The notes under the pieces: model-generated
What the model was told of the DNA's origin: nothing
Database searches by the model: none
Seen by the model: the letters and a program-made list of their open reading frames with translations, nothing else
Program-made: the position numbers and the translations under genes
Part shown: positions 1-64,000 of the stretch, in pieces
Position numbering within the stretch: position 1 is the first letter of the stretch
Layout of the letters: each line of letters begins with the position of its first letter
Source: an uncultured Pirellulaceae bacterium
GTDB taxonomy: Bacteria > Planctomycetota > Planctomycetia > Pirellulales > Pirellulaceae
Length of the DNA stretch: 64,000 nt
Direction: 5' to 3'
Assembly: GCA_905480235.1 (NCBI GenBank)
Contig: CAJQPP010000032.1
Span: forward strand, 4,127-68,126

Positions 1-438
1 GAGGGAAACCAACTGGGAGTAATTCCAACCAAAGACGCGCTGGCAAAAGCAAAAGATACCGGGTATGACCTGGTGGAAGTTGCACCGGAAGCCAAACCGC
101 CCGTCTGCCGTATCATGGACTATGGAAAGTTCCGATACGAAAAAAGCAAGAAGACCCAAAAGAGTAAATCCCACCAGACCAAACTCAAAGAGATCCGCGT
201 GCGGCCGAAAACGGGTCAGCACGATATTGATTTCAAAGTCAAGAAAGCCATCGGCTTTCTCCAGCACAAAGATAAAGTGCAAGTCACCGTCATGTTTCGC
301 GGTCGCGAATTAGCCCATATCGAAGAGGGGCAAAAAGTGATGGACGGCATCATTGCGATGCTGGACGAATACGGCAAAGTCGAAAGTCCGCCTTCCAAGC
401 AGGCGCGGCGGATGCATTGCACCATCGCACCTAAATAG
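1..438 (+). CDS. infC: translation initiation factor IF-3 (5' end outside window)
   Basis: Frame 1 is open from nt 1. The translation [51 protein letters not shown]...[25 protein letters not shown]...[16 protein letters not shown] matches the conserved IF-3 linker and C-domain pattern. The stop is TAG at 436-438. Confidence 0.93.
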
Positions 439-754
439 ACTTGATCGACGACAATACGATTCTCAGGATCGATGGATCTGAATTCACCAAGCCGCGGCGC
501 TCTATGCGTCGCGGCTTCGTTGATGGGGCCCCGCCCGTTCGCGTCAAACGTTTCGAAACGGCTTCCCTGCCGCCCGTCACCGCCGCTCGGACGATTCGTC
601 CGGAGCAGGCCTCCGTGGTGTCCCCAATTTCTGAACGGCCGGTGGAATAATCCGGCGATGTGTCCGGGGTGAATTGACGGTGTTGGGTTCGCACCGTCAT
701 CCGTTTCGCCCCTTGAAAAAAAAGAACCACTGGTTTAACGTCAATCATGCCAGC

Positions 755-975
755 GAAAAGGTGCTCTCGATTCCAGCCAGGAATTGGGAGGTAACAGGGA
801 ATCCAGTCCGATTCTGGAACGGCCCCGCCGCTGTAGGTGACAGACGTCCGGTTTTCTATTGCCATTGCATTCCTTAGGGGATGCGAGAAGGCACCGGAAT
901 TTCTTCTGGGTTTTTACGTGCATGTTTTGCACGCGAGGCCTCCGAAGCTGCATAAGTCAGAAGACCTACCTTTTC
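755..975 (+). promoter_or_regulatory. cobalamin (adenosylcobalamin/B12) riboswitch
   Basis: nt 792-836, AACAGGGAAUCCAGUCCGAUUCUGGAACGGCCCCGCCGCUGUAGG, fits the conserved core AGGGAA..GGU..A..CC..CCCGC.ACUGUA. nt 860-894, GCCAUUG...GGGGAUG..GAAGGCACC, resembles the GCCACUG...GGGAAGGC segment. nt 953-969, AAGUCAGAAGACCUACC, fits the B12 box (AGYCMGGAGACCKGCC). GGUGC (759-763) can pair with GCACC (890-894). CCUUUUC (968-974) is complementary to GGAAAAGG (1031-1038), which lies just before the ATG at 1039. The outer boundaries are approximate. Confidence 0.8.
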
Positions 976-1038
976 GTTTTCATGGCTGATCCTGCGCGGG
1001 TGGGACGCTGTGAGGTCATTTACTGATCCAGGAAAAGG

Positions 1039-1896
1039 ATGCGCGGTCGTCGATACGATCCGGTGCCTTTGAAAATATTTCGACCCCCTCAGGATTCGAT
1101 GCTGCGTTTATTGCGCCCAAGGTTTGCCTTCACACTTGTTGAGCTGCTGGTCGTCATCGGAATCATATCGATTCTGCTTGGTCTGCTTTTACCTGCGGTG
1201 CAACAGGTTCGTGAATCGGCACGCCGCACCGCCTGCTCCAGTCATCTCCGACAAATTGGCTTGGCTTTAGCAAACTATCATGCGACGTATCGAAAATTAC
1301 CGGTGGGTTGCATGGAGTGGCGCTCCGGTAGTGATCCAGGGCAACGCCAACTAGCTTGGTCGGCCCAAATCCTGCCTCAGTTGGAGCAGATTCCGCTGTC
1401 CCAACAACTCGACCTGGCTCAGGCTTTTGATTCATTGGAAAACCGGGTGGCGGCCGCCGTCACCGTGCCGGTTTTTTTGTGTCCTTCCTCCGCCGAGCTT
1501 GGCCGTGATTCTAAGCGGGGTCGAATTGATTACGGAGGCATTTACGGTGAACGAATCAGTGGGCCCAATAATCCACCCAAGGGAACGATGCTGATTGATC
1601 GCGCCATTCGATTTCGCGAAATCAGCGACGGCCTGTCGCAAACACTCGTGGTCGGTGAAGACGCCGGATGGTCGGATGGCGAATGGGTCAACGGACGCAA
1701 CATTTTTGACCAAGCGTTTGGAATCAATGCCGCCCCGGATTTTGAAAATGACCTGCGCAGCGACCATCCGGGCGGAGTTAACGTGCTGTTTTGCGACGGT
1801 CATGTGCGATTTTTGAGCGACGAATTTAATCTTAAAACGCTGGCTGCCATCTGCACGCGGGGCGGAAACGAAATCGTGAATCCCATGGACCAATGA
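1039..1896 (+). CDS. DUF1559 family pseudopilin-like protein (prepilin-type N-terminal cleavage/methylation motif and C-terminal H-X9-DG motif)
   Basis: The N-terminus ...RPRFAFTLVELLVVIGIISILLGLLLPAVQQVRESARRTACSSHLRQIGLALANYH is the typical type IV prepilin-like helix of DUF1559 proteins. The C-terminus HPGGVNVLFCDGHVRFL is the H-X9-DG motif. The ATG at 1039 is preceded by GGAAAAGG. An alternative ATG at 1099 would give a shorter, more typical leader (MLRLLRPRFA|FTLVE). Confidence 0.85.
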   Translation: MRGRRYDPVPLKIFRPPQDSMLRLLRPRFAFTLVELLVVIGIISILLGLLLPAVQQVRESARRTACSSHLRQIGLALANYHATYRKLPVGCMEWRSGSDPGQRQLAWSAQILPQLEQIPLSQQLDLAQAFDSLENRVAAAVTVPVFLCPSSAELGRDSKRGRIDYGGIYGERISGPNNPPKGTMLIDRAIRFREISDGLSQTLVVGEDAGWSDGEWVNGRNIFDQAFGINAAPDFENDLRSDHPGGVNVLFCDGHVRFLSDEFNLKTLAAICTRGGNEIVNPMDQ

Positions 1897-2756
1897 ACTT
1901 TTCTACATCTACTAATCAGGAATCTACAACTATGAATGTTTTAAGAACGGATAAGTCGATGGCGGTTGCCATCGCGACCACTTGCTTCGCATCGATTGCC
2001 TTTTTGCTAAACACGTCAGCGATTGTGCAGGCAGAGATCGTTGATTTTGAGGAATTAAATCTAAACCCTAACTCTTTTTTCGACGGCTATGGTGGCAATG
2101 CTCAGTCGGGTACTTGGACATCCGGTTCGGCAACGTTTAATACCAACCTGTTTGGGCCCGGCTGGAGTTATTCAAATGTCAATGATTCCACGACCGCCGG
2201 CTTTACCAATCAATGGGCTGCCTACCCGGGCACAGGTTTTGGCGGCAGCGGCAATTACGCACTCGCGAACTCTTTTGCTTCCAATGGTGCTTACATCAAT
2301 TTGTCACAATCGATGACTGCAATCGAAGTGCAGGTCACCAATTCCACTTATGCCGCACTTTCGATGCGTGACGGTGACGGTTTCGGAAAAATGTTTGGCG
2401 GAGATTCGGGGGATGATGAAGATTTTTTCACGGTGACCTTCACGGGTTTTTCCGGACTCAATAAAACGGGTTTGGAAACGGGTCGTGTCGATTTCTATCT
2501 TGCCGATTACCGATTCAGTGACAACTCGCAAGATTACATCATCGCAGATTGGAACGCGGTTGATTTATCCGCGCTGGGTACCGTGCAATCAGTCGCCATC
2601 GGATTGGCCAGCAGCGACAATGGCCAATTCGGGATGAACACGCCGTCCTATGTCGCGATCGACAGTTTGCGTTTCAATTCCGTCCCCGAGCCTTCTGGAT
2701 TCATTCTGGTACCGCTCGGCTGTGTGGCTCTGTTGAGGCGATCGAGACGTCGCTAG
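1893..2756 (+). CDS. secreted DUF4465-like protein with PEP-CTERM sorting signal
   Basis: It overlaps the upstream gene by 4 nt (ATGA). It has a signal/anchor segment (MAVAIATTCFASIAFLLNTSAIVQA). The body motifs are WSYSNVNDSTTAGFTNQW, GSGNYALA, VTNSTYAALSMRDGDGFGKMFGG, FYLADYRF, WNAVDLSALG and GMNTPSYVAIDSLRF, which match my recollection of DUF4465. The C-terminus VPEPSGFILVPLGCVALLRRSRRR is a PEP-CTERM motif followed by a TM helix and a basic tail. Confidence 0.7.
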   Translation: MNFSTSTNQESTTMNVLRTDKSMAVAIATTCFASIAFLLNTSAIVQAEIVDFEELNLNPNSFFDGYGGNAQSGTWTSGSATFNTNLFGPGWSYSNVNDSTTAGFTNQWAAYPGTGFGGSGNYALANSFASNGAYINLSQSMTAIEVQVTNSTYAALSMRDGDGFGKMFGGDSGDDEDFFTVTFTGFSGLNKTGLETGRVDFYLADYRFSDNSQDYIIADWNAVDLSALGTVQSVAIGLASSDNGQFGMNTPSYVAIDSLRFNSVPEPSGFILVPLGCVALLRRSRRR

Positions 2757-2873
2757 GGTCGGTGATGGCTAGGGCTTGGCCAAGCAATCGAAAGAAGGGT
2801 TCCATAAGGGACCGGCGCCGCATTGGCTTTGGCTTTGGCATCCGATGGATGCTAAGTTTTTTTCGAGCTGCCA

Positions 2874-2908
2874 CAAAAAAAGCCGCGACACGAGATGTGC
2901 CGCGGCTT
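2874..2908 (-). terminator. rho-independent terminator for the 2949..4340 gene
   Basis: The minus strand reads AAGCCGCG-gcacatctcgtgt-CGCGGCUU followed by UUUUUU. This is an 8-bp GC-rich stem plus a U-run about 40 nt downstream of the stop codon. Confidence 0.7.
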
Positions 2909-2948
2909 CGCTTGGTTAATCGACATCCGTGTCAATTAAACATGATTC

Positions 2949-4340
2949 CTAGAAGCTACGTTCGATGCCACAAGTGAGACCGTGCAGCAGCAAGTTGCCA
3001 TTGGATTTCACCCGTTGTGTATCTTGGACATCCGTGTAGTAGCGAGGAATTTGATCGCCAGCCAGGGCGACGCCCGAGATACCGATGGCCCGATATCCGA
3101 GGTTGAATCTTGTGCAGGCGTTGAATTGATAATTCAATCCGAGTTCCAATTCACCCAGAGTCGAGACGTCCTTTTTGCGGGAAGTAAGCCAGTAATTGGT
3201 GTTACCTCCGTTCATGGTGGCAGTATTGCCAAGGCCGTCTTGGATGCTGTGGCGGGTGTAGGTGTCGTTGTTGTAAACACCAAACTTGGAACCCAGCGTA
3301 ATGGTCCAGCATTTACAGAGGCAGCGTTCCAGACGAGCTCCTAATTGCAGGCCCAGTAAATGGTTTTGAGCCAGCAAATCGTAATAGCATTCTTCGGGTG
3401 GGTTAGGCCCCGTGGCGGAGATACCTAGCTCCTCTTGAAAACTCATCCAGCGAATGCCGCCCAGCCATTCGAGGTTCATCGAATCTCCGAATAAACCACA
3501 AGTCGAACCGCCGTTACGCAGCAGGTTGAATTCCAGATTGTGAATTTCAGTTTCCCGCCTTAAACACCAATTGGTGGCATTATTCATGGCATCGTAAACT
3601 GAGACGCCTTCCAGATCGATGTTGGCGAGGCCATACAGATTCGAGTAGAGCGGAGCTCCTGAGAAACCGACGCAGGACGCTTCCGGGATCAGCCCCCAGT
3701 ATCCAAATTCCCATCCACGGCCGGTGCAGCCGCGATTGGAAATGGTGGCTTCCAGTCCGCCTAACCAATCATGCTGGGAGTCGGTGGAAAACAGCCAGTC
3801 ACCACTTGCGTTGTAACCCAAACTGATGTCGTCTTCGTAGTCACGTTCGAAAATCAGTGTGCGAACACCGACAACAATATTGCAGTCTCCCGAGTGAAGC
3901 ACGGAACCGATGCAGCACTTGCTGCAATTTCCGCAACCGCCGCATCCGGCGGTAGGTGCACACCCTCCACAGTTACCGGTGGCGCAACCGCCGCAGTTTC
4001 CTGTGGCACATCCCCCGCAATCGTCCGTAGCGCATCCATCACAGTTGTCCATCACAAACGGGCTTCCATCTACAACAACATCGTCCTGGACCGGTGGGCT
4101 GTTGTATTCCGACGGCGTCAACAAAGAAGGCTCGTCAATGGAGGGTTGTGGTGGTTCGGGAACCTGAGCATCACTGGGCGAGGCGGAGGGAACCGGCGTC
4201 TGGGGTGTCGCGTCCTGATAGGAGTAGCCATAAGACGAATAGTGAATGTTCGACTTTTGCTGAGCATGTGTCATTGCTACCAAAGAATGGCTTACGACAA
4301 TCGCCAATCCGGTTAACAAAATACGTTTCATCTGACTCAC
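2949..4340 (-). CDS. putative outer-membrane beta-barrel protein with N-terminal Pro-rich and Cys/Gly-rich repeat region (planctomycete BBP7-like)
   Basis: It has a signal peptide (MSQMKRILLTGLAIVVSHSLVAMTHAQ), a Pro-rich spacer and a CxxC-type repeat block. The C-terminal roughly 300 aa are rich in alternating aromatic/Gly segments (GWEFGYWGLIP, LELGLNYQF, FNLGYRAIGISG) and end in ...IERSF. A terminal Phe is typical of OMP barrels. Confidence 0.6.
   Translation of the reverse strand: MSQMKRILLTGLAIVVSHSLVAMTHAQQKSNIHYSSYGYSYQDATPQTPVPSASPSDAQVPEPPQPSIDEPSLLTPSEYNSPPVQDDVVVDGSPFVMDNCDGCATDDCGGCATGNCGGCATGNCGGCAPTAGCGGCGNCSKCCIGSVLHSGDCNIVVGVRTLIFERDYEDDISLGYNASGDWLFSTDSQHDWLGGLEATISNRGCTGRGWEFGYWGLIPEASCVGFSGAPLYSNLYGLANIDLEGVSVYDAMNNATNWCLRRETEIHNLEFNLLRNGGSTCGLFGDSMNLEWLGGIRWMSFQEELGISATGPNPPEECYYDLLAQNHLLGLQLGARLERCLCKCWTITLGSKFGVYNNDTYTRHSIQDGLGNTATMNGGNTNYWLTSRKKDVSTLGELELGLNYQFNACTRFNLGYRAIGISGVALAGDQIPRYYTDVQDTQRVKSNGNLLLHGLTCGIERSF
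3912..4043 (-). repeat. in-CDS tandem peptide repeat CGGCATGN (Cys/Gly-rich block)
   Basis: It encodes CDGCATDDCGGCATGNCGGCATGNCGGCAPTAGCGGCGNCSKCC. The adjacent 24-nt units differ at synonymous positions (tgc ggg gga tgt gcc aca gga aac versus tgc ggc ggt tgc gcc acc ggt aac). The peptide is therefore conserved, rather than the DNA repeat being recent. Confidence 0.85.
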
Positions 4341-4835
4341 TCCTTGACGCGAATCGACAGACGATGCTGGGATTCACGGGGACAGGCAATGAAGTTTGCC
4401 GTTTGCCACAGCGCAATTCTGCGGCTAACCAACGACAGACCTCGGTAGGGTTATGCCATCTGTTTCGGCAATGCCTGTAATCCCAAACAAGCCCATTTGG
4501 GCGGCTTCGTGCAAATTAGATAGGAGCAGGCGGACCAATCAGCAAGTTCAAAATATGCCGAACGATAGTTGAGAGTTCACCAAAATACGTACCCGAAAAC
4601 GTCAGCAAGCTCGCGGCAATCCTTACTGTTTGCCGCACTAACGCAATCGGAGCGCGTAGGCACGTCAGTTTCGGCTAAAAGAGCGAATCATTTGCCTGAG
4701 TGAAACTTTCGCGTCGTCCTGCAGGGTCTAGCTGATCGTTAACGTTTACCCCAGCGGTTCGCCGTCGCGGCGATTACCAATTGCCGGGGTGTCACCAGTG
4801 GCACGCGTCAGAGCATCCGTGACATTCAGTCAGAT

Positions 4836-5450
4836 TTAGACGGTAGCGGGCTTGATACCGAGTTGTTCGAGTGTGAGTAGCGATTGCAGCTTCACGCCTA
4901 CTTCGGCAAAGCGTTCGGCTCCGCCGGCTTGGCGATCAACGATGGCAATGGCACGGTCGATTATTAATCCAAATTCGCGAGCTCGCTCGATGGCTGCCAG
5001 GCAACTGCCGCCGGTGGTGACCACGTCTTCGAGGACCACGGCGCGTTGGCCGGCTAGAATCGGGCCTTCGACCTGTTGTCCTGTACCGTGATCCTTGGGT
5101 TGCTTGCGCACAATAAACCCGCTCAAGTGATGACCGCGTTGGTGAGCCAGTGTGATGACCGAGGCGGTAATAGGGTCCGCACCAATCGCCATGCCGCCGA
5201 CGGCGTCCGGTAAATCAGATTCCAAGAGATCCAACATGCCTGCACCCACGACATTCGCACCCTCGCTATCCAGCGTCAGTTTGCGACAATCGAGGTAGAA
5301 GTTAGCTTTTTTACCGGAGGCGAGTGTGAAATCCCCCGTTTTTAAGGCTAGGCGTTTCACCAGTTCGATCAATTGGTTTTGGTCGTACAATGTCGGCTCG
5401 CTATTTCTAAAATTCGGTTCGCTGAACGTTAGAAGAGTGGTCGTAGCCAC
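4836..5450 (-). CDS. pyrE: orotate phosphoribosyltransferase
   Basis: GDFTLASGKKANFYLDCRKL and the PRPP-binding loop VVLEDVVTTGGS match the type-I PRTase/OPRTase pattern, and the length is right. It has a GTG start. Confidence 0.85.
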   Translation of the reverse strand: MATTTLLTFSEPNFRNSEPTLYDQNQLIELVKRLALKTGDFTLASGKKANFYLDCRKLTLDSEGANVVGAGMLDLLESDLPDAVGGMAIGADPITASVITLAHQRGHHLSGFIVRKQPKDHGTGQQVEGPILAGQRAVVLEDVVTTGGSCLAAIERAREFGLIIDRAIAIVDRQAGGAERFAEVGVKLQSLLTLEQLGIKPATV

Positions 5451-5599
5451 CCTTTGATTAAGTACGATTGAACCAGTTTCGCTGCTCGATGTCGATAGTG
5501 GGTCGCGGCTTTTCGCACCCGGTTTTGGTACTGACCATGTGCAGACAACCGAATTCAGCGACTCGCACGCCTGAACCGCCCACAGGGGAACCTCACAGG

Positions 5600-6832
5600 A
5601 TGAATGATAAAAAACGCAACGCGATCGTATTATTGATGGATGGGCTCAATCCCTCGTATCTGTCGGCCCATGGTTGTACCTGGATCAACACGCCGGCATT
5701 CGATCAACTGGCGGCCGATTCGGTTGTCTTTGAGAGAGGGTTAACCGAGAGCGTTGATTCTCAAAAGGCGTTGGCCGCGTTTTTAGGAGAGTGTCATGCC
5801 GGCTTAGTCCATGCCGAGGATGCCAGCCTGTCTCCCGGCTTGTCAGCATTGGCTGAGGGCGGAGTGCAGCGTTTGTTATTGACCGATGACGTGTCTGCGC
5901 TGGCGGGCTTGGAATCGCATTTCGACCAGGTGATTGAATTGGGTCAGGCGGGTGAAGCCGCAGGATTGGAATCAGCCGAAGATATTGGTGATACCTTTTT
6001 GGCCCAATGCTTTGCCGGAGTCATCAACGAGTTACCCAAACAATCCGCGCCTTTTTTAGCGGTGATCCATTTAACTAATTTGACGCGTGTTTGGGACGCG
6101 CCTTTAGAGATGCGCGACAAGTATCGCGATGAAGAGGATCCCGAGGCGCTGAAAATGGTGACTGCCGTTCAACAAACGGGTGATTTCGATCCGGATGAAA
6201 TCCTCGGCGTCACGCACGCCTATGGTGCTCAATTGGAAACGCTCGATACCTGCTTGGATGTGTTTCTGCAAGAAATGCAATTGGATGGATTGTGGGAAAA
6301 TACGCGGATGGTACTGGCGGGGATGCGTGGTTTCCCGCTCGGGCATCGAGGCCAGATTGGGCACGCGCTGTCACATCTGGCCAGCGATGCCCTGCGCGTG
6401 CCGTTGTGGGTGCGCCCCGCCGACGCCGAAGCGGAATGGATGAGCCCCGCGCGGACGCATGAACTGACCTCAATTTCTGAATGGTTGTCCATCGCGACAG
6501 GTTGGATTTCGGGTGAAAAAAATGAACGCATGGAATCGGTATTGCAGGGTCGCACCGATGACCCACAAATGGCCTGTCATGGCGTCGTGATTTGCGAAAA
6601 TGCCGCTGCGGCTATCTGGACCCCGGCCTGGTTGCTGGTGGAAAAAGAGGGAGAGATTGAGTTGTTCGTAAAACCAGAAGACCGCTGGGATGTTAATCCA
6701 GTTCAGGATCGTTGCCGCGGCGTTGCCGAAGATCTCGAAAAAACGCTGGCAGATGCCTGTCGAAAACTGCGTGCGCATGAGGCACCCGACCTGAATTCGC
6801 TAGCAGATGAGCTGGTATTCGGGCTGGAGTAA
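5600..6832 (+). CDS. hypothetical protein, sulfatase/alkaline-phosphatase-superfamily-like N-terminus without a recognisable C-x-P-x-R motif
   Basis: NAIVLLMDGLNPSYLSAHGCTWINTPAFDQLAADSVVFERG resembles a sulfatase N-terminal strand/helix arrangement, but I could not see the formylglycine motif. I chose the ATG at 5600. The maximal ORF starts at 5468. Confidence 0.45.
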   Translation: MNDKKRNAIVLLMDGLNPSYLSAHGCTWINTPAFDQLAADSVVFERGLTESVDSQKALAAFLGECHAGLVHAEDASLSPGLSALAEGGVQRLLLTDDVSALAGLESHFDQVIELGQAGEAAGLESAEDIGDTFLAQCFAGVINELPKQSAPFLAVIHLTNLTRVWDAPLEMRDKYRDEEDPEALKMVTAVQQTGDFDPDEILGVTHAYGAQLETLDTCLDVFLQEMQLDGLWENTRMVLAGMRGFPLGHRGQIGHALSHLASDALRVPLWVRPADAEAEWMSPARTHELTSISEWLSIATGWISGEKNERMESVLQGRTDDPQMACHGVVICENAAAAIWTPAWLLVEKEGEIELFVKPEDRWDVNPVQDRCRGVAEDLEKTLADACRKLRAHEAPDLNSLADELVFGLE

Positions 6833-7046
6833 CTCGCGCTGGCAATTTGGCTAAACGAGGGCGTTCTGTGCTGTGATTCGCATGGACCTGATTCCATGGG
6901 GTTGGTAGTCTCCGCCACCCGTGTTACCGCAGATATCCCTCCGCGATCGGCTTGCCCGAACAGTGACGTTTTTTGGACAAGGAAGTCCATTGATCGCTTT
7001 GCTTTCCAATTTAGACCACCTGAGACTCAGTCCGCATTTTCCATCA

Positions 7047-10000
7047 GTGCGCGAACGGATTCAGCGATGCGCGCTAGGCTTGGCTTGTTTCAGTCTCGTG
7101 TTATCCGGTGCGCTTCCCACGTACGGTCAGGGAGAGTCGGTTGAGGCGGTTGCCCCGACTAAGTTGGAGCCTCAGCCATCAACTCAGCCATCAGCTCAGG
7201 AATCAACTCAGCAATCTGCTCAGCGATACCGTCTCAGAATTGTTTGGGGCGGTGGTGCGGCGACTCCTTGGCAGGGCAGTTTGGTGATGTCGAGCGGTCG
7301 TTTTGAAGCAATTACGACATTGGGATTCGAGTCCGATTCGGGCGCGTCTTTGAACGCCAACGGGAATGAATTAAAAATCCGGCCGGTGCGGCGATCGGAT
7401 TTCGGCGGCTTTGATATTGATATTGTTGGTTCGCAAACGAATGAGTTGTTGTTGACGTTATTGGCCCCGGAATTGGGAGTGGGGATTGAGCGTCAGGTTG
7501 TGGACCTGTCACCTTTGTTGGAACCAGCGCGGCAAAATGAGAGTTTGCAAATTCCATTGGATGACAGTGGAAACCGTTTGGATATCAACCGCGCGCCGGG
7601 CGACCGTTTGCCGGTAGTGATTTCCCGGGAGCATTTGGTTTTTGAGCCGGGGGAAGATTTTGAATTTGATCTACGCCCATTTCGGGGTACTTCGGATTCG
7701 CATTTCAGGTCCAATTTGCAGGTCGAGGTATTTGGTGAAGACCCTTCCCGGGCTGAATTCGAAGCTGCTTTTCCTTTGCAGCGAGAAGGTGGTTATTTCC
7801 GCACCGAGGCACCGATCCGATTCCCCGTGCCGGAGCGTGAAGGGGTTTACGAGGTCCGTTTAACACTGCGTGATGAAACGCTTGTGACTCGCTTAAACTT
7901 CAATCGACAGAAACTATCGCGGACCATGCAATTGGTGGTGGTGGCGCAAGAGGTCGTCGATGAAGCGGAGCAATTGGAAGAGATTGTGCTGTGGAACGAG
8001 GTATTCAATTCAGATGAAACTCGCAACCCATGGCTGGATCGGATTCCTGGAGTGCCGCAAATTCGAAATGCCTCCAGCAGTTCAGCGCTGAATACATTAC
8101 GCAACGAAGGCGTGGCAGCAGAAACCGTTGACGGAAAAAACTGGGTGCGGTTTGCCCCGGGCGGCTGGCAAGCGATCCCTCTGCAAATTGATGAATTGGG
8201 CAAGCCTCATATTATCGAAGTCGAATTTCTGGACGACGGTCCGATGGCGGTTGGTGTAAGTGTTTTGCAGCCCGATGCCGCTGGCCAGGTGGAACCGTTT
8301 GGAATCGATTCGGGGATCAGTATTCCCAGACCTCAGGGGGCTACGGCACCGGTTGTCCGTCGGCACCGGATCTTCTTTTGGCCGGAGCATGAAAAACCGT
8401 ATTTATTATTTGCGAACCGTCATGCGGAGGCTTCCGCATCGATTGGAACGATTCGCGTATTGGCTGGCCCGGACGAGTTGGCAGCCGCGATGGACGCATC
8501 CGATGCGTTGGGCGAAATGCCGGCCAGCGGTCGTCGCCAATTCGTTTCGTTTTACGAGAAACCGCTATTCGCCGAAAATTTTGCTGCCCCAAAAGCCTTT
8601 GACGGCACCACGGGGCAATCGTGGCACGATTGGAATACCTTTTTGACGGGTGCCGAACGTTGGGCCCAATATCTCAAGGCGAATGGTTATTCTGCGGCGA
8701 TGGTCGTGGTGGCGGGCGATGGCAGTGCTTTGTACCCGTCGCAATTGATGCAGCCCAACCCGCGCTACGACAGCGGTATATTCTCACCCGGCGGCACAGA
8801 TCCCATGCGGAAAGATGTGGTTGAGATGTTGCTGCGAGTATTTGCTCGCGAAGGCTTACAGCTTATTCCCGTCTTTCATTTCAATGCCCCGTTGCCTGCG
8901 TTAGAACAACAACGATTGGTTGCCGGTGATACGGCAGATGGCATCACACTATTTGATTTACAGGGTGATTCGCGAATCAACACACTGCGTGATGCGGCAT
9001 CATCGGTCTCCATTTACAACCCATTGGATCGTCGAGTGCAAACGGCATGGTCCGATGTCATGCAGGAATTCATGGATCGTTATCGTGACCATGGGACCTC
9101 ACTGGGTGGGGTTGGATTTCTGTACTCCAAGGACACTGTGCAGGTATTGCCGGGACAATCGTGGGGTAGTGACCCTGTCACGTTGCAGCGATTTCAGCAA
9201 GACATGGAATGGGCGAAGGACGCGGACGTCGATTGGTTCGCTCGGTTGTTAAACAGTGAGAATCGGGAGGCCTGGCTTACTTGGCGTCAAACAGAGATGT
9301 CCCATTGGATGGCGGAGTTGCAGGAGATTTGTCGGACTTCGGGCCCCGTTTATCTGCTTGGCGGTAATTTGTTTGAAACGCAAGATGCGTTTTCCGCTTT
9401 GGCCCCTTCATTGCGAAGAAGTGGCGATATGCAGGATGCTATGGCACGGATTGGATTACCGGTGCAACGCATCGCGGAGGATCCAAGTTTGGTTTTTCTG
9501 CAGCCGGGAGAATTGAGTCCCGAAAAATCGTTAGCCGAGAATCGTTTAAATATTCAACTGAATCAAACAGGGGAAGTCACACGCCTGTTTCGCGAGTTTG
9601 AAAATAGCGGGATGCTGTTCAGTCACCGTTATTCATGGGCCGAATTTGATCAACTAAAAAATCGACGAATGTTCGGCAAGTTGCAACAACAATCTCCCAT
9701 GCGTCTGCAACCCTTGACGCCCGTGGGAGCGTGGAATCGGCAGCATCTAGCCCGCAGCATTGCCGACCACGACAGTCAGTTTTTAGTCGAAGGCGGTTGG
9801 TTAACAGGCTTTGGTCAAGAAGAACATCTGTTACCACTGGTCGAAGTGTTTACGCAATTACCCAATGTGCGTTTTCTCGAAGTGCCCTTTGACGAGGCCA
9901 CGCAACCGCAGGTCGGCGTTATCATGCGACAGGTCATCGTGGGCGATCGAAATTGGTTTTATGCTGTGAATCCAACCCCTTGGCGACTCACCTGCCGCAT

Positions 10001-10970
10001 GCAATTGTCGGGCAGGAATACCATTTTGGAAGCGGTCCGCGGTGAGTTACGGTTCGAGGATTCGAAACAACCCGAAGTGTTGATGGAATTGGAACCCTTC
10101 TCGTTGCAGGCTGGATTTACTCAAGCAGATGTGAACGTGACAGGTTACGAGGTCGTGGTGCCACCGGAAGTGACCAGTGATTTACAAGATCGCCTGAATT
10201 CGTTGCTGCCCAAGGTCAGCCAGGCTGCACAGGCTGAACCGGTACCGTTTTTAGATAACCCGGGGTTCGAGCCAATCGGCATCGATGCCGAGGGACCGCA
10301 GAAATTTGGTTGGTCGTACGATAACCGCGTGCAGGAAGCCATCTCGCTGAAACAGGAAAATGTATTGCAAGGTAAAACTTGCCTCACCATGGTCAGCGAA
10401 GGCGAGCCGACCTGGGTGAGAAGTAATAAATTTAGTGCACCCGAAACTGGCCGCTTGTCGGTTTCGGTGATGATCCGATCGGATCACCCGGACGCGCAAC
10501 CACCGTTGCGCATCTCGTTGTTAGGGGATGATGGGCGGCACGTTTACTATCGCTACGGCAGCATCATTGGCCAGTCACGTAAGATTTCGCGGGAGTGGCA
10601 GGAATTCGCGGTGCACTTTGATGACTTGCCGCTCAATCAAACGCGTGGCGAATTACAAATTGGCTTTGACTTAATGGCGGCCGGTCACGTGGATATTGAC
10701 CAAGTTCGCATCTTCGATCGTTGGTTGGATGGGCAAGATAGTCGGGCTTTGACCCAGCTATTGGCCCTCGCTGGATATCAACTGAGCGACAAACAGAATG
10801 TGGATCGCTGTCGCCGCATCCTAGAGGGATATTGGCCTCGTTTTCTGGAAGAATTTTTCCCCGAACCGGGGACAGAAGCCGAGGGTCCAGAGGCATCTAC
10901 CACAAACCGTTCAGCTCGAACGCCTCAATTGCCCGCAAATACCACCGAATCGGTATCTCCTAAGCACTAA
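7047..10970 (+). CDS. very large secreted hypothetical protein (about 1300 aa)
   Basis: This is a single long ORF with coding-like composition. A GTG at 7047 gives a classic signal peptide (VRERIQRCALGLACFSLVLSGALPTYGQ). The maximal ORF begins at GTG 6921. The central region (YLKANGYSAAMVVVAGDGSALYPSQL...LIPVFHFNAP) is vaguely glycoside-hydrolase TIM-barrel-like. The C-terminal region is CBM-like (GFEP..GWSYDN...HVDIDQVRIFD). These domain calls are weak. Confidence 0.7.
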   Translation: MRERIQRCALGLACFSLVLSGALPTYGQGESVEAVAPTKLEPQPSTQPSAQESTQQSAQRYRLRIVWGGGAATPWQGSLVMSSGRFEAITTLGFESDSGASLNANGNELKIRPVRRSDFGGFDIDIVGSQTNELLLTLLAPELGVGIERQVVDLSPLLEPARQNESLQIPLDDSGNRLDINRAPGDRLPVVISREHLVFEPGEDFEFDLRPFRGTSDSHFRSNLQVEVFGEDPSRAEFEAAFPLQREGGYFRTEAPIRFPVPEREGVYEVRLTLRDETLVTRLNFNRQKLSRTMQLVVVAQEVVDEAEQLEEIVLWNEVFNSDETRNPWLDRIPGVPQIRNASSSSALNTLRNEGVAAETVDGKNWVRFAPGGWQAIPLQIDELGKPHIIEVEFLDDGPMAVGVSVLQPDAAGQVEPFGIDSGISIPRPQGATAPVVRRHRIFFWPEHEKPYLLFANRHAEASASIGTIRVLAGPDELAAAMDASDALGEMPASGRRQFVSFYEKPLFAENFAAPKAFDGTTGQSWHDWNTFLTGAERWAQYLKANGYSAAMVVVAGDGSALYPSQLMQPNPRYDSGIFSPGGTDPMRKDVVEMLLRVFAREGLQLIPVFHFNAPLPALEQQRLVAGDTADGITLFDLQGDSRINTLRDAASSVSIYNPLDRRVQTAWSDVMQEFMDRYRDHGTSLGGVGFLYSKDTVQVLPGQSWGSDPVTLQRFQQDMEWAKDADVDWFARLLNSENREAWLTWRQTEMSHWMAELQEICRTSGPVYLLGGNLFETQDAFSALAPSLRRSGDMQDAMARIGLPVQRIAEDPSLVFLQPGELSPEKSLAENRLNIQLNQTGEVTRLFREFENSGMLFSHRYSWAEFDQLKNRRMFGKLQQQSPMRLQPLTPVGAWNRQHLARSIADHDSQFLVEGGWLTGFGQEEHLLPLVEVFTQLPNVRFLEVPFDEATQPQVGVIMRQVIVGDRNWFYAVNPTPWRLTCRMQLSGRNTILEAVRGELRFEDSKQPEVLMELEPFSLQAGFTQADVNVTGYEVVVPPEVTSDLQDRLNSLLPKVSQAAQAEPVPFLDNPGFEPIGIDAEGPQKFGWSYDNRVQEAISLKQENVLQGKTCLTMVSEGEPTWVRSNKFSAPETGRLSVSVMIRSDHPDAQPPLRISLLGDDGRHVYYRYGSIIGQSRKISREWQEFAVHFDDLPLNQTRGELQIGFDLMAAGHVDIDQVRIFDRWLDGQDSRALTQLLALAGYQLSDKQNVDRCRRILEGYWPRFLEEFFPEPGTEAEGPEASTTNRSARTPQLPANTTESVSPKH

Positions 10971-11155
10971 TCGTTCAAACTTGCTTTGAATGTATGGCTT
11001 TCAAAAAAATTTGCATCGGTTGAATCCAGAGCGTCTTGGGCAGCGAAAGCTCTTTAGAATCGCGAGAAAACAGAATGCGTCCCGTGGCCACGGCACCTTT
11101 TAATCGTGAAACAAAGCAACAACAACTATCAACTCGAAAATTTGGAAAAAGAACA

Positions 11156-11683
11156 ATGAAGAAATTTTCTTTCGCAATCGCAGCCGTCGCAGTAGCACTG
11201 ATGTCCACCAACGCAATGGCACAGGAATGCCCCTCGCAGAAGCGAATGAACACACAGTTGACTTCGGCACCAGCCGCCGTCAAAGCCAAGGACGACATCG
11301 TCACCACCGCAGTCAAAGCTGGTTCTTTCAAGACCCTAGCCGCTGCCCTGACCGCTGCTGATCTCGTAGGTGCATTGCAAGGCGATGGTCCATTCACCGT
11401 ATTTGCTCCGACCGACGAAGCTTTCGCAGCTTTGCCAGAAGGTACCGTTGCAGCTTTGTTGAAGCCAGAGAACAAAGCCAAATTGCAAGCAATCCTGAAA
11501 TACCACGTTGTACCCGGCAAAATCATGGCTGGTGACGTGCTGAAAGCCATGGAAGTAGAGACTTTGGAAGGTTCCAAGGCTCCCATCGGTCTGACCATCG
11601 GTGGTGCAAATATCGTAAAAACCGACATTGATTGCTCAAATGGCGTGATTCACGTCATCGATCGTGTTATCATTCCTGAGTAG
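11156..11683 (+). CDS. fasciclin (FAS1) domain secreted protein
   Basis: It has a signal peptide ([23 protein letters not shown]). FAS1 motifs follow: [48 protein letters not shown] and [14 protein letters not shown]. The longer ORF from 11036 has no support. Confidence 0.88.
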
Positions 11684-11708
11684 TTAAGGGAAGGATCTAG
11701 CCTCCCTT

Positions 11709-12320
11709 ATGTTGCTAGTTCAAAATAGATTCCGCAAGGAAGCTGAAGCACGAGTGTCAGAATCCCTGCTTGAAAAGATAGCGAGTGGCGACAGGTCCGC
11801 AGTATCCGATTGTGTCAATCGATACGGCGGGCTTGTCTGGTCACTTGCACGCCGCTTCACTGGATCCCAGGCTGACGCCGAAGATGCGGTCCAGGAGATT
11901 TTTATATCTTTATGGAAGTCGGCAGAACGTTTTGATAGCACAAAAAGCTCGGAAACGACCTTTGTCGCCATGATCGCCAGGCGACGGCTAATCGATTTGA
12001 ATCGCAAGCGGCAGACCGCATCGAGAGCGATTCCTTCGCAACCGATTGAATCGTCCGAACCTGTCACCGTAAGTGATCCCACCGCACAGGTTGAATTGTC
12101 CGATGATGCCACCGAGGCATTGAGAGTCTTGCACGAACTGCCGAATGATCAGCAAGAAGCCATAAAGTTGTCCGTCTACAGCGGACTGACACACATACAA
12201 ATCGCTGAGCGGATGAATCTTCCACTTGGCACCATTAAAACACATATCCGTCGCGGCCTCGTCAGGGTTCGCGAAAAACTCAATCAATCCGTCGTAGTCA
12301 ATCAGGGAGGATCTTCATAA
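11709..12320 (+). CDS. ECF-type RNA polymerase sigma factor (sigma-70 regions 2 and 4)
   Basis: Region 2 is DAEDAVQEIFISLWKSAERFD...FVAMIARRRLIDL. Region 4 HTH is LPNDQQEAIKLSVYSGLTHIQIAERMNLPLGTIKTHIRRGLVRVREKL. It lies 25 nt downstream of the fasciclin gene. Confidence 0.9.
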   Translation: MLLVQNRFRKEAEARVSESLLEKIASGDRSAVSDCVNRYGGLVWSLARRFTGSQADAEDAVQEIFISLWKSAERFDSTKSSETTFVAMIARRRLIDLNRKRQTASRAIPSQPIESSEPVTVSDPTAQVELSDDATEALRVLHELPNDQQEAIKLSVYSGLTHIQIAERMNLPLGTIKTHIRRGLVRVREKLNQSVVVNQGGSS

Positions 12321-13192
12321 TGTCGACATCTCCCTCCTCGTTAAGAGACTACTGCGACGATCTATTGGTCCAAAAAGCGGTCTATGGTCTAGCACCTGCG
12401 GAAAATCAGGAACTGGACAGCATCATGGATCGGTTGCATCTGACCGATGAAGCTAATTTCGAAGCGGTTGTCGCTGCGTTGGACTCAGGCTTTGCCGGCA
12501 CAGAGCTTGCCGAATGGGATGCGGAGTTACCGACCCATTTGCAAGATCAAGTCTTAACCGAAGCCGCAGACTATCTCGACGATCCATCCCCAATTTCCAA
12601 TCCAGCATCGCGGCCCGCGAATCCGGCTGCGACCTCGCTGGTGACACCGCGTTCGAATATGCCTCGCAGCGGTTGGAGCTCTCGTGAAAGATTGCTTGGC
12701 TTGGTAACAGTAGCCAGCTTAGCGTTGGCGTTGCTATCCCTGTCTGGAAGTCTGGGATCGATTGAGCAACCAACGGCACCCGTGCAGGTAGCTCAAACCT
12801 CCGCCCAACAGCTGGTTTCATTGACGGCACAGACCGACACAAGAAGATTTGTCTGGAGTAATCCAACAAATGATCCCGCCGTATCTGATTTGGGCGGCGA
12901 AGTCGTTTGGAACGACGCAGAGCAAAAGGGTTTCATGGTGTTCGAAGGCTTACAGATCAACGATCCCACTCAAAAACAGTATCAGCTCTGGATCTTTGAT
13001 ACCGCTCGCAACGACGCTTTGCCCGTGGACGGCGGTGTTTTTGATATTTCCTCTACCGGTCAAGTAATCATCCCGATCGATAGCAAGCTGTCGATCACGC
13101 AGGCCAAAGCATTCGCAGTCACTCTGGAAGAACCGGGTGGAGTGGTTCAATCTCAACGAGAACGGCTGCCTTTGTTGGCAGGCGAAATCTAA
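12320..13192 (+). CDS. anti-sigma factor, RskA-like (anti-sigma-K C-terminal domain)
   Basis: Its start overlaps the sigma gene stop (ATAATG). It has a single central TM helix (LLGLVTVASLALALLSL). The C-terminal extracytoplasmic domain, YQLWIFD...LPVDGGVFD...AKAFAVTLEEPGGV, is typical of RskA. Confidence 0.78.
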   Translation: MSTSPSSLRDYCDDLLVQKAVYGLAPAENQELDSIMDRLHLTDEANFEAVVAALDSGFAGTELAEWDAELPTHLQDQVLTEAADYLDDPSPISNPASRPANPAATSLVTPRSNMPRSGWSSRERLLGLVTVASLALALLSLSGSLGSIEQPTAPVQVAQTSAQQLVSLTAQTDTRRFVWSNPTNDPAVSDLGGEVVWNDAEQKGFMVFEGLQINDPTQKQYQLWIFDTARNDALPVDGGVFDISSTGQVIIPIDSKLSITQAKAFAVTLEEPGGVVQSQRERLPLLAGEI

Positions 13193-13196
13193 TCGC

Positions 13197-13961
13197 TCAG
13201 GCATTCTCTGAGATGATGGTGATAATGACTGCGATCACCAACAGACTTGCGCCAGCCAAGCGTATGTACATTGTCTTCTTGGGCATCTTCAACTCGTTAC
13301 CGCCAAAATAGTTGGCCAACGTCCATGCGAAGATCACGCCCCATAAGCCGCGTAGGCTGTAGATCACGTTGATCGTATCTGCTCGAGCAAACGTGGATAC
13401 GGAATAGACCAGCAGAGCTGCTTGAATCGCCACGAGCAAACTGCCGAGCGAAAGACTTTTCCACCGTTTTTTTCGCAACTCTGCCAGGGGAGTCGCGATT
13501 TTTAAAAAGCCGAGGGAAAAGATTCCCACGAACCAAAAAGAGACGGTGGCCAGATAACCAGTGCCCCAGTGGGGCGTGAAAGACTGCACGGAGAGGTCGA
13601 ACAGTGCAAAACAACTTGCACCCGAGAAGGCCAAACAGGCTGTGAGCAGCACGTTGGAGCGGCCTTGCTTGGGCACAAAGTAATTGATCAGAAATACACC
13701 GCTGGCAGCCAACAAGGCAGCCAGCCAGATCGCGTTAGGCGGTGTCGTGTGCGATGTGATGGTCATCAAAAAGGCCACCACAATGACTTTCAGACTGGCC
13801 ACAGGAGTAGCGACAGAGACGTCACCGACGCTGACCGATGTAAGGATTAAACTCTGGCCGATAATGTACAGCAACGCAATGCTGGCCGGCTGCCATAAAT
13901 AATGGATCCCGGGCCAGTTGCCACCTAGCACCAAAAACCCGGAAAAAAAGATAGCTGCCAA
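13197..13961 (-). CDS. EamA/DMT-superfamily-like integral membrane protein (start uncertain)
   Basis: It is a multi-TM hydrophobic ORF. The listed start is a TTG. The same frame stays open upstream to nt 14143 and encodes another TM-like segment, but with no ATG, GTG or TTG (see findings). Confidence 0.65.
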   Translation of the reverse strand: MAAIFFSGFLVLGGNWPGIHYLWQPASIALLYIIGQSLILTSVSVGDVSVATPVASLKVIVVAFLMTITSHTTPPNAIWLAALLAASGVFLINYFVPKQGRSNVLLTACLAFSGASCFALFDLSVQSFTPHWGTGYLATVSFWFVGIFSLGFLKIATPLAELRKKRWKSLSLGSLLVAIQAALLVYSVSTFARADTINVIYSLRGLWGVIFAWTLANYFGGNELKMPKKTMYIRLAGASLLVIAVIITIISENA

Positions 13962-14227
13962 GCTGTTGGCCAGAAAGATGGATGACCACGCATTGATACC
14001 AGAGCCCGTCGCCCGTTTGAGAAAAAGAGCCCCAAAGGTAAACAGCAGGCTGGCGGCAAAAGGGAATAAAAGATAGATCGTGAAACCTGGTTCGAGCAGA
14101 TGAGTATTCGCGAAGTCGATTTTTGCCGATAACGGAATTTTCGGCTATGGGCAGCACGGATATTTTCTCGACCCGATTGCCGATGCTAGGCATGCGAATT
14201 GGCACTCAAACCGTTACGGGAACAGCG

Positions 14228-15745
14228 TCAACGTTTCGCAAAGCGGGTCATTTCGCGAATGACCGGTGCCATGTCTTGCCAGCGATCTTGGTCACTGAGT
14301 TTCCAAGCCCAGTTTCCCTCCGCCGTGGCAGGCAGGTTCATCCGAGCCTCGTTGCCCAGTCCCAAATAATCTTGCATGGGAATGATCGCTGTATTGGCTT
14401 GGGAATTCAGAACAGTCTGTACCAGTTTCAGGTGCGTGGCACGCGTGGAGTCGGGATTCAGCCGGAGAGTTTCGTCCAGTAGGCGAAGGGTCGTTTCATC
14501 GTTGATTTCTAATTGGTTGTTATACCAACCGAAAATCGTTTCATTGTCGTGCGTGCCGGAATAGGCGAAGCAATGCTCGGGATAAAATTGGGGACGATGG
14601 AAATTATTATCCTCGGCACCAAATCCAAATTGCATGACCCGCATGGTGGGGAAGTCGAGAGCCGTACGCAGCTCGTTGACCGCTTCGGTAATCAGGCCCA
14701 GGTCTTCAGCCACAATCGGTAGGTCACCGAGTTCGGCTTCCGCCGCGCGAAACGGTTTCTCTCCCGGTCCGGTAACCCATTGCCCTTGGGTGGCATCCTC
14801 GGCGGCCGCGGGAATTTCCCAGTAGGCCTCAAATCCGCGGAAGTGATCGACGCGAATGATGTCAAATTGTGAAAGTGAACGTTGGAAACGTTGGTTCCAC
14901 CAACGGAAACCATCGGCTTCCATGACATCCCAACGGTAAAGCGGATTGCCCCACTTTTGACCAGTCGCACTGAAATAATCTGGAGGGACGCCCGCCACGA
15001 ACTCTGGTTGGCCGTCGGCGTCCAGTTGAAATTGACTTTGATGGGCCCACACATCGGCACTCTGGTTGTCGACAAAAATGGGTAGGTCACCGTAAATCTT
15101 GATCCCCAACTGATTGCATTGCCGCTTCAGTGACTGCCATTGCTGATCAAAAATAAATTGCTGGAATTGGGAGAAGCAGATGGCCTCCGCATGTTGTTTT
15201 TGGAAATCGATTAAGGCGGTCGGTTCACGTGCGCCCAGTTCCTTGGGCCATTGATTCCACTCGAAATTCCCACAAGCCCTACCGATGGCTTCAAAAAGCG
15301 AGAAGTCATCGAGCCAATACGCGTTATCGCGGCAGAAGTTTCGAAACGCGTCGTGCTCTGCTAATTCTGTGTGAACCTTGTGAAAGGCATGCGTAAAAAA
15401 CTGCTCGCGAATTTGTCGCGCCGCCAAGTAATCGACCGATGGTGAATTTGGTTCTAGCTCAAATTGGTTAACGATAGACTCCAGCACGGATGAATCGCCC
15501 CAATCCTGAGTCAGCATATCCTCTGGTGAGATTAAGTCGGCATTGCCAGCAAATACGGAGTAACTGCTGTACGGTGAATTGCCATTGGCTGGGGGGCAGA
15601 CCGGCAGGATTTGCCAGATTTTTTGGTCGCTGCGGTAGAGGAACGCGGCAAATTCGCGTGCCGAGGGGCCAAGGTCGCCGATTCCTAACCGACCAGGGAG
15701 GCTAGAGATGTGGAGTAAGATTCCTGCGGACCGGGGAAACTTCAT
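14228..15745 (-). CDS. malQ: 4-alpha-glucanotransferase (amylomaltase, GH77)
   Basis: RSAGILLHISSLPG..GIGDLG, WQILP, IRVDHFRGFEAYWEIP, VAEDLGLIT, MRVMQFGF and GTHDNET are the hallmark GH77 motifs. I chose the ATG at 15745 (MKFPRSAGILLH). The maximal ORF runs to 15853. Confidence 0.92.
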   Translation of the reverse strand: MKFPRSAGILLHISSLPGRLGIGDLGPSAREFAAFLYRSDQKIWQILPVCPPANGNSPYSSYSVFAGNADLISPEDMLTQDWGDSSVLESIVNQFELEPNSPSVDYLAARQIREQFFTHAFHKVHTELAEHDAFRNFCRDNAYWLDDFSLFEAIGRACGNFEWNQWPKELGAREPTALIDFQKQHAEAICFSQFQQFIFDQQWQSLKRQCNQLGIKIYGDLPIFVDNQSADVWAHQSQFQLDADGQPEFVAGVPPDYFSATGQKWGNPLYRWDVMEADGFRWWNQRFQRSLSQFDIIRVDHFRGFEAYWEIPAAAEDATQGQWVTGPGEKPFRAAEAELGDLPIVAEDLGLITEAVNELRTALDFPTMRVMQFGFGAEDNNFHRPQFYPEHCFAYSGTHDNETIFGWYNNQLEINDETTLRLLDETLRLNPDSTRATHLKLVQTVLNSQANTAIIPMQDYLGLGNEARMNLPATAEGNWAWKLSDQDRWQDMAPVIREMTRFAKR

Positions 15746-16022
15746 AACGGTTCCAAAAATACTATCCGAGACATTCCAGGTGCGGCCTATATCCGTTTGC
15801 AAACACCTTTCCTGGTGAACGTACGGTGACCTCCAATAAGTATCGGAGGTCACCTTTTCAGGGCCTCCGATTGTTTCGACCCAAATAAGCCACTGGAATC
15901 GTGGCGCTGGGGCAATATGGAATGCTTATCGGCAACTCTGCGATTTGGCGTTACTTAGTAACGCCAGCGGTGCCGGAATTATCTTGGGGGGCCGACACAC
16001 TGTCGACTTTTTTCTTGCCTCA

Positions 16023-16109
16023 TCAGCGTTTCGGCAGGTCGCCGGAACAGCCGACAAATGCGACGCTTCCGAGAAAAAGGACGGCCAGAAACCATGTGAT
16101 TTTTGACAT
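16023..16109 (-). CDS. possible 28-aa mini-lipoprotein (small ORF, not in the ORF track)
   Basis: The ORF encodes MSKITWFLAVLFLGSVAFVGCSGDLPKR. It has a signal peptide with a lipobox-like FVGC. GGAG lies 7 nt upstream of the ATG. It sits inside a 520-nt region otherwise free of ORFs. Confidence 0.3.
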   Translation of the reverse strand: MSKITWFLAVLFLGSVAFVGCSGDLPKR

Positions 16110-16375
16110 AATAATACTCCAAGCTGCGACTGACGGACTACGGACTTAGTTACAACCTCGAAATGAAAAACAACATTAACCGAGGAATTTCCCAGTGAAA
16201 AGTTAGGGACTGGTTAGTTCTAGCGAATGACTGGCATAAACTAGGGCTCTCGCAGGACAGGAAACCCCGCTTTTCATACCAGTCGGCGTTTAGATCGTGT
16301 GTGAACCATTTTAATAACTTGTGAAGCCAAGTGTTGGCTAATTTTCATTCCCAAAATCCTTTGTCTTAATCTGCT

Positions 16376-17599
16376 TTATCCTTCTGCGGACGGAATCTCA
16401 GGAGTGGATTCGAGTGGAGTAATTCCTAGCAATTCGTGTAATTGTTGTTCGACGGCCAACATTACGCTGTCGTGTTTGGTTTCGCGATCGCGTTTTGTGG
16501 GGACCGGAATGGCAGGGCCGATACGAACCTTTGCGGACATGGGACGGTGGATACGCGTGCTGCCTGTCAGGTCGAATTCAAATTTTTCCACGGTCTCCAA
16601 GAGACGCTCGGGCGTGGGGTTATTCTTGACGTAATCCGGTGCGTAATGCCCAAGTTGCTGGGCGAGGTTCATGTCATCTAACTGTTTCCAGCGTCGGTCT
16701 CGTTCTTCCTCGGTGACCTGGTCTTGAATCATTTCCCGCAGAATCACGAAACGTAATCTTTTAATACGACCGATCAACGAACCTTCGCGAACGCCCTCGA
16801 TCCATTCCTTTTCTAAGGGAACCAGAATGGTGTCGATAAGTTTTTGCAAACGTGCGGGAATCGCACCGAATTGAGGCTGCCCCAAATACTCAATTTCCTT
16901 CAGCCACAGCAGCGCTTCTCCGACTCGGTAGATGCGTTCTACGAGATCCGGATCTTGTTTGGGACGCCATGACAATTTACGTTCGACATCATCGAGGGTC
17001 GTGTGCAGCGCCTCATCAATGTCTCCATGAAAGTAATACCGAATCGCCAACGGATGCACGACGACTTGACCAGGCGGATTCAGGGCGGCGCGCTTTTTCG
17101 CTGCACCTCGCGTCACGAATGAAACCCCATCCATCAGCGAGAGCATGCGGTCGTTGGTTTTCGTAATGACACCTTCTGGGAAAATGATCAGTGGGCGTTT
17201 CGCTTCAGTCAGGATTTGCACACCGGCTTGCAGTGCCAGACGATCGAGCCCTTCTCGGTAAACACTGAAAGCACCTATTCGACGCAGAAAGAAACTCTGC
17301 AGTCGGCTTTGTTTAAATAAATGCCAACTGGCCATCGTGTGAGGTGCCTTTTTGGCACGGTGACAGACGAGGTTGGCAACCAAAGGGTCGGCCGGTCGAC
17401 AGTGGTTAGGTGCCAGCAGAACACCATGCCCGGCTTTGATCGAAGCCCGAAGATGTTCAAGCCCCTCGCACTTGAGCGAGGTGATGCCATAGCTTTTCCG
17501 TAAATCCCAGGGCATCAGCCAACTGATTCCACGGGCCCACAGGCTGCTGCGGTACGGTGGGACAAATTCGTACGGTTCATCAATGACGACCGAGGACAT
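16376..17599 (-). CDS. lysophospholipid/glycerol-phosphate acyltransferase family protein (PlsC-like) with a long C-terminal extension
   Basis: It has the HX4D catalytic motif (NHCRPAD) and a downstream IFPEG motif. The roughly 200-aa C-terminal region has unknown function. Confidence 0.75.
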   Translation of the reverse strand: MSSVVIDEPYEFVPPYRSSLWARGISWLMPWDLRKSYGITSLKCEGLEHLRASIKAGHGVLLAPNHCRPADPLVANLVCHRAKKAPHTMASWHLFKQSRLQSFFLRRIGAFSVYREGLDRLALQAGVQILTEAKRPLIIFPEGVITKTNDRMLSLMDGVSFVTRGAAKKRAALNPPGQVVVHPLAIRYYFHGDIDEALHTTLDDVERKLSWRPKQDPDLVERIYRVGEALLWLKEIEYLGQPQFGAIPARLQKLIDTILVPLEKEWIEGVREGSLIGRIKRLRFVILREMIQDQVTEEERDRRWKQLDDMNLAQQLGHYAPDYVKNNPTPERLLETVEKFEFDLTGSTRIHRPMSAKVRIGPAIPVPTKRDRETKHDSVMLAVEQQLHELLGITPLESTPEIPSAEG

Positions 17600-17845
17600 T
17601 GGGGTACCTAATCGGAGAATCGAATTAATTTTGCGGCGGCATGATAGCGAACCGATAAAGCGCGGGCGATGGCATTATTCGGAAAGTGAAAGCGGTGCTG
17701 GCAATTTGCGACTTCGCTAGGACTCAAAGCACAGTCTTTTCGGAGGGTGCCATCGGAAAGAGTAGCTAGGGTGCCCTAGGTTCTGCAGGTGTACGCTTTT
17801 TACCGACCGTACGCTATCTACGACAGGTTGAGGTGGTGTCGTGAA

Positions 17846-18298
17846 TCATGAGGATTTCGCTGCGGTCAACCAGCGATCGAGTGCATTGGCGAATGCTTGT
17901 CGATCCTTGTCATTAAATGCTGGCGGACCACCGGTCACTTGTCCTCCGCCCCTCAATTCATCCATGAGGTTTCGATGAGCCAGTCGCTCTCCGACATTGG
18001 CTTCGGTGTAGAGTTCGCCTCGTGGGTTGAGTGCTTGGCCGCCGGCTTCGACGACATCGGCCGCCAGTGGAATATCTGCCGTAATGACCAAGTCACCAGG
18101 TTGGGTTAATTCGACAATCCGGCGGTCAGCGACATTCATTCCCCAGCCCACTAATTCCGTTTTGATGTACTCCGATTGCGGGACGCGTACCGCTTGGTTG
18201 GCCACCAGCATTAAATGGATCTGGCGTTTTTTCGACGTGCGAAAAAGTAATTCCTTGATCACCGCCGGGCAAGCATCAGCGTCGATAAGAATCTGCAT
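17846..18298 (-). CDS. YaiI/YqxD family protein (UPF0178/DUF188)
   Basis: The sequence [11 protein letters not shown]...ADRRIVE...[13 protein letters not shown]...[10 protein letters not shown]...RL..R matches the conserved YaiI pattern, and the size is about 150 aa. Confidence 0.8.
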
Positions 18299-18592
18299 GA
18301 GTATGAACGATCACAATTCAGGAATAGGGTCCGGGGGGGGGTAGGTCTGATTCATTGAGCGGGTTCGACCATTGGGAATTAACTTGACACAACCTAATGC
18401 GGCTTGCAACGGAGTTTGGCACGGGTTCCTGAAAATTTTCACCTTCTAAATTGGGCGGCGGTACTAACCTGTGGCCAATGTGAACCATGAGGGTGCTGGT
18501 TGTGTGAGAGGTCGGGCCTAGAATTACAACTAACGATCGTACTGTCCCGCGAAAGAGAGCCGTTCGCACCCCCTTATTTGAAAGGTGACTCA

Positions 18593-19315
18593 GTGAATTT
18601 CAACGTTAATGGAGCGGACTCCCCGCTTGCCATTCTGGTTAACGGGGGCAGCTCGTCCGGAAAATCAACGCTTTGTCGAGCATTGCAAGCACGGTTATCA
18701 GTGTTAGCAGATGGGGCTGCTGGTTCATTGTTCGCCAATGTCGCCTTTGATGATTTTTTGCTGATGATTTCCCCGAAACTTTATCCCATCAGTTTCGTCG
18801 AAGCCCAAGGAGGTGACGTCTCCGAACTGGTGTCGCGGACCTTTAACGATGGTCGCGCAGCCTGGGAATATTTGGAGGATCGACCGGCAACAGGTGCTCA
18901 TGACGACAAGCCGTATTTGAAATTAGCATTGAGCCCTGGAGGTCGGCAGGTACTGCGGGGTGTGCATGAGAGTTGGGGTTTGCATCTTCAATTAGGCACT
19001 CATTTGATTATCGACCACTTTCTTCAAGATAAAGACTGGTGCGCCGAAGTCTTGCAGGTGTTAAGCGACGTCGCGGCTCGGACCTTCCTCGTAGGCGTAT
19101 TCTGTGACGTGGATGAAATGGAGAGAAGGGAAGCCCAACGCAGCGATGGCAGCGTGGAAGGGCGTCCGCTCGGACTTGCCAGGCGTAGTGCCGATTTATG
19201 CCATGCGCATGAACTGGAATACGACGTAGTCATTTACACAGATCGACAGACGACAGAAGAAGCAGTCGATTTGATCATGGGAGCTTTGGGAATAGCAACG
19301 GCTGAAGCGAGTTGA
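18593..19315 (+). CDS. P-loop kinase, chloramphenicol-phosphotransferase-like (CPT) family
   Basis: The Walker A motif ILVNGGSSSGKSTLCRALQ lies close to the N-terminus, as in CPT-like proteins. I chose the GTG at 18593, which is preceded by AAAGG. The maximal ORF starts at 18500. Confidence 0.55.
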   Translation: MNFNVNGADSPLAILVNGGSSSGKSTLCRALQARLSVLADGAAGSLFANVAFDDFLLMISPKLYPISFVEAQGGDVSELVSRTFNDGRAAWEYLEDRPATGAHDDKPYLKLALSPGGRQVLRGVHESWGLHLQLGTHLIIDHFLQDKDWCAEVLQVLSDVAARTFLVGVFCDVDEMERREAQRSDGSVEGRPLGLARRSADLCHAHELEYDVVIYTDRQTTEEAVDLIMGALGIATAEAS

Positions 19316-19496
19316 GCATCACGGGCACGCAATGAAGAAGATCCTATCGACGAGCATTCGTTGGATGGAATGGGCGGTCGCCTGAGCACTGGAGTAGTCG
19401 AACCGTATCCATGTTCTTATGAATGCGACGATTCGGGGATCGCGGCCCTGTGTTTTTGGTGGTTCAAAAAGTCATTGAATTTGAGAGCTAATAGGT

Positions 19497-20429
19497 ATGT
19501 CTTGTTCACAATCGTCGAATCCGCCGGTGGACGTGATCCTCGATTGCCAGGATACCGTTGGTGAGAGTGTCGTTTGGGATGAACGAGGCGGCGCTTTATT
19601 GTGGGTCGATATCATCGGCAAACGCATCCATCGGTTTAACCTTGCCCAGAGCACACACGATGTCTGGGATACGCCCGACTTCGTGACCGGGATTGGGTTA
19701 CGAGAAGATGGAGGGGCCATTGTGGGGTTGATGAAAGAAGTTTGTCTTTGGGATTTTGGCGATAGCTGGCAGTCTTTGGCGGCGATTGAAAAGGATCGCC
19801 CCGACAACCGCTTGAATGAATGTGGTGTTGCCCCGGACGGTGCTTTCTGGGTGGGCACGATGCAGAATAATTTTGATGCCGCAGGTGCTCCTATCGAATT
19901 CTCGGAAAAGACAGGTGCCTATTATCGAATCCAGGCTGACGGCAAAGTGAAACGCTTGACGGATAATCGATTCGGGATCACAAACACCATGGCATGGACC
20001 GAAGACGGGCGATTTTTGACGGCCGATACAATGGCCAATCAAATTTATGCGTTTCCTTTTGACCGAGATCAGCAAGCCCTCGGCGTTCCCGTGCCATTTG
20101 CGAAACCGCTGGACCGTGGTTTGCCGGATGGATCCTGCCTTGATTCCGAAGGTTTTTTGTGGAATTGCCGCGTTGCTGGGGGGGCCTGCCTAGCGAGATA
20201 CACCCCGAATGGACAACTCGATCGAATCGTTGAATTGCCATGTTCTTGGCCAACCAGTTGCAGCTTTGGTGGACCTGATTTGAGGTCTTTATTTATTACC
20301 TCCGCCAAGTTCACTATGAGCGAGCGGCATCTTCAAACGCACCCTCACGAGGGGAATTTGTATCGCGTTGATGTGGGAGTTGCCGGTTTGCCGTGTCACC
20401 GATTCCAACGCATTCCGAAACCGACGTAA
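19497..20429 (+). CDS. SMP-30/gluconolactonase/LRE-like beta-propeller protein
   Basis: GESVVWDERGGALLWVDIIGKRIHRF, NECGVAPDGAFWVGTM, PDGSCLDSEGFLWNC and FITSA are typical of the family, and the length is about 300 aa. Confidence 0.8.
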   Translation: MSCSQSSNPPVDVILDCQDTVGESVVWDERGGALLWVDIIGKRIHRFNLAQSTHDVWDTPDFVTGIGLREDGGAIVGLMKEVCLWDFGDSWQSLAAIEKDRPDNRLNECGVAPDGAFWVGTMQNNFDAAGAPIEFSEKTGAYYRIQADGKVKRLTDNRFGITNTMAWTEDGRFLTADTMANQIYAFPFDRDQQALGVPVPFAKPLDRGLPDGSCLDSEGFLWNCRVAGGACLARYTPNGQLDRIVELPCSWPTSCSFGGPDLRSLFITSAKFTMSERHLQTHPHEGNLYRVDVGVAGLPCHRFQRIPKPT

Positions 20430-20470
20430 AAAAACTCGCTTGTGCGGGCGGCTGCCAACCCGGGTTCGCT

Positions 20471-20836
20471 TTATTTTTCGGGCGGTTTTTCCAATGATTT
20501 TGATTGGCGGGCAGCCTGTTCCATCAGCGCTTGGTAACGTGTGTTCTCGAAAGCCAGCTCATATCGTTTCATCTCTGCGATTTCGGTCATTTTCATGGCA
20601 TGATCGATCCGACGTTGAAGTCGAGTGGTAGTTTCCAAAGGTAAGTGTTGTGCAATGGCTTTGCGCGCGGCGAGAAGTGATGCCAGTTTCTATTCCAGCC
20701 TTTTGGTTTCTTCCGCAATTGTTGAAATGGCCACACCTTCCTGCTTTGATTTTTCAAGAAACCTTTTGATCGTCAGTTGCTTGCGATCAAGCTCGCGCTA
20801 CCACCGGGCGATTTTTTGGGAATCGACATCCTTCGC
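20471..20836 (-). pseudogene. degraded coiled-coil ORF interrupted by two in-frame TAG codons
   Basis: One minus-strand frame reads AKDVDSQKIARW*RELDRKQLTIKRFLEKSKQEGVAISTIAEETKRLE*KLASLLAARKAIAQHLPLETTTRLQRRIDHAMKMTEIAEMKRYELAFENTRYQALMEQAARQSKSLEKPPEK. The TAG codons are at 20798-20800 and 20690-20692. There is no start codon at the 5' end of the frame. Confidence 0.3.
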
Positions 20837-21011
20837 TTATTGCGTTGGATTTTTTAACGGGATGCTATCAAGCAGGGGGTCGTTTTATGGGGGCTTAGTA
20901 CCCAAGTTAGTGCCAACTTACATAGCCTATTGAATTTTGCGCATGTTGCTCCCAGAGTGGGGCGCGCAAGCTTTCAAAAACCTGCGAATGTTGGGAATCT
21001 CGTGAGCGAGA

Positions 21012-21656
21012 TTATTCGGGGTTAGGGGTAAGTAGCCCCTGAAGATGGCTGTGTAGTACATTCACCGCGGGACGATTTTGTCCGCCCCGGGGAACAATCA
21101 GATCCGCATGCTGTTTGGTCGGTTCGATGAATTCAAAATACATCGGTCGCACCGTCTGCTCGTATTGCGAGAGCACGGAATCGAGGGAACGACCCCGCTC
21201 CTGAATATCCCGTTTCAGTCGACGCGTTAAACAGATATCCATGGGAACATCGACAAAGATTTTCAGATCCAATCGTTCCGCAAGTTGGGGATCGTGAAGG
21301 ATTAAAATACCCTCCAGGATAATAATTCCGGCCGGGGCCAATGCAAGGCGTTCCGGTTTGCGATTATGTTGAGAGTAATCGTATTGGGGAACATCAACGG
21401 CACGCCCCGTTTTCAATTGATCTAGGTGCTCAATTAACAACTCGTGCTGAAATGCTTGCGGGTGATCGTAGTTGATCTGTTCCCGTTCCTCGAAGGTCAG
21501 ATCATTTCGCTCGCGGTAATAATAATCCTCGTGTAGAATTGTGACCTTCTCACCCAAGCCTTGTTTCACAATGCGACTGTGAAGTTGAGTTGCTAACAGG
21601 CTTTTTCCAGCGCCCGATGCGCCAGCGATTCCGATGATGGTGACGGGGTGATTCAA
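21012..21656 (-). CDS. udk: uridine kinase
   Basis: It has a P-loop (IIGIAGASGAGKS), plus YYRE..., INYDHPQAF, VPQYDY, IIILEGILIL, KIFVDVP.D.CL.RRL.RD and RGRS...QY motifs. Confidence 0.92.
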   Translation of the reverse strand: MNHPVTIIGIAGASGAGKSLLATQLHSRIVKQGLGEKVTILHEDYYYRERNDLTFEEREQINYDHPQAFQHELLIEHLDQLKTGRAVDVPQYDYSQHNRKPERLALAPAGIIILEGILILHDPQLAERLDLKIFVDVPMDICLTRRLKRDIQERGRSLDSVLSQYEQTVRPMYFEFIEPTKQHADLIVPRGGQNRPAVNVLHSHLQGLLTPNPE

Positions 21657-21660
21657 ATTG

Positions 21661-22722
21661 TCACCTTTCCTTTTTCGTAAGAGTCTGTTGAATTAAGTCT
21701 TCAATCATGTGTTGGCCGGATTCAAATTCGGTCTCAATGGTAGACGCTAGAACGGGAAAGCTGTCGAATCCCAGTTCGCGAACCTTTACGAGATCTTTCA
21801 TGGTGCAAACGAGCGTGCCGGCATTTTTTTGCATGGCTCGGATTCTCAAATCATCGATTTCCTTGCTAGTGTAGTTGTGATGATCAGCAAAAACCTGAAA
21901 GTCGACAACTTGCAAATCCATCCCCTCTAAAGCGGAACGGAAGCCCGTTGGATTACCGATCCCACAAAAACCGACAATGGCGGTGGGTGCGGGAGAAACC
22001 TGAGAGTTACCATGTTGGTCAATCCAGCCGCGGTTGGCAAATACAACCTCCGCGATTTTCTGAGGATCCATATATTGGCCGACGCGGTCACGGATGGCCT
22101 GTCGGACACTAGCGGTGACCTGATCGATGCGCGTTAATATGACGGCATCCGCGCGTTTCAATGCTGCGATGGGTTCCCGTAAAAGGCCCCGTGGTAATAA
22201 GTGGTCGTAACCAAAAGGATTTGATGCGTCGATTAAAACAATGTCGAGGTCGCGGCCCAGACGCCGATGTTGGAATCCGTCATCGAGTAAGACGACGGAA
22301 ACCTGGTGGTCGGTTATCGCCGTGTTTGCAGCGGCTACGCGATCGGGGTTTTGGACGTGAGGGGTGTTGGGCAACCAGACTTTCAATTCTCGGTACTCGT
22401 CGTTGGGCTGTCCCGGTTGGCTTCCGTAACCGCGGCTGACGATGGCCGGGTGAGCCTGGTGCTCCAGTAACCACTCCGCAAACCAGCGGACCAGCGGTGT
22501 CTTGCCGGTTCCTCCTGTGGTTAGATTGCCAATCGAAATGACCGGTGTTGCGAGGCGTTGCACGCGGTTTTTTTGGCGGTCGTATCGGCGATTTCTCAAT
22601 TGAGTTATCGTCCAGTACACGGGCTCCAAAGATCGCAGTCCGCCACGAGCAAGCCGTGCCGGAAGGTCCCGGGCTTGGCCATTCATGATATTTTCAATTC
22701 GGCGGATACGGTCAGGATTCAT
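21661..22722 (-). CDS. lpxK: tetraacyldisaccharide 4'-kinase
   Basis: VISIGNLTTGGTGKTPLV, IVSRGYG and LLDDGFQHRRL..DLDIVLID are LpxK motifs. I chose the ATG at 22722 (MNPDRIRR). The maximal ORF to 22833 would overlap the divergent neighbour. Confidence 0.9.
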   Translation of the reverse strand: MNPDRIRRIENIMNGQARDLPARLARGGLRSLEPVYWTITQLRNRRYDRQKNRVQRLATPVISIGNLTTGGTGKTPLVRWFAEWLLEHQAHPAIVSRGYGSQPGQPNDEYRELKVWLPNTPHVQNPDRVAAANTAITDHQVSVVLLDDGFQHRRLGRDLDIVLIDASNPFGYDHLLPRGLLREPIAALKRADAVILTRIDQVTASVRQAIRDRVGQYMDPQKIAEVVFANRGWIDQHGNSQVSPAPTAIVGFCGIGNPTGFRSALEGMDLQVVDFQVFADHHNYTSKEIDDLRIRAMQKNAGTLVCTMKDLVKVRELGFDSFPVLASTIETEFESGQHMIEDLIQQTLTKKER

Positions 22723-22850
22723 AACGTGGTGCTGGTTGCGCGGGGTGGGATACTTTAACCTATCGCAATTATGACCTTTGGCAATTGTTCCTGCGACATG
22801 GTTGCAAGGCATGGGGTTTTCAGGCCAATTCACTCACGGCGGAGTTTCTG

Positions 22851-23561
22851 ATGAATGAAGTAATTCAATCGACCGACGAAAATCATGATCCTGCAACCGC
22901 CCAGAAATGGCAACCTCTGGATGCCATGCAACGTCGCGTATTGGGCGTGCTGGTAGAAAAGGCGAAAACCACCCCCGATTCATACCCGATGACCGTGAAT
23001 GCCATCAAAACGGGCTGCAACCAAAAAAGCAATCGTAATCCGCAAATGGATCTGGCAGCTGACGATATCATGGCGACGCTCGACGAATTGCGGGAACTGA
23101 GAGCCGTCTCTGAGGTCCAAGGGGATGGGCGGGCAGATAAATACCGGCATCTTGCTTATGACTGGCTGGGTGTCGATAAAGTAGAGCTGGCTGTCCTGGC
23201 GGAGTTATTGCTTCGTGGCGAACAAACCGTCGGTGAGTTGCGGGGGCGAGCCGCACGTATGGAGCCGATCTCGGGACTCCCCGAATTGATGCCGGTTTTA
23301 GGTCGCTTGCGAGAAAAGGGATTGTTGTGGGATGTGACGCCGCAGGGGCGGGGGCAAATCGTCTCTCACCGACTGTTTTTGCCGTCGGAAAAAAACTTGC
23401 CAGACGTGGCCGCAGCGTCCCAAGCCAAACCAGCGACGACTCCTCAACCATTACCGGCAACACCCCCTCAGGTGGCGGAAAGTTCGCTGGAATCCAGATT
23501 GCAAGCTCTTGAGCAACGGGTAAGCGAATTGGAAAACCAATGGCGTTCCGTCAATAGTTAG
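22851..23561 (+). CDS. YceH family protein (DUF480/UPF0502)
   Basis: LDAMQRRVLGVLVEKAKTTPDSYPMTVNAIKTGCNQKSNR...ELAVLAELLLRGEQTVGELRGRA matches the winged-helix YceH pattern. The ATG at 22851 is preceded by GGAG. Confidence 0.8.
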   Translation: MNEVIQSTDENHDPATAQKWQPLDAMQRRVLGVLVEKAKTTPDSYPMTVNAIKTGCNQKSNRNPQMDLAADDIMATLDELRELRAVSEVQGDGRADKYRHLAYDWLGVDKVELAVLAELLLRGEQTVGELRGRAARMEPISGLPELMPVLGRLREKGLLWDVTPQGRGQIVSHRLFLPSEKNLPDVAAASQAKPATTPQPLPATPPQVAESSLESRLQALEQRVSELENQWRSVNS

Positions 23562-24006
23562 CGCGTTTGAGCTGCTTTCAGTGGGCAAACGTTTTGTCAG
23601 AAATACGAGGCTCGATTAAGTTGCCCAGCGATCTTATTCTGCGTGGACAGGGGCGCTTGCCGGCGATTTCTAAAACGAACTGCTGACGCAGGGCATATCA
23701 ACTTTGCCCACCGGACCGATCGTATCGATCGAATCAACTGGGGCTTTTCTTGGGCTGGCAAGGTTCGTGCGAAGGGGTCATCCCGGCAATGACTTTAAGT
23801 GGGCTGAATTTCTAGGCATAAACCTAACATCCGCACTTTTGTTATCGATACCTGAGTATGCGGGTTTCAAAGCACGATGTACCTAACTGGAGCGCCGTAT
23901 CCATACGTTAGGCTCCCGTTGTGACTGCATCCATGCCGCCGCCTTTTCCGATGTTTCGCACGGTCGAGTAGACACAGATTCCCTTACTGTCGTTGAGAAG
24001 AGAAAC

Positions 24007-25350
24007 ATGAAACAATTCAAATTCGCTTTATTGTGCACGATGGCGTTGACGCTGTCGGTCGGCACGGAAGTGTCACACGGACAATTGCTGGATCAGCAAG
24101 ATCCTCTTACACCCTTGATGCCGGAAATGGGTGCCCAACGCCCCGCTGAGCCATTACCTGTCATTAATCAAAAATTGGTGGGCTGGAAAGAGCCTGTCAT
24201 CGACGGTGGCGTGGTGAGAATGAGCGAAACCCTCAGCGCCCACTGGGTCCAATTGGATGCAACGAGCGGTGTCCAGGGACGCGTGGTTGGGATCACTGAT
24301 CCGATCGACGTATTTCTGCTGCGTAGTGGTTTTGTAGTGAGCAGCGCGACGACGGCGGCAGACGGTAGCTATCGTTTTGAGGCTTGCACGCCAGGCATCT
24401 ACACCATTGTGGGATACTCTCGCGAAGCCGTTTTTGCTTCCGGATTTCTAGCCGTCTCCAACGATGGAACCGCTGTCGGATTGCCCATGGAATTAGTCAA
24501 CCGACCCGTGATCGGTGCGGCCAATAATACTTTGGTCGCCAAGTTGATTCAAGAATTTTCGCCGGATGTCAACTTCCGACAATTCGGTGTGTTTGAAATC
24601 GGGGAAGGACCTGAGGATCCACCTCAATTTTTTGGTTTTGAAGGATTAGCGAACCTTCAAGATCCGGCGATACCTTCGGTGGCAATCCAAAGCCAACCGA
24701 TCGCATTAGCGCCCGGCGGGCGTCTGGTCGGCCGGATTCATCAATCGAGTAATTTGACCGGGCGGCCGGTTGAAGTTCTCAGCACTCGGGTACTTATCGT
24801 GCAGGACGGCGAAGTCCTTGCCGAAGTACAAGTTGACAATGCAGGTGTTTTTGAAATCACTGATCTCATTCCGGGCGATTACGGAATGGTGGCTGTGGGG
24901 GCAGATGGCATTGCAACGCTTGGTTTGAAATTGGTTGCCGGCACACAGAACAATTCGGGTGTTCGTGCCGATTCGGATGCCTCGGTTACTCAACCCCAGT
25001 TTTTCATGCAGGTCGGCAGCACGACCAAGCAAGACGCAGGTGCCGCTGGGGCCACTATGATCGGACCCGAATCGACCGGTTGGTTGAATAACTATCTGAC
25101 GACTCAGGTTTACATTAACGAGTTAAATGACCCTCGCCCCGAACTTGATCCCAACGCCTATGGGGCTGGTTTCGGAGGCCCCTATGATTACTTCGATCAA
25201 GGTGGCGGCGGTGGCGGAAGCGGAGGCTACTTCGGTGGCGGAATGGGTAATTGGATCTTGCCACTCGGTATCGGTGCTTTGATTTTCACGGCGACGGATG
25301 ACGGCGGGTTCAACAATGCGGTTATTCTTCCACCGCAAAGCCCGTTCTAA
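24007..25350 (+). CDS. secreted hypothetical protein with two carboxypeptidase-regulatory-like (Ig-like) segments and a Gly-rich C-terminal hydrophobic anchor
   Basis: It has a signal peptide (MKQFKFALLCTMALTLSVGTEVSHGQ). GRVVG...DGSYRFEACTPGIYTIVG and GRLVGRI...NAGVFEITDLIPGDYGMVAVG resemble CarboxypepD_reg folds. The C-terminus is GGGGGGSGGYFGGGMGNWILPLGIGALIF. Confidence 0.6.
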   Translation: MKQFKFALLCTMALTLSVGTEVSHGQLLDQQDPLTPLMPEMGAQRPAEPLPVINQKLVGWKEPVIDGGVVRMSETLSAHWVQLDATSGVQGRVVGITDPIDVFLLRSGFVVSSATTAADGSYRFEACTPGIYTIVGYSREAVFASGFLAVSNDGTAVGLPMELVNRPVIGAANNTLVAKLIQEFSPDVNFRQFGVFEIGEGPEDPPQFFGFEGLANLQDPAIPSVAIQSQPIALAPGGRLVGRIHQSSNLTGRPVEVLSTRVLIVQDGEVLAEVQVDNAGVFEITDLIPGDYGMVAVGADGIATLGLKLVAGTQNNSGVRADSDASVTQPQFFMQVGSTTKQDAGAAGATMIGPESTGWLNNYLTTQVYINELNDPRPELDPNAYGAGFGGPYDYFDQGGGGGGSGGYFGGGMGNWILPLGIGALIFTATDDGGFNNAVILPPQSPF

Positions 25351-25374
25351 ACTTCTGTTTTTAGAGAACTTAAA

Positions 25375-25403
25375 GGCCGGCGGATTTTCCGCCGGCCTTT
25401 TTT
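25375..25403 (+). terminator. rho-independent terminator
   Basis: GGCCGGCGG-auuuu-CCGCCGGCC followed by UUUUUU lies 25 nt after the stop at 25350. The stem is a perfect 9 bp. Confidence 0.9.
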
Positions 25404-25417
25404 GTTATCATTTGGGT

Positions 25418-26920
25418 ATGAATAAAAAATACCTTTTCCGTCACGCTCCTTTCCTTTTCGCAGCTCTCATTTCCGTATCGCTTTGCGATGTGGTCTTTAG
25501 CCAGTCCATCCGTTTCGATTTAGGGCAACGTTTGAGACGCCTTGAGGCGGAACTGGAAAAGGACCTTAGCGAATCCAACCGCGTAAAAGCACTCCAGCCA
25601 ATGGAGGGCGCGGTGCAAAATTTCTTTTCCGGGCGTTTAGATGATGCGGCTCAAGGCTTGGATCAAGCTTGGGTGCAATTGCTGCCCGACGAGCAGCAGG
25701 TGCTCGCCCAATGGGTCGCTGGTTTGCAAATCAAACCGGTGGGCAGCCTACTGGCCGATGGAGATCAGTTCCAATTTCAACTGACTCAAAGATTTGAAAC
25801 AAATGGCAAACCACCGACGACCTATGAGGTGAGATGTTCATGGCAACGTCTTTCTGATCAAGGTGCTGAGGAGATGGATAAGGTTGTGTTGCCCATGCAA
25901 CCCGACCGCTACACATTGAAATTGAAACCGGATAGCGATTACCTGATCCACGTGGCGATCCTCAGTGCGGACTTCGAAATTTCTGTCGGCGAGATCGCCG
26001 TCGCCCGAATTGCCAATTTCTATCAGCGTTTAGAGCAGTTGAAAAAGCGCATGGCTGCCGGGAAAAAAGCCACGCCACCTTGGCAAGCCAGTGCCGCAGC
26101 CACGGTGCGTCAACAAATTCGGGTTTTGGAGCAGTGGGCTGGGCCCAATGACTTGGAGACCTTGTTGATGGCCCAGCAGGAATTGCAGCGCCTGGAGCGG
26201 ATCGCTGATGTGGCTGCGCTTCCCGATTGGTTAGCCAGCAGTCTGACGGAAAACGATCAACAGTTAGGCAATCGTCGGCTGTGGGTGAAATGGATGGGAC
26301 CGGGTCGTAAGTCTGCCAAGTTGCGGATCGCCATTCCCGCGGGCCTGCAGGGTATGGATAAGCGAGTCCCCTGCATCATCGCCCTGCACGGGGCGGGTGG
26401 CAGTGAAAACATGTTTCTGGATACCTATGGAGACGGCAAGATTGCAGATTTGTGCGAAAAACGGGGTTGGATTTTGGTCTCGCCGCGAATTGGTTTAGGT
26501 GGTGTCGGTTTGCCAATGCAGGAGGTGATCAAACAACTTGCTGAGGTGTTACCGATTGATTCCGAACAGGTCGGAGTAGTCGGGCATTCCATGGGAGCAG
26601 CCTATAGCATGCAGCTGGTGAATGAGGCACAGGATGCTCGTTCCGATTTTCAATATCAAGCGGTGGCAGCTGTGGGTGGCGGGCGTCCGACCAAGATTGC
26701 CAATTTAGATGCCCAGGCATTACAAACTCAGTTTTTTGTGGCCGCGGGCAGCAATGATTTTGGTCGCGGCGGCGCATTCGGGTTACATAATGCGTTGGAG
26801 CGCCAAGCCGTCGATTCGACCTGGCAAGAATACGCCGAGACCGAACATTTGGGAATCGTTCAAATCTGTTTGGAGGACGTTTTCGAGTTTTTTGACGCGA
26901 CCCTGACTTCAAAAGATTAG
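25418..26920 (+). CDS. alpha/beta-hydrolase (esterase-like) with a roughly 300-aa N-terminal domain of unknown function
   Basis: It has a signal peptide (MNKKYLFRHAPFLFAALISVSLCDVVFSQ). The C-terminal part has ALHGAGGSENMF and the nucleophile elbow GHSMGA. The start at 25418 lies after the terminator. The maximal ORF from 25298 spans the terminator, so I rejected it. Confidence 0.7.
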   Translation: MNKKYLFRHAPFLFAALISVSLCDVVFSQSIRFDLGQRLRRLEAELEKDLSESNRVKALQPMEGAVQNFFSGRLDDAAQGLDQAWVQLLPDEQQVLAQWVAGLQIKPVGSLLADGDQFQFQLTQRFETNGKPPTTYEVRCSWQRLSDQGAEEMDKVVLPMQPDRYTLKLKPDSDYLIHVAILSADFEISVGEIAVARIANFYQRLEQLKKRMAAGKKATPPWQASAAATVRQQIRVLEQWAGPNDLETLLMAQQELQRLERIADVAALPDWLASSLTENDQQLGNRRLWVKWMGPGRKSAKLRIAIPAGLQGMDKRVPCIIALHGAGGSENMFLDTYGDGKIADLCEKRGWILVSPRIGLGGVGLPMQEVIKQLAEVLPIDSEQVGVVGHSMGAAYSMQLVNEAQDARSDFQYQAVAAVGGGRPTKIANLDAQALQTQFFVAAGSNDFGRGGAFGLHNALERQAVDSTWQEYAETEHLGIVQICLEDVFEFFDATLTSKD

Positions 26921-27045
26921 GCTGTCCAGTTCGAGGTTCGCGGGATTACCCAGCCTGAGTTGTCTGGTATTGCGATGGCTTGCCCAAGTCACATTTCTTG
27001 AAATGATTGGGGCCCTTCTTCTTTTTCCCTTTTGAAAGTTTGTTG

Positions 27046-28953
27046 ATGCCGCTTCGCCCCCGCACTTCGCGCGAACGATTTGCCGAGTTTTTAAAGCGGT
27101 TTCGCAGCGGATACTATTCGGGGATGCATGGTTCGGAAAAAGAGCCCGAAAGTGTATCCAAATCTCAACGCAAGAAGCTGAACCCTGAGGAACGAGAGAG
27201 ACGGCGTGACTATTTAAGACAGTACGCCCGAGAGTTGTGGCCGCACTGGAAAATGGTGGCCACCTTATTGGTACTGTCTCTGTTGGTCGCCGGTCTGGAT
27301 CTCATTCAACCGCTTTTTCTGCGGCATATCATCGATAAAATCCTGTTGATCGATGGTTCCGTGGAATCCAAATTGGCGGCCTTGCACACCATCGGCTTGA
27401 TCTACCTCGGTGTCGTGGTCGTCAGCCAATCTCTGGGTATATGGCGTAATTGGTTTCAACGTCTTTTGAATGTGCGGGTGATCCTCACCCTGAGACGCTC
27501 GCTATTCGAAAGAATGCTGAGGCTGCCACTCAATCGTCTGTCGGACATGAAGACCGGTGGGATCATTTCTCGCCTGACGGACGACATCAATACGACCACG
27601 GGATTGTTGCAGATGGCGGTCATATCGCCGGGTGTGGCTGCCATTCGTTTGGTGATCGCCATGATTATCTTGTTTGTGGTTAACTGGCAGTTAGCCTTAA
27701 CGGCGCTGGCCATTATCCCTCCAATCATGTTGATCAGTATGCTGGCGATTCGTCGGATCCGTCCCGTTTATCGAGCGATCCGAAAAGACGTTTCCTATGT
27801 GGATGGTCGTGTGGGAGAAGCGTTTCAGGGGATTCGTGCCGTTCGGGTTTTTTCAGGCGAGCATCGGGAAGAACAGGAGTACACCATCGGGCATCATTCG
27901 ATCACGCGGATGAAAATGTATGCTCGCAAGCGAGAAATTGTACTGTGGAGCAGTTGGGGATTTTTGATGTCCCTCGTTAGCGTGGTCATTATTTGGGTCG
28001 GTGGGTACTGGTATATTTATAAGCAGGCCACGATCGGAGATATCATGGCCTTTCAGGTTTACACGTTCATGTTGTTAAATCCGGTTTGGCAACTCGTTGA
28101 GTCGATGTCGGAATTGCAACGTTCGTTAGCCGCGATGGAGCGTGTTTTCGAGATCCTGAATCTGCCAGTGGATAAACCCGATCGTTCCAATGCGGTGCCA
28201 GCCCCTGTCGAAATCACCGAAGTGAAATTTGATCACGTTTGGTTTGCTTACGGAGATGATAAGCATGTCATCGAGGATTTCGATTTAACGGTTCCCGGTG
28301 GCAGCGTCATCGCACTCGTCGGACGGAGTGGTGCAGGCAAAACCACGGTCACGGATTTAGTGGCCCGTTTCTACGATCCGGTGAGGGGGCGCATTCTGTT
28401 AAATGGTATCGACCTTCGTGATTATCAACTGGATTCTTACCGCGAGCTGCTAGGTGTGGTTCAGCAAGAGGTCTTTTTATTCGATGGAACGGTGCGCGAG
28501 AACATTGCCTACGCCAATCGTGATGCTTCTCTCGATGATGTTTTAGCCGCCGCCCAGCGCGCCAACGCTCATGAATTTATTGTGGATTTGCCGGAGGGCT
28601 ACGATTCAATTATTGGTGAACGTGGTGTGAAACTATCGGGCGGTCAGCGACAACGATTGTCCATCGCGCGAGCTCTTTTGGCGCAGCCTCAGATTTTGAT
28701 CCTCGATGAAGCGACCAGCAACCTCGATACGGAAAGTGAGCAGTTAATTCAACAATCGATGGACGAGTTACTGAAGGATCGAACGACCTTTGTCATCGCT
28801 CACCGTCTGTCTACGATCACTCATGCCGATAAGATCGTGGTTATGGATTCTGGTCGCATTGTGGAGATCGGTCGCCACGAAGAATTGCTGGCCCGAAAAG
28901 GATATTATGCTGAGATGGTGCAACGCCAAAGTGAGGCGGTCGATCTGTTATAG
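27046..28953 (+). CDS. ABC exporter, fused permease/ATPase (MsbA-like lipid/multidrug exporter family)
   Basis: A six-TM N-terminal domain is followed by Walker A (GRSGAGKTT), the signature LSGGQRQR, Walker B (ILILDEATS) and an H-loop (AHRLST). Confidence 0.88.
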   Translation: MPLRPRTSRERFAEFLKRFRSGYYSGMHGSEKEPESVSKSQRKKLNPEERERRRDYLRQYARELWPHWKMVATLLVLSLLVAGLDLIQPLFLRHIIDKILLIDGSVESKLAALHTIGLIYLGVVVVSQSLGIWRNWFQRLLNVRVILTLRRSLFERMLRLPLNRLSDMKTGGIISRLTDDINTTTGLLQMAVISPGVAAIRLVIAMIILFVVNWQLALTALAIIPPIMLISMLAIRRIRPVYRAIRKDVSYVDGRVGEAFQGIRAVRVFSGEHREEQEYTIGHHSITRMKMYARKREIVLWSSWGFLMSLVSVVIIWVGGYWYIYKQATIGDIMAFQVYTFMLLNPVWQLVESMSELQRSLAAMERVFEILNLPVDKPDRSNAVPAPVEITEVKFDHVWFAYGDDKHVIEDFDLTVPGGSVIALVGRSGAGKTTVTDLVARFYDPVRGRILLNGIDLRDYQLDSYRELLGVVQQEVFLFDGTVRENIAYANRDASLDDVLAAAQRANAHEFIVDLPEGYDSIIGERGVKLSGGQRQRLSIARALLAQPQILILDEATSNLDTESEQLIQQSMDELLKDRTTFVIAHRLSTITHADKIVVMDSGRIVEIGRHEELLARKGYYAEMVQRQSEAVDLL

Positions 28954-29007
28954 ATCGCGACAGCGGTTGCGAGGCCGATTTCAATCAATTGGCGACGGCC
29001 GCCAGAA

Positions 29008-29844
29008 TTAGGATTTGGGCGAGGCCGTTGGGGGATCGTTTTCAGAGTCACCCTGATCCGTAAGGCGGATGAGTTTTGCAAGGCTCTTTTCCGCTTTGAC
29101 ATTTCCTTGCTCAGCCGCACGTCCGTACCAGACTTTGGCCCGTTCCAAATCACTGATCTCGCCTAGCGCATATTGAAAGTACATCCCCAGCATGTACTGG
29201 GAATCGGCATGCCCGGCATTGGCCGCCTTTTCGTACCAGCGAGTGGCTTCGACATGACTCTGTGGGACACCCAGACCAAATGCGTAGCAGTTGGCAAGTT
29301 CATGTTGTGATTCAGGATGTTGTCTGCGGGCTGCCAGATTTAACCACTCCACCGCTTTTTGCCAATCTTGAGGCAAGCCCATGCCATCGGACAAGCGGAT
29401 CGCCAAATCATGCATGGCTTCCAAGTCACCGCTCTCTGCTTCGTCGTTGAGTTGTTTGACCTCTTCTGGGGTCATGGGCGGTGGTGCCGCCGGCAGCAGA
29501 GTTTTTCGCAAGGAGGCAATCGCGGTCCACTGGTCACTGAAAATATTAAGGACTTCGTCAGCACGCACGAGGCGTAAAATTTTCAAGTTTGCTGCGGAAA
29601 TATTGCACAACGCCAAGGCAATCTCTTCGAGATCGCACTTCTTTTTCAACATGATCAATTGACCAATGGCCGAGGACGATAAAAAGCTGACATCTTGCAG
29701 GTCGATCAGTAATTGCGAGATGTTTGCGGTGTCGACAATGAATCCCAGTTTCCCTCGAATCTGTTGGGCGGCATCCTGTTCCTGAACATCGGTATCCCGT
29801 AGATGGATAACAAGTAATTCAGAGAGGTCATATTTGACGGCCAT
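29008..29844 (-). CDS. STAS domain protein (anti-anti-sigma-like) fused to Sel1/SLR repeats
   Basis: The N-terminal STAS core LIDLQDVSFLSSSAIGQLIMLKKK retains Ser at the position phosphorylated in SpoIIAA/RsbV. The C-terminal half has at least three Sel1-like repeats (AMHDLAIRLSDGMGLPQDWQKAVEWLNLAA; SQHELANCYAFGLGVPQSHVEATRWYEKAA; SQYMLGMYFQYALGEISDLERAKVWYGRAA). Confidence 0.75.
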   Translation of the reverse strand: MAVKYDLSELLVIHLRDTDVQEQDAAQQIRGKLGFIVDTANISQLLIDLQDVSFLSSSAIGQLIMLKKKCDLEEIALALCNISAANLKILRLVRADEVLNIFSDQWTAIASLRKTLLPAAPPPMTPEEVKQLNDEAESGDLEAMHDLAIRLSDGMGLPQDWQKAVEWLNLAARRQHPESQHELANCYAFGLGVPQSHVEATRWYEKAANAGHADSQYMLGMYFQYALGEISDLERAKVWYGRAAEQGNVKAEKSLAKLIRLTDQGDSENDPPTASPKS

Positions 29845-29855
29845 TGTTGGGTCCT

Positions 29856-31052
29856 TTAATCAGTTATCTCTATGGCCAGCATGGACATGTCATCTTTGAA
29901 ACCATCATTGCCTCCACACCAGGTTTCAATTTTTAGCATGGCTTGGTCAATACTGTCGTCAATGGAGTGAGAAACCGAACTGATTAACGAATCGACTAAA
30001 CGAGAATCCCCAAATTTTTCCTGGCTACTGTTCTCAGCATCGGCAACGCCATCGGAGTAAACACAAAGTCGGTCGCCTGGCGCTAATTGCAGTGTTTGTT
30101 GTTCCCACTGTCCGTCGCTTTTCCAGCCGACGGGAAAGCTTCGCATTTCGATCAATCGTGCCTCTTCGCCCGGTCGAATCAGGATGAATGGTGGATGTCC
30201 TGCGGACACATATTGAAGCTTGCAATCACGTTTGTCCAGTACGCCATAAAGAATCGTGAAAAAGTTCCCATCAAAATCTTCGGTCGGAAAACGTTGATTC
30301 AGTTCGTTGATCACCTGCAACGGGCTACTGACTTGGGGCTTAGCATTCTCCCCAACTCCTTGTTGGACCAGTAATCCATGGGCCAGCTTTTGGGGAGACA
30401 GTAATTGACTGATCGTAAACGACAATAATGCCGCTGCCACGCCATGTCCGCTCACGTCCGCGACGTAAAAACCGATCTTATTGGCATCTAATCGGAACAC
30501 GTTGAGATTGTCACCGGCCAGTTTTTCACAAGGCCGAAAGCTCCAAGCAAATTTGGCCGGGTTGGTATCCGGTAAATTATTGGGCAGCAATGATTGTTGT
30601 AGGCGGGCGGCAGCAACGAGATCGGTTTGCATGCGTTGGTTGGTATTGGCGAGATGTTCGTTCTTTTCCTGCAATTCACGCTGCAGATTAATAATTCGTT
30701 GTCCGGTTCTTAATCGCGCGCGAAGTTCATTGCGATCAAACGGCTTGTTCAGAAAATCGTCTGCCCCGGCATCCAAGCCTTTGACCAAATCCGATTTTTC
30801 CGTGCGTGAGGTAAGCAGAATCAGGTAAGGATACTGTTTGCCAGGAGCTTCCCTGATTTTTTTGATGAGTTTCAGCCCGTTCAGGTGCGGCATGTTCCAG
30901 TCGCTGATCATCAATTCGAAATTACCGGACCGGTAAATTTCCCATGCCTCTTGACCGTCCGTCGCAGTCGTTACATCAAATCCCCACTCGCTGATGAAAG
31001 ATTCAAGGAGATGTCGGGTGACTCGCTCGTCATCAGCGACCAGGATTTTCAT
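29856..31052 (-). CDS. response regulator receiver domain fused to a PP2C/SpoIIE-type Ser phosphatase (RsbU-like)
   Basis: The REC domain is MKILVADDE...DWNMPHLNGL...LLTS. The SpoIIE domain includes FYVADVSGHGVAAALLS and SAGHPP. There is no HATPase-type kinase domain. Confidence 0.85.
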   Translation of the reverse strand: MKILVADDERVTRHLLESFISEWGFDVTTATDGQEAWEIYRSGNFELMISDWNMPHLNGLKLIKKIREAPGKQYPYLILLTSRTEKSDLVKGLDAGADDFLNKPFDRNELRARLRTGQRIINLQRELQEKNEHLANTNQRMQTDLVAAARLQQSLLPNNLPDTNPAKFAWSFRPCEKLAGDNLNVFRLDANKIGFYVADVSGHGVAAALLSFTISQLLSPQKLAHGLLVQQGVGENAKPQVSSPLQVINELNQRFPTEDFDGNFFTILYGVLDKRDCKLQYVSAGHPPFILIRPGEEARLIEMRSFPVGWKSDGQWEQQTLQLAPGDRLCVYSDGVADAENSSQEKFGDSRLVDSLISSVSHSIDDSIDQAMLKIETWCGGNDGFKDDMSMLAIEITD

Positions 31053-31085
31053 AAGTTCTTCTAGTAAAGATTTGCGACAGGAAGG

Positions 31086-31430
31086 TTAAGGCGAACTGTT
31101 TCTGACAATTTCGATAAGCTCATCATTCATCAACTCCAGTTCAGTCCTCAAGTTGGCTAAAACAGCCTCCACGGCTTCTGGATCGGCGGCATTCACGTTC
31201 GCAACACGGGTCAATGATTCACGTGGAGTTTCGATCATGAAATTGGCAAGCACGCCTTTCAGTTTATGCAACACCGAGCTGACCTTGTCCGTATCCTGTG
31301 TGGCAAACGCCTGTCGCAAAAACTCCAGCAGCTCAGCACATTCCTCAAGGAACAGCTCTCGCAGTTGCTCCAACAATTCCAAGTCTGATTGTAACTGTGC
31401 TAACAGTTTTTCTTGGTTGATAATCGCCAT
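31086..31430 (-). CDS. Hpt (histidine phosphotransfer) domain protein
   Basis: It is a 114-aa helical protein with the HxxKG motif (VLHKLKGVLANF). It lies immediately upstream of the REC-PP2C gene on the same strand. Confidence 0.75.
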   Translation of the reverse strand: MAIINQEKLLAQLQSDLELLEQLRELFLEECAELLEFLRQAFATQDTDKVSSVLHKLKGVLANFMIETPRESLTRVANVNAADPEAVEAVLANLRTELELMNDELIEIVRNSSP

Positions 31431-31737
31431 TCTACTCGGTTACGGCCTGTAGGGTGTGAAAGAAAAAAACGGGCGGGTGAAATACGGATCACTGGGTCTC
31501 AACTTACGAAAGAAATGTTGCGAGTGCGACAGCGGGCGCCGGGTAAGGTTGCCATTAAGTGGCATTCCGCCATGTTAAAACCGTCGACTTGAATCGTTGG
31601 TCGAGGGTTTTGATTTTAGGGCAAATGACAGGCGGACGTCAAAACCCGCCTCAGGAAAGAAATTTATCCCGGTAAAGGAAGAATCGATCCCCTCGCATGC
31701 GTTGTCTGGCCGACCAAAGAAAATTCCGCCGTTGGTT

Positions 31738-34383
31738 TTAGCGGTCGGAGTAGACGTGGGTACTTTCCTCTTTGGATACCGCGGTTTCACGATCTTGGCT
31801 TTTCACGCTGACAACCGTGCGGTGATCGCCGACTTGAAGGGCACTGGCGGTTACGACAAACGAAATTTCCTGGCCAGGTTGCAAGGAAGGAATCGTATTG
31901 AGAGTGACAGTTTGGTTTTGAATTTGATTCCCGATCCCGCCCTGAACTTTGAGCGGTTTGATCGCTGCAGCAAAATCGACTTGGGCCTGAACATTTTTGG
32001 CTGGGATGTTGCCTTGGTTAACAATCCGTATCCGAAAATTCGTGTTGGTCCCGACTTCGATGGCGTCGGCTGTATCTTCGATGTCGAAATACAGTTCCGT
32101 TAATTGCTGCACGGCCAGTGGTTGGGTGGTCTGTTGACGAAGGTTTAGATCGGCCGCTGCTGTGATACCAATGTCCATTTGTCCGGTTGCGACCGGAAGG
32201 GTCGTCATTTGGACGGAACCCGCTTTTTGAGCATCGAGTTTCGCTAATCGCCAAACGACCGCGTGGTTGTTGCGATCATATTGTCCTTGGTTGTTGGCTG
32301 AGGTGAATTGCAAGCCACGGGGTAAACGAGCCACTAGTTGCACGTTGGTGGCGGGCGCTGTCCCATCATTCCCCAGAGTGATCGTGTGGGTCGCTTTTCG
32401 ATTCAGGAATTTTTTGTTGGGACCTTCGGATGAAAGTTTCAGCTTGGGAGCCGTGACACGAATATTGACCGTATCGGTGGCCCGCAAATTTCCTGCGCCA
32501 TGGGCGGCGAGAACATTCTGTGATTGCCCAACTTTGGCAGCTTGCAACGGCAGTTGCACACGGCGACTCTGGCCTGGCGGCAGAGTTCCAATGCTATATT
32601 CCAACTCTTTCTGACCCGTGGCAAAAGCCAGGCCTTCAGGAATATCTGTTTGCAAGATGATATTATCGGCGGCACCGTTTCCGTTGTTTTCAACGAAAAT
32701 GGTCATGTATAACTGCTGTCCAAGTAATACGCTGGCAGGTACCTCATGGCGAATACTCAGTTTCGGTTCTGTACAAACTGACTGAGCAGAAGCGACGGCT
32801 CCATAAGTCACATGGGCGACACTGCCTATATTGCCTGCCTGTTTGGGTAGGACTTTCATTTTGATGGATGTTTGTTGGCCAGGAGCCATGGCTCCTAGGG
32901 TCCAGGTGATTTGCCCGTTGGCGTTCGCTTGTGCGGGAGGGATTGTCTCCACCAGTTCGGTCCCCTGAGGGACGTGGTCATGAACCTGCACGTTGTCTGC
33001 AGCAGTGCGACCTGTATTTTTTACGATCAATTCGAAAATGGCTTCACGGTTGACTCGAATTTCTGGTGGGGCGATTTTTTGAACTGCCAGGGCCGGTAAT
33101 TGAACCCCTTCCAGAGAGCGGTCACCCGGCGTCGGTTGGGAGACGCTGTCGACACTGGCCGCAGCCATGGCGGCCATCGGAGCGGAACTCATGGCATTGC
33201 GCGGTTGTGGTGTGGCTACCGGGTTGATGCTACTGGCATTCCCCGTCGGAATACCGGAGCGACCGGCACTCGATGTTGATGGGTAAGCCGAAGAGGCCTG
33301 GGCCGTGTTGAACGGTTGAGATGCGGGTTGAGTCGGGGCGGTCGCGCGCGGCTGAGCCAATGGATTGGCAGTGTTGGGTGTCGCTCCGAATGAGCCAGCG
33401 TTCGGTGCAGGAGTCGATGTTCCGCCTGCAAAACTACTAGCGCTCTTGCCGGGTACTTGGGGTAACTCGTTCGCAATCGCGGCGGCGCCAACGGCTCCCG
33501 CTCCGATCGCCGCACCGGTCATATTGCGCTCGGGTTGGGTTAAAGGGGTCGCTGAAATATTTTGACCGGAAGTTTTTGGCTGAACCGGCGGCAATTGATT
33601 AGAGGGTCGGGAGTTCCCGGCAGACGCCGCGAAACCGGACGGTGGACTGAAGCCACTATTGGATTTTTTTTCCGCGTCAGTCGACGGTCGCATGGGTGGT
33701 AATAAAGACTTGCTGGAATCCGTTGTTGAGGCCGATGATTGCACCGGTGTTTTTGGTGAATCGAAAGAGCCGCCAAATGAATTGGAGGGTTGACTAGGTG
33801 GCTTGGCAGTCATGCCAGAGGGTGGTTGAGTCGCTTGGAAGGGTGGCAGAGTTGGGACACCAGATTGGGTATTGGGCGTGGGAGTTTTTTTGGCCGATTG
33901 GTTAAACTTTGGCGGTGCGGCAAATGGTTTCGCAGGAGCCTTTGACCCGCCGGCAAATTGGCCGCCGCCTGCGGACTGGAAGGCGCTGTTGGTTGCCTTG
34001 CCCTTATCATTGGACTGGAATCCGGGTAGGCCACCGCCACTTGATGTCTTGAAAGATTTTGCAGTGGAAAAATTCGAATTCCCGGTATCTGTCCCACCCA
34101 CGGTCGCGATTTTATTTTCGGGACTCGGATCTACCACTGGTACATCGTCGGCCTGGTTGGTCAGCGTTTCGGTTGTTTCGTTGTTCGCCGCCACCTCTGT
34201 TTTTTCTTGCTGGTTTTTAATCGAATGCATCACGGCAAACGATCCCAAGCCAAAAAAGAGACCGACTGCCGTGATTCTCAGGACCAGTGCTTTTGTAAAT
34301 CGTTTTCGTGTCGCCATTTCAGGCATCCTGGCAAAGAAGAAGGGGCCATGCATTAGCAAGAATGCACTTAGTTTCCGACGCAT
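31738..34383 (-). CDS. large membrane-anchored surface protein: N-terminal TM, roughly 400-aa Pro/Ser/Ala/Gly-rich region, C-terminal DUF11 repeats
   Basis: The TM helix is ALVLRITAVGLFFGLGSFAV. A long low-complexity tract follows. Repeated DUF11-like units come next (IFELIVKNTGRTAADNVQVHDHVPQGTELV; TIFVENNGNGAADNIILQTDIPEGLAF; TITLGNDGTAPATNVQLVARLPRGLQF; FRIRIVNQGNIPAKNVQAQVDF). The start is uncertain (ATGs at 34383, 34326 and 34317). Confidence 0.75.
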   Translation of the reverse strand: MRRKLSAFLLMHGPFFFARMPEMATRKRFTKALVLRITAVGLFFGLGSFAVMHSIKNQQEKTEVAANNETTETLTNQADDVPVVDPSPENKIATVGGTDTGNSNFSTAKSFKTSSGGGLPGFQSNDKGKATNSAFQSAGGGQFAGGSKAPAKPFAAPPKFNQSAKKTPTPNTQSGVPTLPPFQATQPPSGMTAKPPSQPSNSFGGSFDSPKTPVQSSASTTDSSKSLLPPMRPSTDAEKKSNSGFSPPSGFAASAGNSRPSNQLPPVQPKTSGQNISATPLTQPERNMTGAAIGAGAVGAAAIANELPQVPGKSASSFAGGTSTPAPNAGSFGATPNTANPLAQPRATAPTQPASQPFNTAQASSAYPSTSSAGRSGIPTGNASSINPVATPQPRNAMSSAPMAAMAAASVDSVSQPTPGDRSLEGVQLPALAVQKIAPPEIRVNREAIFELIVKNTGRTAADNVQVHDHVPQGTELVETIPPAQANANGQITWTLGAMAPGQQTSIKMKVLPKQAGNIGSVAHVTYGAVASAQSVCTEPKLSIRHEVPASVLLGQQLYMTIFVENNGNGAADNIILQTDIPEGLAFATGQKELEYSIGTLPPGQSRRVQLPLQAAKVGQSQNVLAAHGAGNLRATDTVNIRVTAPKLKLSSEGPNKKFLNRKATHTITLGNDGTAPATNVQLVARLPRGLQFTSANNQGQYDRNNHAVVWRLAKLDAQKAGSVQMTTLPVATGQMDIGITAAADLNLRQQTTQPLAVQQLTELYFDIEDTADAIEVGTNTNFRIRIVNQGNIPAKNVQAQVDFAAAIKPLKVQGGIGNQIQNQTVTLNTIPSLQPGQEISFVVTASALQVGDHRTVVSVKSQDRETAVSKEESTHVYSDR

Positions 34384-34557
34384 TCGCTATTTTCGCGGTC
34401 TTGGAATAGCAAAATCGTGGCTGCGTTAGCAAGTCCAATCGAAAAGGAATCAGCTTAATGAGCGCGCTTTACTTGCTAGCGATTCAGGATAAGAAGCGAC
34501 GTTCTGCGCTGGCAAGCGAATCGTCAATCCGAATTGAATGAGAGGGTGTTGTCGGTC

Positions 34558-35988
34558 TTAGTTACCGAGAAAACGTGACCACCGGCGTCCACCCTCTTCG
34601 TTGTCACCGTCGTCATTGGTGGCGGGTACGTTGTGAGATTCTATTTTGGCTTGTTGCCGGGTGATATCGTGCTGGATCGTTTCCAGTTCACGCCGTTCCT
34701 GGTGGATCTTTGCTCGTTCGATTGAGATTTCGATTTCCGCTCGACGGAGTTTTTCTTCCAGTTGAGTTTTTAAATCCTCCAGTTCGGGCGGTGTTTCGGA
34801 TTCCGATTCTGACAGCGTTGGCGCGGGCGTTTCTAATTTAGCTTCCGCTGCGTCTTGTGGTGTGGGTTGGTTTTGGGTTTTGGGGAGGGGTGCTTGCGTT
34901 TTAGATTCAGGCGAATCGAAACCATAGCCCTCCAAGATGGCCTTTTTTTGTTGTTCCCAGCTAGGCAATGCGGCCGGAATTGGCTGCTCCGTCGTAGGTG
35001 CGGGACGTTGGTTGGTTACAACAGGCATCATTTGCTTGATCGAGGTGACCAAGGAATCCAGCGTGGATTGTGTCTTGGTAACGCGTTCTGTCAGGGCATC
35101 GATTTGATGCCGGTAATCCAATTCGGTTGTGGATGGAGTCGGCGCGCGATTTTCAAGCAGCGCCATGAGGGCATCAATTTTGCAGGACATCTCAAGGATA
35201 GAGCTGCTGTCTTCATGTTCCTCGGACGAGGGCGAACTAATTTCATTGAATCGGTTTTCAATATTCGAGAAGGTGCCCAGCAGTTGAGTTATCCGATCGT
35301 CCATTTCATAAAGCGGAGAGTTCGATTCCACGCCCGGTATCGGTTGTGCCAATCGTTCTTCTAACGCATTGAATCTTTTTGACAGCAGCTCGATTGCTTG
35401 TCCGGTTCCATGCGTGGTGCCCAGTTTATCAAACTCCTCGACTAATAATTGGCCGAGCGCTGCAATTTGTTCAGTTGTATTGTCGGCCGCCGAGGCATTG
35501 GTATCCGTGCTTTTGAGAACTTCGATGTCTGCTTTTAGCTCTTTCAGAACCGCATGAATACAGCTCAGGTTACCTTCGTAGGTTCGATCTGATTGTTCGG
35601 TTGATAACCGAACCTGCTGTGCCAGCGCCTCCATTTGTTGGCCGAGTGCTCTTAGAATCTCATGTTCGATAGTGGGCGTGCGATCTTGTTGGTGCTGGGT
35701 TTGCAGATCGTTTTGCAGGCGTGCTAGTTCCGCGCGAAATTCGATAATTCGAGCATTCGCTTCGTGCCATAGATTCTGAGAATCGGGTGTCTGCAGCGTA
35801 TCGGATAGATCGGCAATACGCTGGGAAATCGAATCGATTTGCAGGAGCGAGTTTTCCGGGGAGTAGAAATCCTCACCTGAGTCGCTAATGGCCTCCGGCG
35901 GGGATTCGGAAGCATGGTATGGGGTATCTTTTGATGGTTGAGCCACATCCGATTTTTTGTTGGTGTTTTCGACTGTCATGGTAACCAT
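34558..35988 (-). CDS. hypothetical coiled-coil protein
   Basis: It is a long ORF with heptad-like, Gln/Glu/Leu-rich sequence throughout. I recognised no enzymatic motif. I chose the start at ATG 35988 (MVTMTVEN). The maximal ORF runs to 36147. Confidence 0.6.
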   Translation of the reverse strand: MVTMTVENTNKKSDVAQPSKDTPYHASESPPEAISDSGEDFYSPENSLLQIDSISQRIADLSDTLQTPDSQNLWHEANARIIEFRAELARLQNDLQTQHQQDRTPTIEHEILRALGQQMEALAQQVRLSTEQSDRTYEGNLSCIHAVLKELKADIEVLKSTDTNASAADNTTEQIAALGQLLVEEFDKLGTTHGTGQAIELLSKRFNALEERLAQPIPGVESNSPLYEMDDRITQLLGTFSNIENRFNEISSPSSEEHEDSSSILEMSCKIDALMALLENRAPTPSTTELDYRHQIDALTERVTKTQSTLDSLVTSIKQMMPVVTNQRPAPTTEQPIPAALPSWEQQKKAILEGYGFDSPESKTQAPLPKTQNQPTPQDAAEAKLETPAPTLSESESETPPELEDLKTQLEEKLRRAEIEISIERAKIHQERRELETIQHDITRQQAKIESHNVPATNDDGDNEEGGRRWSRFLGN

Positions 35989-36395
35989 CGTCTTGTTGTG
36001 GTGGGGGCCGTCGTCGCATGGAATAGTGTTTGCGGCTGGAAAGGCCTCAACGAATTGTCTTCCCGCGAATGTCCCTGCGAAAAATCCATGCTTGGATTCT
36101 CCCGGGAAAATTGCTTGAAACCCTACGTCGCAGCGAATGAAGGGCAAATTAAACCCGTCGTAATCAGATTCCCGGGGACGACGAGCGTTCGCAAGAGTTC
36201 ACGGAAAAACGTTGTTTTCCACGCATAATTAAGCCGTCAAGCGGTAGTTGGTGTGCGTCATTATCCCGGATAGAATCGGTCCACCCAGACGATTCGGGTT
36301 GGTCTGCAAAAAAAAAGATATCCCAATGATGTGGATTATGCGGATTGTCGGCTCTGCCACTGGGTTCCATTGAAAACGCTGAAACGGATTTACCT

Positions 36396-39300
36396 ATGCC
36401 TGAAAACACCCGTCCCTTTGTGCATTTGCATTGCCACAGTCATTACAGTCTGTTGGATGGTGCCAGTTCCATTCCTCGCTTGGTCACCCGTGCCAAGGAT
36501 CATGGTATGAACGCACTGGCGATCACAGATCATGGCAACTTGCATGGGGCGCTCCAGTTTTATCAGCTGGCCAAGAAAGAGGGCATCAATCCGATCATTG
36601 GCTATGAAGCTTATGTTGCACCCCATAGTCGTTTGAAAAAGGGGGGAGGTAAGCCGGGTGAAAAAAGTTACCACCTGACCCTGTTGTGCCAGAATGCGAC
36701 AGGGTTTCGAAACTTGGTGAAAATGGCTTCTTCGGCTTCGCTGGAAGGATTTTACTTTAAGCCACGGATTGACCGCGAGTTGTTAGAAGCTCATAGCGAG
36801 GGCATCATTTGTTTAAGCGGTTGTGTTTCCAGTGAGTTCAACCAAGCCATTCTCAAACACCATGGACGGGGTGCTGAAGAGATTTTGAAACAGGCGGGTG
36901 AAGTGGCAAATTGGTTCCACTCAATTTTTGATGACCGTTACTTCATTGAGATAATGAACAATGGGGTGGGGATTCAGGAAACCTGCTTGAACGCGTCGGT
37001 CGAACTCGCCAATGCGAAGGGCATTCCGTTGGTTGCGACCAGCGATTGTCATTACGTCGATCGCGAGGATGCGGAAGCGCAAGACGTGATGTTGTGCATT
37101 AACACAGGGCGTTTTCGCACCGATACTAACCGCATGAAAATGGACGGCAGTGAGTACTATCTGCGCAGCCAGGATCAAATGTACGCCAAGTTTCCGGGGC
37201 TGGAAAATGCGGTTGCACGCAGCCAGGAAATTGCAGATTCGGTGGATATCCAGCTGGAATTGGGGAAACGACATTTTCCGGTGTACCAAATTGAGGACGA
37301 CACTCCGCCAGCGACTTTGTTACGCAAGATTTGTGAAGCCGGCCTGAAGGAACGTTATGCCGGAAACGAGGAGATGTTGCCTGGTGGCGAGTTGTCCGAA
37401 GTGGTGCAAAAAAGGCTGGACCGTGAATTAGGGGTAATCGAAAGACTCGGTTTCGAAAACTATTTCCTGATCGTCTGGGACTTTGTGCGAGAGTCGCGTG
37501 ACCGGGATATTCCCGCCACTGCCCGTGGCAGTGGAGTTGGGGCGATTGTCTGTTTCGCGACCTACATGAGTCATGTTTGTCCAATTCGCTACGACCTTCT
37601 TTTCGAGCGTTTTCTGGATGAAAACCGTATGGAGGCACCTGATATCGATATCGATTTCTGCAAGGAACGGCGGGGAGAGATGATCGACTATGTGAAGGAA
37701 AAATATGGCGCCGAGAATGTGGCGCAAATCGGCACCTTCGGTACCTTGGCCGCGAAGGCCGCAATCAAAGACGTGGGAAGAGTACTGGGTTTACCATTGT
37801 CCAAGGTGAACCAGATTACCTCGCTGGTCCCCGACCGCCCCAAAGTCAAAATTAAACATGCTTTGGCAGAGAGTCTGGATCTGAAATCTGCCTACGATAC
37901 CGATCAGGAAGTTCGGGAGATGATCGATTTTGCGCTGAAGCTGGAGGGCTTGGCACGCAATGTGGGAACTCACGCTGCCGCTGTGGTAATTGGTGACAAG
38001 CCGCTAACCGAATATTTACCCCTCACCCGGGTCACCGGAAAAGAGGACGTGATCACTCAATGGGCGATGGAGGATGTGGAGGCCGCTGGCTTGTTGAAGA
38101 TGGATTTCCTCGGCTTGAGAAACTTGACCGTGCTCAGCCATGCTGTTGAAATCATCGAACAAACCAGTGGCGAAAAGATCGACATTCACAAATTTCCGTT
38201 ACACGACGACAAAACATTTGCATTGCTGCAGCGTGGCGAAACGAAGGGCGTCTTCCAATTGGAGAGCGGCGGTATTCGTGATTTGCTGCAAAAGATGAAA
38301 CCGGATCATTTTCGGGACATCATCGCCACCGCCGCACTGTACCGCCCCGGTCCTCTGGAAGGGGGAATGGTGCAACAGTACATCGACGTTAAACATGGTC
38401 GCAAACCCGCCGAGTACAAGCACGAGGTTCTGGAGGAGATTCTGGGAGAGACCCACGGGGTCATGGTTTACCAAGAGCAGGTCATGCGAATCCTGAATCG
38501 CTTGGGCGACATCCCATTGGCTAATGCCTACACCTGTATTAAAGCGATCAGTAAGAAAAAGGAATCGTTGATCGCGGCGAACCACGAACAGTTCATTCTG
38601 GGAGCGGTGAAGAATGGATTGAATAAAAAGGAAGCCGAAGAGTTTTGGCAAATGATCCTGAAATTTGCCGGTTACGGATTTAACAAATCGCACAGTACGG
38701 CTTACGCATTGATTGCCTGGCAAACAGCCTATCTAAAAACGCATTACCCCTGTGAGTACATGGCGGCGCTGTTAACCGGAGACATTCCCCACCGCAACTT
38801 TACCCGCAAAGATGCGCTGGTTGAGCATATGGAGGATAGCCAGCGGATGGATATTGAGGTGGTGCCACCCTCGGTAAATACGTCCGGAGTCAAATTCCGA
38901 GTTGCTGATGGAAAAATTCACTTCGCGCTGTCCGCCATCAAGGGGTGTGGGGGTTCCGCAGCGCAGGCCATTGTGGCTGCTCGGGAAAAGGGTGGTCCTT
39001 TCCAAAACATATTTGATTTCTGCGATCGTGTGGAAGTTGGGCACTGTAATCGAGCTTCGATTGAGTCGTTGATTAAGTCAGGTTCCATGGATTGTTTTGA
39101 TGCAAAACGAGAGCAATTATTAGCGGCACTGGATCGGGCTTTACAATCGGGAATAGCGGCTGCCGCGGATCGATTGAGCGGACAGAAAAGCTTGTTCGGC
39201 GACGACGCCGAGGAAGAAAAAGAACAGGATATTCATCTGCCGGAAGTTCCTGATATGGAACAACGCGAAATGGTCATGGCGGAAAAGGAGGTCTTGGGAT

Positions 39301-39974
39301 ACTACCTTTCCAGCCATCCTCTGCAGGAATATGACGCCCAGTTGGCTTCCTTTCGTACCCATCTGACAAACAAGTTGACGGATTGCAAAGATCGAGAAGC
39401 CGTTGCCGTGGGTGGCATGATTTCCTCGATCAAGCATTCGAATGTTAAAAAGGTGCGGGAACCCGGTGCACCCACACGCTATGCCATGTTTGATCTGGAA
39501 GATATGGTCGGAGCCGTACGCTGTATCTGCTGGCCCACCGACTATGTAAAAGTGAGCTCCATGCTCCAGCCAGATGCGATTGTGATATGTCGCGGCAAGG
39601 TAGATAAACGCGGCGGCGATGAAGCGAATTTAATTGTCAACGAAATGATCCCGCTGGAGCAACTGGACGGGAAATACACGACTACCGTGCAGATTCTTAT
39701 CGACCAAGACAGACATGGCGAAGAAGGCCTGGAAACGCTCAAAGAAATTGTTCGGGGGTACCCCGGTTCCCGTGATTTGGAAGTGGTCATCAAATTGACC
39801 GACGGGATGGTGGTGACGTTGACCAGTCACAAATTCAAAGTCGATGTGGATGACGAGTTAAAGCGTCGAATTGAGGATTCGCTCGGTCGCGGAAGTATCC
39901 AGTACATTACCGAGGTTCCAAAACTGGAAAATAATGAAAAGCAGGGCTACCGCAAAGCGGCGGCCGCCAGTTAA
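36396..39974 (+). CDS. dnaE: DNA polymerase III alpha subunit
   Basis: The PHP domain start is FVHLHCHSHYSLLDGA. It also has GFYFKPRID, the polymerase core (DIDIDF, GVFQLES, RPGP) and a C-terminal OB region. The length is about 1190 aa. Confidence 0.95.
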   Translation: MPENTRPFVHLHCHSHYSLLDGASSIPRLVTRAKDHGMNALAITDHGNLHGALQFYQLAKKEGINPIIGYEAYVAPHSRLKKGGGKPGEKSYHLTLLCQNATGFRNLVKMASSASLEGFYFKPRIDRELLEAHSEGIICLSGCVSSEFNQAILKHHGRGAEEILKQAGEVANWFHSIFDDRYFIEIMNNGVGIQETCLNASVELANAKGIPLVATSDCHYVDREDAEAQDVMLCINTGRFRTDTNRMKMDGSEYYLRSQDQMYAKFPGLENAVARSQEIADSVDIQLELGKRHFPVYQIEDDTPPATLLRKICEAGLKERYAGNEEMLPGGELSEVVQKRLDRELGVIERLGFENYFLIVWDFVRESRDRDIPATARGSGVGAIVCFATYMSHVCPIRYDLLFERFLDENRMEAPDIDIDFCKERRGEMIDYVKEKYGAENVAQIGTFGTLAAKAAIKDVGRVLGLPLSKVNQITSLVPDRPKVKIKHALAESLDLKSAYDTDQEVREMIDFALKLEGLARNVGTHAAAVVIGDKPLTEYLPLTRVTGKEDVITQWAMEDVEAAGLLKMDFLGLRNLTVLSHAVEIIEQTSGEKIDIHKFPLHDDKTFALLQRGETKGVFQLESGGIRDLLQKMKPDHFRDIIATAALYRPGPLEGGMVQQYIDVKHGRKPAEYKHEVLEEILGETHGVMVYQEQVMRILNRLGDIPLANAYTCIKAISKKKESLIAANHEQFILGAVKNGLNKKEAEEFWQMILKFAGYGFNKSHSTAYALIAWQTAYLKTHYPCEYMAALLTGDIPHRNFTRKDALVEHMEDSQRMDIEVVPPSVNTSGVKFRVADGKIHFALSAIKGCGGSAAQAIVAAREKGGPFQNIFDFCDRVEVGHCNRASIESLIKSGSMDCFDAKREQLLAALDRALQSGIAAAADRLSGQKSLFGDDAEEEKEQDIHLPEVPDMEQREMVMAEKEVLGYYLSSHPLQEYDAQLASFRTHLTNKLTDCKDREAVAVGGMISSIKHSNVKKVREPGAPTRYAMFDLEDMVGAVRCICWPTDYVKVSSMLQPDAIVICRGKVDKRGGDEANLIVNEMIPLEQLDGKYTTTVQILIDQDRHGEEGLETLKEIVRGYPGSRDLEVVIKLTDGMVVTLTSHKFKVDVDDELKRRIEDSLGRGSIQYITEVPKLENNEKQGYRKAAAAS

Positions 39975-40025
39975 CCATTAAGAAACGTTTCCCGAAACGT
40001 GGGAAAGAAAAATATCGAGTTAATC

Positions 40026-40457
40026 ATGAAGCCTGAAAATGCCGCACGCTGGCTGACGATTTTATTTCGATTGAATGCGCTTGGGTTGACCCTCGCCGCC
40101 TTTGCCGCATTTCTTCCCAATCTATGGATGCAGCAGACCCATGCTTTCTTGGGGTTGGGTGAAATGCCGAAAACCGAAGTTGTGGAGTATCTCGCTCGTT
40201 CCTGTTCGATGCTCTATTTTATCCATGGCTTGGTACTCGCATACGTATCCTTGGACATGCGAAAGTACTGGGACTTGGTTGGTTTCCTGGCATTGCTGCA
40301 TCTGGTTATGGGGGCCTTCGTTTTTGGAATCGACCTGAAATCCGGAATGCCGGTGTATTGGACGGTTGTTGAGGGACCCAGCATCATGGTGTTTGCCTGT
40401 GTGTTGTGTTGGCTGTGGAAGCGAGCCAGCGATGTCACGTTGGCGACGGAAGGCTGA
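40026..40457 (+). CDS. hypothetical 4-TM membrane protein
   Basis: It has four hydrophobic helices and lies directly downstream of dnaE. I recognised no family. Confidence 0.55.
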   Translation: MKPENAARWLTILFRLNALGLTLAAFAAFLPNLWMQQTHAFLGLGEMPKTEVVEYLARSCSMLYFIHGLVLAYVSLDMRKYWDLVGFLALLHLVMGAFVFGIDLKSGMPVYWTVVEGPSIMVFACVLCWLWKRASDVTLATEG

Positions 40458-40573
40458 AGGCTGGTTATCGGTAGCGTGGGGGAACGTTCCGACCCAAAAA
40501 AAACGCCCATCCCGATTTGCGGGATAAGCGTTGTCTTTTCAGTAGCCAGTCAACGGAAGTGAAATGCGTTTTC

Positions 40574-40894
40574 CTAGAAACGGATTCGCACCGTCACGCC
40601 ACCACTTCGGTAGCCCGTTTGTCCGCCAGAACGATAACCGTAGGCGCGGTTGGGGTAATAGCCCCGGTACCCATAGGTAGGTCGGTAGTATCGAGCGGGT
40701 GCGCGGTAGACTCGACGAGGATAGGCACTATAGACCACGGGTGCTCGGTATCCGTATCCGTAACGCACGGCATGCGGACGATAATGACGGGGCGCTGAGT
40801 AATAGCGACCACCGTAGCATTGGCTTTGAGCTTCTGCGGCGCCCAAACAGATCATGGCAAAGGTGGCAAGTAAGAGCAAAGCAAAGCGACTCAT
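40574..40894 (-). CDS. small secreted Tyr/Arg/Gly-rich repetitive protein
   Basis: The ATG at 40894 gives the signal peptide MSRFALLLLATFAMICLGAAEA. The 84-aa mature part contains 19 Tyr and 16 Arg by my count, in YR(A)P / GYGYR / YGYRSGG motifs. The 196-aa maximal ORF upstream of this ATG looks non-coding. Confidence 0.6.
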   Translation of the reverse strand: MSRFALLLLATFAMICLGAAEAQSQCYGGRYYSAPRHYRPHAVRYGYGYRAPVVYSAYPRRVYRAPARYYRPTYGYRGYYPNRAYGYRSGGQTGYRSGGVTVRIRF

Positions 40895-41173
40895 TTTAGG
40901 TATCTCCAGGGAACGAGATTGTGGATATCTTTTGGCTCGAAACGAATCGTATTTTATCCAATGTCGCCGAATAGACGAGGTGGCATCTGAAAATGTCGTG
41001 TGGCTGGAGTTGCGCACTTTCGGGCCGGTGTTTTTGATGTGCGATGGGATCTGTGTTACGTTGACATCACCACCCTTTAAGGCCGCGCAGGCGTGGCATG
41101 CTATCACTGTTACGCCAACGTTATTTCCCGATAAAAAACAAATAAACATGCCTAAGAAACGCATTTTTCCTCA

Positions 41174-42217
41174 GTGAACCCATCAGAAAAAAACCAGCGT
41201 TTACCACCGGGCCAGCAATTGGTAGCACCCGGGAAATGGCCCTACGTCGGAGAACGAGGTCCCGCAAATTCTGCGCAGCCTTGGTCGTTATCCCTCGTCG
41301 GATTGGTGACCCAACCCGCATCTTTCTTAATCGAAGATTTGCGGGAGTTCCCGCAAACGGAAATCACAACGGATCTCCACTGCGTGACACGCTGGAGTAA
41401 ATTCGACGTTAAATTTCGAGGCGTTTTGCTGAAGGATTTGCTAAGTCATGCTGAGGTCCAGCAGCGCGCCCAGTTCGTTTCGTTCGTCGCTCGTTCTGAT
41501 CGTCACCACAGTTCCTCTTTACCCCTTAGCGAAGCATTGGAATTGGGGGTGTTATTGGCGACCCATTATGAGGGAAAGGCATTGCCCAAAGAGCATGGGG
41601 GGCCGCTTCGCGGGATTGTTCCGGGACGCTACTTTTACAAAAGCGTTAAATGGATCGAACGTATTTGTTTGCTGGAGGAAGATCGACCAGGCTTTTGGGA
41701 ATCTGAATCGGGGTATCATAACGTCGCCGATCCGTGGCGGGAGCAACGTTATATTGCCAGTTCTGTTTCCAAACGAGAGGCGGCGACCATCATTGCAAAC
41801 CGAGATTTTCGTGGGCTCGATCTCTTGAGTATCGATGTTTCTTCATTGGATCTGCGCGGCCTGCTGGCAGAGCGAGCCGTTATGCGGAACGCCGATTTTC
41901 AAAATACCCGGCTGTCCCAAGCCGATTTCCGGAACGCCAATTTATCCAACGCCCTGTTTCAAAATGCCGATTTGCAACAGGCCTGTTTTGAAAATGCTGA
42001 TCTCGAGGGCGCCGATTTTAGCGACGCCGATTTGCGGTCAGCAAATTTTTCAGGAGCCTCACTTTTTGGAGCGACGTTTTGTCGGTTGCAAGCATCGGGT
42101 GAGGTAACCGGAGTGGCGAAATTTGATAGCCACACTCGTTTCGACGCGGATGCGTTGGAGGCCTTAACCGCCGTGCAACAAGAGGTCGTTGAGAAGTGCT
42201 TGGTGCGAAATAAATAA
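41174..42217 (+). CDS. molybdopterin-dependent oxidoreductase (sulfite-oxidase/YedY-like catalytic domain) fused to C-terminal pentapeptide repeats
   Basis: The N-terminal part has LPPGQQ...W.L.L.G.V..P..F....L..F....IT.DLHCVTRWSK, HGGPLRGIVPGRYFYKSVKWI and GFWE..GYH. The C-terminal part is ADFQNTRLSQADFRNANLSNALFQNADLQQACFENADLEGADFSDADLRSANFSGASL. It has a GTG start. Confidence 0.75.
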   Translation: MNPSEKNQRLPPGQQLVAPGKWPYVGERGPANSAQPWSLSLVGLVTQPASFLIEDLREFPQTEITTDLHCVTRWSKFDVKFRGVLLKDLLSHAEVQQRAQFVSFVARSDRHHSSSLPLSEALELGVLLATHYEGKALPKEHGGPLRGIVPGRYFYKSVKWIERICLLEEDRPGFWESESGYHNVADPWREQRYIASSVSKREAATIIANRDFRGLDLLSIDVSSLDLRGLLAERAVMRNADFQNTRLSQADFRNANLSNALFQNADLQQACFENADLEGADFSDADLRSANFSGASLFGATFCRLQASGEVTGVAKFDSHTRFDADALEALTAVQQEVVEKCLVRNK

Positions 42218-42467
42218 TCGCGAGCGTGGTTGCATGGGGTCGTGCTGACAGCGAATTATCTCAGGTCGGGGTGCGTAGAGTCATGAAAATTCGCTCTAGG
42301 TATCGCGGATTTGCTGCCTTCTCCAACACCGTCCGCTGCAATCGGGTAAGGTGTGAGGTGTCGATTCGTTGCCAGCTTAGGCGATGTTTTCAGGCGTGGT
42401 AATCGACCGTATGTTGATTCCCCATACAGATTTATTTCCCATCCCAAAAACTCAGGAGCACCTTTAG

Positions 42468-44375
42468 ATGTTGCAGCGAAATATCCTCATGGTTGGAATA
42501 ATGATGATCGGTTTCATCCCCATAGCGTTGGTGGCGCAAGATGAGGATAGTCGAGATGTCAAGCAATACACGATCGAGCAATTTCTGGAGACCACCAATT
42601 ACCGAGGTGCTTCTTTTTCGCCTGACAACCTCAAGCTGTTGGTCAGCAGCGATGCGACGGGCGTGTACAACGCGTATGCGATACCGGTTGATGGTGGCGC
42701 GCCGGTGCAATTGACGGAATCAACCACCGACACAATTTCCACGATCAGTTATTTTCCGAATGACGAACGTTTTCTGTATACCGCGGATCAGGGCGGCAAT
42801 GAACTGAATCATATCTACTTGCGAAATCTGGATGGCACCAGTCAGGATTTAACACCGGGTGAAAATCTGAAAGCTGGTTTTGTTTCCTGGGCTGACGATG
42901 ACAAAAGTTTTTATGTCATTTCCAATGAACGTAATCCACGATTTTTTGACCTTTATCAATATGATGCACAATCGTTGGAGCGAGAGCTGGTATTTCAAAA
43001 TGACGATGGCTATTCCATTGGCACCGTCTCGCCTGATGGTAATTTGGTGGCCCTCAATAAAACCAACACGCGCGACGACAGCGATATTTATCTTTTCAAT
43101 AGAAAGAGCGGTGAAGTCGCCCATGCCACGCCTCATGAGGGGGACGTGAATTATCGTGCTGTGACTTTCAGTCCCGATGGCCAAGACCTTTACATTGTGA
43201 CCGACGCCGATCGAGATTTCTCATACCTGATCAAACACCAACTCAGTTCGGGTGATCGGGAAGTGGTGGCTCAACCGGATTGGGATATTGCCTCCGCAGG
43301 TTTTTCCAAAAACGGAAAATACTTTCTTTACGGCATCAACGAGGATAGCCGGAGCGTGTTGAAAGTTTTCGAGAGTGAAACGATGCAAGAAGTGGCGCTA
43401 CCCGACGTGGGTGAAGCGAACATAACGTCCTTCAACTTTTCGAATGATGAAGCCCATGTCGGGATGTATTTATCCAGCGACAAGGCTCCAGGGGATCTCT
43501 TTTACATGGGCATGGAGACGGAGGAAACGGCCGACCCGGTCAAGTTGACCGATTCATTGAACCCGGAAATCGCCCCCGATGATTTGGTGGAAGGAGAGGT
43601 CGTACGGTTTAAATCTTTCGATGGATTGGAGGTGCCGGGAATTCTTTACAAACCCCACCAGGCCAATGCAGACAATCGCGTGCCAGCACTTGTTTGGGTA
43701 CATGGGGGGCCGGGTGGCCAATCGCGCGTTGGCTATCGCGGGCTCATTCAGTTTCTTGTGAATCACGGCTACGTGGTGTACGCCATCAATAATCGCGGGA
43801 GTAGCGGCTACGGCAAAGAATTTGAGCAGCTCGATAATCGAAACCATGGCAAAAACGACTTGATGGATTGTGTCACCAGCAAGCAAATGCTGATCGATAC
43901 GGGGTACGTTGATCCTAATCGCATTGGCATCATTGGTGGGAGCTATGGAGGTTATATGACGTTGGCGGCTTTGACATTTCAACCGGAAGAGTTCGAGATT
44001 GGGGTGGATATTTTCGGGATTTCCAACTGGCATCGCACCGTTCAGAACATTCCGCCGTGGTGGGAAGCTCAGCGTAAAGCGTTGGAAAAAGAGCTGGGTG
44101 ATTTTGACGACGAAGCTTATTTCAAAAGTATTTCTCCTTTGTTCCATTCGGATCAAATCGTAAAACCGTTGATGGTTTTGCAAGGGGCCAACGATCCGCG
44201 GGTGATCAAAGAAGAGTCGGATGATATTGTGGCGGCCGTCCTTTCGAACGGGGTTCCCGTGGAATACATCGTTTTTGAGGACGAGGGACACGGTTTTCGC
44301 AAAAAGGCCAATCAACTGCGTGGCTATCGGGCAATTTTGGACTTCTGTGACCAGCATCTCAAGAAAGCCAAATAA
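42468..44375 (+). CDS. S9 family serine peptidase (prolyl oligopeptidase/acylaminoacyl-peptidase-like)
   Basis: It has a signal/TM segment and an N-terminal beta-propeller-like region (FSPDG repeats). The C-terminal alpha/beta hydrolase part has WVHGGPG, the nucleophile GGSYGGYM, and the D/H region QGANDPRV...EGHGF. AGGAG lies upstream of the ATG. Confidence 0.9.
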   Translation: MLQRNILMVGIMMIGFIPIALVAQDEDSRDVKQYTIEQFLETTNYRGASFSPDNLKLLVSSDATGVYNAYAIPVDGGAPVQLTESTTDTISTISYFPNDERFLYTADQGGNELNHIYLRNLDGTSQDLTPGENLKAGFVSWADDDKSFYVISNERNPRFFDLYQYDAQSLERELVFQNDDGYSIGTVSPDGNLVALNKTNTRDDSDIYLFNRKSGEVAHATPHEGDVNYRAVTFSPDGQDLYIVTDADRDFSYLIKHQLSSGDREVVAQPDWDIASAGFSKNGKYFLYGINEDSRSVLKVFESETMQEVALPDVGEANITSFNFSNDEAHVGMYLSSDKAPGDLFYMGMETEETADPVKLTDSLNPEIAPDDLVEGEVVRFKSFDGLEVPGILYKPHQANADNRVPALVWVHGGPGGQSRVGYRGLIQFLVNHGYVVYAINNRGSSGYGKEFEQLDNRNHGKNDLMDCVTSKQMLIDTGYVDPNRIGIIGGSYGGYMTLAALTFQPEEFEIGVDIFGISNWHRTVQNIPPWWEAQRKALEKELGDFDDEAYFKSISPLFHSDQIVKPLMVLQGANDPRVIKEESDDIVAAVLSNGVPVEYIVFEDEGHGFRKKANQLRGYRAILDFCDQHLKKAK

Positions 44376-44478
44376 CTTTCCACTTTTGCATTGCAAAGGT
44401 GCCTGAGGATTTTTAGATTCAGCGTTGTAGGCAATGTGCTTGCGACGCTTTTTCTTTGTTTTCGATTGCAGCTGAACC

Positions 44479-46419
44479 ATGGAAGTAACTGCTACCGGTA
44501 CGCGGGAATTCGAGGCTGCCCAGATTGCTGCCAACCGCGATTTATATGGCATCGAACGCTGGGGGCGGGATTACTTTGATATCTCCTCGGCGGGCAAGGT
44601 GCTCGTGAAGGCTCCTACGGAAAAGGGGTGTCAGCCGATTGAGCTGATGGAGATCATTCAGGGTCTTAAGGATCGCGGGTTGCAAATGCCCGTCATGCTG
44701 AGGCTTGAAAATCTGTTGAACGATCGGGTGGTGAAACTAAACCAGGCCTTCCGGAACGCCATTGAGACATGCGAGTACCAGAATGAATACCGTGGTGTCT
44801 TCCCAATTAAGGTGAACCAGCAACAGCAGGTGGTGGCGGAAATCGCCCGAGCCGGTGCGCCCTTTGGACATGGATTGGAAGCAGGTAGTAAAGCGGAATT
44901 GCTGATCGCCATGGCCTCACTCGATAACAAAGGGGGCCTGATTATTTGTAATGGGTATAAAGACGAAGAATTTGTCGACTTGGCTTTGCAGGCAACTCGA
45001 ATCGGATTTCGATGTTTCTTTGTTTTAGAAACCCCCCAAGAGCTGGCGATTATTTTACAGCGCGCACAGCACTGGGGGGTCGAGCCGTTTTTGGGCGTGC
45101 GACTCAAGCTTTCTACCCGCGTTGACGGACACTGGAGCGGAGATAGTGGTGACCACAGCCTGTTTGGTTTATCCACGCGGCAGTTGGTGGAAATTGTCGA
45201 TACGCTCAAGCAGGTTGGTAAACTGCAATATTTGCAGTTGCTGCACTTTCATCAGGGAAGCCAGATACCCAACATCCGCAATATTCGTGATGGTGTCAGA
45301 GAGGCCTGCCGCTATTACATCGATCTCACTCGCGAGGGAGCTGCGATGGGCTACTTCAATTTGGGAGGCGGATTGGCCGTGGACTACGATGGTTCCCGAA
45401 CCATGCAATCGAACAGCCGAAACTACGATTTGGATGAGTATTGCGTCGATATTGTGGAGGCGATTACCGAATCACTCGATCCGCACCAAGTCGCCCACCC
45501 GCTGATTATTTCCGAATCTGGCAGATGGACCGCCGCGCCGATGTCGATCCTCTTGTTTGATGTTTTGTCGGTCAGCAACTTTGAACCTGAGTCGTTACCG
45601 GAACCGCTGCCTGATGATCTTTGTGAATCGATAAAGAATTTGTTGTTTACACTCGATCACATCGAGCCCAAACGTTTACAGGAATCCTATAACGATGCCA
45701 TCTACTATCGGGATCAGATGCGACAGGATTTCCACATTGGCGAAATTCGGTTGCGCGAGCGGGCGTTGGGTGAAAATATTTGTTTGATGATCCTAAATCG
45801 GATTGCCAAACTTGTGCCAAAGATGGCGCGTCCACCTGCGGAATTGGTGGATTTACCCAAAAAACTGTCTGACATTTATTACGGGAACTTCAGTGTCTTT
45901 CAGTCATTACCGGATGCTTGGGCGATCGAGCAGGTCTTTCCCGTGATGCCATTGCACCGACTGGATGAAAATCCAAACCGCTCTGCCATCATCGCCGACC
46001 TGACTTGCGATTGCGATGGGAAACTGAATCGTTTCGTGGGTCAGGATGGGTGTGAACCAACTTTGATGTTACACGAATTGAAGCCGTCGGAAGATTATTA
46101 TTTGGGCGCGTTTCTCGTAGGGGCGTATCAAGAGACCCTCGGGGATCTTCACAATCTTTTCGGGGATACCCATGTCGCCAGTGTGCGGGTGACCGAGCAG
46201 GGCGAGCTGGAATTTATCCAAGAAATACAGGGCGACAGTATTGCGGATGTGCTTAGCTACGTTGAATACCAACCGCAGGAGCTTTATCAGCGACTGCGCG
46301 AAATGGCAGAGCGCGCGGTCCGCGATGGTAAAATATCCGTCCAGCAGCGAAAGGAGATGCTGGGTATGTATTCCGAGAGTTTGCGCGGATACACCTACTT
46401 TGAAAGCCAGGGCAGTTGA
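44479..46419 (+). CDS. speA: biosynthetic arginine decarboxylase
   Basis: YGIERWGRDYFDISSAGKV, FPIKVNQQQQVV and GLEAGSKAEL are present (the PLP Lys lies in the PIKVN context), plus the C-terminal CDCDG motif. The length is about 640 aa. Confidence 0.92.
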   Translation: MEVTATGTREFEAAQIAANRDLYGIERWGRDYFDISSAGKVLVKAPTEKGCQPIELMEIIQGLKDRGLQMPVMLRLENLLNDRVVKLNQAFRNAIETCEYQNEYRGVFPIKVNQQQQVVAEIARAGAPFGHGLEAGSKAELLIAMASLDNKGGLIICNGYKDEEFVDLALQATRIGFRCFFVLETPQELAIILQRAQHWGVEPFLGVRLKLSTRVDGHWSGDSGDHSLFGLSTRQLVEIVDTLKQVGKLQYLQLLHFHQGSQIPNIRNIRDGVREACRYYIDLTREGAAMGYFNLGGGLAVDYDGSRTMQSNSRNYDLDEYCVDIVEAITESLDPHQVAHPLIISESGRWTAAPMSILLFDVLSVSNFEPESLPEPLPDDLCESIKNLLFTLDHIEPKRLQESYNDAIYYRDQMRQDFHIGEIRLRERALGENICLMILNRIAKLVPKMARPPAELVDLPKKLSDIYYGNFSVFQSLPDAWAIEQVFPVMPLHRLDENPNRSAIIADLTCDCDGKLNRFVGQDGCEPTLMLHELKPSEDYYLGAFLVGAYQETLGDLHNLFGDTHVASVRVTEQGELEFIQEIQGDSIADVLSYVEYQPQELYQRLREMAERAVRDGKISVQQRKEMLGMYSESLRGYTYFESQGS

Positions 46420-46441
46420 GACCGTTGAGACCGTTGAGACC
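46415..46441 (+). repeat. perfect 3 x 9-nt tandem repeat (GTTGAGACC) spanning the speA stop codon
   Basis: The sequence gttgagacc gttgagacc gttgagacc places three TGA codons in the speA frame at 9-nt spacing. Confidence 0.9.
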
Positions 46442-46470
46442 ATGGACGGGCAGGGAGGCCAGTTGGGTGG

Positions 46471-47352
46471 TCAGGTCAATGGCGCCGGTGCTAGGCAAGT
46501 CTCGATGAAACGGGCAACGGTTTTCAAAACATCCGCCACATTGGACATGTTGTGCAGTTCGTGCTTGCCATGCTCCCATGCACACAACGTGCAGAGATCG
46601 TTCGCTTGGGCAAATTGTTCGCTGGCTTGGAAATCGGTGATGCGGTCGATTTTGCCATGCATGATCAGGGCCGGGCAGGGTAGGTCGGCGACGTGATCGA
46701 GGCACCATTGTCCAGATTCGACCATGCCAAAGTAGCCTTCTGGCGTCACTTGTTTATGGCGAAGCGGATCAGATTTGAGCTCCTCGATAATCTGTAAGTC
46801 ATCGGATAGTTCATTCAGATCGAGTCCGCTGTTCAGGCTGATTTTCGGTAACGTGCGGCGCAATAATTTACCGAGTTGCAGTTTCCAGGCGGGCGCTTGC
46901 ATGGCAATTCGCAGTGCCGGGCTGGAGGCGATCAAACCTGCCAACTCGGTTTGACGTTCCAGTGTATGCAGAATGGCCAGCGTTCCCCCCAAGCTATGCC
47001 CGTAAATGAAACAAGGTTTTCCTGGAGCTAGACGACGGGTTTGGGCCAGGGCGATATCTAAGTCGCTGAGCAGCGTTTCGAAATTATGAATATGACCGCG
47101 TTGCCCGTCGCTGCGCCCGTGGCCGCGTAAATCGGGAGCCAAGACGGAGATCCTCTCCGTATTCAGGAATTGAGCCACATGGCCGAAACGCCCCGAATGA
47201 TCGCCCATTCCGTGAATCAAAAGCAGCGCCGCCCGAGGCTTGGTGGCGAGCCATTGACGGGATTGGATTCTGGTTCCGTCACTCGTTGCCCACTGCGTCG
47301 TGGATTGTTGGCCGGCTGATTGCGGCTCTCGAGGGGCAAGATGATCATTCAT
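46471..47352 (-). CDS. alpha/beta hydrolase (lysophospholipase/monoacylglycerol-lipase-like)
   Basis: It has LLIHGMGDHSGRF and the nucleophile elbow GHSLGG, and a C-terminal His region (HELHN). I chose the ATG at 47352 (MNDHLAP). Confidence 0.8.
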   Translation of the reverse strand: MNDHLAPREPQSAGQQSTTQWATSDGTRIQSRQWLATKPRAALLLIHGMGDHSGRFGHVAQFLNTERISVLAPDLRGHGRSDGQRGHIHNFETLLSDLDIALAQTRRLAPGKPCFIYGHSLGGTLAILHTLERQTELAGLIASSPALRIAMQAPAWKLQLGKLLRRTLPKISLNSGLDLNELSDDLQIIEELKSDPLRHKQVTPEGYFGMVESGQWCLDHVADLPCPALIMHGKIDRITDFQASEQFAQANDLCTLCAWEHGKHELHNMSNVADVLKTVARFIETCLAPAPLT

Positions 47353-47362
47353 GGAACAACAA

Positions 47363-48481
47363 TTATGAGCTGGCGATTTTCTTGAGCACATCCACGCCCT
47401 GCTGCAATTTGCTCTCTGACACCGCGTAGGCGATTCGGAAGTGGCTATCCTGATCGCTGAAAACGTTACCCGGAATCAACAGCATGTTGTGTTCGATGGC
47501 ACGTGTCAAAAACTCCCGCCCCGAGACGCCGTCGGGTAATTTTGGGAAAAAGTAAAAGGACCCGTCGGGTTTCACAAAGTCATAGTACTTTGACAATTCA
47601 TCGGCTACGTAATCCCGTTTTTTACGGAAGGCATCGACGTGGTGGTCAATCGGCGTATCGATGGCTGCGACACCGGCCCACTGCACCGGATTAGGGGCAC
47701 ATACAAAGGTCAACTGCTGCAGTTTGATCATCTCAGCGATGATGGGTTCAGGACCGTGGGCAAACCCTAGACGTAATCCCGTCATCGCGTGACTTTTGGA
47801 AAAGCCATCCACTACCGTGGTTTCGGGGTTGAACTCTACGGGTGATACGTGCTCTGTGTCGTACGAAAACTTACTGTAGATCTCGTCAGAGATGAGACAA
47901 ATATCTTTCTCCGCTGCCAGTTCGGACAGTTGCTGGATTTCTTCACGAGTGAAACTGATGCCCGTGGGATTCGCCGGGCAATTGGCAATGATCATCTTCG
48001 TGCGAGGTGTAATCGCATCTTTGACTTTTTGAATGTCCAGACGGAAGTCAGGGTAAGTGTTGATCTTGACCGGCACACCGCCACAAAGTTGCGGCAGAGA
48101 TTCGTACATCACGAACCAGGGGTCAAAAATAATGACTTCGTCACCAGGATCGATCAAAGCCATAATGCTGAGTACCAGGCCACCGCTGGTGCCAGATGTT
48201 ACCAATAGATCGCGGTGGGGATCGCCATACTTTTCCTGTACCTGTTTTTTTAAGCGATCGCGAAGCGGAGCGATCCCTTGGGTCACCGTGTAATTGGTCT
48301 GTCCGCGCTCGATGGATTGAATCAGCGAATCTTTGACCGGTTCCGGCAGTGGATAGTCCACCTGTCCGATCGAAAAATTGATGGGGTCTTTCAACTCTTT
48401 GGCCAAGTTGAAGACCTCTCGAATGCCACTGCTGTCAAAAAGCGATGTGCGATCAGCCAGCCAGTTGGAAACCTGAACCAT
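47363..48481 (-). CDS. PLP-dependent aminotransferase, class I/II
   Basis: It has the PLP-Lys motif GFSKSHAMTGLRLG and NPTG. The ATG at 48481 is preceded by AGGAG at 6-nt spacing. Confidence 0.88.
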   Translation of the reverse strand: MVQVSNWLADRTSLFDSSGIREVFNLAKELKDPINFSIGQVDYPLPEPVKDSLIQSIERGQTNYTVTQGIAPLRDRLKKQVQEKYGDPHRDLLVTSGTSGGLVLSIMALIDPGDEVIIFDPWFVMYESLPQLCGGVPVKINTYPDFRLDIQKVKDAITPRTKMIIANCPANPTGISFTREEIQQLSELAAEKDICLISDEIYSKFSYDTEHVSPVEFNPETTVVDGFSKSHAMTGLRLGFAHGPEPIIAEMIKLQQLTFVCAPNPVQWAGVAAIDTPIDHHVDAFRKKRDYVADELSKYYDFVKPDGSFYFFPKLPDGVSGREFLTRAIEHNMLLIPGNVFSDQDSHFRIAYAVSESKLQQGVDVLKKIASS

Positions 48482-48504
48482 GGGGGCTCCTGAGAAGTTT
48501 GATT

Positions 48505-50031
48505 TCAAGAATTTTCGTTATGTAACCCGATCGCAAAATCGGTATCGAATAAATTGCGTTGGCTCTCTTCGGAGCGAGCCTGATCGTTTCGTCGATTTTC
48601 CAGCATGGCGAGATACTCTTGGTCGACGTCCCCTGCTACGTATTTACCGTCGAAAACGGAACATTCGAACTGGCTGATTTCAGGGTTTCCTTCGGACAAG
48701 CTGGCCTTTAGGTCATCTAAATCTTGGTAGACCAACCAGTCAGCACCAATGGACTCGCAGATTTCATCAGTCGTTCGACCATGGGCAATCAATTCGCGAG
48801 CGGCTGGCATGTCGATACCGTAAACATTGGGATACTGCACCGGAGGCGCTGCGGAGGCAAAGTAAACTTTGCGAGCCCCCGCTTCCCGGGCCATTCTTAT
48901 GATTTGGCTGCACGTCGTACCACGCACAATCGAATCGTCGACTAGCAGCACGTTCTTATCCCGAAATTCCAGTGGAATGGGATTCAGTTTTTGCCGCACT
49001 GATTTTTTTCGCTTGGATTGCCCAGGCATGATAAAGGTCCGGCCAATGTAACGATTTTTCATCAGGCCTTCGCGGAATTTTACCCCCAAGTCGTAGGCAA
49101 GAACTTGCCCGGCAACGCGACTGGAGTCGGGGATGGGAATTACCACGTCAATATCGTGATCGGGTTTCAACCTCAGGATTTTCGCAGCCAGTTTTTCACC
49201 CATCCTCAGGCGAGATTTGTAAACGGAGATCCCATCCATTAGCGAATCTGGGCGGGCGAAATATACGTGTTCAAAAATACACGGTCGTTGAGCTGTTTCG
49301 CTGGCGCATTGTCTTTTGTGCACCACTCCATCATTCGTGATGTAGACCGCCTCACCGGGTTGGATATCACCGATCAATTCGAAACCTAACACATCCAACG
49401 CGACACTTTCGGAAGCAATCATGTAATCGAAACCGTCGGCGGTCGCCTTCTTTCCGTAAACAATAGGGCGAATGCCGTGAGGGTCTCGAAATCCCACAAT
49501 TCCGTATCCGGCAATCATCGCAGTGACGGCGTAAGCGCCCTGGCAGCGTCGATGCAATGCAGAGATGGCCTTGAAAATATGCTCCGGCTGCAAAACGAGA
49601 TCACAAATTTTGTGCAGCTCGTGGGCAAAGATATTCAGCAACAGTTCCGAATCAGAATCGGTATTCAAATGCCGTTGATCTGACTGGAACATCTCCCGAG
49701 CCAATGAATCCGTGTTGGTCAGGTTGCCATTGTGGGCCAAAGCGATTCCAAAGGGGGAGTTGACGTAAAAAGGTTGTGCCAGTGCCGGACTGGAACTGCC
49801 GGCGGTTGGGTAACGCACATGCCCCAAACCAATCCGTCCTTTGAGTTCGCGTATATCTCGCGTGCGAAAAACGTCTCGGACCAGTCCGTTGGATTTACGT
49901 TGGTTAATGCGGAGGTTGTCACAAGTCATGATGCCAGCCGCGTCCTGCCCTCGGTGTTGCAAAACCGTTAGCGCATCATAGAGATCCATATTGACGTCGT
50001 TTTTGCCGACGATTCCAACAATTCCACACAT
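48505..50031 (-). CDS. purF: amidophosphoribosyltransferase
   Basis: The N-terminal nucleophile is MCGIVGIVG. It has RGQDAAGI and the PRPP loop [13 protein letters not shown]. The ATG at 50031 gives the mature-type N-terminus. Confidence 0.95.
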
Positions 50032-50281
50032 GCAAGCAAAGCTCGTTGAAAGGCAAGAAAGGGGTGCCGAAATGGGACGGAGGCCGAGGTTTCGCCGCGG
50101 GCTCGTTCGATTTGTAATTTTAGATGCCAAGGCGTTTCGCAACAAGCGCTCCCTCGGCTGTGAATTGGGTTTTCATCTCAGATGAGTCAAGGTCGCCAAG
50201 CTCGCAGGATCGAGGGCGTCGGTAAAGCTTGCCGAGTTGACCCATTCCCGGCCGCCACGGCTGGTATTAGGCCTTCGAACC

Positions 50282-50938
50282 TTAGGCCATTGAGTCAGCG
50301 AGGTGCTTAAATTGAGCCCGGTATACCGGGTGGTCGTTTAATCGCATGCGGCGTTCAAAGTGCGTGCGATAATCCATGTCATGGACGGCTTCTCTCTCAG
50401 GGACCTCGATGGGCCCTTGGAAACTCGAATTTTCGACGATGGTTTTGCAGGCTGTGTGGTAATACTCTTCCACGTCCGTCCAGAAATGAAAAGTGCCGGC
50501 GGGCTGGAGGATTCGCTCGATATCTTTGACCACTTGGGGATTCACGATTCTGCGTCGTCGATGCCTTCCTTTCCACCAAGGATCAGGGAAATAGATGTGC
50601 ACCGCTGCTGCGGTCTGGTCACCCACGTATTCGTGAATGAATTTCATCGCATCGCCGCGAATGATCTGGGCGTTTTGCCTTTCGCTCAAGGTGAGGCGGT
50701 AAGCGGCAAACTGACTGTATTTTTGGGAGAGTTCGACGCCCAGGTAGCGCCGTTCTGGGTGCTGTCCCGAAGCGCTCAGCAAATACAGTCCCTTTCCGCA
50801 GCCGATCTCAATTTCCAGGGGACCTGATTGGCCGAAAAAATCGTCAGGCGACCAAGGCGTCTCAATGTCGTCGAGCTCGGTGAAATGGTCCTCGACTGAG
50901 ACCGAGGGGTCGATTTTGGGAAGGGAGCGGCGGCCCAT
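50282..50938 (-). CDS. trmB: tRNA (guanine46-N7)-methyltransferase
   Basis: It has the SAM motif LEIEIGCGKGLYL, and IYFPDPWWKGRHRRRRI is characteristic of TrmB. Confidence 0.88.
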   Translation of the reverse strand: MGRRSLPKIDPSVSVEDHFTELDDIETPWSPDDFFGQSGPLEIEIGCGKGLYLLSASGQHPERRYLGVELSQKYSQFAAYRLTLSERQNAQIIRGDAMKFIHEYVGDQTAAAVHIYFPDPWWKGRHRRRRIVNPQVVKDIERILQPAGTFHFWTDVEEYYHTACKTIVENSSFQGPIEVPEREAVHDMDYRTHFERRMRLNDHPVYRAQFKHLADSMA

Positions 50939-51025
50939 GGTACGGTCCTTTCGCTGGCAGTCAGAAAACCAAAAGCCGATGCATTTCAATGCACCGGCCC
51001 TGATAATTCCAAATGTGGCGATTGC

Positions 51026-51127
51026 CTACGGAGTCTTGATCTTCTTCCGCTTGGCTTTGCGAGCCTTTGCATTGGCGGGGCGCTTGCCGTGATTGGCCTT
51101 TTTTGTTTTGCGTCCTGGTTTTGCCAT
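51026..51127 (-). CDS. 33-aa highly basic small protein, bL37-like (possible ribosomal protein)
   Basis: The sequence is MAKPGRKTKKANHGKRPANAKARKAKRKKIKTP. AAGGA lies upstream of the ATG. The motif ...GRK..KKANHGKRP matches my recollection of actinobacterial ribosomal protein bL37. The 93-aa maximal ORF is not credible upstream of this ATG. Confidence 0.45.
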   Translation of the reverse strand: MAKPGRKTKKANHGKRPANAKARKAKRKKIKTP

Positions 51128-51314
51128 GATTTTATCCTTGATAGGTTGGGGGCTTTCTGAGCTGAAAACTATATTCCAATTACTGCCAAAAGCAATGGCA
51201 AAAAGTGGAATCAGAGGGCCCAAAGGGGCCCAAAAAGCCTGATTTTTACTTCGGAACATCGATATTCGCCAATCCGCCGGAGATTGGCCGATATGCCGGC
51301 CTGCCAATGAGCAT

Positions 51315-52412
51315 TCAGACCTGAGATATCGGTAGAAACCGATTGGGTGCGCTCAGTGTCATCAATGCACAGGCCGTGCTGAAGGTGCGGCTGGTAATGC
51401 AATGGTGTCCGGTCCAGCTGCCATCGCGATTTTGCACGCGGATCAGTTTATCGCGGACATTGGGATACCAGCGTTGCCAATCTTCCCCTCCCTTTTGCAT
51501 GAGCATTTCGGTCAGGAAGTGAAAGGTCAAGTATTCCTCGCCACCGGCTCCACCGAAGGCGCGGTTGCTTTTTTCTACCAGCGCCAAGATATCACCCAGC
51601 GCGGTTTGAGCTTTTTTCTCTTGTTCGCGGCCCTGGGCGTAGAGCACACGCAATCCTGCGGCCGTGCCATACAGGCGGTGGTACCAGGAGTCACCGCCCC
51701 AGACGCGTCCTATTTGGGGCATGTTTTTGACTAAGTAGTCGCCCGCTTTCTGCGATGTGCCAGAGACGCTGATGCCAGCAAAATTTGCCGCTCGCAAGGA
51801 GACCCAACCGCAAGCCGTAGCCAACAAAGGAGCCCAAGCCTCGCTGCCCCAAGATCCATTAGTCTTTTGGTTGGAAGAAATGTATTTCTCCAGGCGACGC
51901 AAAGCACGCATATATCGGACGCCTCCGGCCGCTTCACCCATCATTTGGCTAAGGCAAATGGTGGCAAAGAAATGGGTCGCGTAAGGGCCCAGATCAAAGT
52001 CAATCTGGGACGGGGTCTTTTGTAGCGCACCTGTGCCGGACATGCTTTCGACCCGGCGTAACAAAAAATCGCCAAGGCGTTTTTGTCGCTTGCGATGGAC
52101 CCCCTCGAGGGGTGTTTGGCCCTGTGACAATAATGCGACTCCGACCACGCCGGTACAGGCCACATCGGAGGTGCTGCCAATATCTTCGCCTGCGCCCCCG
52201 TCAGGGTTTAGGGCTTTAATTAACCAAGCGGTTCCTTTTTCGATGGCGGCTCGCGAGTCGCTGGTGAATTCGTCGAACCCGGGATGGGCGCGGCGAGGTT
52301 GGGGGCTGGCGGTCCATAGAGCGCGTGGGTTGGCAAACCCCCAGCGTGCCATGCCTAGTCCTCCTGCGGCTGCGATGGAGGCCGTTAATACTCGCCTGCG
52401 GTTAATTGCCAT
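51315..52412 (-). CDS. Tat-signal secreted prenyltransferase/squalene-oxidase-repeat (terpenoid-cyclase-fold) protein
   Basis: It has a twin-arginine signal (MAINRRRVLTASIAAAGGLGMARWGFA) and repeated ..DGSWG / DGGAG / RDGSWTG motifs typical of alpha/alpha-toroid repeat proteins. Confidence 0.65.
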   Translation of the reverse strand: MAINRRRVLTASIAAAGGLGMARWGFANPRALWTASPQPRRAHPGFDEFTSDSRAAIEKGTAWLIKALNPDGGAGEDIGSTSDVACTGVVGVALLSQGQTPLEGVHRKRQKRLGDFLLRRVESMSGTGALQKTPSQIDFDLGPYATHFFATICLSQMMGEAAGGVRYMRALRRLEKYISSNQKTNGSWGSEAWAPLLATACGWVSLRAANFAGISVSGTSQKAGDYLVKNMPQIGRVWGGDSWYHRLYGTAAGLRVLYAQGREQEKKAQTALGDILALVEKSNRAFGGAGGEEYLTFHFLTEMLMQKGGEDWQRWYPNVRDKLIRVQNRDGSWTGHHCITSRTFSTACALMTLSAPNRFLPISQV

Positions 52413-52712
52413 GCTTTGCTCACTGAAACCGATTTGCAAATTCCTGTTGAGCCGCCTCACGATGGCACCCTGCTCATTTTGCTTATTCGGAAGATTTTAG
52501 CGAAAAGGATCAGGGAAAAGCAAATCGCTCAACCATTAAACACTGTAATTTTACGGTTAAAGCAAACATCCGGATTTTGGACGGATGGTAGATTATGGCC
52601 CCCAATATTGGTTGTGTCGAACAATGGCCTTCTCTACAATTGCGGCGGGATCGCGGGGCTCGCGACTTTGTAATGACGATACTTTTTTCGTTGACGTCCC
52701 GGAGCGACAAGC

Positions 52713-53654
52713 ATGACACGGAAGGTAATTATCGATTGTGATATGGGCACGGACGACGCCGTAGCGTTGTGCATGGCGTTGTTTGATGAACGCCTGGATA
52801 TCTTGGCCCTGACCGCAACCGAAGGCTGTGTGACCGCCGATCAGGCGACCCGAAATCTGCAAGCTATCGTGGGCATGTTGGACCCCGATCGACACCCGCG
52901 GCTGGGTGCTGCCACTTCTGCCGAAAACGCACCCGCGGTCAATACGACCTATTTGTACGGCGAAGATGGGTTGGGTAACACGGGTTTTGAAGTTTCAGAA
53001 CTTCAGCACATGATGCCAGCTGATAAATTGATTGTGGATTGCATTCGCGCCAATCCAGGAGACGTTACGGTCGTCTGCCTTGGCCCTTACACCAATTTGG
53101 CGCGAGCCTTTCGACGCGATCCCAATGTCACTGAGCAGGTGGATCGTATCGTCATGATGGGTGGAAGCATCCGCGCTGGCGGTAACATCACGCAAGCGGC
53201 AGAGTTCAACTGTTACTTTGATCCACAGAGCGCTCAAGAAGTCTTTTGCTCTCGAACCACCAAAACGCTGGTGCCGCTGGATGTAACGCGGGAAGTCAAA
53301 TTCGGATTGGATCTGATCGAAAAGTTGCCCGAAAGATACTGCCGTGCGGGAGAATTTTTACGGCAGATTTTGCCTTACGCGTTTCGCGCTTATCGACAGA
53401 AATTGGGTCAGGAAGATATCAATTTGAATGACGCGGTCGGCATCCTGGCGATGCTGGAACCCGAGTTGTTCGAGTTCGAACCGATGGCGGGTCAGGTCGA
53501 AACAGAGGGGCAACTGACTCGCGGCGTTACCGTTTTCGATCGTCGTATGGCTCCAGAATGGCGAAACAACATGGAAGTCGCTACGTCACTGAAACTGGAG
53601 CAAGCGGAGGAAGCGATCGTGAAATCGCTGTGTCTTGCTGGCAATGCCACCTAA
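52713..53654 (+). CDS. nucleoside hydrolase (inosine/uridine-preferring family)
   Basis: The N-terminal fingerprint VIIDCDMGTDDAVAL matches DxDxxxDD. It also has LGPYTNLA and MGG, and the length is about 310 aa. Confidence 0.9.
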   Translation: MTRKVIIDCDMGTDDAVALCMALFDERLDILALTATEGCVTADQATRNLQAIVGMLDPDRHPRLGAATSAENAPAVNTTYLYGEDGLGNTGFEVSELQHMMPADKLIVDCIRANPGDVTVVCLGPYTNLARAFRRDPNVTEQVDRIVMMGGSIRAGGNITQAAEFNCYFDPQSAQEVFCSRTTKTLVPLDVTREVKFGLDLIEKLPERYCRAGEFLRQILPYAFRAYRQKLGQEDINLNDAVGILAMLEPELFEFEPMAGQVETEGQLTRGVTVFDRRMAPEWRNNMEVATSLKLEQAEEAIVKSLCLAGNAT

Positions 53655-53714
53655 GGCCTGCCAAACGGTTTCAAGAGAAAAGCGTGGCAGTCGCGTCGCA
53701 GTCGCACTACGCGC

Positions 53715-54875
53715 TTAGTTGCCCATGCCTCGGCTGGCCTGTAGGCGTTGTTCCCGATCTCTGACGACGATGGAGGTCGTGGTGTGCATGCCATTTCTAA
53801 AGACCGTCACAGGAACTTCCGTGCCAATTTCGGTTTGACTTACTTCGCTGACGAGGTGAGAGTCGTTCGTGATCCGTTCGCCGTTAAAATGTAGAATGAT
53901 GTCGCCTTTTTGGAGATCCGAATCCGCGGCCGGTGAGTTTGGCGCGATCTGGGAAATGCGTGCTCCAAACACGGAGTTCAAACCGATCGCCCGTGCTTTT
54001 TCCGGCGAGAAGCGTGCATCCAGTGTGACGCCTACGAATCCGCGTCGCACACGACTGTACCGCAGTAAGTCTTGGACCACCTTGCTCACCATATTGGCGG
54101 GAATGGAGAAACCAATACCGTCGTTGCCGCCGGAGTTACTGGCGATCGCCGTATTGATGCCGACCACTTCCCCACGCAAATTGAGTAAGGGTCCACCGCT
54201 GTTACCTGGATTAATTGCGGCGTCGGTTTGCAGGAAATCCTGATAGCGGACACCTTCCGAGCCTAATTCGAGATCGCGTCGACCGCGAGCGCTGATGATT
54301 CCATAACTCACTGAGTGGCTCAAGCCAAAGGGGCTACCCACGGCAACTACGAAATCGCCGATATCAACATTTTCGCTGTTACCAAATCGTGCTGCGGAAA
54401 GGTCTGTTTCGTCCAGAAACAGAACGGCCAAATCCGAATCGGGATCGGTGCGAACTTCCACAGGGTTGTAGAATCGTCCGTCTTCCAATTGCACTCGGAT
54501 GTTGCGGTTGAGGGCGTCGAGGATGACATGGCGATTGGTGATGACGTAAAACCGTTCACCGTATTTCATGACGACACCGGCACCGGCTTCTTCCACCTTG
54601 GTCAGGGCGTTGTTTTTTCCGCGAGACGTTTTATTGGCCTGGATGTGGACCACGGATGGTTGAATGACCTTAACGACCTTTTTCAATAGACCCGTCTGCT
54701 TTTGCACCAAATCTGCTTCACGAGCTAACGCCGTGTACATCTGGTTGCGTTTTTCGTTTGGTGTTTGAGCAGCCAAAGGCATCACGATCCCGCTTGTGCC
54801 AATGATGAGCACCAGCCAGGAAGTCAGAGATGGACGAAGGCTGTGGCGGAGCGATTTTTTATTCAACAAGTTCAT
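53715..54875 (-). CDS. HtrA/DegP family serine protease with one PDZ domain
   Basis: The trypsin-like triad context is present (TNRHV, DLAVL, GNSGGPLLN), with a C-terminal PDZ domain (GARISQIAPNSPAADSDLQKGDIILHFNG). An N-terminal TM/signal follows the ATG at 54875. Confidence 0.9.
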   Translation of the reverse strand: MNLLNKKSLRHSLRPSLTSWLVLIIGTSGIVMPLAAQTPNEKRNQMYTALAREADLVQKQTGLLKKVVKVIQPSVVHIQANKTSRGKNNALTKVEEAGAGVVMKYGERFYVITNRHVILDALNRNIRVQLEDGRFYNPVEVRTDPDSDLAVLFLDETDLSAARFGNSENVDIGDFVVAVGSPFGLSHSVSYGIISARGRRDLELGSEGVRYQDFLQTDAAINPGNSGGPLLNLRGEVVGINTAIASNSGGNDGIGFSIPANMVSKVVQDLLRYSRVRRGFVGVTLDARFSPEKARAIGLNSVFGARISQIAPNSPAADSDLQKGDIILHFNGERITNDSHLVSEVSQTEIGTEVPVTVFRNGMHTTTSIVVRDREQRLQASRGMGN

Positions 54876-55019
54876 CACGATGTTTTTTTCTAGCAAAGTG
54901 AAAAGCGAAACCACCGACTCAATAAGAATAATCATTCCATAATGACAATTCAACGATTCGAATCCAGAGGTGGGCCATTTGGAAAGGGATTTGTTTATTA
55001 CGGGTCAGTAAAAATGGGA

Positions 55020-55454
55020 TTAGGTTACGTAGAAGTCCATGTCGCCTAATACCGCGTCCTCCGATTCGGGAGTCACCCAGCTACCGTTATTACTTGGAGC
55101 GATCGTGCCCTGTTCGACTTTGCGTTTGCAGTTCACGCAGAGTGTGGCGTAGGGCAGTGCCTCGAGCCGGGCCAAGGGAATGTTGCAATGGCAGGCCTCA
55201 CATTTGCCGTAGCTGCCTTCGCTCATTTTTTCCAGAGCGTATTGGATGTGCGCGAGTTCTCGACTCTCGGCTTCTGCTAAGCGGGAGTAGATTTCATCGG
55301 CGGCGGTTTCTAATGCGAAATCTATCACATCTCCGCCTGCCTGCTGCGATATTTCGTTTAACAGGCTATTGTCGCCGGCTAATGCCTGAATAAGTGCTTG
55401 GCGACGTTGAGTTAATATCTCGCGCAGTTTTGTCAAAGCTTCTTTGCGGGCCAT
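55020..55454 (-). CDS. DksA/TraR family C4-type zinc-finger protein
   Basis: A coiled-coil N-terminal part is followed by CEACHCNIPLARLEALPYATLCVNC (a four-Cys zinc finger). Confidence 0.85.
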   Translation of the reverse strand: MARKEALTKLREILTQRRQALIQALAGDNSLLNEISQQAGGDVIDFALETAADEIYSRLAEAESRELAHIQYALEKMSEGSYGKCEACHCNIPLARLEALPYATLCVNCKRKVEQGTIAPSNNGSWVTPESEDAVLGDMDFYVT

Positions 55455-55930
55455 TCTGATTGCTCCGGAGTCTTGCGGGTCCTGCCCTTAAACTACGTAG
55501 AAAAAGGTCAGGAGGTTTGTCTTATTTTGCGGTTCAGCACGTTCGGGTTCTCCCGGTTACGTAAGCTGCATTCGTCAAAACTATAGGATGCAATTCGGGG
55601 TGCTTTGGCAAGGAATACCAAAAAACGTGTTCTCCCGACGCGTGAATAGCCTCCGTTGCTTCTCTCGCCGGATCGATCGTTGTCATCCGATTTATCGTTA
55701 GGCTGACCGTTGCTCTGGGCCAGTGAAAATCTCAGGAGTCGTTTCATAAGCCGGGGTTTTTTGACAAACAGGGTGGCTCGAGAGCATGACACCTTGGTGC
55801 GAACGTTTTGCGGAGGCCAGCAAGTCTGATGAAAAGACACGGGCCCAAAATATCTTTGACCCCTGGGATATTGTGAGCTACATGCCCTTGATGAATTGTG
55901 ATGCGCGTTGAAAGCGTGTCGTCGAAAAAT

Positions 55931-57316
55931 ATGCCTAAGAACTCCGCAATACAAAGTGATGCCCCAGGGACCGTTACCGTGATTGATAACAACCAGTTGA
56001 GCCAACCCAGTTCGTTTTCCAAGCCTTTAGTGCTCAGGCTCACCAACCAGGAAGATCAATCCACACAAGAATTCGAAATAGATAAAGCCAAGTGTTTGCT
56101 GGGATCTGGCAATCACGCTGATGTCCAAATTCCCCAGCAAGGGATCAAAGAAATTCACTGCGAATTTATTCGCAACCCGGTTGGGATTTATGTTCGACAA
56201 TTTGACGGGGACATTCTCGTCAACGGTCTTTTGCTGGAAGAAGCCTGGGTCTTTCCCGGCGACAAAATTCAAGTGGGGAACCTCAAGGTAGAGATCATCG
56301 AGATCGGGCATTTGGTTCTGGAGACCTCCGAGAGTGGAGGCGTGGAACAGGGGCAAGTGACCCAAAGCCGCGCCAAGGCAGTCGTGAAACAAGTTGCGAC
56401 CGTCGGTGCTGCCAATGCCGGAGAGCAAAATTCAGTGGCTGAACAAAAATCGGATTGGGAGAATTCAGACGACCAAATCGAATCAGGGAATCAACCCATC
56501 TCAGTCCCGGAGGAATCAGCAAAGTTGCTTGCGAAAATTGACTTAGCCGTTAAGGAAGCCGAGGTCGAAACGCCGCCCGCCGTGAAATCGAGCAGACGTC
56601 CAAAACCTGACGCAGAAAAAAAATTCGAATCGGTGGCTGACGTTGTTAAGCGAATGCAGGATGCCGGAAAACTGGAAGCGGTAGCCGGCGTTTCAGGTGA
56701 TTTAGCATCACCGGTTGCCGAATCGGCCAAGGGAACTTCGCCGAATGAAGAGGGCGTTGAGGGCGGGGATGCCGACGAAAAACCAGGGGAAAACGACGAA
56801 TCGGTCACGGATTACATGACCCAGTTAATGCAACGCTTGAAAACGGGTGACGAAGAAACAAAAAAAGACCACGTCGATGTCATCGATCGAAATGCCGGCT
56901 TGAAAACGTTGCACAAAGAAGAAGAAGAAGTCGAAGAAGATCTTACGCCTGAAAATCCCATGTTGCCGGACGAATTTGTTCCCACCAATGTGGCGCCAGA
57001 AAAAACATCGACACTCAAAGCACTGCGGCAGGTAGCAAATCAAGCAGTGGAATCAGCCATTGATCGGAGCGCTAAAGAACGCAGTTCGGAAACCAGTTTG
57101 GGCTATTTGGGAGCATCTACACTTTGTCTGTTTATCAGCACCGTGTTGTTTATGTTCAGTGCCAAACCATTCGATATCGCGTTCATCGTGGGCATGGCCT
57201 CAGCAGTCGGCTGTGTTGGCTGGGCCTTTATGTATCTTTCTTTCAATATTGCGAGAGATAGAAAATCGCAAAATCGATCGCGCAGAAAGGTTGCGCGGTC
57301 ACAGCGAAAAAAATAG
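55931..57316 (+). CDS. FHA-domain protein with an acidic low-complexity linker and C-terminal TM helices
   Basis: The FHA core is CLLGSGNHADVQIP...IHCEFIRNPVGIYVRQFDGDILVNG...GDKIQVGNLKVEI. The C-terminal TM segments are LGASTLCLFISTVLFMF and FIVGMASAVGCVGWAFMYL. I chose the start at ATG 55931. Confidence 0.75.
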   Translation: MPKNSAIQSDAPGTVTVIDNNQLSQPSSFSKPLVLRLTNQEDQSTQEFEIDKAKCLLGSGNHADVQIPQQGIKEIHCEFIRNPVGIYVRQFDGDILVNGLLLEEAWVFPGDKIQVGNLKVEIIEIGHLVLETSESGGVEQGQVTQSRAKAVVKQVATVGAANAGEQNSVAEQKSDWENSDDQIESGNQPISVPEESAKLLAKIDLAVKEAEVETPPAVKSSRRPKPDAEKKFESVADVVKRMQDAGKLEAVAGVSGDLASPVAESAKGTSPNEEGVEGGDADEKPGENDESVTDYMTQLMQRLKTGDEETKKDHVDVIDRNAGLKTLHKEEEEVEEDLTPENPMLPDEFVPTNVAPEKTSTLKALRQVANQAVESAIDRSAKERSSETSLGYLGASTLCLFISTVLFMFSAKPFDIAFIVGMASAVGCVGWAFMYLSFNIARDRKSQNRSRRKVARSQRKK

Positions 57317-57336
57317 CAGACAACACCATGGAAAAA

Positions 57337-57391
57337 ATTCAGAATGCACTTTCTGAATCGGCCGGGCTCGGATCTTTGGATTCGGGCCCGG
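57337..57391. terminator. two adjacent hairpins between convergent genes (likely bidirectional terminator)
   Basis: The first hairpin is ATTCAGAA-tgcac-TTCTGAAT (57337-57358). The second is CCGGGCTCGGATC-tttg-GATTCGGGCCCGG (57362-57391, imperfect). They lie between the stops at 57316 (+) and 57397 (-). Confidence 0.55.
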
Positions 57392-57396
57392 TTCGT

Positions 57397-58395
57397 TTAT
57401 AACGCTTCGAAGGGCTTGAGTTCGAAGCCAATTCCGCATTGAGTGAGTACATCGCAAAGGCTCCTCAAGGCGATTCCCATGCCATCCGGTCCACTGTAGC
57501 CACCGAATTGTCCACCGCCTCGCAGGTGGGGTTCCAAATCGAGAAAGAAGCCGGGGATGTCGCGTGCCGCAAGCCGCTGCTTAATGGTCGGCAAATGGCG
57601 GGCGAGTTCCTGGAAGATTCCAGCATGCCCTGTGGAACCGCGGTCGCATGGCACGAAACGGTTTAAGGACTCTTCATCCACATACTCACCCGGTTGGGGG
57701 CGAGAGGTTTCGGCAGACAGATAATCTTTGACGTGCATCCATCCCAACCCCGGTAACATCTCGCAGAATTGATGGTGGATTTCCACCTCGCTAAATCCCT
57801 GCGTGACCAGGTTCGCGCCATCAAAGATCAATACCAGCGCGGGATGGTTGACTTGGCGATGAATCTCAGCCAACACGGATCCATGGTGGCCAATTAAATT
57901 GGCCTCCACCTCCAAGCCAAAGGTCAGTCCGTGATTACCACAGGCTTCGACGATTTGTGCTAGTTGATCAATGGCTGGGTTCAGCCAATCTTGATGGTTG
58001 CTATCTCTTGGGTGGTAAAATGAAAAGCCTCGAATCAAACGAGTCTGGAGCACCTCGGCAACCTCAATGGCCTGACGGACGTCTTCCGCCATGTATTGAT
58101 CGAAGGGGACGTAGCGGTTTTGGGTGCCGTCATCCACATCGGCGATTTTTACTTTACCAATGGGTGAACCGATGGATGCAATTTTTAAACCGTAGTGCTC
58201 CAGCTGTTTCCGAATGAGCTGCAATTCTTGGGGCGAGAATTCGAGCACGTTTTGAACGCCATGCCCCTTCCCAATATCCACAAAACGGATGGACAGGTAT
58301 TCCAGACCGAGTGCGGCCATGGCTGAGAATTGCTGGTCAGTTGTTTTTTCGGGGGCCGCTTCATCTGCAAACCCGGATAAAAGAATATCAGGCAT
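57397..58395 (-). CDS. sugar-phosphate isomerase/epimerase (xylose-isomerase-like TIM barrel) family protein
   Basis: It shows an alternating beta/alpha pattern with conserved acidic/His positions ([24 protein letters not shown]) typical of the AP_endonuc_2/TIM-barrel family. The ATG at 58395 overlaps the queF stop by 8 nt. Confidence 0.7.
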
Positions 58396-58744
58396 CGGGA
58401 TAATGAATCGTAATGGTGGAACTGATACCGCCACGGGGAGTCCACTCAGCCGTCAGTGTGAGTGCGCGTGGTTTGACGACCGCGACAAAGTCATCCAAAA
58501 TGCGATTGGCAATGTTTTCGTAAAAAATGCCCTCATTGCGAAAGCTCTGGAGATACATTTTCAGGCTTTTCAATTCGACGCACTGTTGGTCGGCGATGTA
58601 CTCAAACGTCAGGCTGCCAAAGTCGGGTTGGCCGGTTTTGGGGCATAAGGAAGTAAATTCGGGACAGTCGATTTCGATGGAGTAGTCTCGATCGGGGAAA
58701 TCGTTTTCAAAGGTTTCCAGCTTTTCGCGAAAAGGCGTGCTCAT
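58388..58744 (-). CDS. queF: NADPH-dependent 7-cyano-7-deazaguanine (preQ0) reductase, unimodular type
   Basis: The catalytic Cys is in [14 protein letters not shown]. The QueF motif is E(L/S)[18 protein letters not shown]. The size is about 118 aa. Confidence 0.92.
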
Positions 58745-58861
58745 TTATTTGAATCAGGGATTATCCTGCTCCTCGTTCCGTGTTAGTTATCGCAATCGAA
58801 AGGTCGTATTCTGGCATGCGTCGATCTCCGTTAAAGGGGGGAGACCGCTTGAAAATCTGTT

Positions 58862-59548
58862 TTGCTTATCAGTGAATTGTATAAATCGATCCAAGGTGAG
58901 GGGCGGTTAACCGGAACCGAGAGCATCTTTGTGCGCACCTCCGGGTGTAATTTGCGGTGCGGATTCTGTGATACACCCTTTACCAGTTGGCAACCGGAGG
59001 GTGCGGAGCAGTCGATTTCCGAAATCGTTCAAGCTTGCCAGCTCCAAGATTGCGAGCATGTGGTGCTGACCGGCGGAGAGCCCATGTTACAAAAAGAAGT
59101 CGCGGATTTGACCGTTTCATTGAAAGCAGCCGGATTTCACATCACCATCGAAACGGCCGGCACGATCGATAAACCGGTCGCCTGCGACTTGATGTCATTA
59201 AGTCCCAAGCTATCCAATTCGACCCCCTCCGCGGTTCGCGCGGGCGCCTGGCAAGCACGGCACGAAGCCCGTCGTCACCAGCCCCAAGTGATTCGCAATC
59301 TGATCGCCCGGTATCCCTATCAATTGAAATTCGTCGTTGACCAACCCCGTGACGGACAGGAGATTGTCGAGTATCTCGCGGAATTTCCAGAGGTCGAGGC
59401 AGAGCGAGTGCTGTTGATGCCGCAAGGAGTCGAGCAATCGGCTCTGCTTGAAAAAGAACCCTGGATTGCTGAATTCTGCCAACAACAGGGCTTTCAGATG
59501 TGCCGCCGTATGCACATCGTCTGGTTTGGAAACCAGCGGGGAACCTGA
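58862..59548 (+). CDS. queE: 7-carboxy-7-deazaguanine synthase (radical SAM)
   Basis: ELYKSIQGEGRLTGTESIFVRTSGCNLRCGFCDTPFTSW contains the CX14CX2C-type QueE cluster motif, followed by VLTGGEPMLQ. TTG is the only possible start after the in-frame TGA at 58850-58852. Confidence 0.88.
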   Translation: MLISELYKSIQGEGRLTGTESIFVRTSGCNLRCGFCDTPFTSWQPEGAEQSISEIVQACQLQDCEHVVLTGGEPMLQKEVADLTVSLKAAGFHITIETAGTIDKPVACDLMSLSPKLSNSTPSAVRAGAWQARHEARRHQPQVIRNLIARYPYQLKFVVDQPRDGQEIVEYLAEFPEVEAERVLLMPQGVEQSALLEKEPWIAEFCQQQGFQMCRRMHIVWFGNQRGT

Positions 59549-59588
59549 CGAGTTACCAGCGGCAGGTCTGGCGTCTGTCGCAGCCGTT

Positions 59589-59930
59589 TTACTTGGCGAG
59601 AACCTCGATCATGGCATTCACAGTGGTATCCAGTGACGTGGCGGTCATGCGAAAGTTGGTATGCGTGGAGATCTCAGGCTGGATCTCCAGAAACAAGTCC
59701 CGCGCTGATTTCAGGCGTTTGAGCTTTTTCCGAGCAACCTTCAGATAAGCCGTGTGGTCGTTTTCACTGGAGGGTCCTCCCAGCGCCAGCATGAAATCAT
59801 AAAGCTCTCGGTGGACCTCGGCTAACTCGTCATCTTCCTCGGCCTCTTCGCTGTGCTTGAGAAAGGTCCGAACCATCCACAAGTGGCTGACCAGTTGATC
59901 CATGCGAGCAACTTTTTCGGCGTCGTTCAT
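59589..59930 (-). CDS. hypothetical small helical protein (113 aa)
   Basis: The ATG at 59930 gives MNDAEKVARMDQLVSHLWMVRTFLKHSEEAEEDDE... It is predicted to be all-helical. It lies downstream of, and on the same strand as, the duplicated membrane protein gene. I recognised no family. Confidence 0.5.
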   Translation of the reverse strand: MNDAEKVARMDQLVSHLWMVRTFLKHSEEAEEDDELAEVHRELYDFMLALGGPSSENDHTAYLKVARKKLKRLKSARDLFLEIQPEISTHTNFRMTATSLDTTVNAMIEVLAK

Positions 59931-60019
59931 GGTGGAGGCAGCTTTGCAATGCGAAAAATCAATCGACCGCGGTACATCCCAATGCCCCGATGAGCGAACG
60001 AATGACCACCGCAGGGGAC

Positions 60020-61174
60020 CTAGGACGTTTCTGACTGAGGCTTGGGTTTGCTGCGAGGTGCAGTGATGAGCACCGTAACGGCACCCGCGATGACCAAAAA
60101 CAGGCTGATGTAAAAAGGCCATTCCAATTGATTGTAAGTTTGGTCGGCGATGGTCGAGGTCAGCGTGTTGATGACCGGTGCTCCGCCAAAAACCAAAGGC
60201 ATGATGTAAATCGGCTTACCACCAAAATTAAACGCGTAAATGATACCCAGAGCACCAATGGCACCCGCCGCACCGGCGGCCAGGGACCAAGCGATACCGG
60301 TAAAGTTCCATTGGCCAGGATCGGGTGGTAGGTAGCCTTGTAGCATCAGTGGCAAGGCGACGGCGATCACGAAATATGCGAGGCCGACAAATAAGAATGG
60401 GCGTAACCGGCTGCCACCCATTTTTGCCTGGCCTTTGTGAAGTACGGGACCATAGCTGCCCCAACACAAAGCGGTCAATGCGATGGAACCGATCATCCAA
60501 AAGAAGTTTTTATCGCTCGCCGGCTCGGCTGACTTTAGTGTTTCAGCGACGGGGTCCGGGGCAGGCGTGTCGGAGGTCGCGGGGGATGTTTCGGTTGTGT
60601 CCGTCGCGGGCGTTTTTGTTTCCGTTTCCGATTGTTCCGATGAAGTGGCAGCGGTGGCTTGCTCCTCTTCCTGTTGAGTGGTCATCAACATCGCTGTCTT
60701 GGTGGGCGGTTTGGGTTTGAAAACCATCACTCCTGCGCCGCCGATCGCCACGATCAATACACCGAGATAGAACACCGTAGAGGCTTGGCGGATCGTTCGT
60801 GACATCAGCATCGTGACGACGGTGTTAATGACGGGAGCAAACCCGAATACGAGCGGCATGATATAGACGGGCGAACCACCAAAAATGAACGCCAGAATGA
60901 TACCCAAGGCACCAATGGCGCCGATGGTTCCGGCAAAGAAAGACCAGAAAATCCCTCCCGGAGACCAGTTCCCTTTGGTTTCCCGAGGAATCATGAATAT
61001 GGGATAGACCACGGCGATGATGAAATAAGCTACTCCCACGCAGATGAATGGGTTCCAACGGCTTAATCGCTGGCCATCGCCGAGCGCTTCTTGCCCCACA
61101 TGTAGGACGGGCCCGTAGATGCCCCACATCAGAATCGTCAAGGCAACAAAAAATAGAAAACTGAATCCGCGCAT
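60020..61174 (-). CDS. integral membrane protein with internal 5-TM + 5-TM duplication (DMT-like topology) and a Thr/Glu/Pro-rich central linker
   Basis: The halves align by eye. WGIYGPVLHVGQ.../WGSYGPVLHKGQ...; FICVGVAYFIIAV/FLFVGLAYFVIAV; AGTIGAIGALGIILAFIFGGSPVYIMPLVFGFAPVINT/AGAAGAIGALGIIYAFNFGGKPIYIMPLVFGGAPVINT. Confidence 0.7.
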   Translation of the reverse strand: MRGFSFLFFVALTILMWGIYGPVLHVGQEALGDGQRLSRWNPFICVGVAYFIIAVVYPIFMIPRETKGNWSPGGIFWSFFAGTIGAIGALGIILAFIFGGSPVYIMPLVFGFAPVINTVVTMLMSRTIRQASTVFYLGVLIVAIGGAGVMVFKPKPPTKTAMLMTTQQEEEQATAATSSEQSETETKTPATDTTETSPATSDTPAPDPVAETLKSAEPASDKNFFWMIGSIALTALCWGSYGPVLHKGQAKMGGSRLRPFLFVGLAYFVIAVALPLMLQGYLPPDPGQWNFTGIAWSLAAGAAGAIGALGIIYAFNFGGKPIYIMPLVFGGAPVINTLTSTIADQTYNQLEWPFYISLFLVIAGAVTVLITAPRSKPKPQSETS

Positions 61175-61287
61175 GGCATTGGAGCTGGAAATAAATGGTG
61201 AGGAAGTTTCACGGATTAGTTTAGTCAATCCGGAGGTTTGTCACCACGGCGCTTCCGCTCTTGCTGCGGTTGCCATGAATGTGAGAA

Positions 61288-63330
61288 TTAAGGCACAATT
61301 TCAACCTCGAGAGGCTGGCTGGCTATGCGTTGGCCGCCGTCCATGACGACAGCTTGCAGGCGGGACGGGCCCTGTCCAAGTTCGGAGCAATCCAAAGTCA
61401 GGCTTCCTTCTTGTCCAGTAATGGAGCCCAAAACACGTGAGTTCTGGTAGATGTCAATCTGGTCACCGACGTTGGTTTCTGCTTCCAATGTGATGGTGCG
61501 ATTCAATTGATATTGGCCATTTCCGGGAGCCTTGAGATTTACATATTTCCCATTGGCGTTGACCTCAAATCCAATCGTCTTGGAAGCTTTGGTGCGGATC
61601 ATGGTCTTGTCTAAAGCCGCAATACGAATTTCGTGGTAGCCGTCGGTGAGTGAATTCAGGCGTAAGTTAATCTTTTCACCAGGTGGGATGTCCCGATTCC
61701 CTTTAATGCCGTCGAGAAAGACTTCGAAATGACGAATTGCTGGCGAGTCTTTATCCGGCGTCATCTTAAGAGAAAAATCGGAGGTTAGCTGTTGCCCTTC
61801 TGTCAGGCCGGCAACAGAAAATTTTGGAAACTTGGCCCAGGGAGCACATAGCGGGTCGCCGACGATTAATAACTGGAACGGGGCCTGCACAGACTGATAA
61901 AACGACTCGGCCAAGGTGCATCCTTTGGCGTAATGGACATGCAGGTTGGCATCTGGAAATTTATTGGGAATGGAAAGGGGTTCGACAACGGTACCACTGG
62001 CGCCGGCCGCACCCTGGGCGAGAAAATCTGTCAATGGTGTTTGGGAAGCCTTGGCTGCCAGTATGCCCCCGAAACTGGTCAGGTTATCGGCCAACGCCCC
62101 TGGCTCAAATCGACTGCCGCTGGCCGACCAATCGAGTCTGGGGGAACCTAGCGTGACGCCCAAGACACGGTCCCGATTTTTGGGCATCACTTCGGGGGTC
62201 ATTTCGGCGCGAAACCCCATGCGGCGAAGCGTTTTTAGGGCTTGGGGAAATTGCGGCTGCCGCGTCGTCGAGCGTACATCGGAAGTGCGGGAAAAAAAGA
62301 AAGTTCCGTTGGGATTCCTGCCATCTGCCGCGCGGCTGCGTGCTAGATTTGCGATCACTTCCTCGCGTGTGTTACCGCGTCCTGCAGTCACTCCCAGGAC
62401 GGTGGACAAAACGAATTGTTTACCTTCGCTTCGGTCCCCATTATCCCACCCGTTGCGGCCCCAAAAGACGCTGCCTTGGAATCCTCGTGTCGGCAATATA
62501 CCGTACGTTAATTCCGGTGTGGCTTGCAGGATCGTTGTGAAACGCGGCAGGTTTTTCAACTCGCTAAAGGCGCTGTCGTTTTCCGTTAAACTGCGGTAAC
62601 ACCAGCCACTACGCACGCACAGTTCAAGCTCTTTTAAGGCTTCGGCCTGCTTGCCAGCTTTCGCCAGTGATCTGGCTAGATAGTAACGCACTGCCACCTG
62701 CCGCGGGTGATCCTTTAAAATGCCCGCGAAAGCGTCCGCGGCCGCTTCGTACTTTTTTGCCTTGTAATTTTCGATGGCGGCTTGGTACTGGGTTTGCAGT
62801 TTTCCCACAAAGGGCGCTTCGAGCATGTTGCGCACGATTCGACGGGCGTACCAATTGGCATCCATCGCTAAATATGAGGGACTGTTTGCCAAGAATTCCT
62901 GATAATGATAAGTCAGTGCATTAATCGAAGCTTTGGGTAACCAGATGCGGCTGTTGAAGTCCGGGATTTTTGCCTTCAGGGCTTCCACCTGCTCATTAAT
63001 CTGGACCGTTGTCGGGAAACCAGCGGAGTAGACGATATACTCGATCTGCCTCGCCAGTTTTCGCGCTTCGATTTGTTTCAGTATGGGTACGAGAATCTGC
63101 TCGCGGAATTGCTCTGCCGTGCAAGTCAGTGTCTCCGGGACATTGTCCAGATAAACAACGTTATTGGCAGGGATATCTCGGAGATGAACGTAGTGATTCG
63201 CAATAGCGACCGAATCCGGGGAGTTCGCATTGACAACCAACATGACGTTTTCGGGTCCGCCCGCCTGCGCGGTACGAGTCAACAAGGCAAGCAGGATGAA
63301 TGCAAACCAAATGGGGCTGGGTAACTTCAA
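61288..63330 (-). CDS. secreted hypothetical protein (TIGR03790-like N-terminus, central TPR-like helices, C-terminal Ig-like region)
   Basis: It has a signal peptide (MKLPSPIWFAFILLALLTRTAQA). The N-terminal segment NVMLVVNANSPDSVAIANHYVHLRDIPANNVVYLD matches my recollection of the TIGR03790 family. A TPR-like segment follows (YKAKKYEAAADAFAGILKDHPRQVAVRYYLARSLAKAGKQAEA). Confidence 0.6.
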   Translation of the reverse strand: MKLPSPIWFAFILLALLTRTAQAGGPENVMLVVNANSPDSVAIANHYVHLRDIPANNVVYLDNVPETLTCTAEQFREQILVPILKQIEARKLARQIEYIVYSAGFPTTVQINEQVEALKAKIPDFNSRIWLPKASINALTYHYQEFLANSPSYLAMDANWYARRIVRNMLEAPFVGKLQTQYQAAIENYKAKKYEAAADAFAGILKDHPRQVAVRYYLARSLAKAGKQAEALKELELCVRSGWCYRSLTENDSAFSELKNLPRFTTILQATPELTYGILPTRGFQGSVFWGRNGWDNGDRSEGKQFVLSTVLGVTAGRGNTREEVIANLARSRAADGRNPNGTFFFSRTSDVRSTTRQPQFPQALKTLRRMGFRAEMTPEVMPKNRDRVLGVTLGSPRLDWSASGSRFEPGALADNLTSFGGILAAKASQTPLTDFLAQGAAGASGTVVEPLSIPNKFPDANLHVHYAKGCTLAESFYQSVQAPFQLLIVGDPLCAPWAKFPKFSVAGLTEGQQLTSDFSLKMTPDKDSPAIRHFEVFLDGIKGNRDIPPGEKINLRLNSLTDGYHEIRIAALDKTMIRTKASKTIGFEVNANGKYVNLKAPGNGQYQLNRTITLEAETNVGDQIDIYQNSRVLGSITGQEGSLTLDCSELGQGPSRLQAVVMDGGQRIASQPLEVEIVP

Positions 63331-63535
63331 GGAAACGACCTTTCAGGAAAATTGCAGTTGCCCGTCGCTCAAGTGATGGTCGGGAGCAAACGCCAAACAG
63401 CTTAGTGATGTTAATCGATTGGGTTGTCGCGTCGAGCAGCAATCGATTGTATCGAGCTGAGCGGCAAAAAGTAATCTTGCTTGACGCAGAGGGAAACTGG
63501 TTCCAAGCACGGTCCAGTGCGGAGCCTTCTCCGGT

Positions 63536-64000
63536 TTACCCAGTCTCCGGGGGAGCTGGTGGGAGAAGCCGGTTGCTCGTTTTAGGTGCGGAATTTTCTG
63601 CGGTGTCGCTCACTCGATCTTGCACTTGGATGATGCGATTTTCTACGTAATCAGGCCAGCCGGCCAGACTTATAACCACGTTCAGCGACCAGCAAATGCG
63701 ATTGCCGGGTAAATCGATCGACCAGGCTTCGGTAACAGGAAGCACCATTTCTGATGGGAACTCCAAAACCTCACCCCGCTTGGTAACCGGATTTTTAGCA
63801 AGTTTTAGAGACTGTTGGTGCAGCAGGTGCGAGTGCTCATTGTAGGGGTGTGTGGAAGAGGCCGTCTCTATGCCGCTCAGTTGCAGCCCAATTTCTTTGA
63901 TGCGCACGCTCCCAAGAGGACCAATTTTCAGGTGGGAGCGAAGACTCTCTCGTGGGTGACCGTTGCTAGGGGTGATCCATTTTATCTCCCCCAAACGTCT
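63536..64000 (-). CDS. hypothetical protein (5' end probably outside window)
   Basis: The frame is open to the window edge, and the listed start is only a TTG at 63994. It looks like a beta-rich sequence with no recognised motif. Confidence 0.4.
   Translation of the reverse strand, partial: RRLGEIKWITPSNGHPRESLRSHLKIGPLGSVRIKEIGLQLSGIETASSTHPYNEHSHLLHQQSLKLAKNPVTKRGEVLEFPSEMVLPVTEAWSIDLPGNRICWSLNVVISLAGWPDYVENRIIQVQDRVSDTAENSAPKTSNRLLPPAPPETG

Follow-up and report, generated by a model that had tools for sequence, protein, structure and literature searches.

A cobalamin-riboswitch unit of a Pirellulaceae bacterium encodes a prepilin-like DUF1559 protein and a BtuJ-type DUF4465 protein: a candidate corrinoid-scavenging operon

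The window analysed here, a 64 kb stretch of DNA from an uncultured Pirellulaceae bacterium, carries a cobalamin riboswitch followed by two genes, called ORF1 and ORF2 below, which encode a DUF1559/HX9DG prepilin-like protein and a DUF4465 protein. The locus comprises the following features.

742..987, forward strand: cobalamin riboswitch aptamer, RF00174 (covariance-model match; the minimum-free-energy fold forms P1)
988..1098, forward strand: leader and expression platform, from the aptamer to the probable start; holds ATG 1039 and AGGA 1091-1094
990..1005, forward strand: hairpin directly 3' of P1, UCCU / loop GCGCGGGU / GGGA, candidate P13/L13
1099..1896, forward strand: ORF1, DUF1559/HX9DG prepilin-like gene, 265 aa (285 aa from the alternative ATG 1039); PF07596, TIGR04294
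1932..2756, forward strand: ORF2, DUF4465 (BtuJ-type) gene, 274 aa (287 aa from the alternative ATG 1893); PF14717, putative signal peptide, jellyroll, PEP-CTERM
about 2151-2666, forward strand: beta-jellyroll domain of ORF2 (PF14717 and model)
2682-2753, forward strand: PEP-CTERM tail of ORF2 (TIGR02595)
2834..2863, forward strand: terminator-like hairpin followed by T7 (consensus scan only)

The leader is a cobalamin aptamer of canonical class-I type. It matches RF00174 over the full model (positions 1-189 of 189), scoring 87.9 bits where the gathering score is 31.5 (E 2.4e-20), and is the sole Rfam match within the 64 kb window. A riboswitch had been predicted here from the letters of the leader, with a search by RF00174 proposed as the check, and this significant match bears the prediction out. 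The places given at the time for the landmarks also agree with the covariance-model alignment, which puts the core at about 789-837, the GCCAUUG...GAAGGCACC segment at 861-895 and the B12 box at 953-969, with the letters AGUCAGAAGACCU at 955-967. Both this alignment and the minimum-free-energy fold pair 755-762 (GAAAAGGU) with 968-975 as the P1 helix; a C-rich L5 loop lies at about 822-828.

The hairpin at 990-1005 presents a GCGGG loop complementary to the CCCGC of L5, and is a candidate, suggestive only, for the P13/L13 kissing-loop partner of L5. Thirty-nine leaders have a hairpin at the same offset 3' of P1; the stems vary, and GG is found in the loop of 33 and GGG in that of 24. As these hairpins were picked as paired and L5 is invariant, the count is circular, a covariation test of L5-L13 is impossible and no covariation is claimed. 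An overly strict automated test for the post-P1 hairpin gave 9 observed against 1.5 expected. A consensus scan for intrinsic terminators found none in the leader 3' of the aptamer, the sole leader match (894-909) lying inside the aptamer itself. Long-range masking of AGGA 1091-1094 by 989-1004, considered from the minimum-free-energy fold, is unsupported (energy z = 0.49); a test of cognate versus non-cognate duplexes for this masking at 15 loci gave p = 0.08.

Comparison with relatives places both gene starts downstream of those assumed originally. ATG 1039 is in frame in the window; in a 90%-identical relative, L081, an indel of 1 nt shifts it out of frame, and the DUF1559 gene call there begins at the position matching ATG 1099. 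A start at 1099 gives a 10-residue prepilin leader, MLRLLRPRFA/FTLVELL, as in other loci, and is the likely start of ORF1. ATG 1039 is kept in L081, where it begins a separate uORF of 21 codons, the stop of which overlaps the start of DUF1559; a 62% relative, L001, has no equivalent ATG. The ATGA at 1893-1896, from which co-translation of two overlapping genes had been deduced, does exist in the window; its ATG reads ATA in L081, however, and all close DUF4465 homologues have 274 aa and start at M14, so that neither the overlap as a conserved feature nor the co-translation built on it could be retained. The L081 gene begins with a GTG aligned with ATG 1932, behind a conserved AGGA; ORF2 thus likely starts at ATG 1932, with a spacer of about 35 nt between the genes. 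The hairpin at 2834-2863 would end the two-gene transcript. A BBP7 porin gene was considered as a third operon component and discarded: it runs convergently, with a terminator of its own, and adjoins the pair only in relatives at least 90% identical.

The original prediction also placed an RBS-sequestering OFF switch in a complementarity between CCUUUUC and GGAAAAGG (1031-1038). This complementarity of 7 nt is real, with CCUUUUC at 969-975 and not, one base off, at 968-974. Its role as an anti-RBS was abandoned: CCUUUUC is the 3' strand of P1 and pairs with GAAAAGGU, the RBS in question is the wrong one, that of ATG 1039, and the pairing is not conserved, two of its seven pairs being lost in L081 without compensation. 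The same letters could be read as an ON switch, in which 969-975 would pair with GGAAAAGG without B12 and mask the RBS of ATG 1039 (serving the long gene form or the uORF), and P1 would free that RBS when B12 is bound. Besides the complementarity itself, the uORF kept in L081 would fit this reading, its stop being suited to coupling with the DUF1559 start. Against it stand the lost pairs, the missing ATG in L001 and the fact that the conserved element 3' of P1 is the G-rich hairpin and not this pairing; moreover, known B12 uptake genes are repressed by B12. We give the ON switch only a slim chance.

ORF1 had been assigned to DUF1559, correctly: it matches PF07596 with 178 bits, N_methyl with 24.9 bits and TIGR04294 (HX9DG) with 43.8 bits against a cut-off of 19, the motif H-PGGVNVLFC-DG being encoded at about 1756-1818. 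Its prepilin motif, A/FTLVELL with Glu at +5, is a class III signal. The AF2 model (pLDDT 83.9) has a 52-residue alpha1 helix, residues 13-64, and solved pilins in the PDB match the protein through this helix; a Foldseek search of the head domain against solved structures returned nothing significant, the best match (E about 0.5) involving the helix only. The N-terminus weakly matches the GspG, GspH and ComGC models, and the named pilin and pseudopilin equivalogs stay below cut-off (TIGR01710 GspG, 28 bits versus 88.85; NF040999 ComGC, 32 versus 75). The subfamily to which ORF1 belongs is short (about 260-280 aa), with a mean column identity of 65% in the alignment. It is well supported that ORF1 is a type-IV-prepilin-like DUF1559/HX9DG protein of a tight subfamily repeatedly encoded with DUF4465 in a riboswitch unit. 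One species illustrates the size of the family at large: P. limnophila has 68 DUF1559 paralogues, two of them essential, with no known function (PMC10632474).

The assignments of the second protein to DUF4465 and to the PEP-CTERM class hold as well. ORF2 matches PF14717 with 158.5 bits (gathering 25) over residues 87-258, and TIGR02595 with 16.2 bits at a cut-off of 16; the tail, VPEPSGFILVPLGCVALLRRSRRR, is conserved in homologues as VPEP...RRR, with P265, E266 and P267 in at least 90%. A phmmer search retrieved 9HMU (2.7e-17) and BtuJ1, 9FCT (2.7e-15). Both B12-contacting tyrosines are kept, NSTY corresponding to BtuJ1 Y146 (DE helix) and NTPSY to Y245 (HI loop, NTPAY); in the family alignment T250 and P251 never vary, and Y253 is at least 90% conserved. 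The AF2 model (pLDDT 86) has the augmented beta-jellyroll fold, and Foldseek matched it to the 9HMU-B12 complex (E 1.8e-17, TM 0.78) and to BtuJ1 (TM 0.75). By inspection and from a helix in the AF2 model, the N-terminus is a hydrophobic signal (...AIVQA/EIVDF) without a lipobox. Sequence and model together give good support for ORF2 as a predicted Sec-exported BtuJ-type B12 binder with a PEP-CTERM sorting tail in place of a lipid anchor. B12 binding by DUF4465 is not a novelty of this locus: it is already published, for BtuJ1/J2 and, by experiment, for eight divergent members including one Phycisphaerae planctomycete protein (PMC13398666). Giant planctomycete DUF4465 proteins carry a Planc_extracel motif and a dockerin.

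What appears to be new is the partner. A full-length DUF1559 gene (34-64% identical) lies inside the riboswitch unit at 22 of 41 Planctomycetia-type DUF4465 loci, and none of the 41 gene neighbourhoods has a TonB-dependent receptor beside DUF4465; in Proteobacteria the receptor is found at 17 of 18 loci and DUF1559 at 0 of 18. The DUF4465 proteins of both groups are 45-52% identical to that of the window, and both carry PEP-CTERM. Starting from independently chosen DUF1559 homologues (57-63% identity), we found DUF4465 immediately downstream in six of seven, in neighbourhoods otherwise unrelated. RF00174 was detected 5' of the pair at all 12 loci tested, and nhmmer detected the riboswitch at 35 of the 41 Planctomycetia-type loci, five of the six negatives having truncated upstream flanks. 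Across several planctomycete orders the riboswitch unit contains this same DUF1559 subfamily (45-86% identity) and no other conserved neighbour. Operons of Phycisphaerae and Akkermansiaceae contain, in this order, a riboswitch, a BtuJ-like DUF4465 gene, a BtuH-like gene (7BIZ, 3.6e-11) and an HX9DG prepilin, a homologue of ORF1 by an hhalign alignment of 206 columns (99.4%, E 4e-21). The linkage has exceptions: eight Pirellula-type loci have the riboswitch and DUF4465 without DUF1559, L089 has a DUF1559 of the same subfamily without DUF4465 or riboswitch, and in L055 and L085 the pair is present with no detectable riboswitch.

The recurrence of riboswitch-DUF1559-DUF4465 synteny in other Planctomycetota, which had been suggested as a check, lends strong support, by comparative genomics, to the proposed B12-riboswitch-controlled corrinoid-capture pair with DUF1559 as a real partner of DUF4465. 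The original observation that the operon lacks a BtuB/TonB-type gene also stands: the operon has no TonB-dependent receptor, and a Pfam scan of 33 window ORFs found none either. A hidden divergent receptor near planctomycete loci was considered and dismissed, the unannotated neighbours tested being a pyruvate phosphate dikinase-like enzyme, an aminotransferase, a squalene-hopene-cyclase-like protein and a PQQ-propeller protein. Genes for pilus or T2SS machinery, a secretin, a prepilin peptidase or an exosortase are absent from the 64 kb window, and no ABC transporter is linked to the loci looked up. We found no paper that links DUF1559 or prepilins with cobalamin, or that discusses TonB in planctomycete uptake.

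We propose that the locus is a self-contained cobalamin-riboswitch operon for corrinoid scavenging in which a pilin-like protein takes the receptor's place, a reading to which we assign a probability of about 60%. With ample B12, ligand binding would stabilize the L5-L13 kissing loop and shut the operon off; with 55-406 nt separating the aptamer from the start codons, and with no terminator seen, shut-off would likely proceed by premature, possibly Rho-dependent, termination or by occlusion of initiation. Under B12 shortage, the binder would be exported and pick up corrinoid extracellularly. Its partner on the cell side would be the DUF1559 protein, matured by prepilin peptidase and forming part of, or attached to, a type IV filament or pseudopilus. 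This partner would take over either the loaded binder or the B12 it carries and move it across the outer membrane, a step that would correspond to that of the TonB-dependent receptor in Proteobacteria and of BtuB-BtuG in Bacteroides; inner-membrane transport would be encoded elsewhere. The handing of corrinoid across the envelope by DUF1559 had been part of the original prediction; we infer the same, and the mutually exclusive linkage with TonB-dependent receptors now motivates it better.

Other roles for the DUF1559 protein have to be weighed against this one. It could be a cargo-specific pseudopilin of a T2SS-like system that pushes DUF4465 through the outer membrane, B12 being imported by another route. 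The weak GspG, GspH and ComGC matches are consistent with such a role, as are the partners, extracellular proteins that are large or anchored and bear dockerin or PEP-CTERM tails, and a verrucomicrobial precedent, a PulG-like pseudopilin that has 67 paralogues and sits in an alginate locus, for which T2SS export of the lyases was invoked (PMC13274419). However, in Proteobacteria and Cyanobacteria, PEP-CTERM DUF4465 proteins 45-52% identical to that of the window occur without a pilin partner, some planctomycete DUF4465 genes have no DUF1559 in cis, and what disappears where DUF1559 appears is an importer, the TonB-dependent receptor, and not an exporter. A secretion adaptor is thus unlikely, if worth keeping in mind.

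Still less likely, in our view, is an inner-membrane-anchored periplasmic B12 acceptor, similar to BtuF, or a partner of still-anchored DUF4465, feeding an inner-membrane transporter. The Pfam name of the family, SBP_bac_10, hints at this, filament machinery is not encoded nearby, and each of the two proteins, while unprocessed, has a single membrane helix and a globular part in the periplasm; a PEP-CTERM protein begins anchored in the inner membrane, which makes a purely periplasmic role possible. Yet AF2 and Foldseek gave no periplasmic-binding-protein fold for DUF1559, the head having no significant PDB match, no ABC transporter accompanies the loci looked up, and it is an outer-membrane component whose distribution complements that of DUF1559. 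Chance adjacency of DUF4465 and one of dozens of DUF1559 paralogues per genome, conceivable in view of the 68 in P. limnophila, is negligible: it is effectively refuted by the synteny of one subfamily in several planctomycete orders, and a second DUF1559 in L052 is just 30% identical.

The proposed capture operon resembles several known systems in part. With the Btu relay of Bacteroides thetaiotaomicron (BtuJ/BtuH/BtuK to BtuG-BtuB) it shares the riboswitch and the DUF4465 binder with its fold and two tyrosines, as well as, in Phycisphaerae-type relatives, a BtuH-type binder (PMC13616437). It differs in having only two genes, no BtuB/BtuG and no lipoprotein anchor, with a PEP-CTERM or dockerin tail and a DUF1559 partner instead. 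The proteobacterial loci (for example L020, Methyloversatilis), which encode a PEP-CTERM protein, a PEP-CTERM DUF4465 and a TonB-dependent receptor, share the upstream RF00174, the PEP-CTERM tail and DUF4465 proteins of the identity given above, but have the receptor and lack DUF1559, the reverse of the window. In the hemophore system HasA-HasR, a small exported binder likewise returns a scarce nutrient to a dedicated envelope component. The PEP-CTERM protein ZepA, an experimentally demonstrated exported nutrient scavenger, has the same build of signal peptide and PEP-CTERM and a similar phyletic spread (PMC10957091). In both cases the receptors are TonB-dependent transporters, whereas the candidate receptor here is pilin-like, and there is no relation in sequence or fold.

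Type IV filaments serve uptake in competence pseudopili (ComGC) and in T4P retraction through a secretin. Like their pilins, ORF1 carries a class III signal with Glu at +5 and a long alpha1 helix, and the concept of filament-driven outer-membrane import is common to both. On the other hand, its equivalog scores are far below cut-off, its head is unlike those of solved pilins, no machinery is linked, and the cargo would be a vitamin or vitamin-protein complex and not DNA. By PF07596 and TIGR04294, ORF1 belongs fully to the DUF1559/HX9DG family of the PVC superphylum; its subfamily differs from the family at large in having an identifiable ligand context, B12. In planctomycetes, dextran is bound by the pili-like fibres of crateriform structures before it is taken up (PMC5394234). 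A tentative extension, which we regard as doubtful, would be that the greatly expanded DUF1559/HX9DG proteins of Planctomycetota and other PVC bacteria are cargo-specific subunits of a TonB-independent, type IV filament-driven outer-membrane import and form the substrate-binding fibres of the crateriform structures, the B12-linked DUF1559 being the first member with an assigned ligand, in the role of BtuB/TonB-dependent receptors.

DUF1559 is among the largest paralogous families of planctomycetes, and the riboswitch provides an unusually clean functional label: one subfamily would be made in response to a single known small molecule, alongside a family of proven binders of that molecule. This is a first ligand-specific clue to the function of the DUF1559 family, and it bears on how planctomycetes move large solutes across the outer membrane without an obvious TonB-dependent step. 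The locus also extends the B12-scavenging DUF4465 family to a PEP-CTERM- or dockerin-anchored form apparently independent of TonB-dependent receptors. Environmental metagenomes contain this form in abundance, and it is of importance for the cycling of B12 in marine and freshwater communities.

The riboswitch is followed by two ORFs on the + strand, a DUF1559 prepilin-like gene (ORF1) and a gene for a DUF4465 protein of the BtuJ type with a PEP-CTERM tail (ORF2), arranged as follows.

742-987 (+): complete cobalamin aptamer
990-1005: small hairpin, immediately 3' of the aptamer stem P1
1099-1896 (+): ORF1, 265 aa
1932-2756 (+): ORF2, 274 aa
2834-2863: terminator-like hairpin with a T7 run, 3' of ORF2
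2949-4340 (-): BBP7 porin family gene, convergent, with its own terminator

The aptamer is genuine. A cmscan search matched RF00174 over model positions 1-189 (87.9 bits, E 2.4e-20; gathering score 31.5 bits), bearing out the original prediction, whose riboswitch motifs were found in their places, and no second Rfam match rose above threshold in the whole 64-kb window. A 144-aa ORF lying antisense across the riboswitch (431-865, - strand) is almost certainly spurious. Pfam analysis of 33 window ORFs otherwise yielded housekeeping genes (dnaE, malQ, lpxK, an ECF sigma/anti-sigma pair, arginine decarboxylase and others) and no TonB-dependent receptor, ABC-type B12 transporter, pilus machinery or exosortase; the operon thus contains no BtuB/TonB-type gene, as had been stated. 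Adjacency of the BBP7 gene to the module is kept solely in relatives at ≥90% identity. The N-terminal part of the BBP7 protein carries a Cys/Gly-rich run (CGGCATGN repeated).

Three contigs (L081-L083) represent the closest relative, whose DUF4465 protein is 90% identical to that of the window. They keep the gene order of the window from thrS and infC through the ECF sigma pair and have gene calls of 265 and 274 aa separated by a 35-nt spacer. Comparison with this relative moves both start codons downstream of those originally predicted, ATG 1039 for ORF1 and ATG 1893, within an ATGA overlap (1893-1896), for ORF2. In the nucleotide alignment ATG 1893 is ATA in the relative, where DUF4465 starts with a GTG that occupies the place of window ATG 1932 and follows a conserved AGGA by nine bases; all close ORF2 homologues begin at the residue corresponding to M14 of the query. 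Owing to a 1-nt indel between 1039 and 1099, the upstream ATG of the relative is not in frame with the DUF1559 gene, and the leader read from ATG 1099 (MLRLLRPRFA/FTLVELL) resembles the 10-15-residue leaders of other loci. The relative has a 21-codon uORF at L081:6872-6937 (MRGRRYDRATLKLSRPPRIRC and stop), with its TGA overlapping the DUF1559 ATG; at the window counterpart, 1039-1101, a 1-nt insertion joins the uORF in frame to the DUF1559 gene. No equivalent of the uORF at window 1039 was seen in the 62% relative, and it may represent either a coupled leader peptide or simple drift.

The original prediction had assigned CCUUUUC (969-975) an anti-RBS role, through pairing with 1031-1038. Covariance model alignment and the MFE fold both place this strand in the 3' side of P1, with GAAAAGGU at 755-762 as its partner. 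As an OFF switch the proposed pairing fails, since it would form in the ligand-free state, with the logic reversed. The same complementarity could be read as an ON switch; two of its seven pairs are lost in the 90% relative without compensation. The hairpin at 990-1005 has a loop sequence, GCGGG, complementary to CCCGC of the C-rich L5, and 39 leaders carry similar hairpins at this offset, with differing stems (loop GG in 33, GGG in 24). This fits the classical L5-L13 kissing-loop design, an observation that is only suggestive because the hairpins were selected for being paired. Between aptamer and probable start lie 55-406 nt across loci. No intrinsic terminator was found in the leader 3' of the aptamer, MFE pairing that masks the AGGA before AUG 1099 was no better than in shuffled sequences (z = 0.49), and the cognate specificity of such pairing across loci was not significant (p = 0.08). 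Both the expression platform and the direction of the response are therefore inferred; by analogy with other B12-uptake genes we favour an OFF switch, which would act through premature termination or control of initiation.

ORF2 is, as predicted, a DUF4465 protein (PF14717, 158.5 bits) with a PEP-CTERM C-terminus, VPEPSGFILVPLGCVALLRRSRRR, whose score of 16.2 just passes the cut-off of 16; homologues keep this tail. Neither the riboswitch nor B12 binding by DUF4465 is new or unusual in itself. In Bacteroides thetaiotaomicron, riboswitch-controlled loci encode BtuJ1 and BtuJ2, which are exposed at the surface and bind B12 with high affinity (PMC13398666; PMC13616437), and eight divergent DUF4465 members, including one from Mucisphaera (Phycisphaerae) and two verrucomicrobial proteins, bind B12; the structure of the D5EK51-B12 complex has been solved (9HMU), and the family co-localizes with TonB-dependent barrels, plug domains, ABC transporters and beta-propellers (PMC13398666, 2026). 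ORF2 matches 9HMU (2.7e-17) and BtuJ1 (9FCT, 2.7e-15) in sequence, the B12-contacting tyrosines Y146 and Y245 of BtuJ1 have aligned counterparts in its NSTY and NTPSY motifs, so that the binding residues of this BtuJ-type protein are intact, and its AlphaFold model (pLDDT 86) superimposes on B12 complexes at TM 0.75-0.80. Taken together, these sequence and model comparisons make ORF2 a B12 binder with high probability.

The identification of ORF1 as a DUF1559 pseudopilin-like protein also stands: it matches PF07596 (178 bits), prepilin N_methyl and the HX9DG C-terminal domain TIGR04294. Its AlphaFold model (pLDDT 83.9, pTM 0.82) shows a globular head behind an N-terminal helix of 52 residues. 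Searches of the PDB by sequence and by fold matched the helix only, to type IV pilins, while the head had neither a significant solved relative nor a periplasmic-binding-protein fold; ORF1 also falls below the cut-off for every curated pilin/pseudopilin equivalog. It therefore has the build of a type IV pilin, yet lies outside all characterized pilin families. More than 120 homologues at 56-86% identity are all short (250-328 aa, most 260-290), and in the subfamily alignment, with 65% mean column identity, Glu at +5 and three cysteines are invariant and the HX9DG histidine is kept.

Scanning one genome per GTDB species with a DUF4465 alignment confirmed at least 591 loci, the best 80 of which were kept for comparison. 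Among these, a full-length DUF1559 protein 34-64% identical to ORF1 (tblastn) adjoins DUF4465 in 22 of the 41 Planctomycetia-type loci, several of the others lying on truncated contigs. The pair occurs in Pirellulales, Planctomycetaceae MAGs, Tautonia, Fimbriiglobus and Gemmataceae, so the predicted synteny does recur in Planctomycetota. Its cultivable carriers include Aporhodopirellula rubra CECT 8075 (L006) and strain SH467 (L009). All 12 DUF1559-DUF4465 loci tested have RF00174 at the unit's 5' end and on its strand, and an nhmmer profile built from these riboswitches detected one in 35/41 Planctomycetia-type loci, five of the six negative loci having less than 1 kb of upstream sequence. 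In two pairs (L055, L085) no riboswitch reached the Rfam gathering threshold; DUF1559 is abutted by another ORF in L055 and, in L085, is just 215 nt away from a catalase-peroxidase-type gene. The commonest order is riboswitch, DUF1559, DUF4465, with these variants:

L006, L014: an additional PEP-CTERM protein ahead of the pair
L010: gene order reversed
a group of Pirellula MAGs: riboswitch and DUF4465 without DUF1559
L063:3841-9885, L075:3703-8697, L058:2327-8251, L070:3793-9864 (Rubripirellula and Rhodopirellula MAGs): a giant ORF of 1660-2020 aa after riboswitch-DUF1559

Each of the two giant proteins scanned (L063, L075) combines two or three DUF4465 repeats with an N-terminal 'Planctomycete extracellular' motif and a C-terminal dockerin with EF-hand. 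Several individual loci deserve mention. Upstream of one module, and divergent from it, are two TadE-like pseudopilin genes and a VWA-domain gene (L090:2372-3296, - strand), a single case and maybe a coincidence. A MAG labelled Alcaligenaceae (L041, CAZNSL010000137.1) carries a planctomycete-type riboswitch-DUF1559-DUF4465 unit, with DUF1559 58% identical to ORF1, on a contig that is probably mis-binned. At L037:4911-5637 the DUF1559 beside DUF4465 falls into three tblastn segments (pseudogene or assembly error), and eight clustered tRNA genes lie downstream of the module at L014:8249-9313.

Proteobacterial DUF4465 proteins are 45-52% identical to the window protein and share the PEP-CTERM tail, but their neighbours differ. 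A TonB-dependent receptor (plug and barrel) lies beside DUF4465 in 17 of 18 proteobacterial loci, often with another PEP-CTERM protein preceding, and RF00174 was present in all four receptor loci tested; DUF1559 occurs in none of the 18. Conversely, none of the 41 Planctomycetia-type loci has such a receptor. A divergent receptor hidden among the unannotated neighbours in planctomycete loci was considered and rejected, these neighbours being unrelated enzymes. DUF1559 is thus a dedicated, conserved partner of DUF4465 in the same riboswitch unit, mutually exclusive with the TonB-dependent receptor. Planctomycetes and Betaproteobacteria both encode, inside B12-riboswitch units, PEP-CTERM proteins of 275-380 aa without other Pfam domain (L006:4181-5053, L014:634-1545, L019:5169-5996, L020:4711-5847); those of L006 and L020, the two searched, had no PDB sequence match. 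They may be another corrinoid-binding component. Near the DUF4465 operon of one locus from Proteobacteria lies a 6S RNA gene (L029:3701-3883).

In Phycisphaerae, some unclassified Planctomycetota and one Akkermansiaceae MAG, the operon order is riboswitch, DUF4465, a 300-440-aa protein and a prepilin-type protein. The middle gene, unannotated, lies at these positions in four loci:

L026:6825-8090 (the one used for PDB search)
L060:6805-7713
L069:6781-7872
L034:6871-8190

The L026 protein matches the B12-binding domain of BtuH2 (7BIZ, 3.6e-11) and chain 8BLW_B ('YncE family protein', 1e-15); BtuH-type binders therefore also occur outside Bacteroidota. The prepilin-type protein of these operons and the window subfamily align as homologues over 206 columns, HX9DG among them (hhalign 99.4%, E 4e-21). 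Three PVC lineages thus pair B12-binder genes with a DUF1559-type prepilin, which takes the position of BtuB in Bacteroides and Proteobacteria. In an Armatimonadota (Fimbriimonadales) MAG, a riboswitch of a different class, AdoCbl-II (RF01689, 51 bits, L066:5119-5194), lies about 800 nt upstream of a DUF4465 match on the same strand; the related locus L068 has a weak prepilin N-terminal match.

Chance adjacency of DUF1559 and DUF4465 is effectively excluded. Many ORF1 homologues lie on contigs that match those of DUF4465 hits in length; of seven examined outside this group, six have DUF4465 directly downstream, in neighbourhoods otherwise unrelated and free of any TonB-dependent receptor or linked ABC transporter. 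The exception (L089:4001-4828, 59% identical to ORF1) lies 72 nt past a sigma-70 gene, with no DUF4465 gene and no detectable riboswitch. The DUF4465 binder is probably exported, given the PEP-CTERM and dockerin tails, the extracellular motif and the precedent of ZepA, a PEP-CTERM zinc scavenger whose export was shown by experiment (PMC10957091). In one rival reading DUF1559 might be a pseudopilin for cargo-specific secretion; alternatively, the helix might tether a periplasmic acceptor to the inner membrane, a role to be set beside the head's lack of a periplasmic-binding-protein fold. In the reading we propose, the pilin-like protein would be the cell-side component that carries cargo through the outer membrane. 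Such a role fits the crateriform structures of planctomycetes, where pili-like fibres bind dextran before internalization (PMC5394234), and the substrate-induced PulG-like pseudopilin of a verrucomicrobial alginate locus (PMC13274419).

In the literature searched, DUF1559 always appears as a large family of unknown function, and no report combining DUF1559 or 'prepilin' with cobalamin was found; the DUF4465 study makes no mention of DUF1559, pilins or PEP-CTERM (PMC13398666). As far as this literature shows, a conserved, riboswitch-controlled, dedicated DUF1559 prepilin-like partner in the place of the TonB-dependent receptor has not been reported. A B12-linked DUF1559 protein provides the first ligand-specific handle on this very large family.
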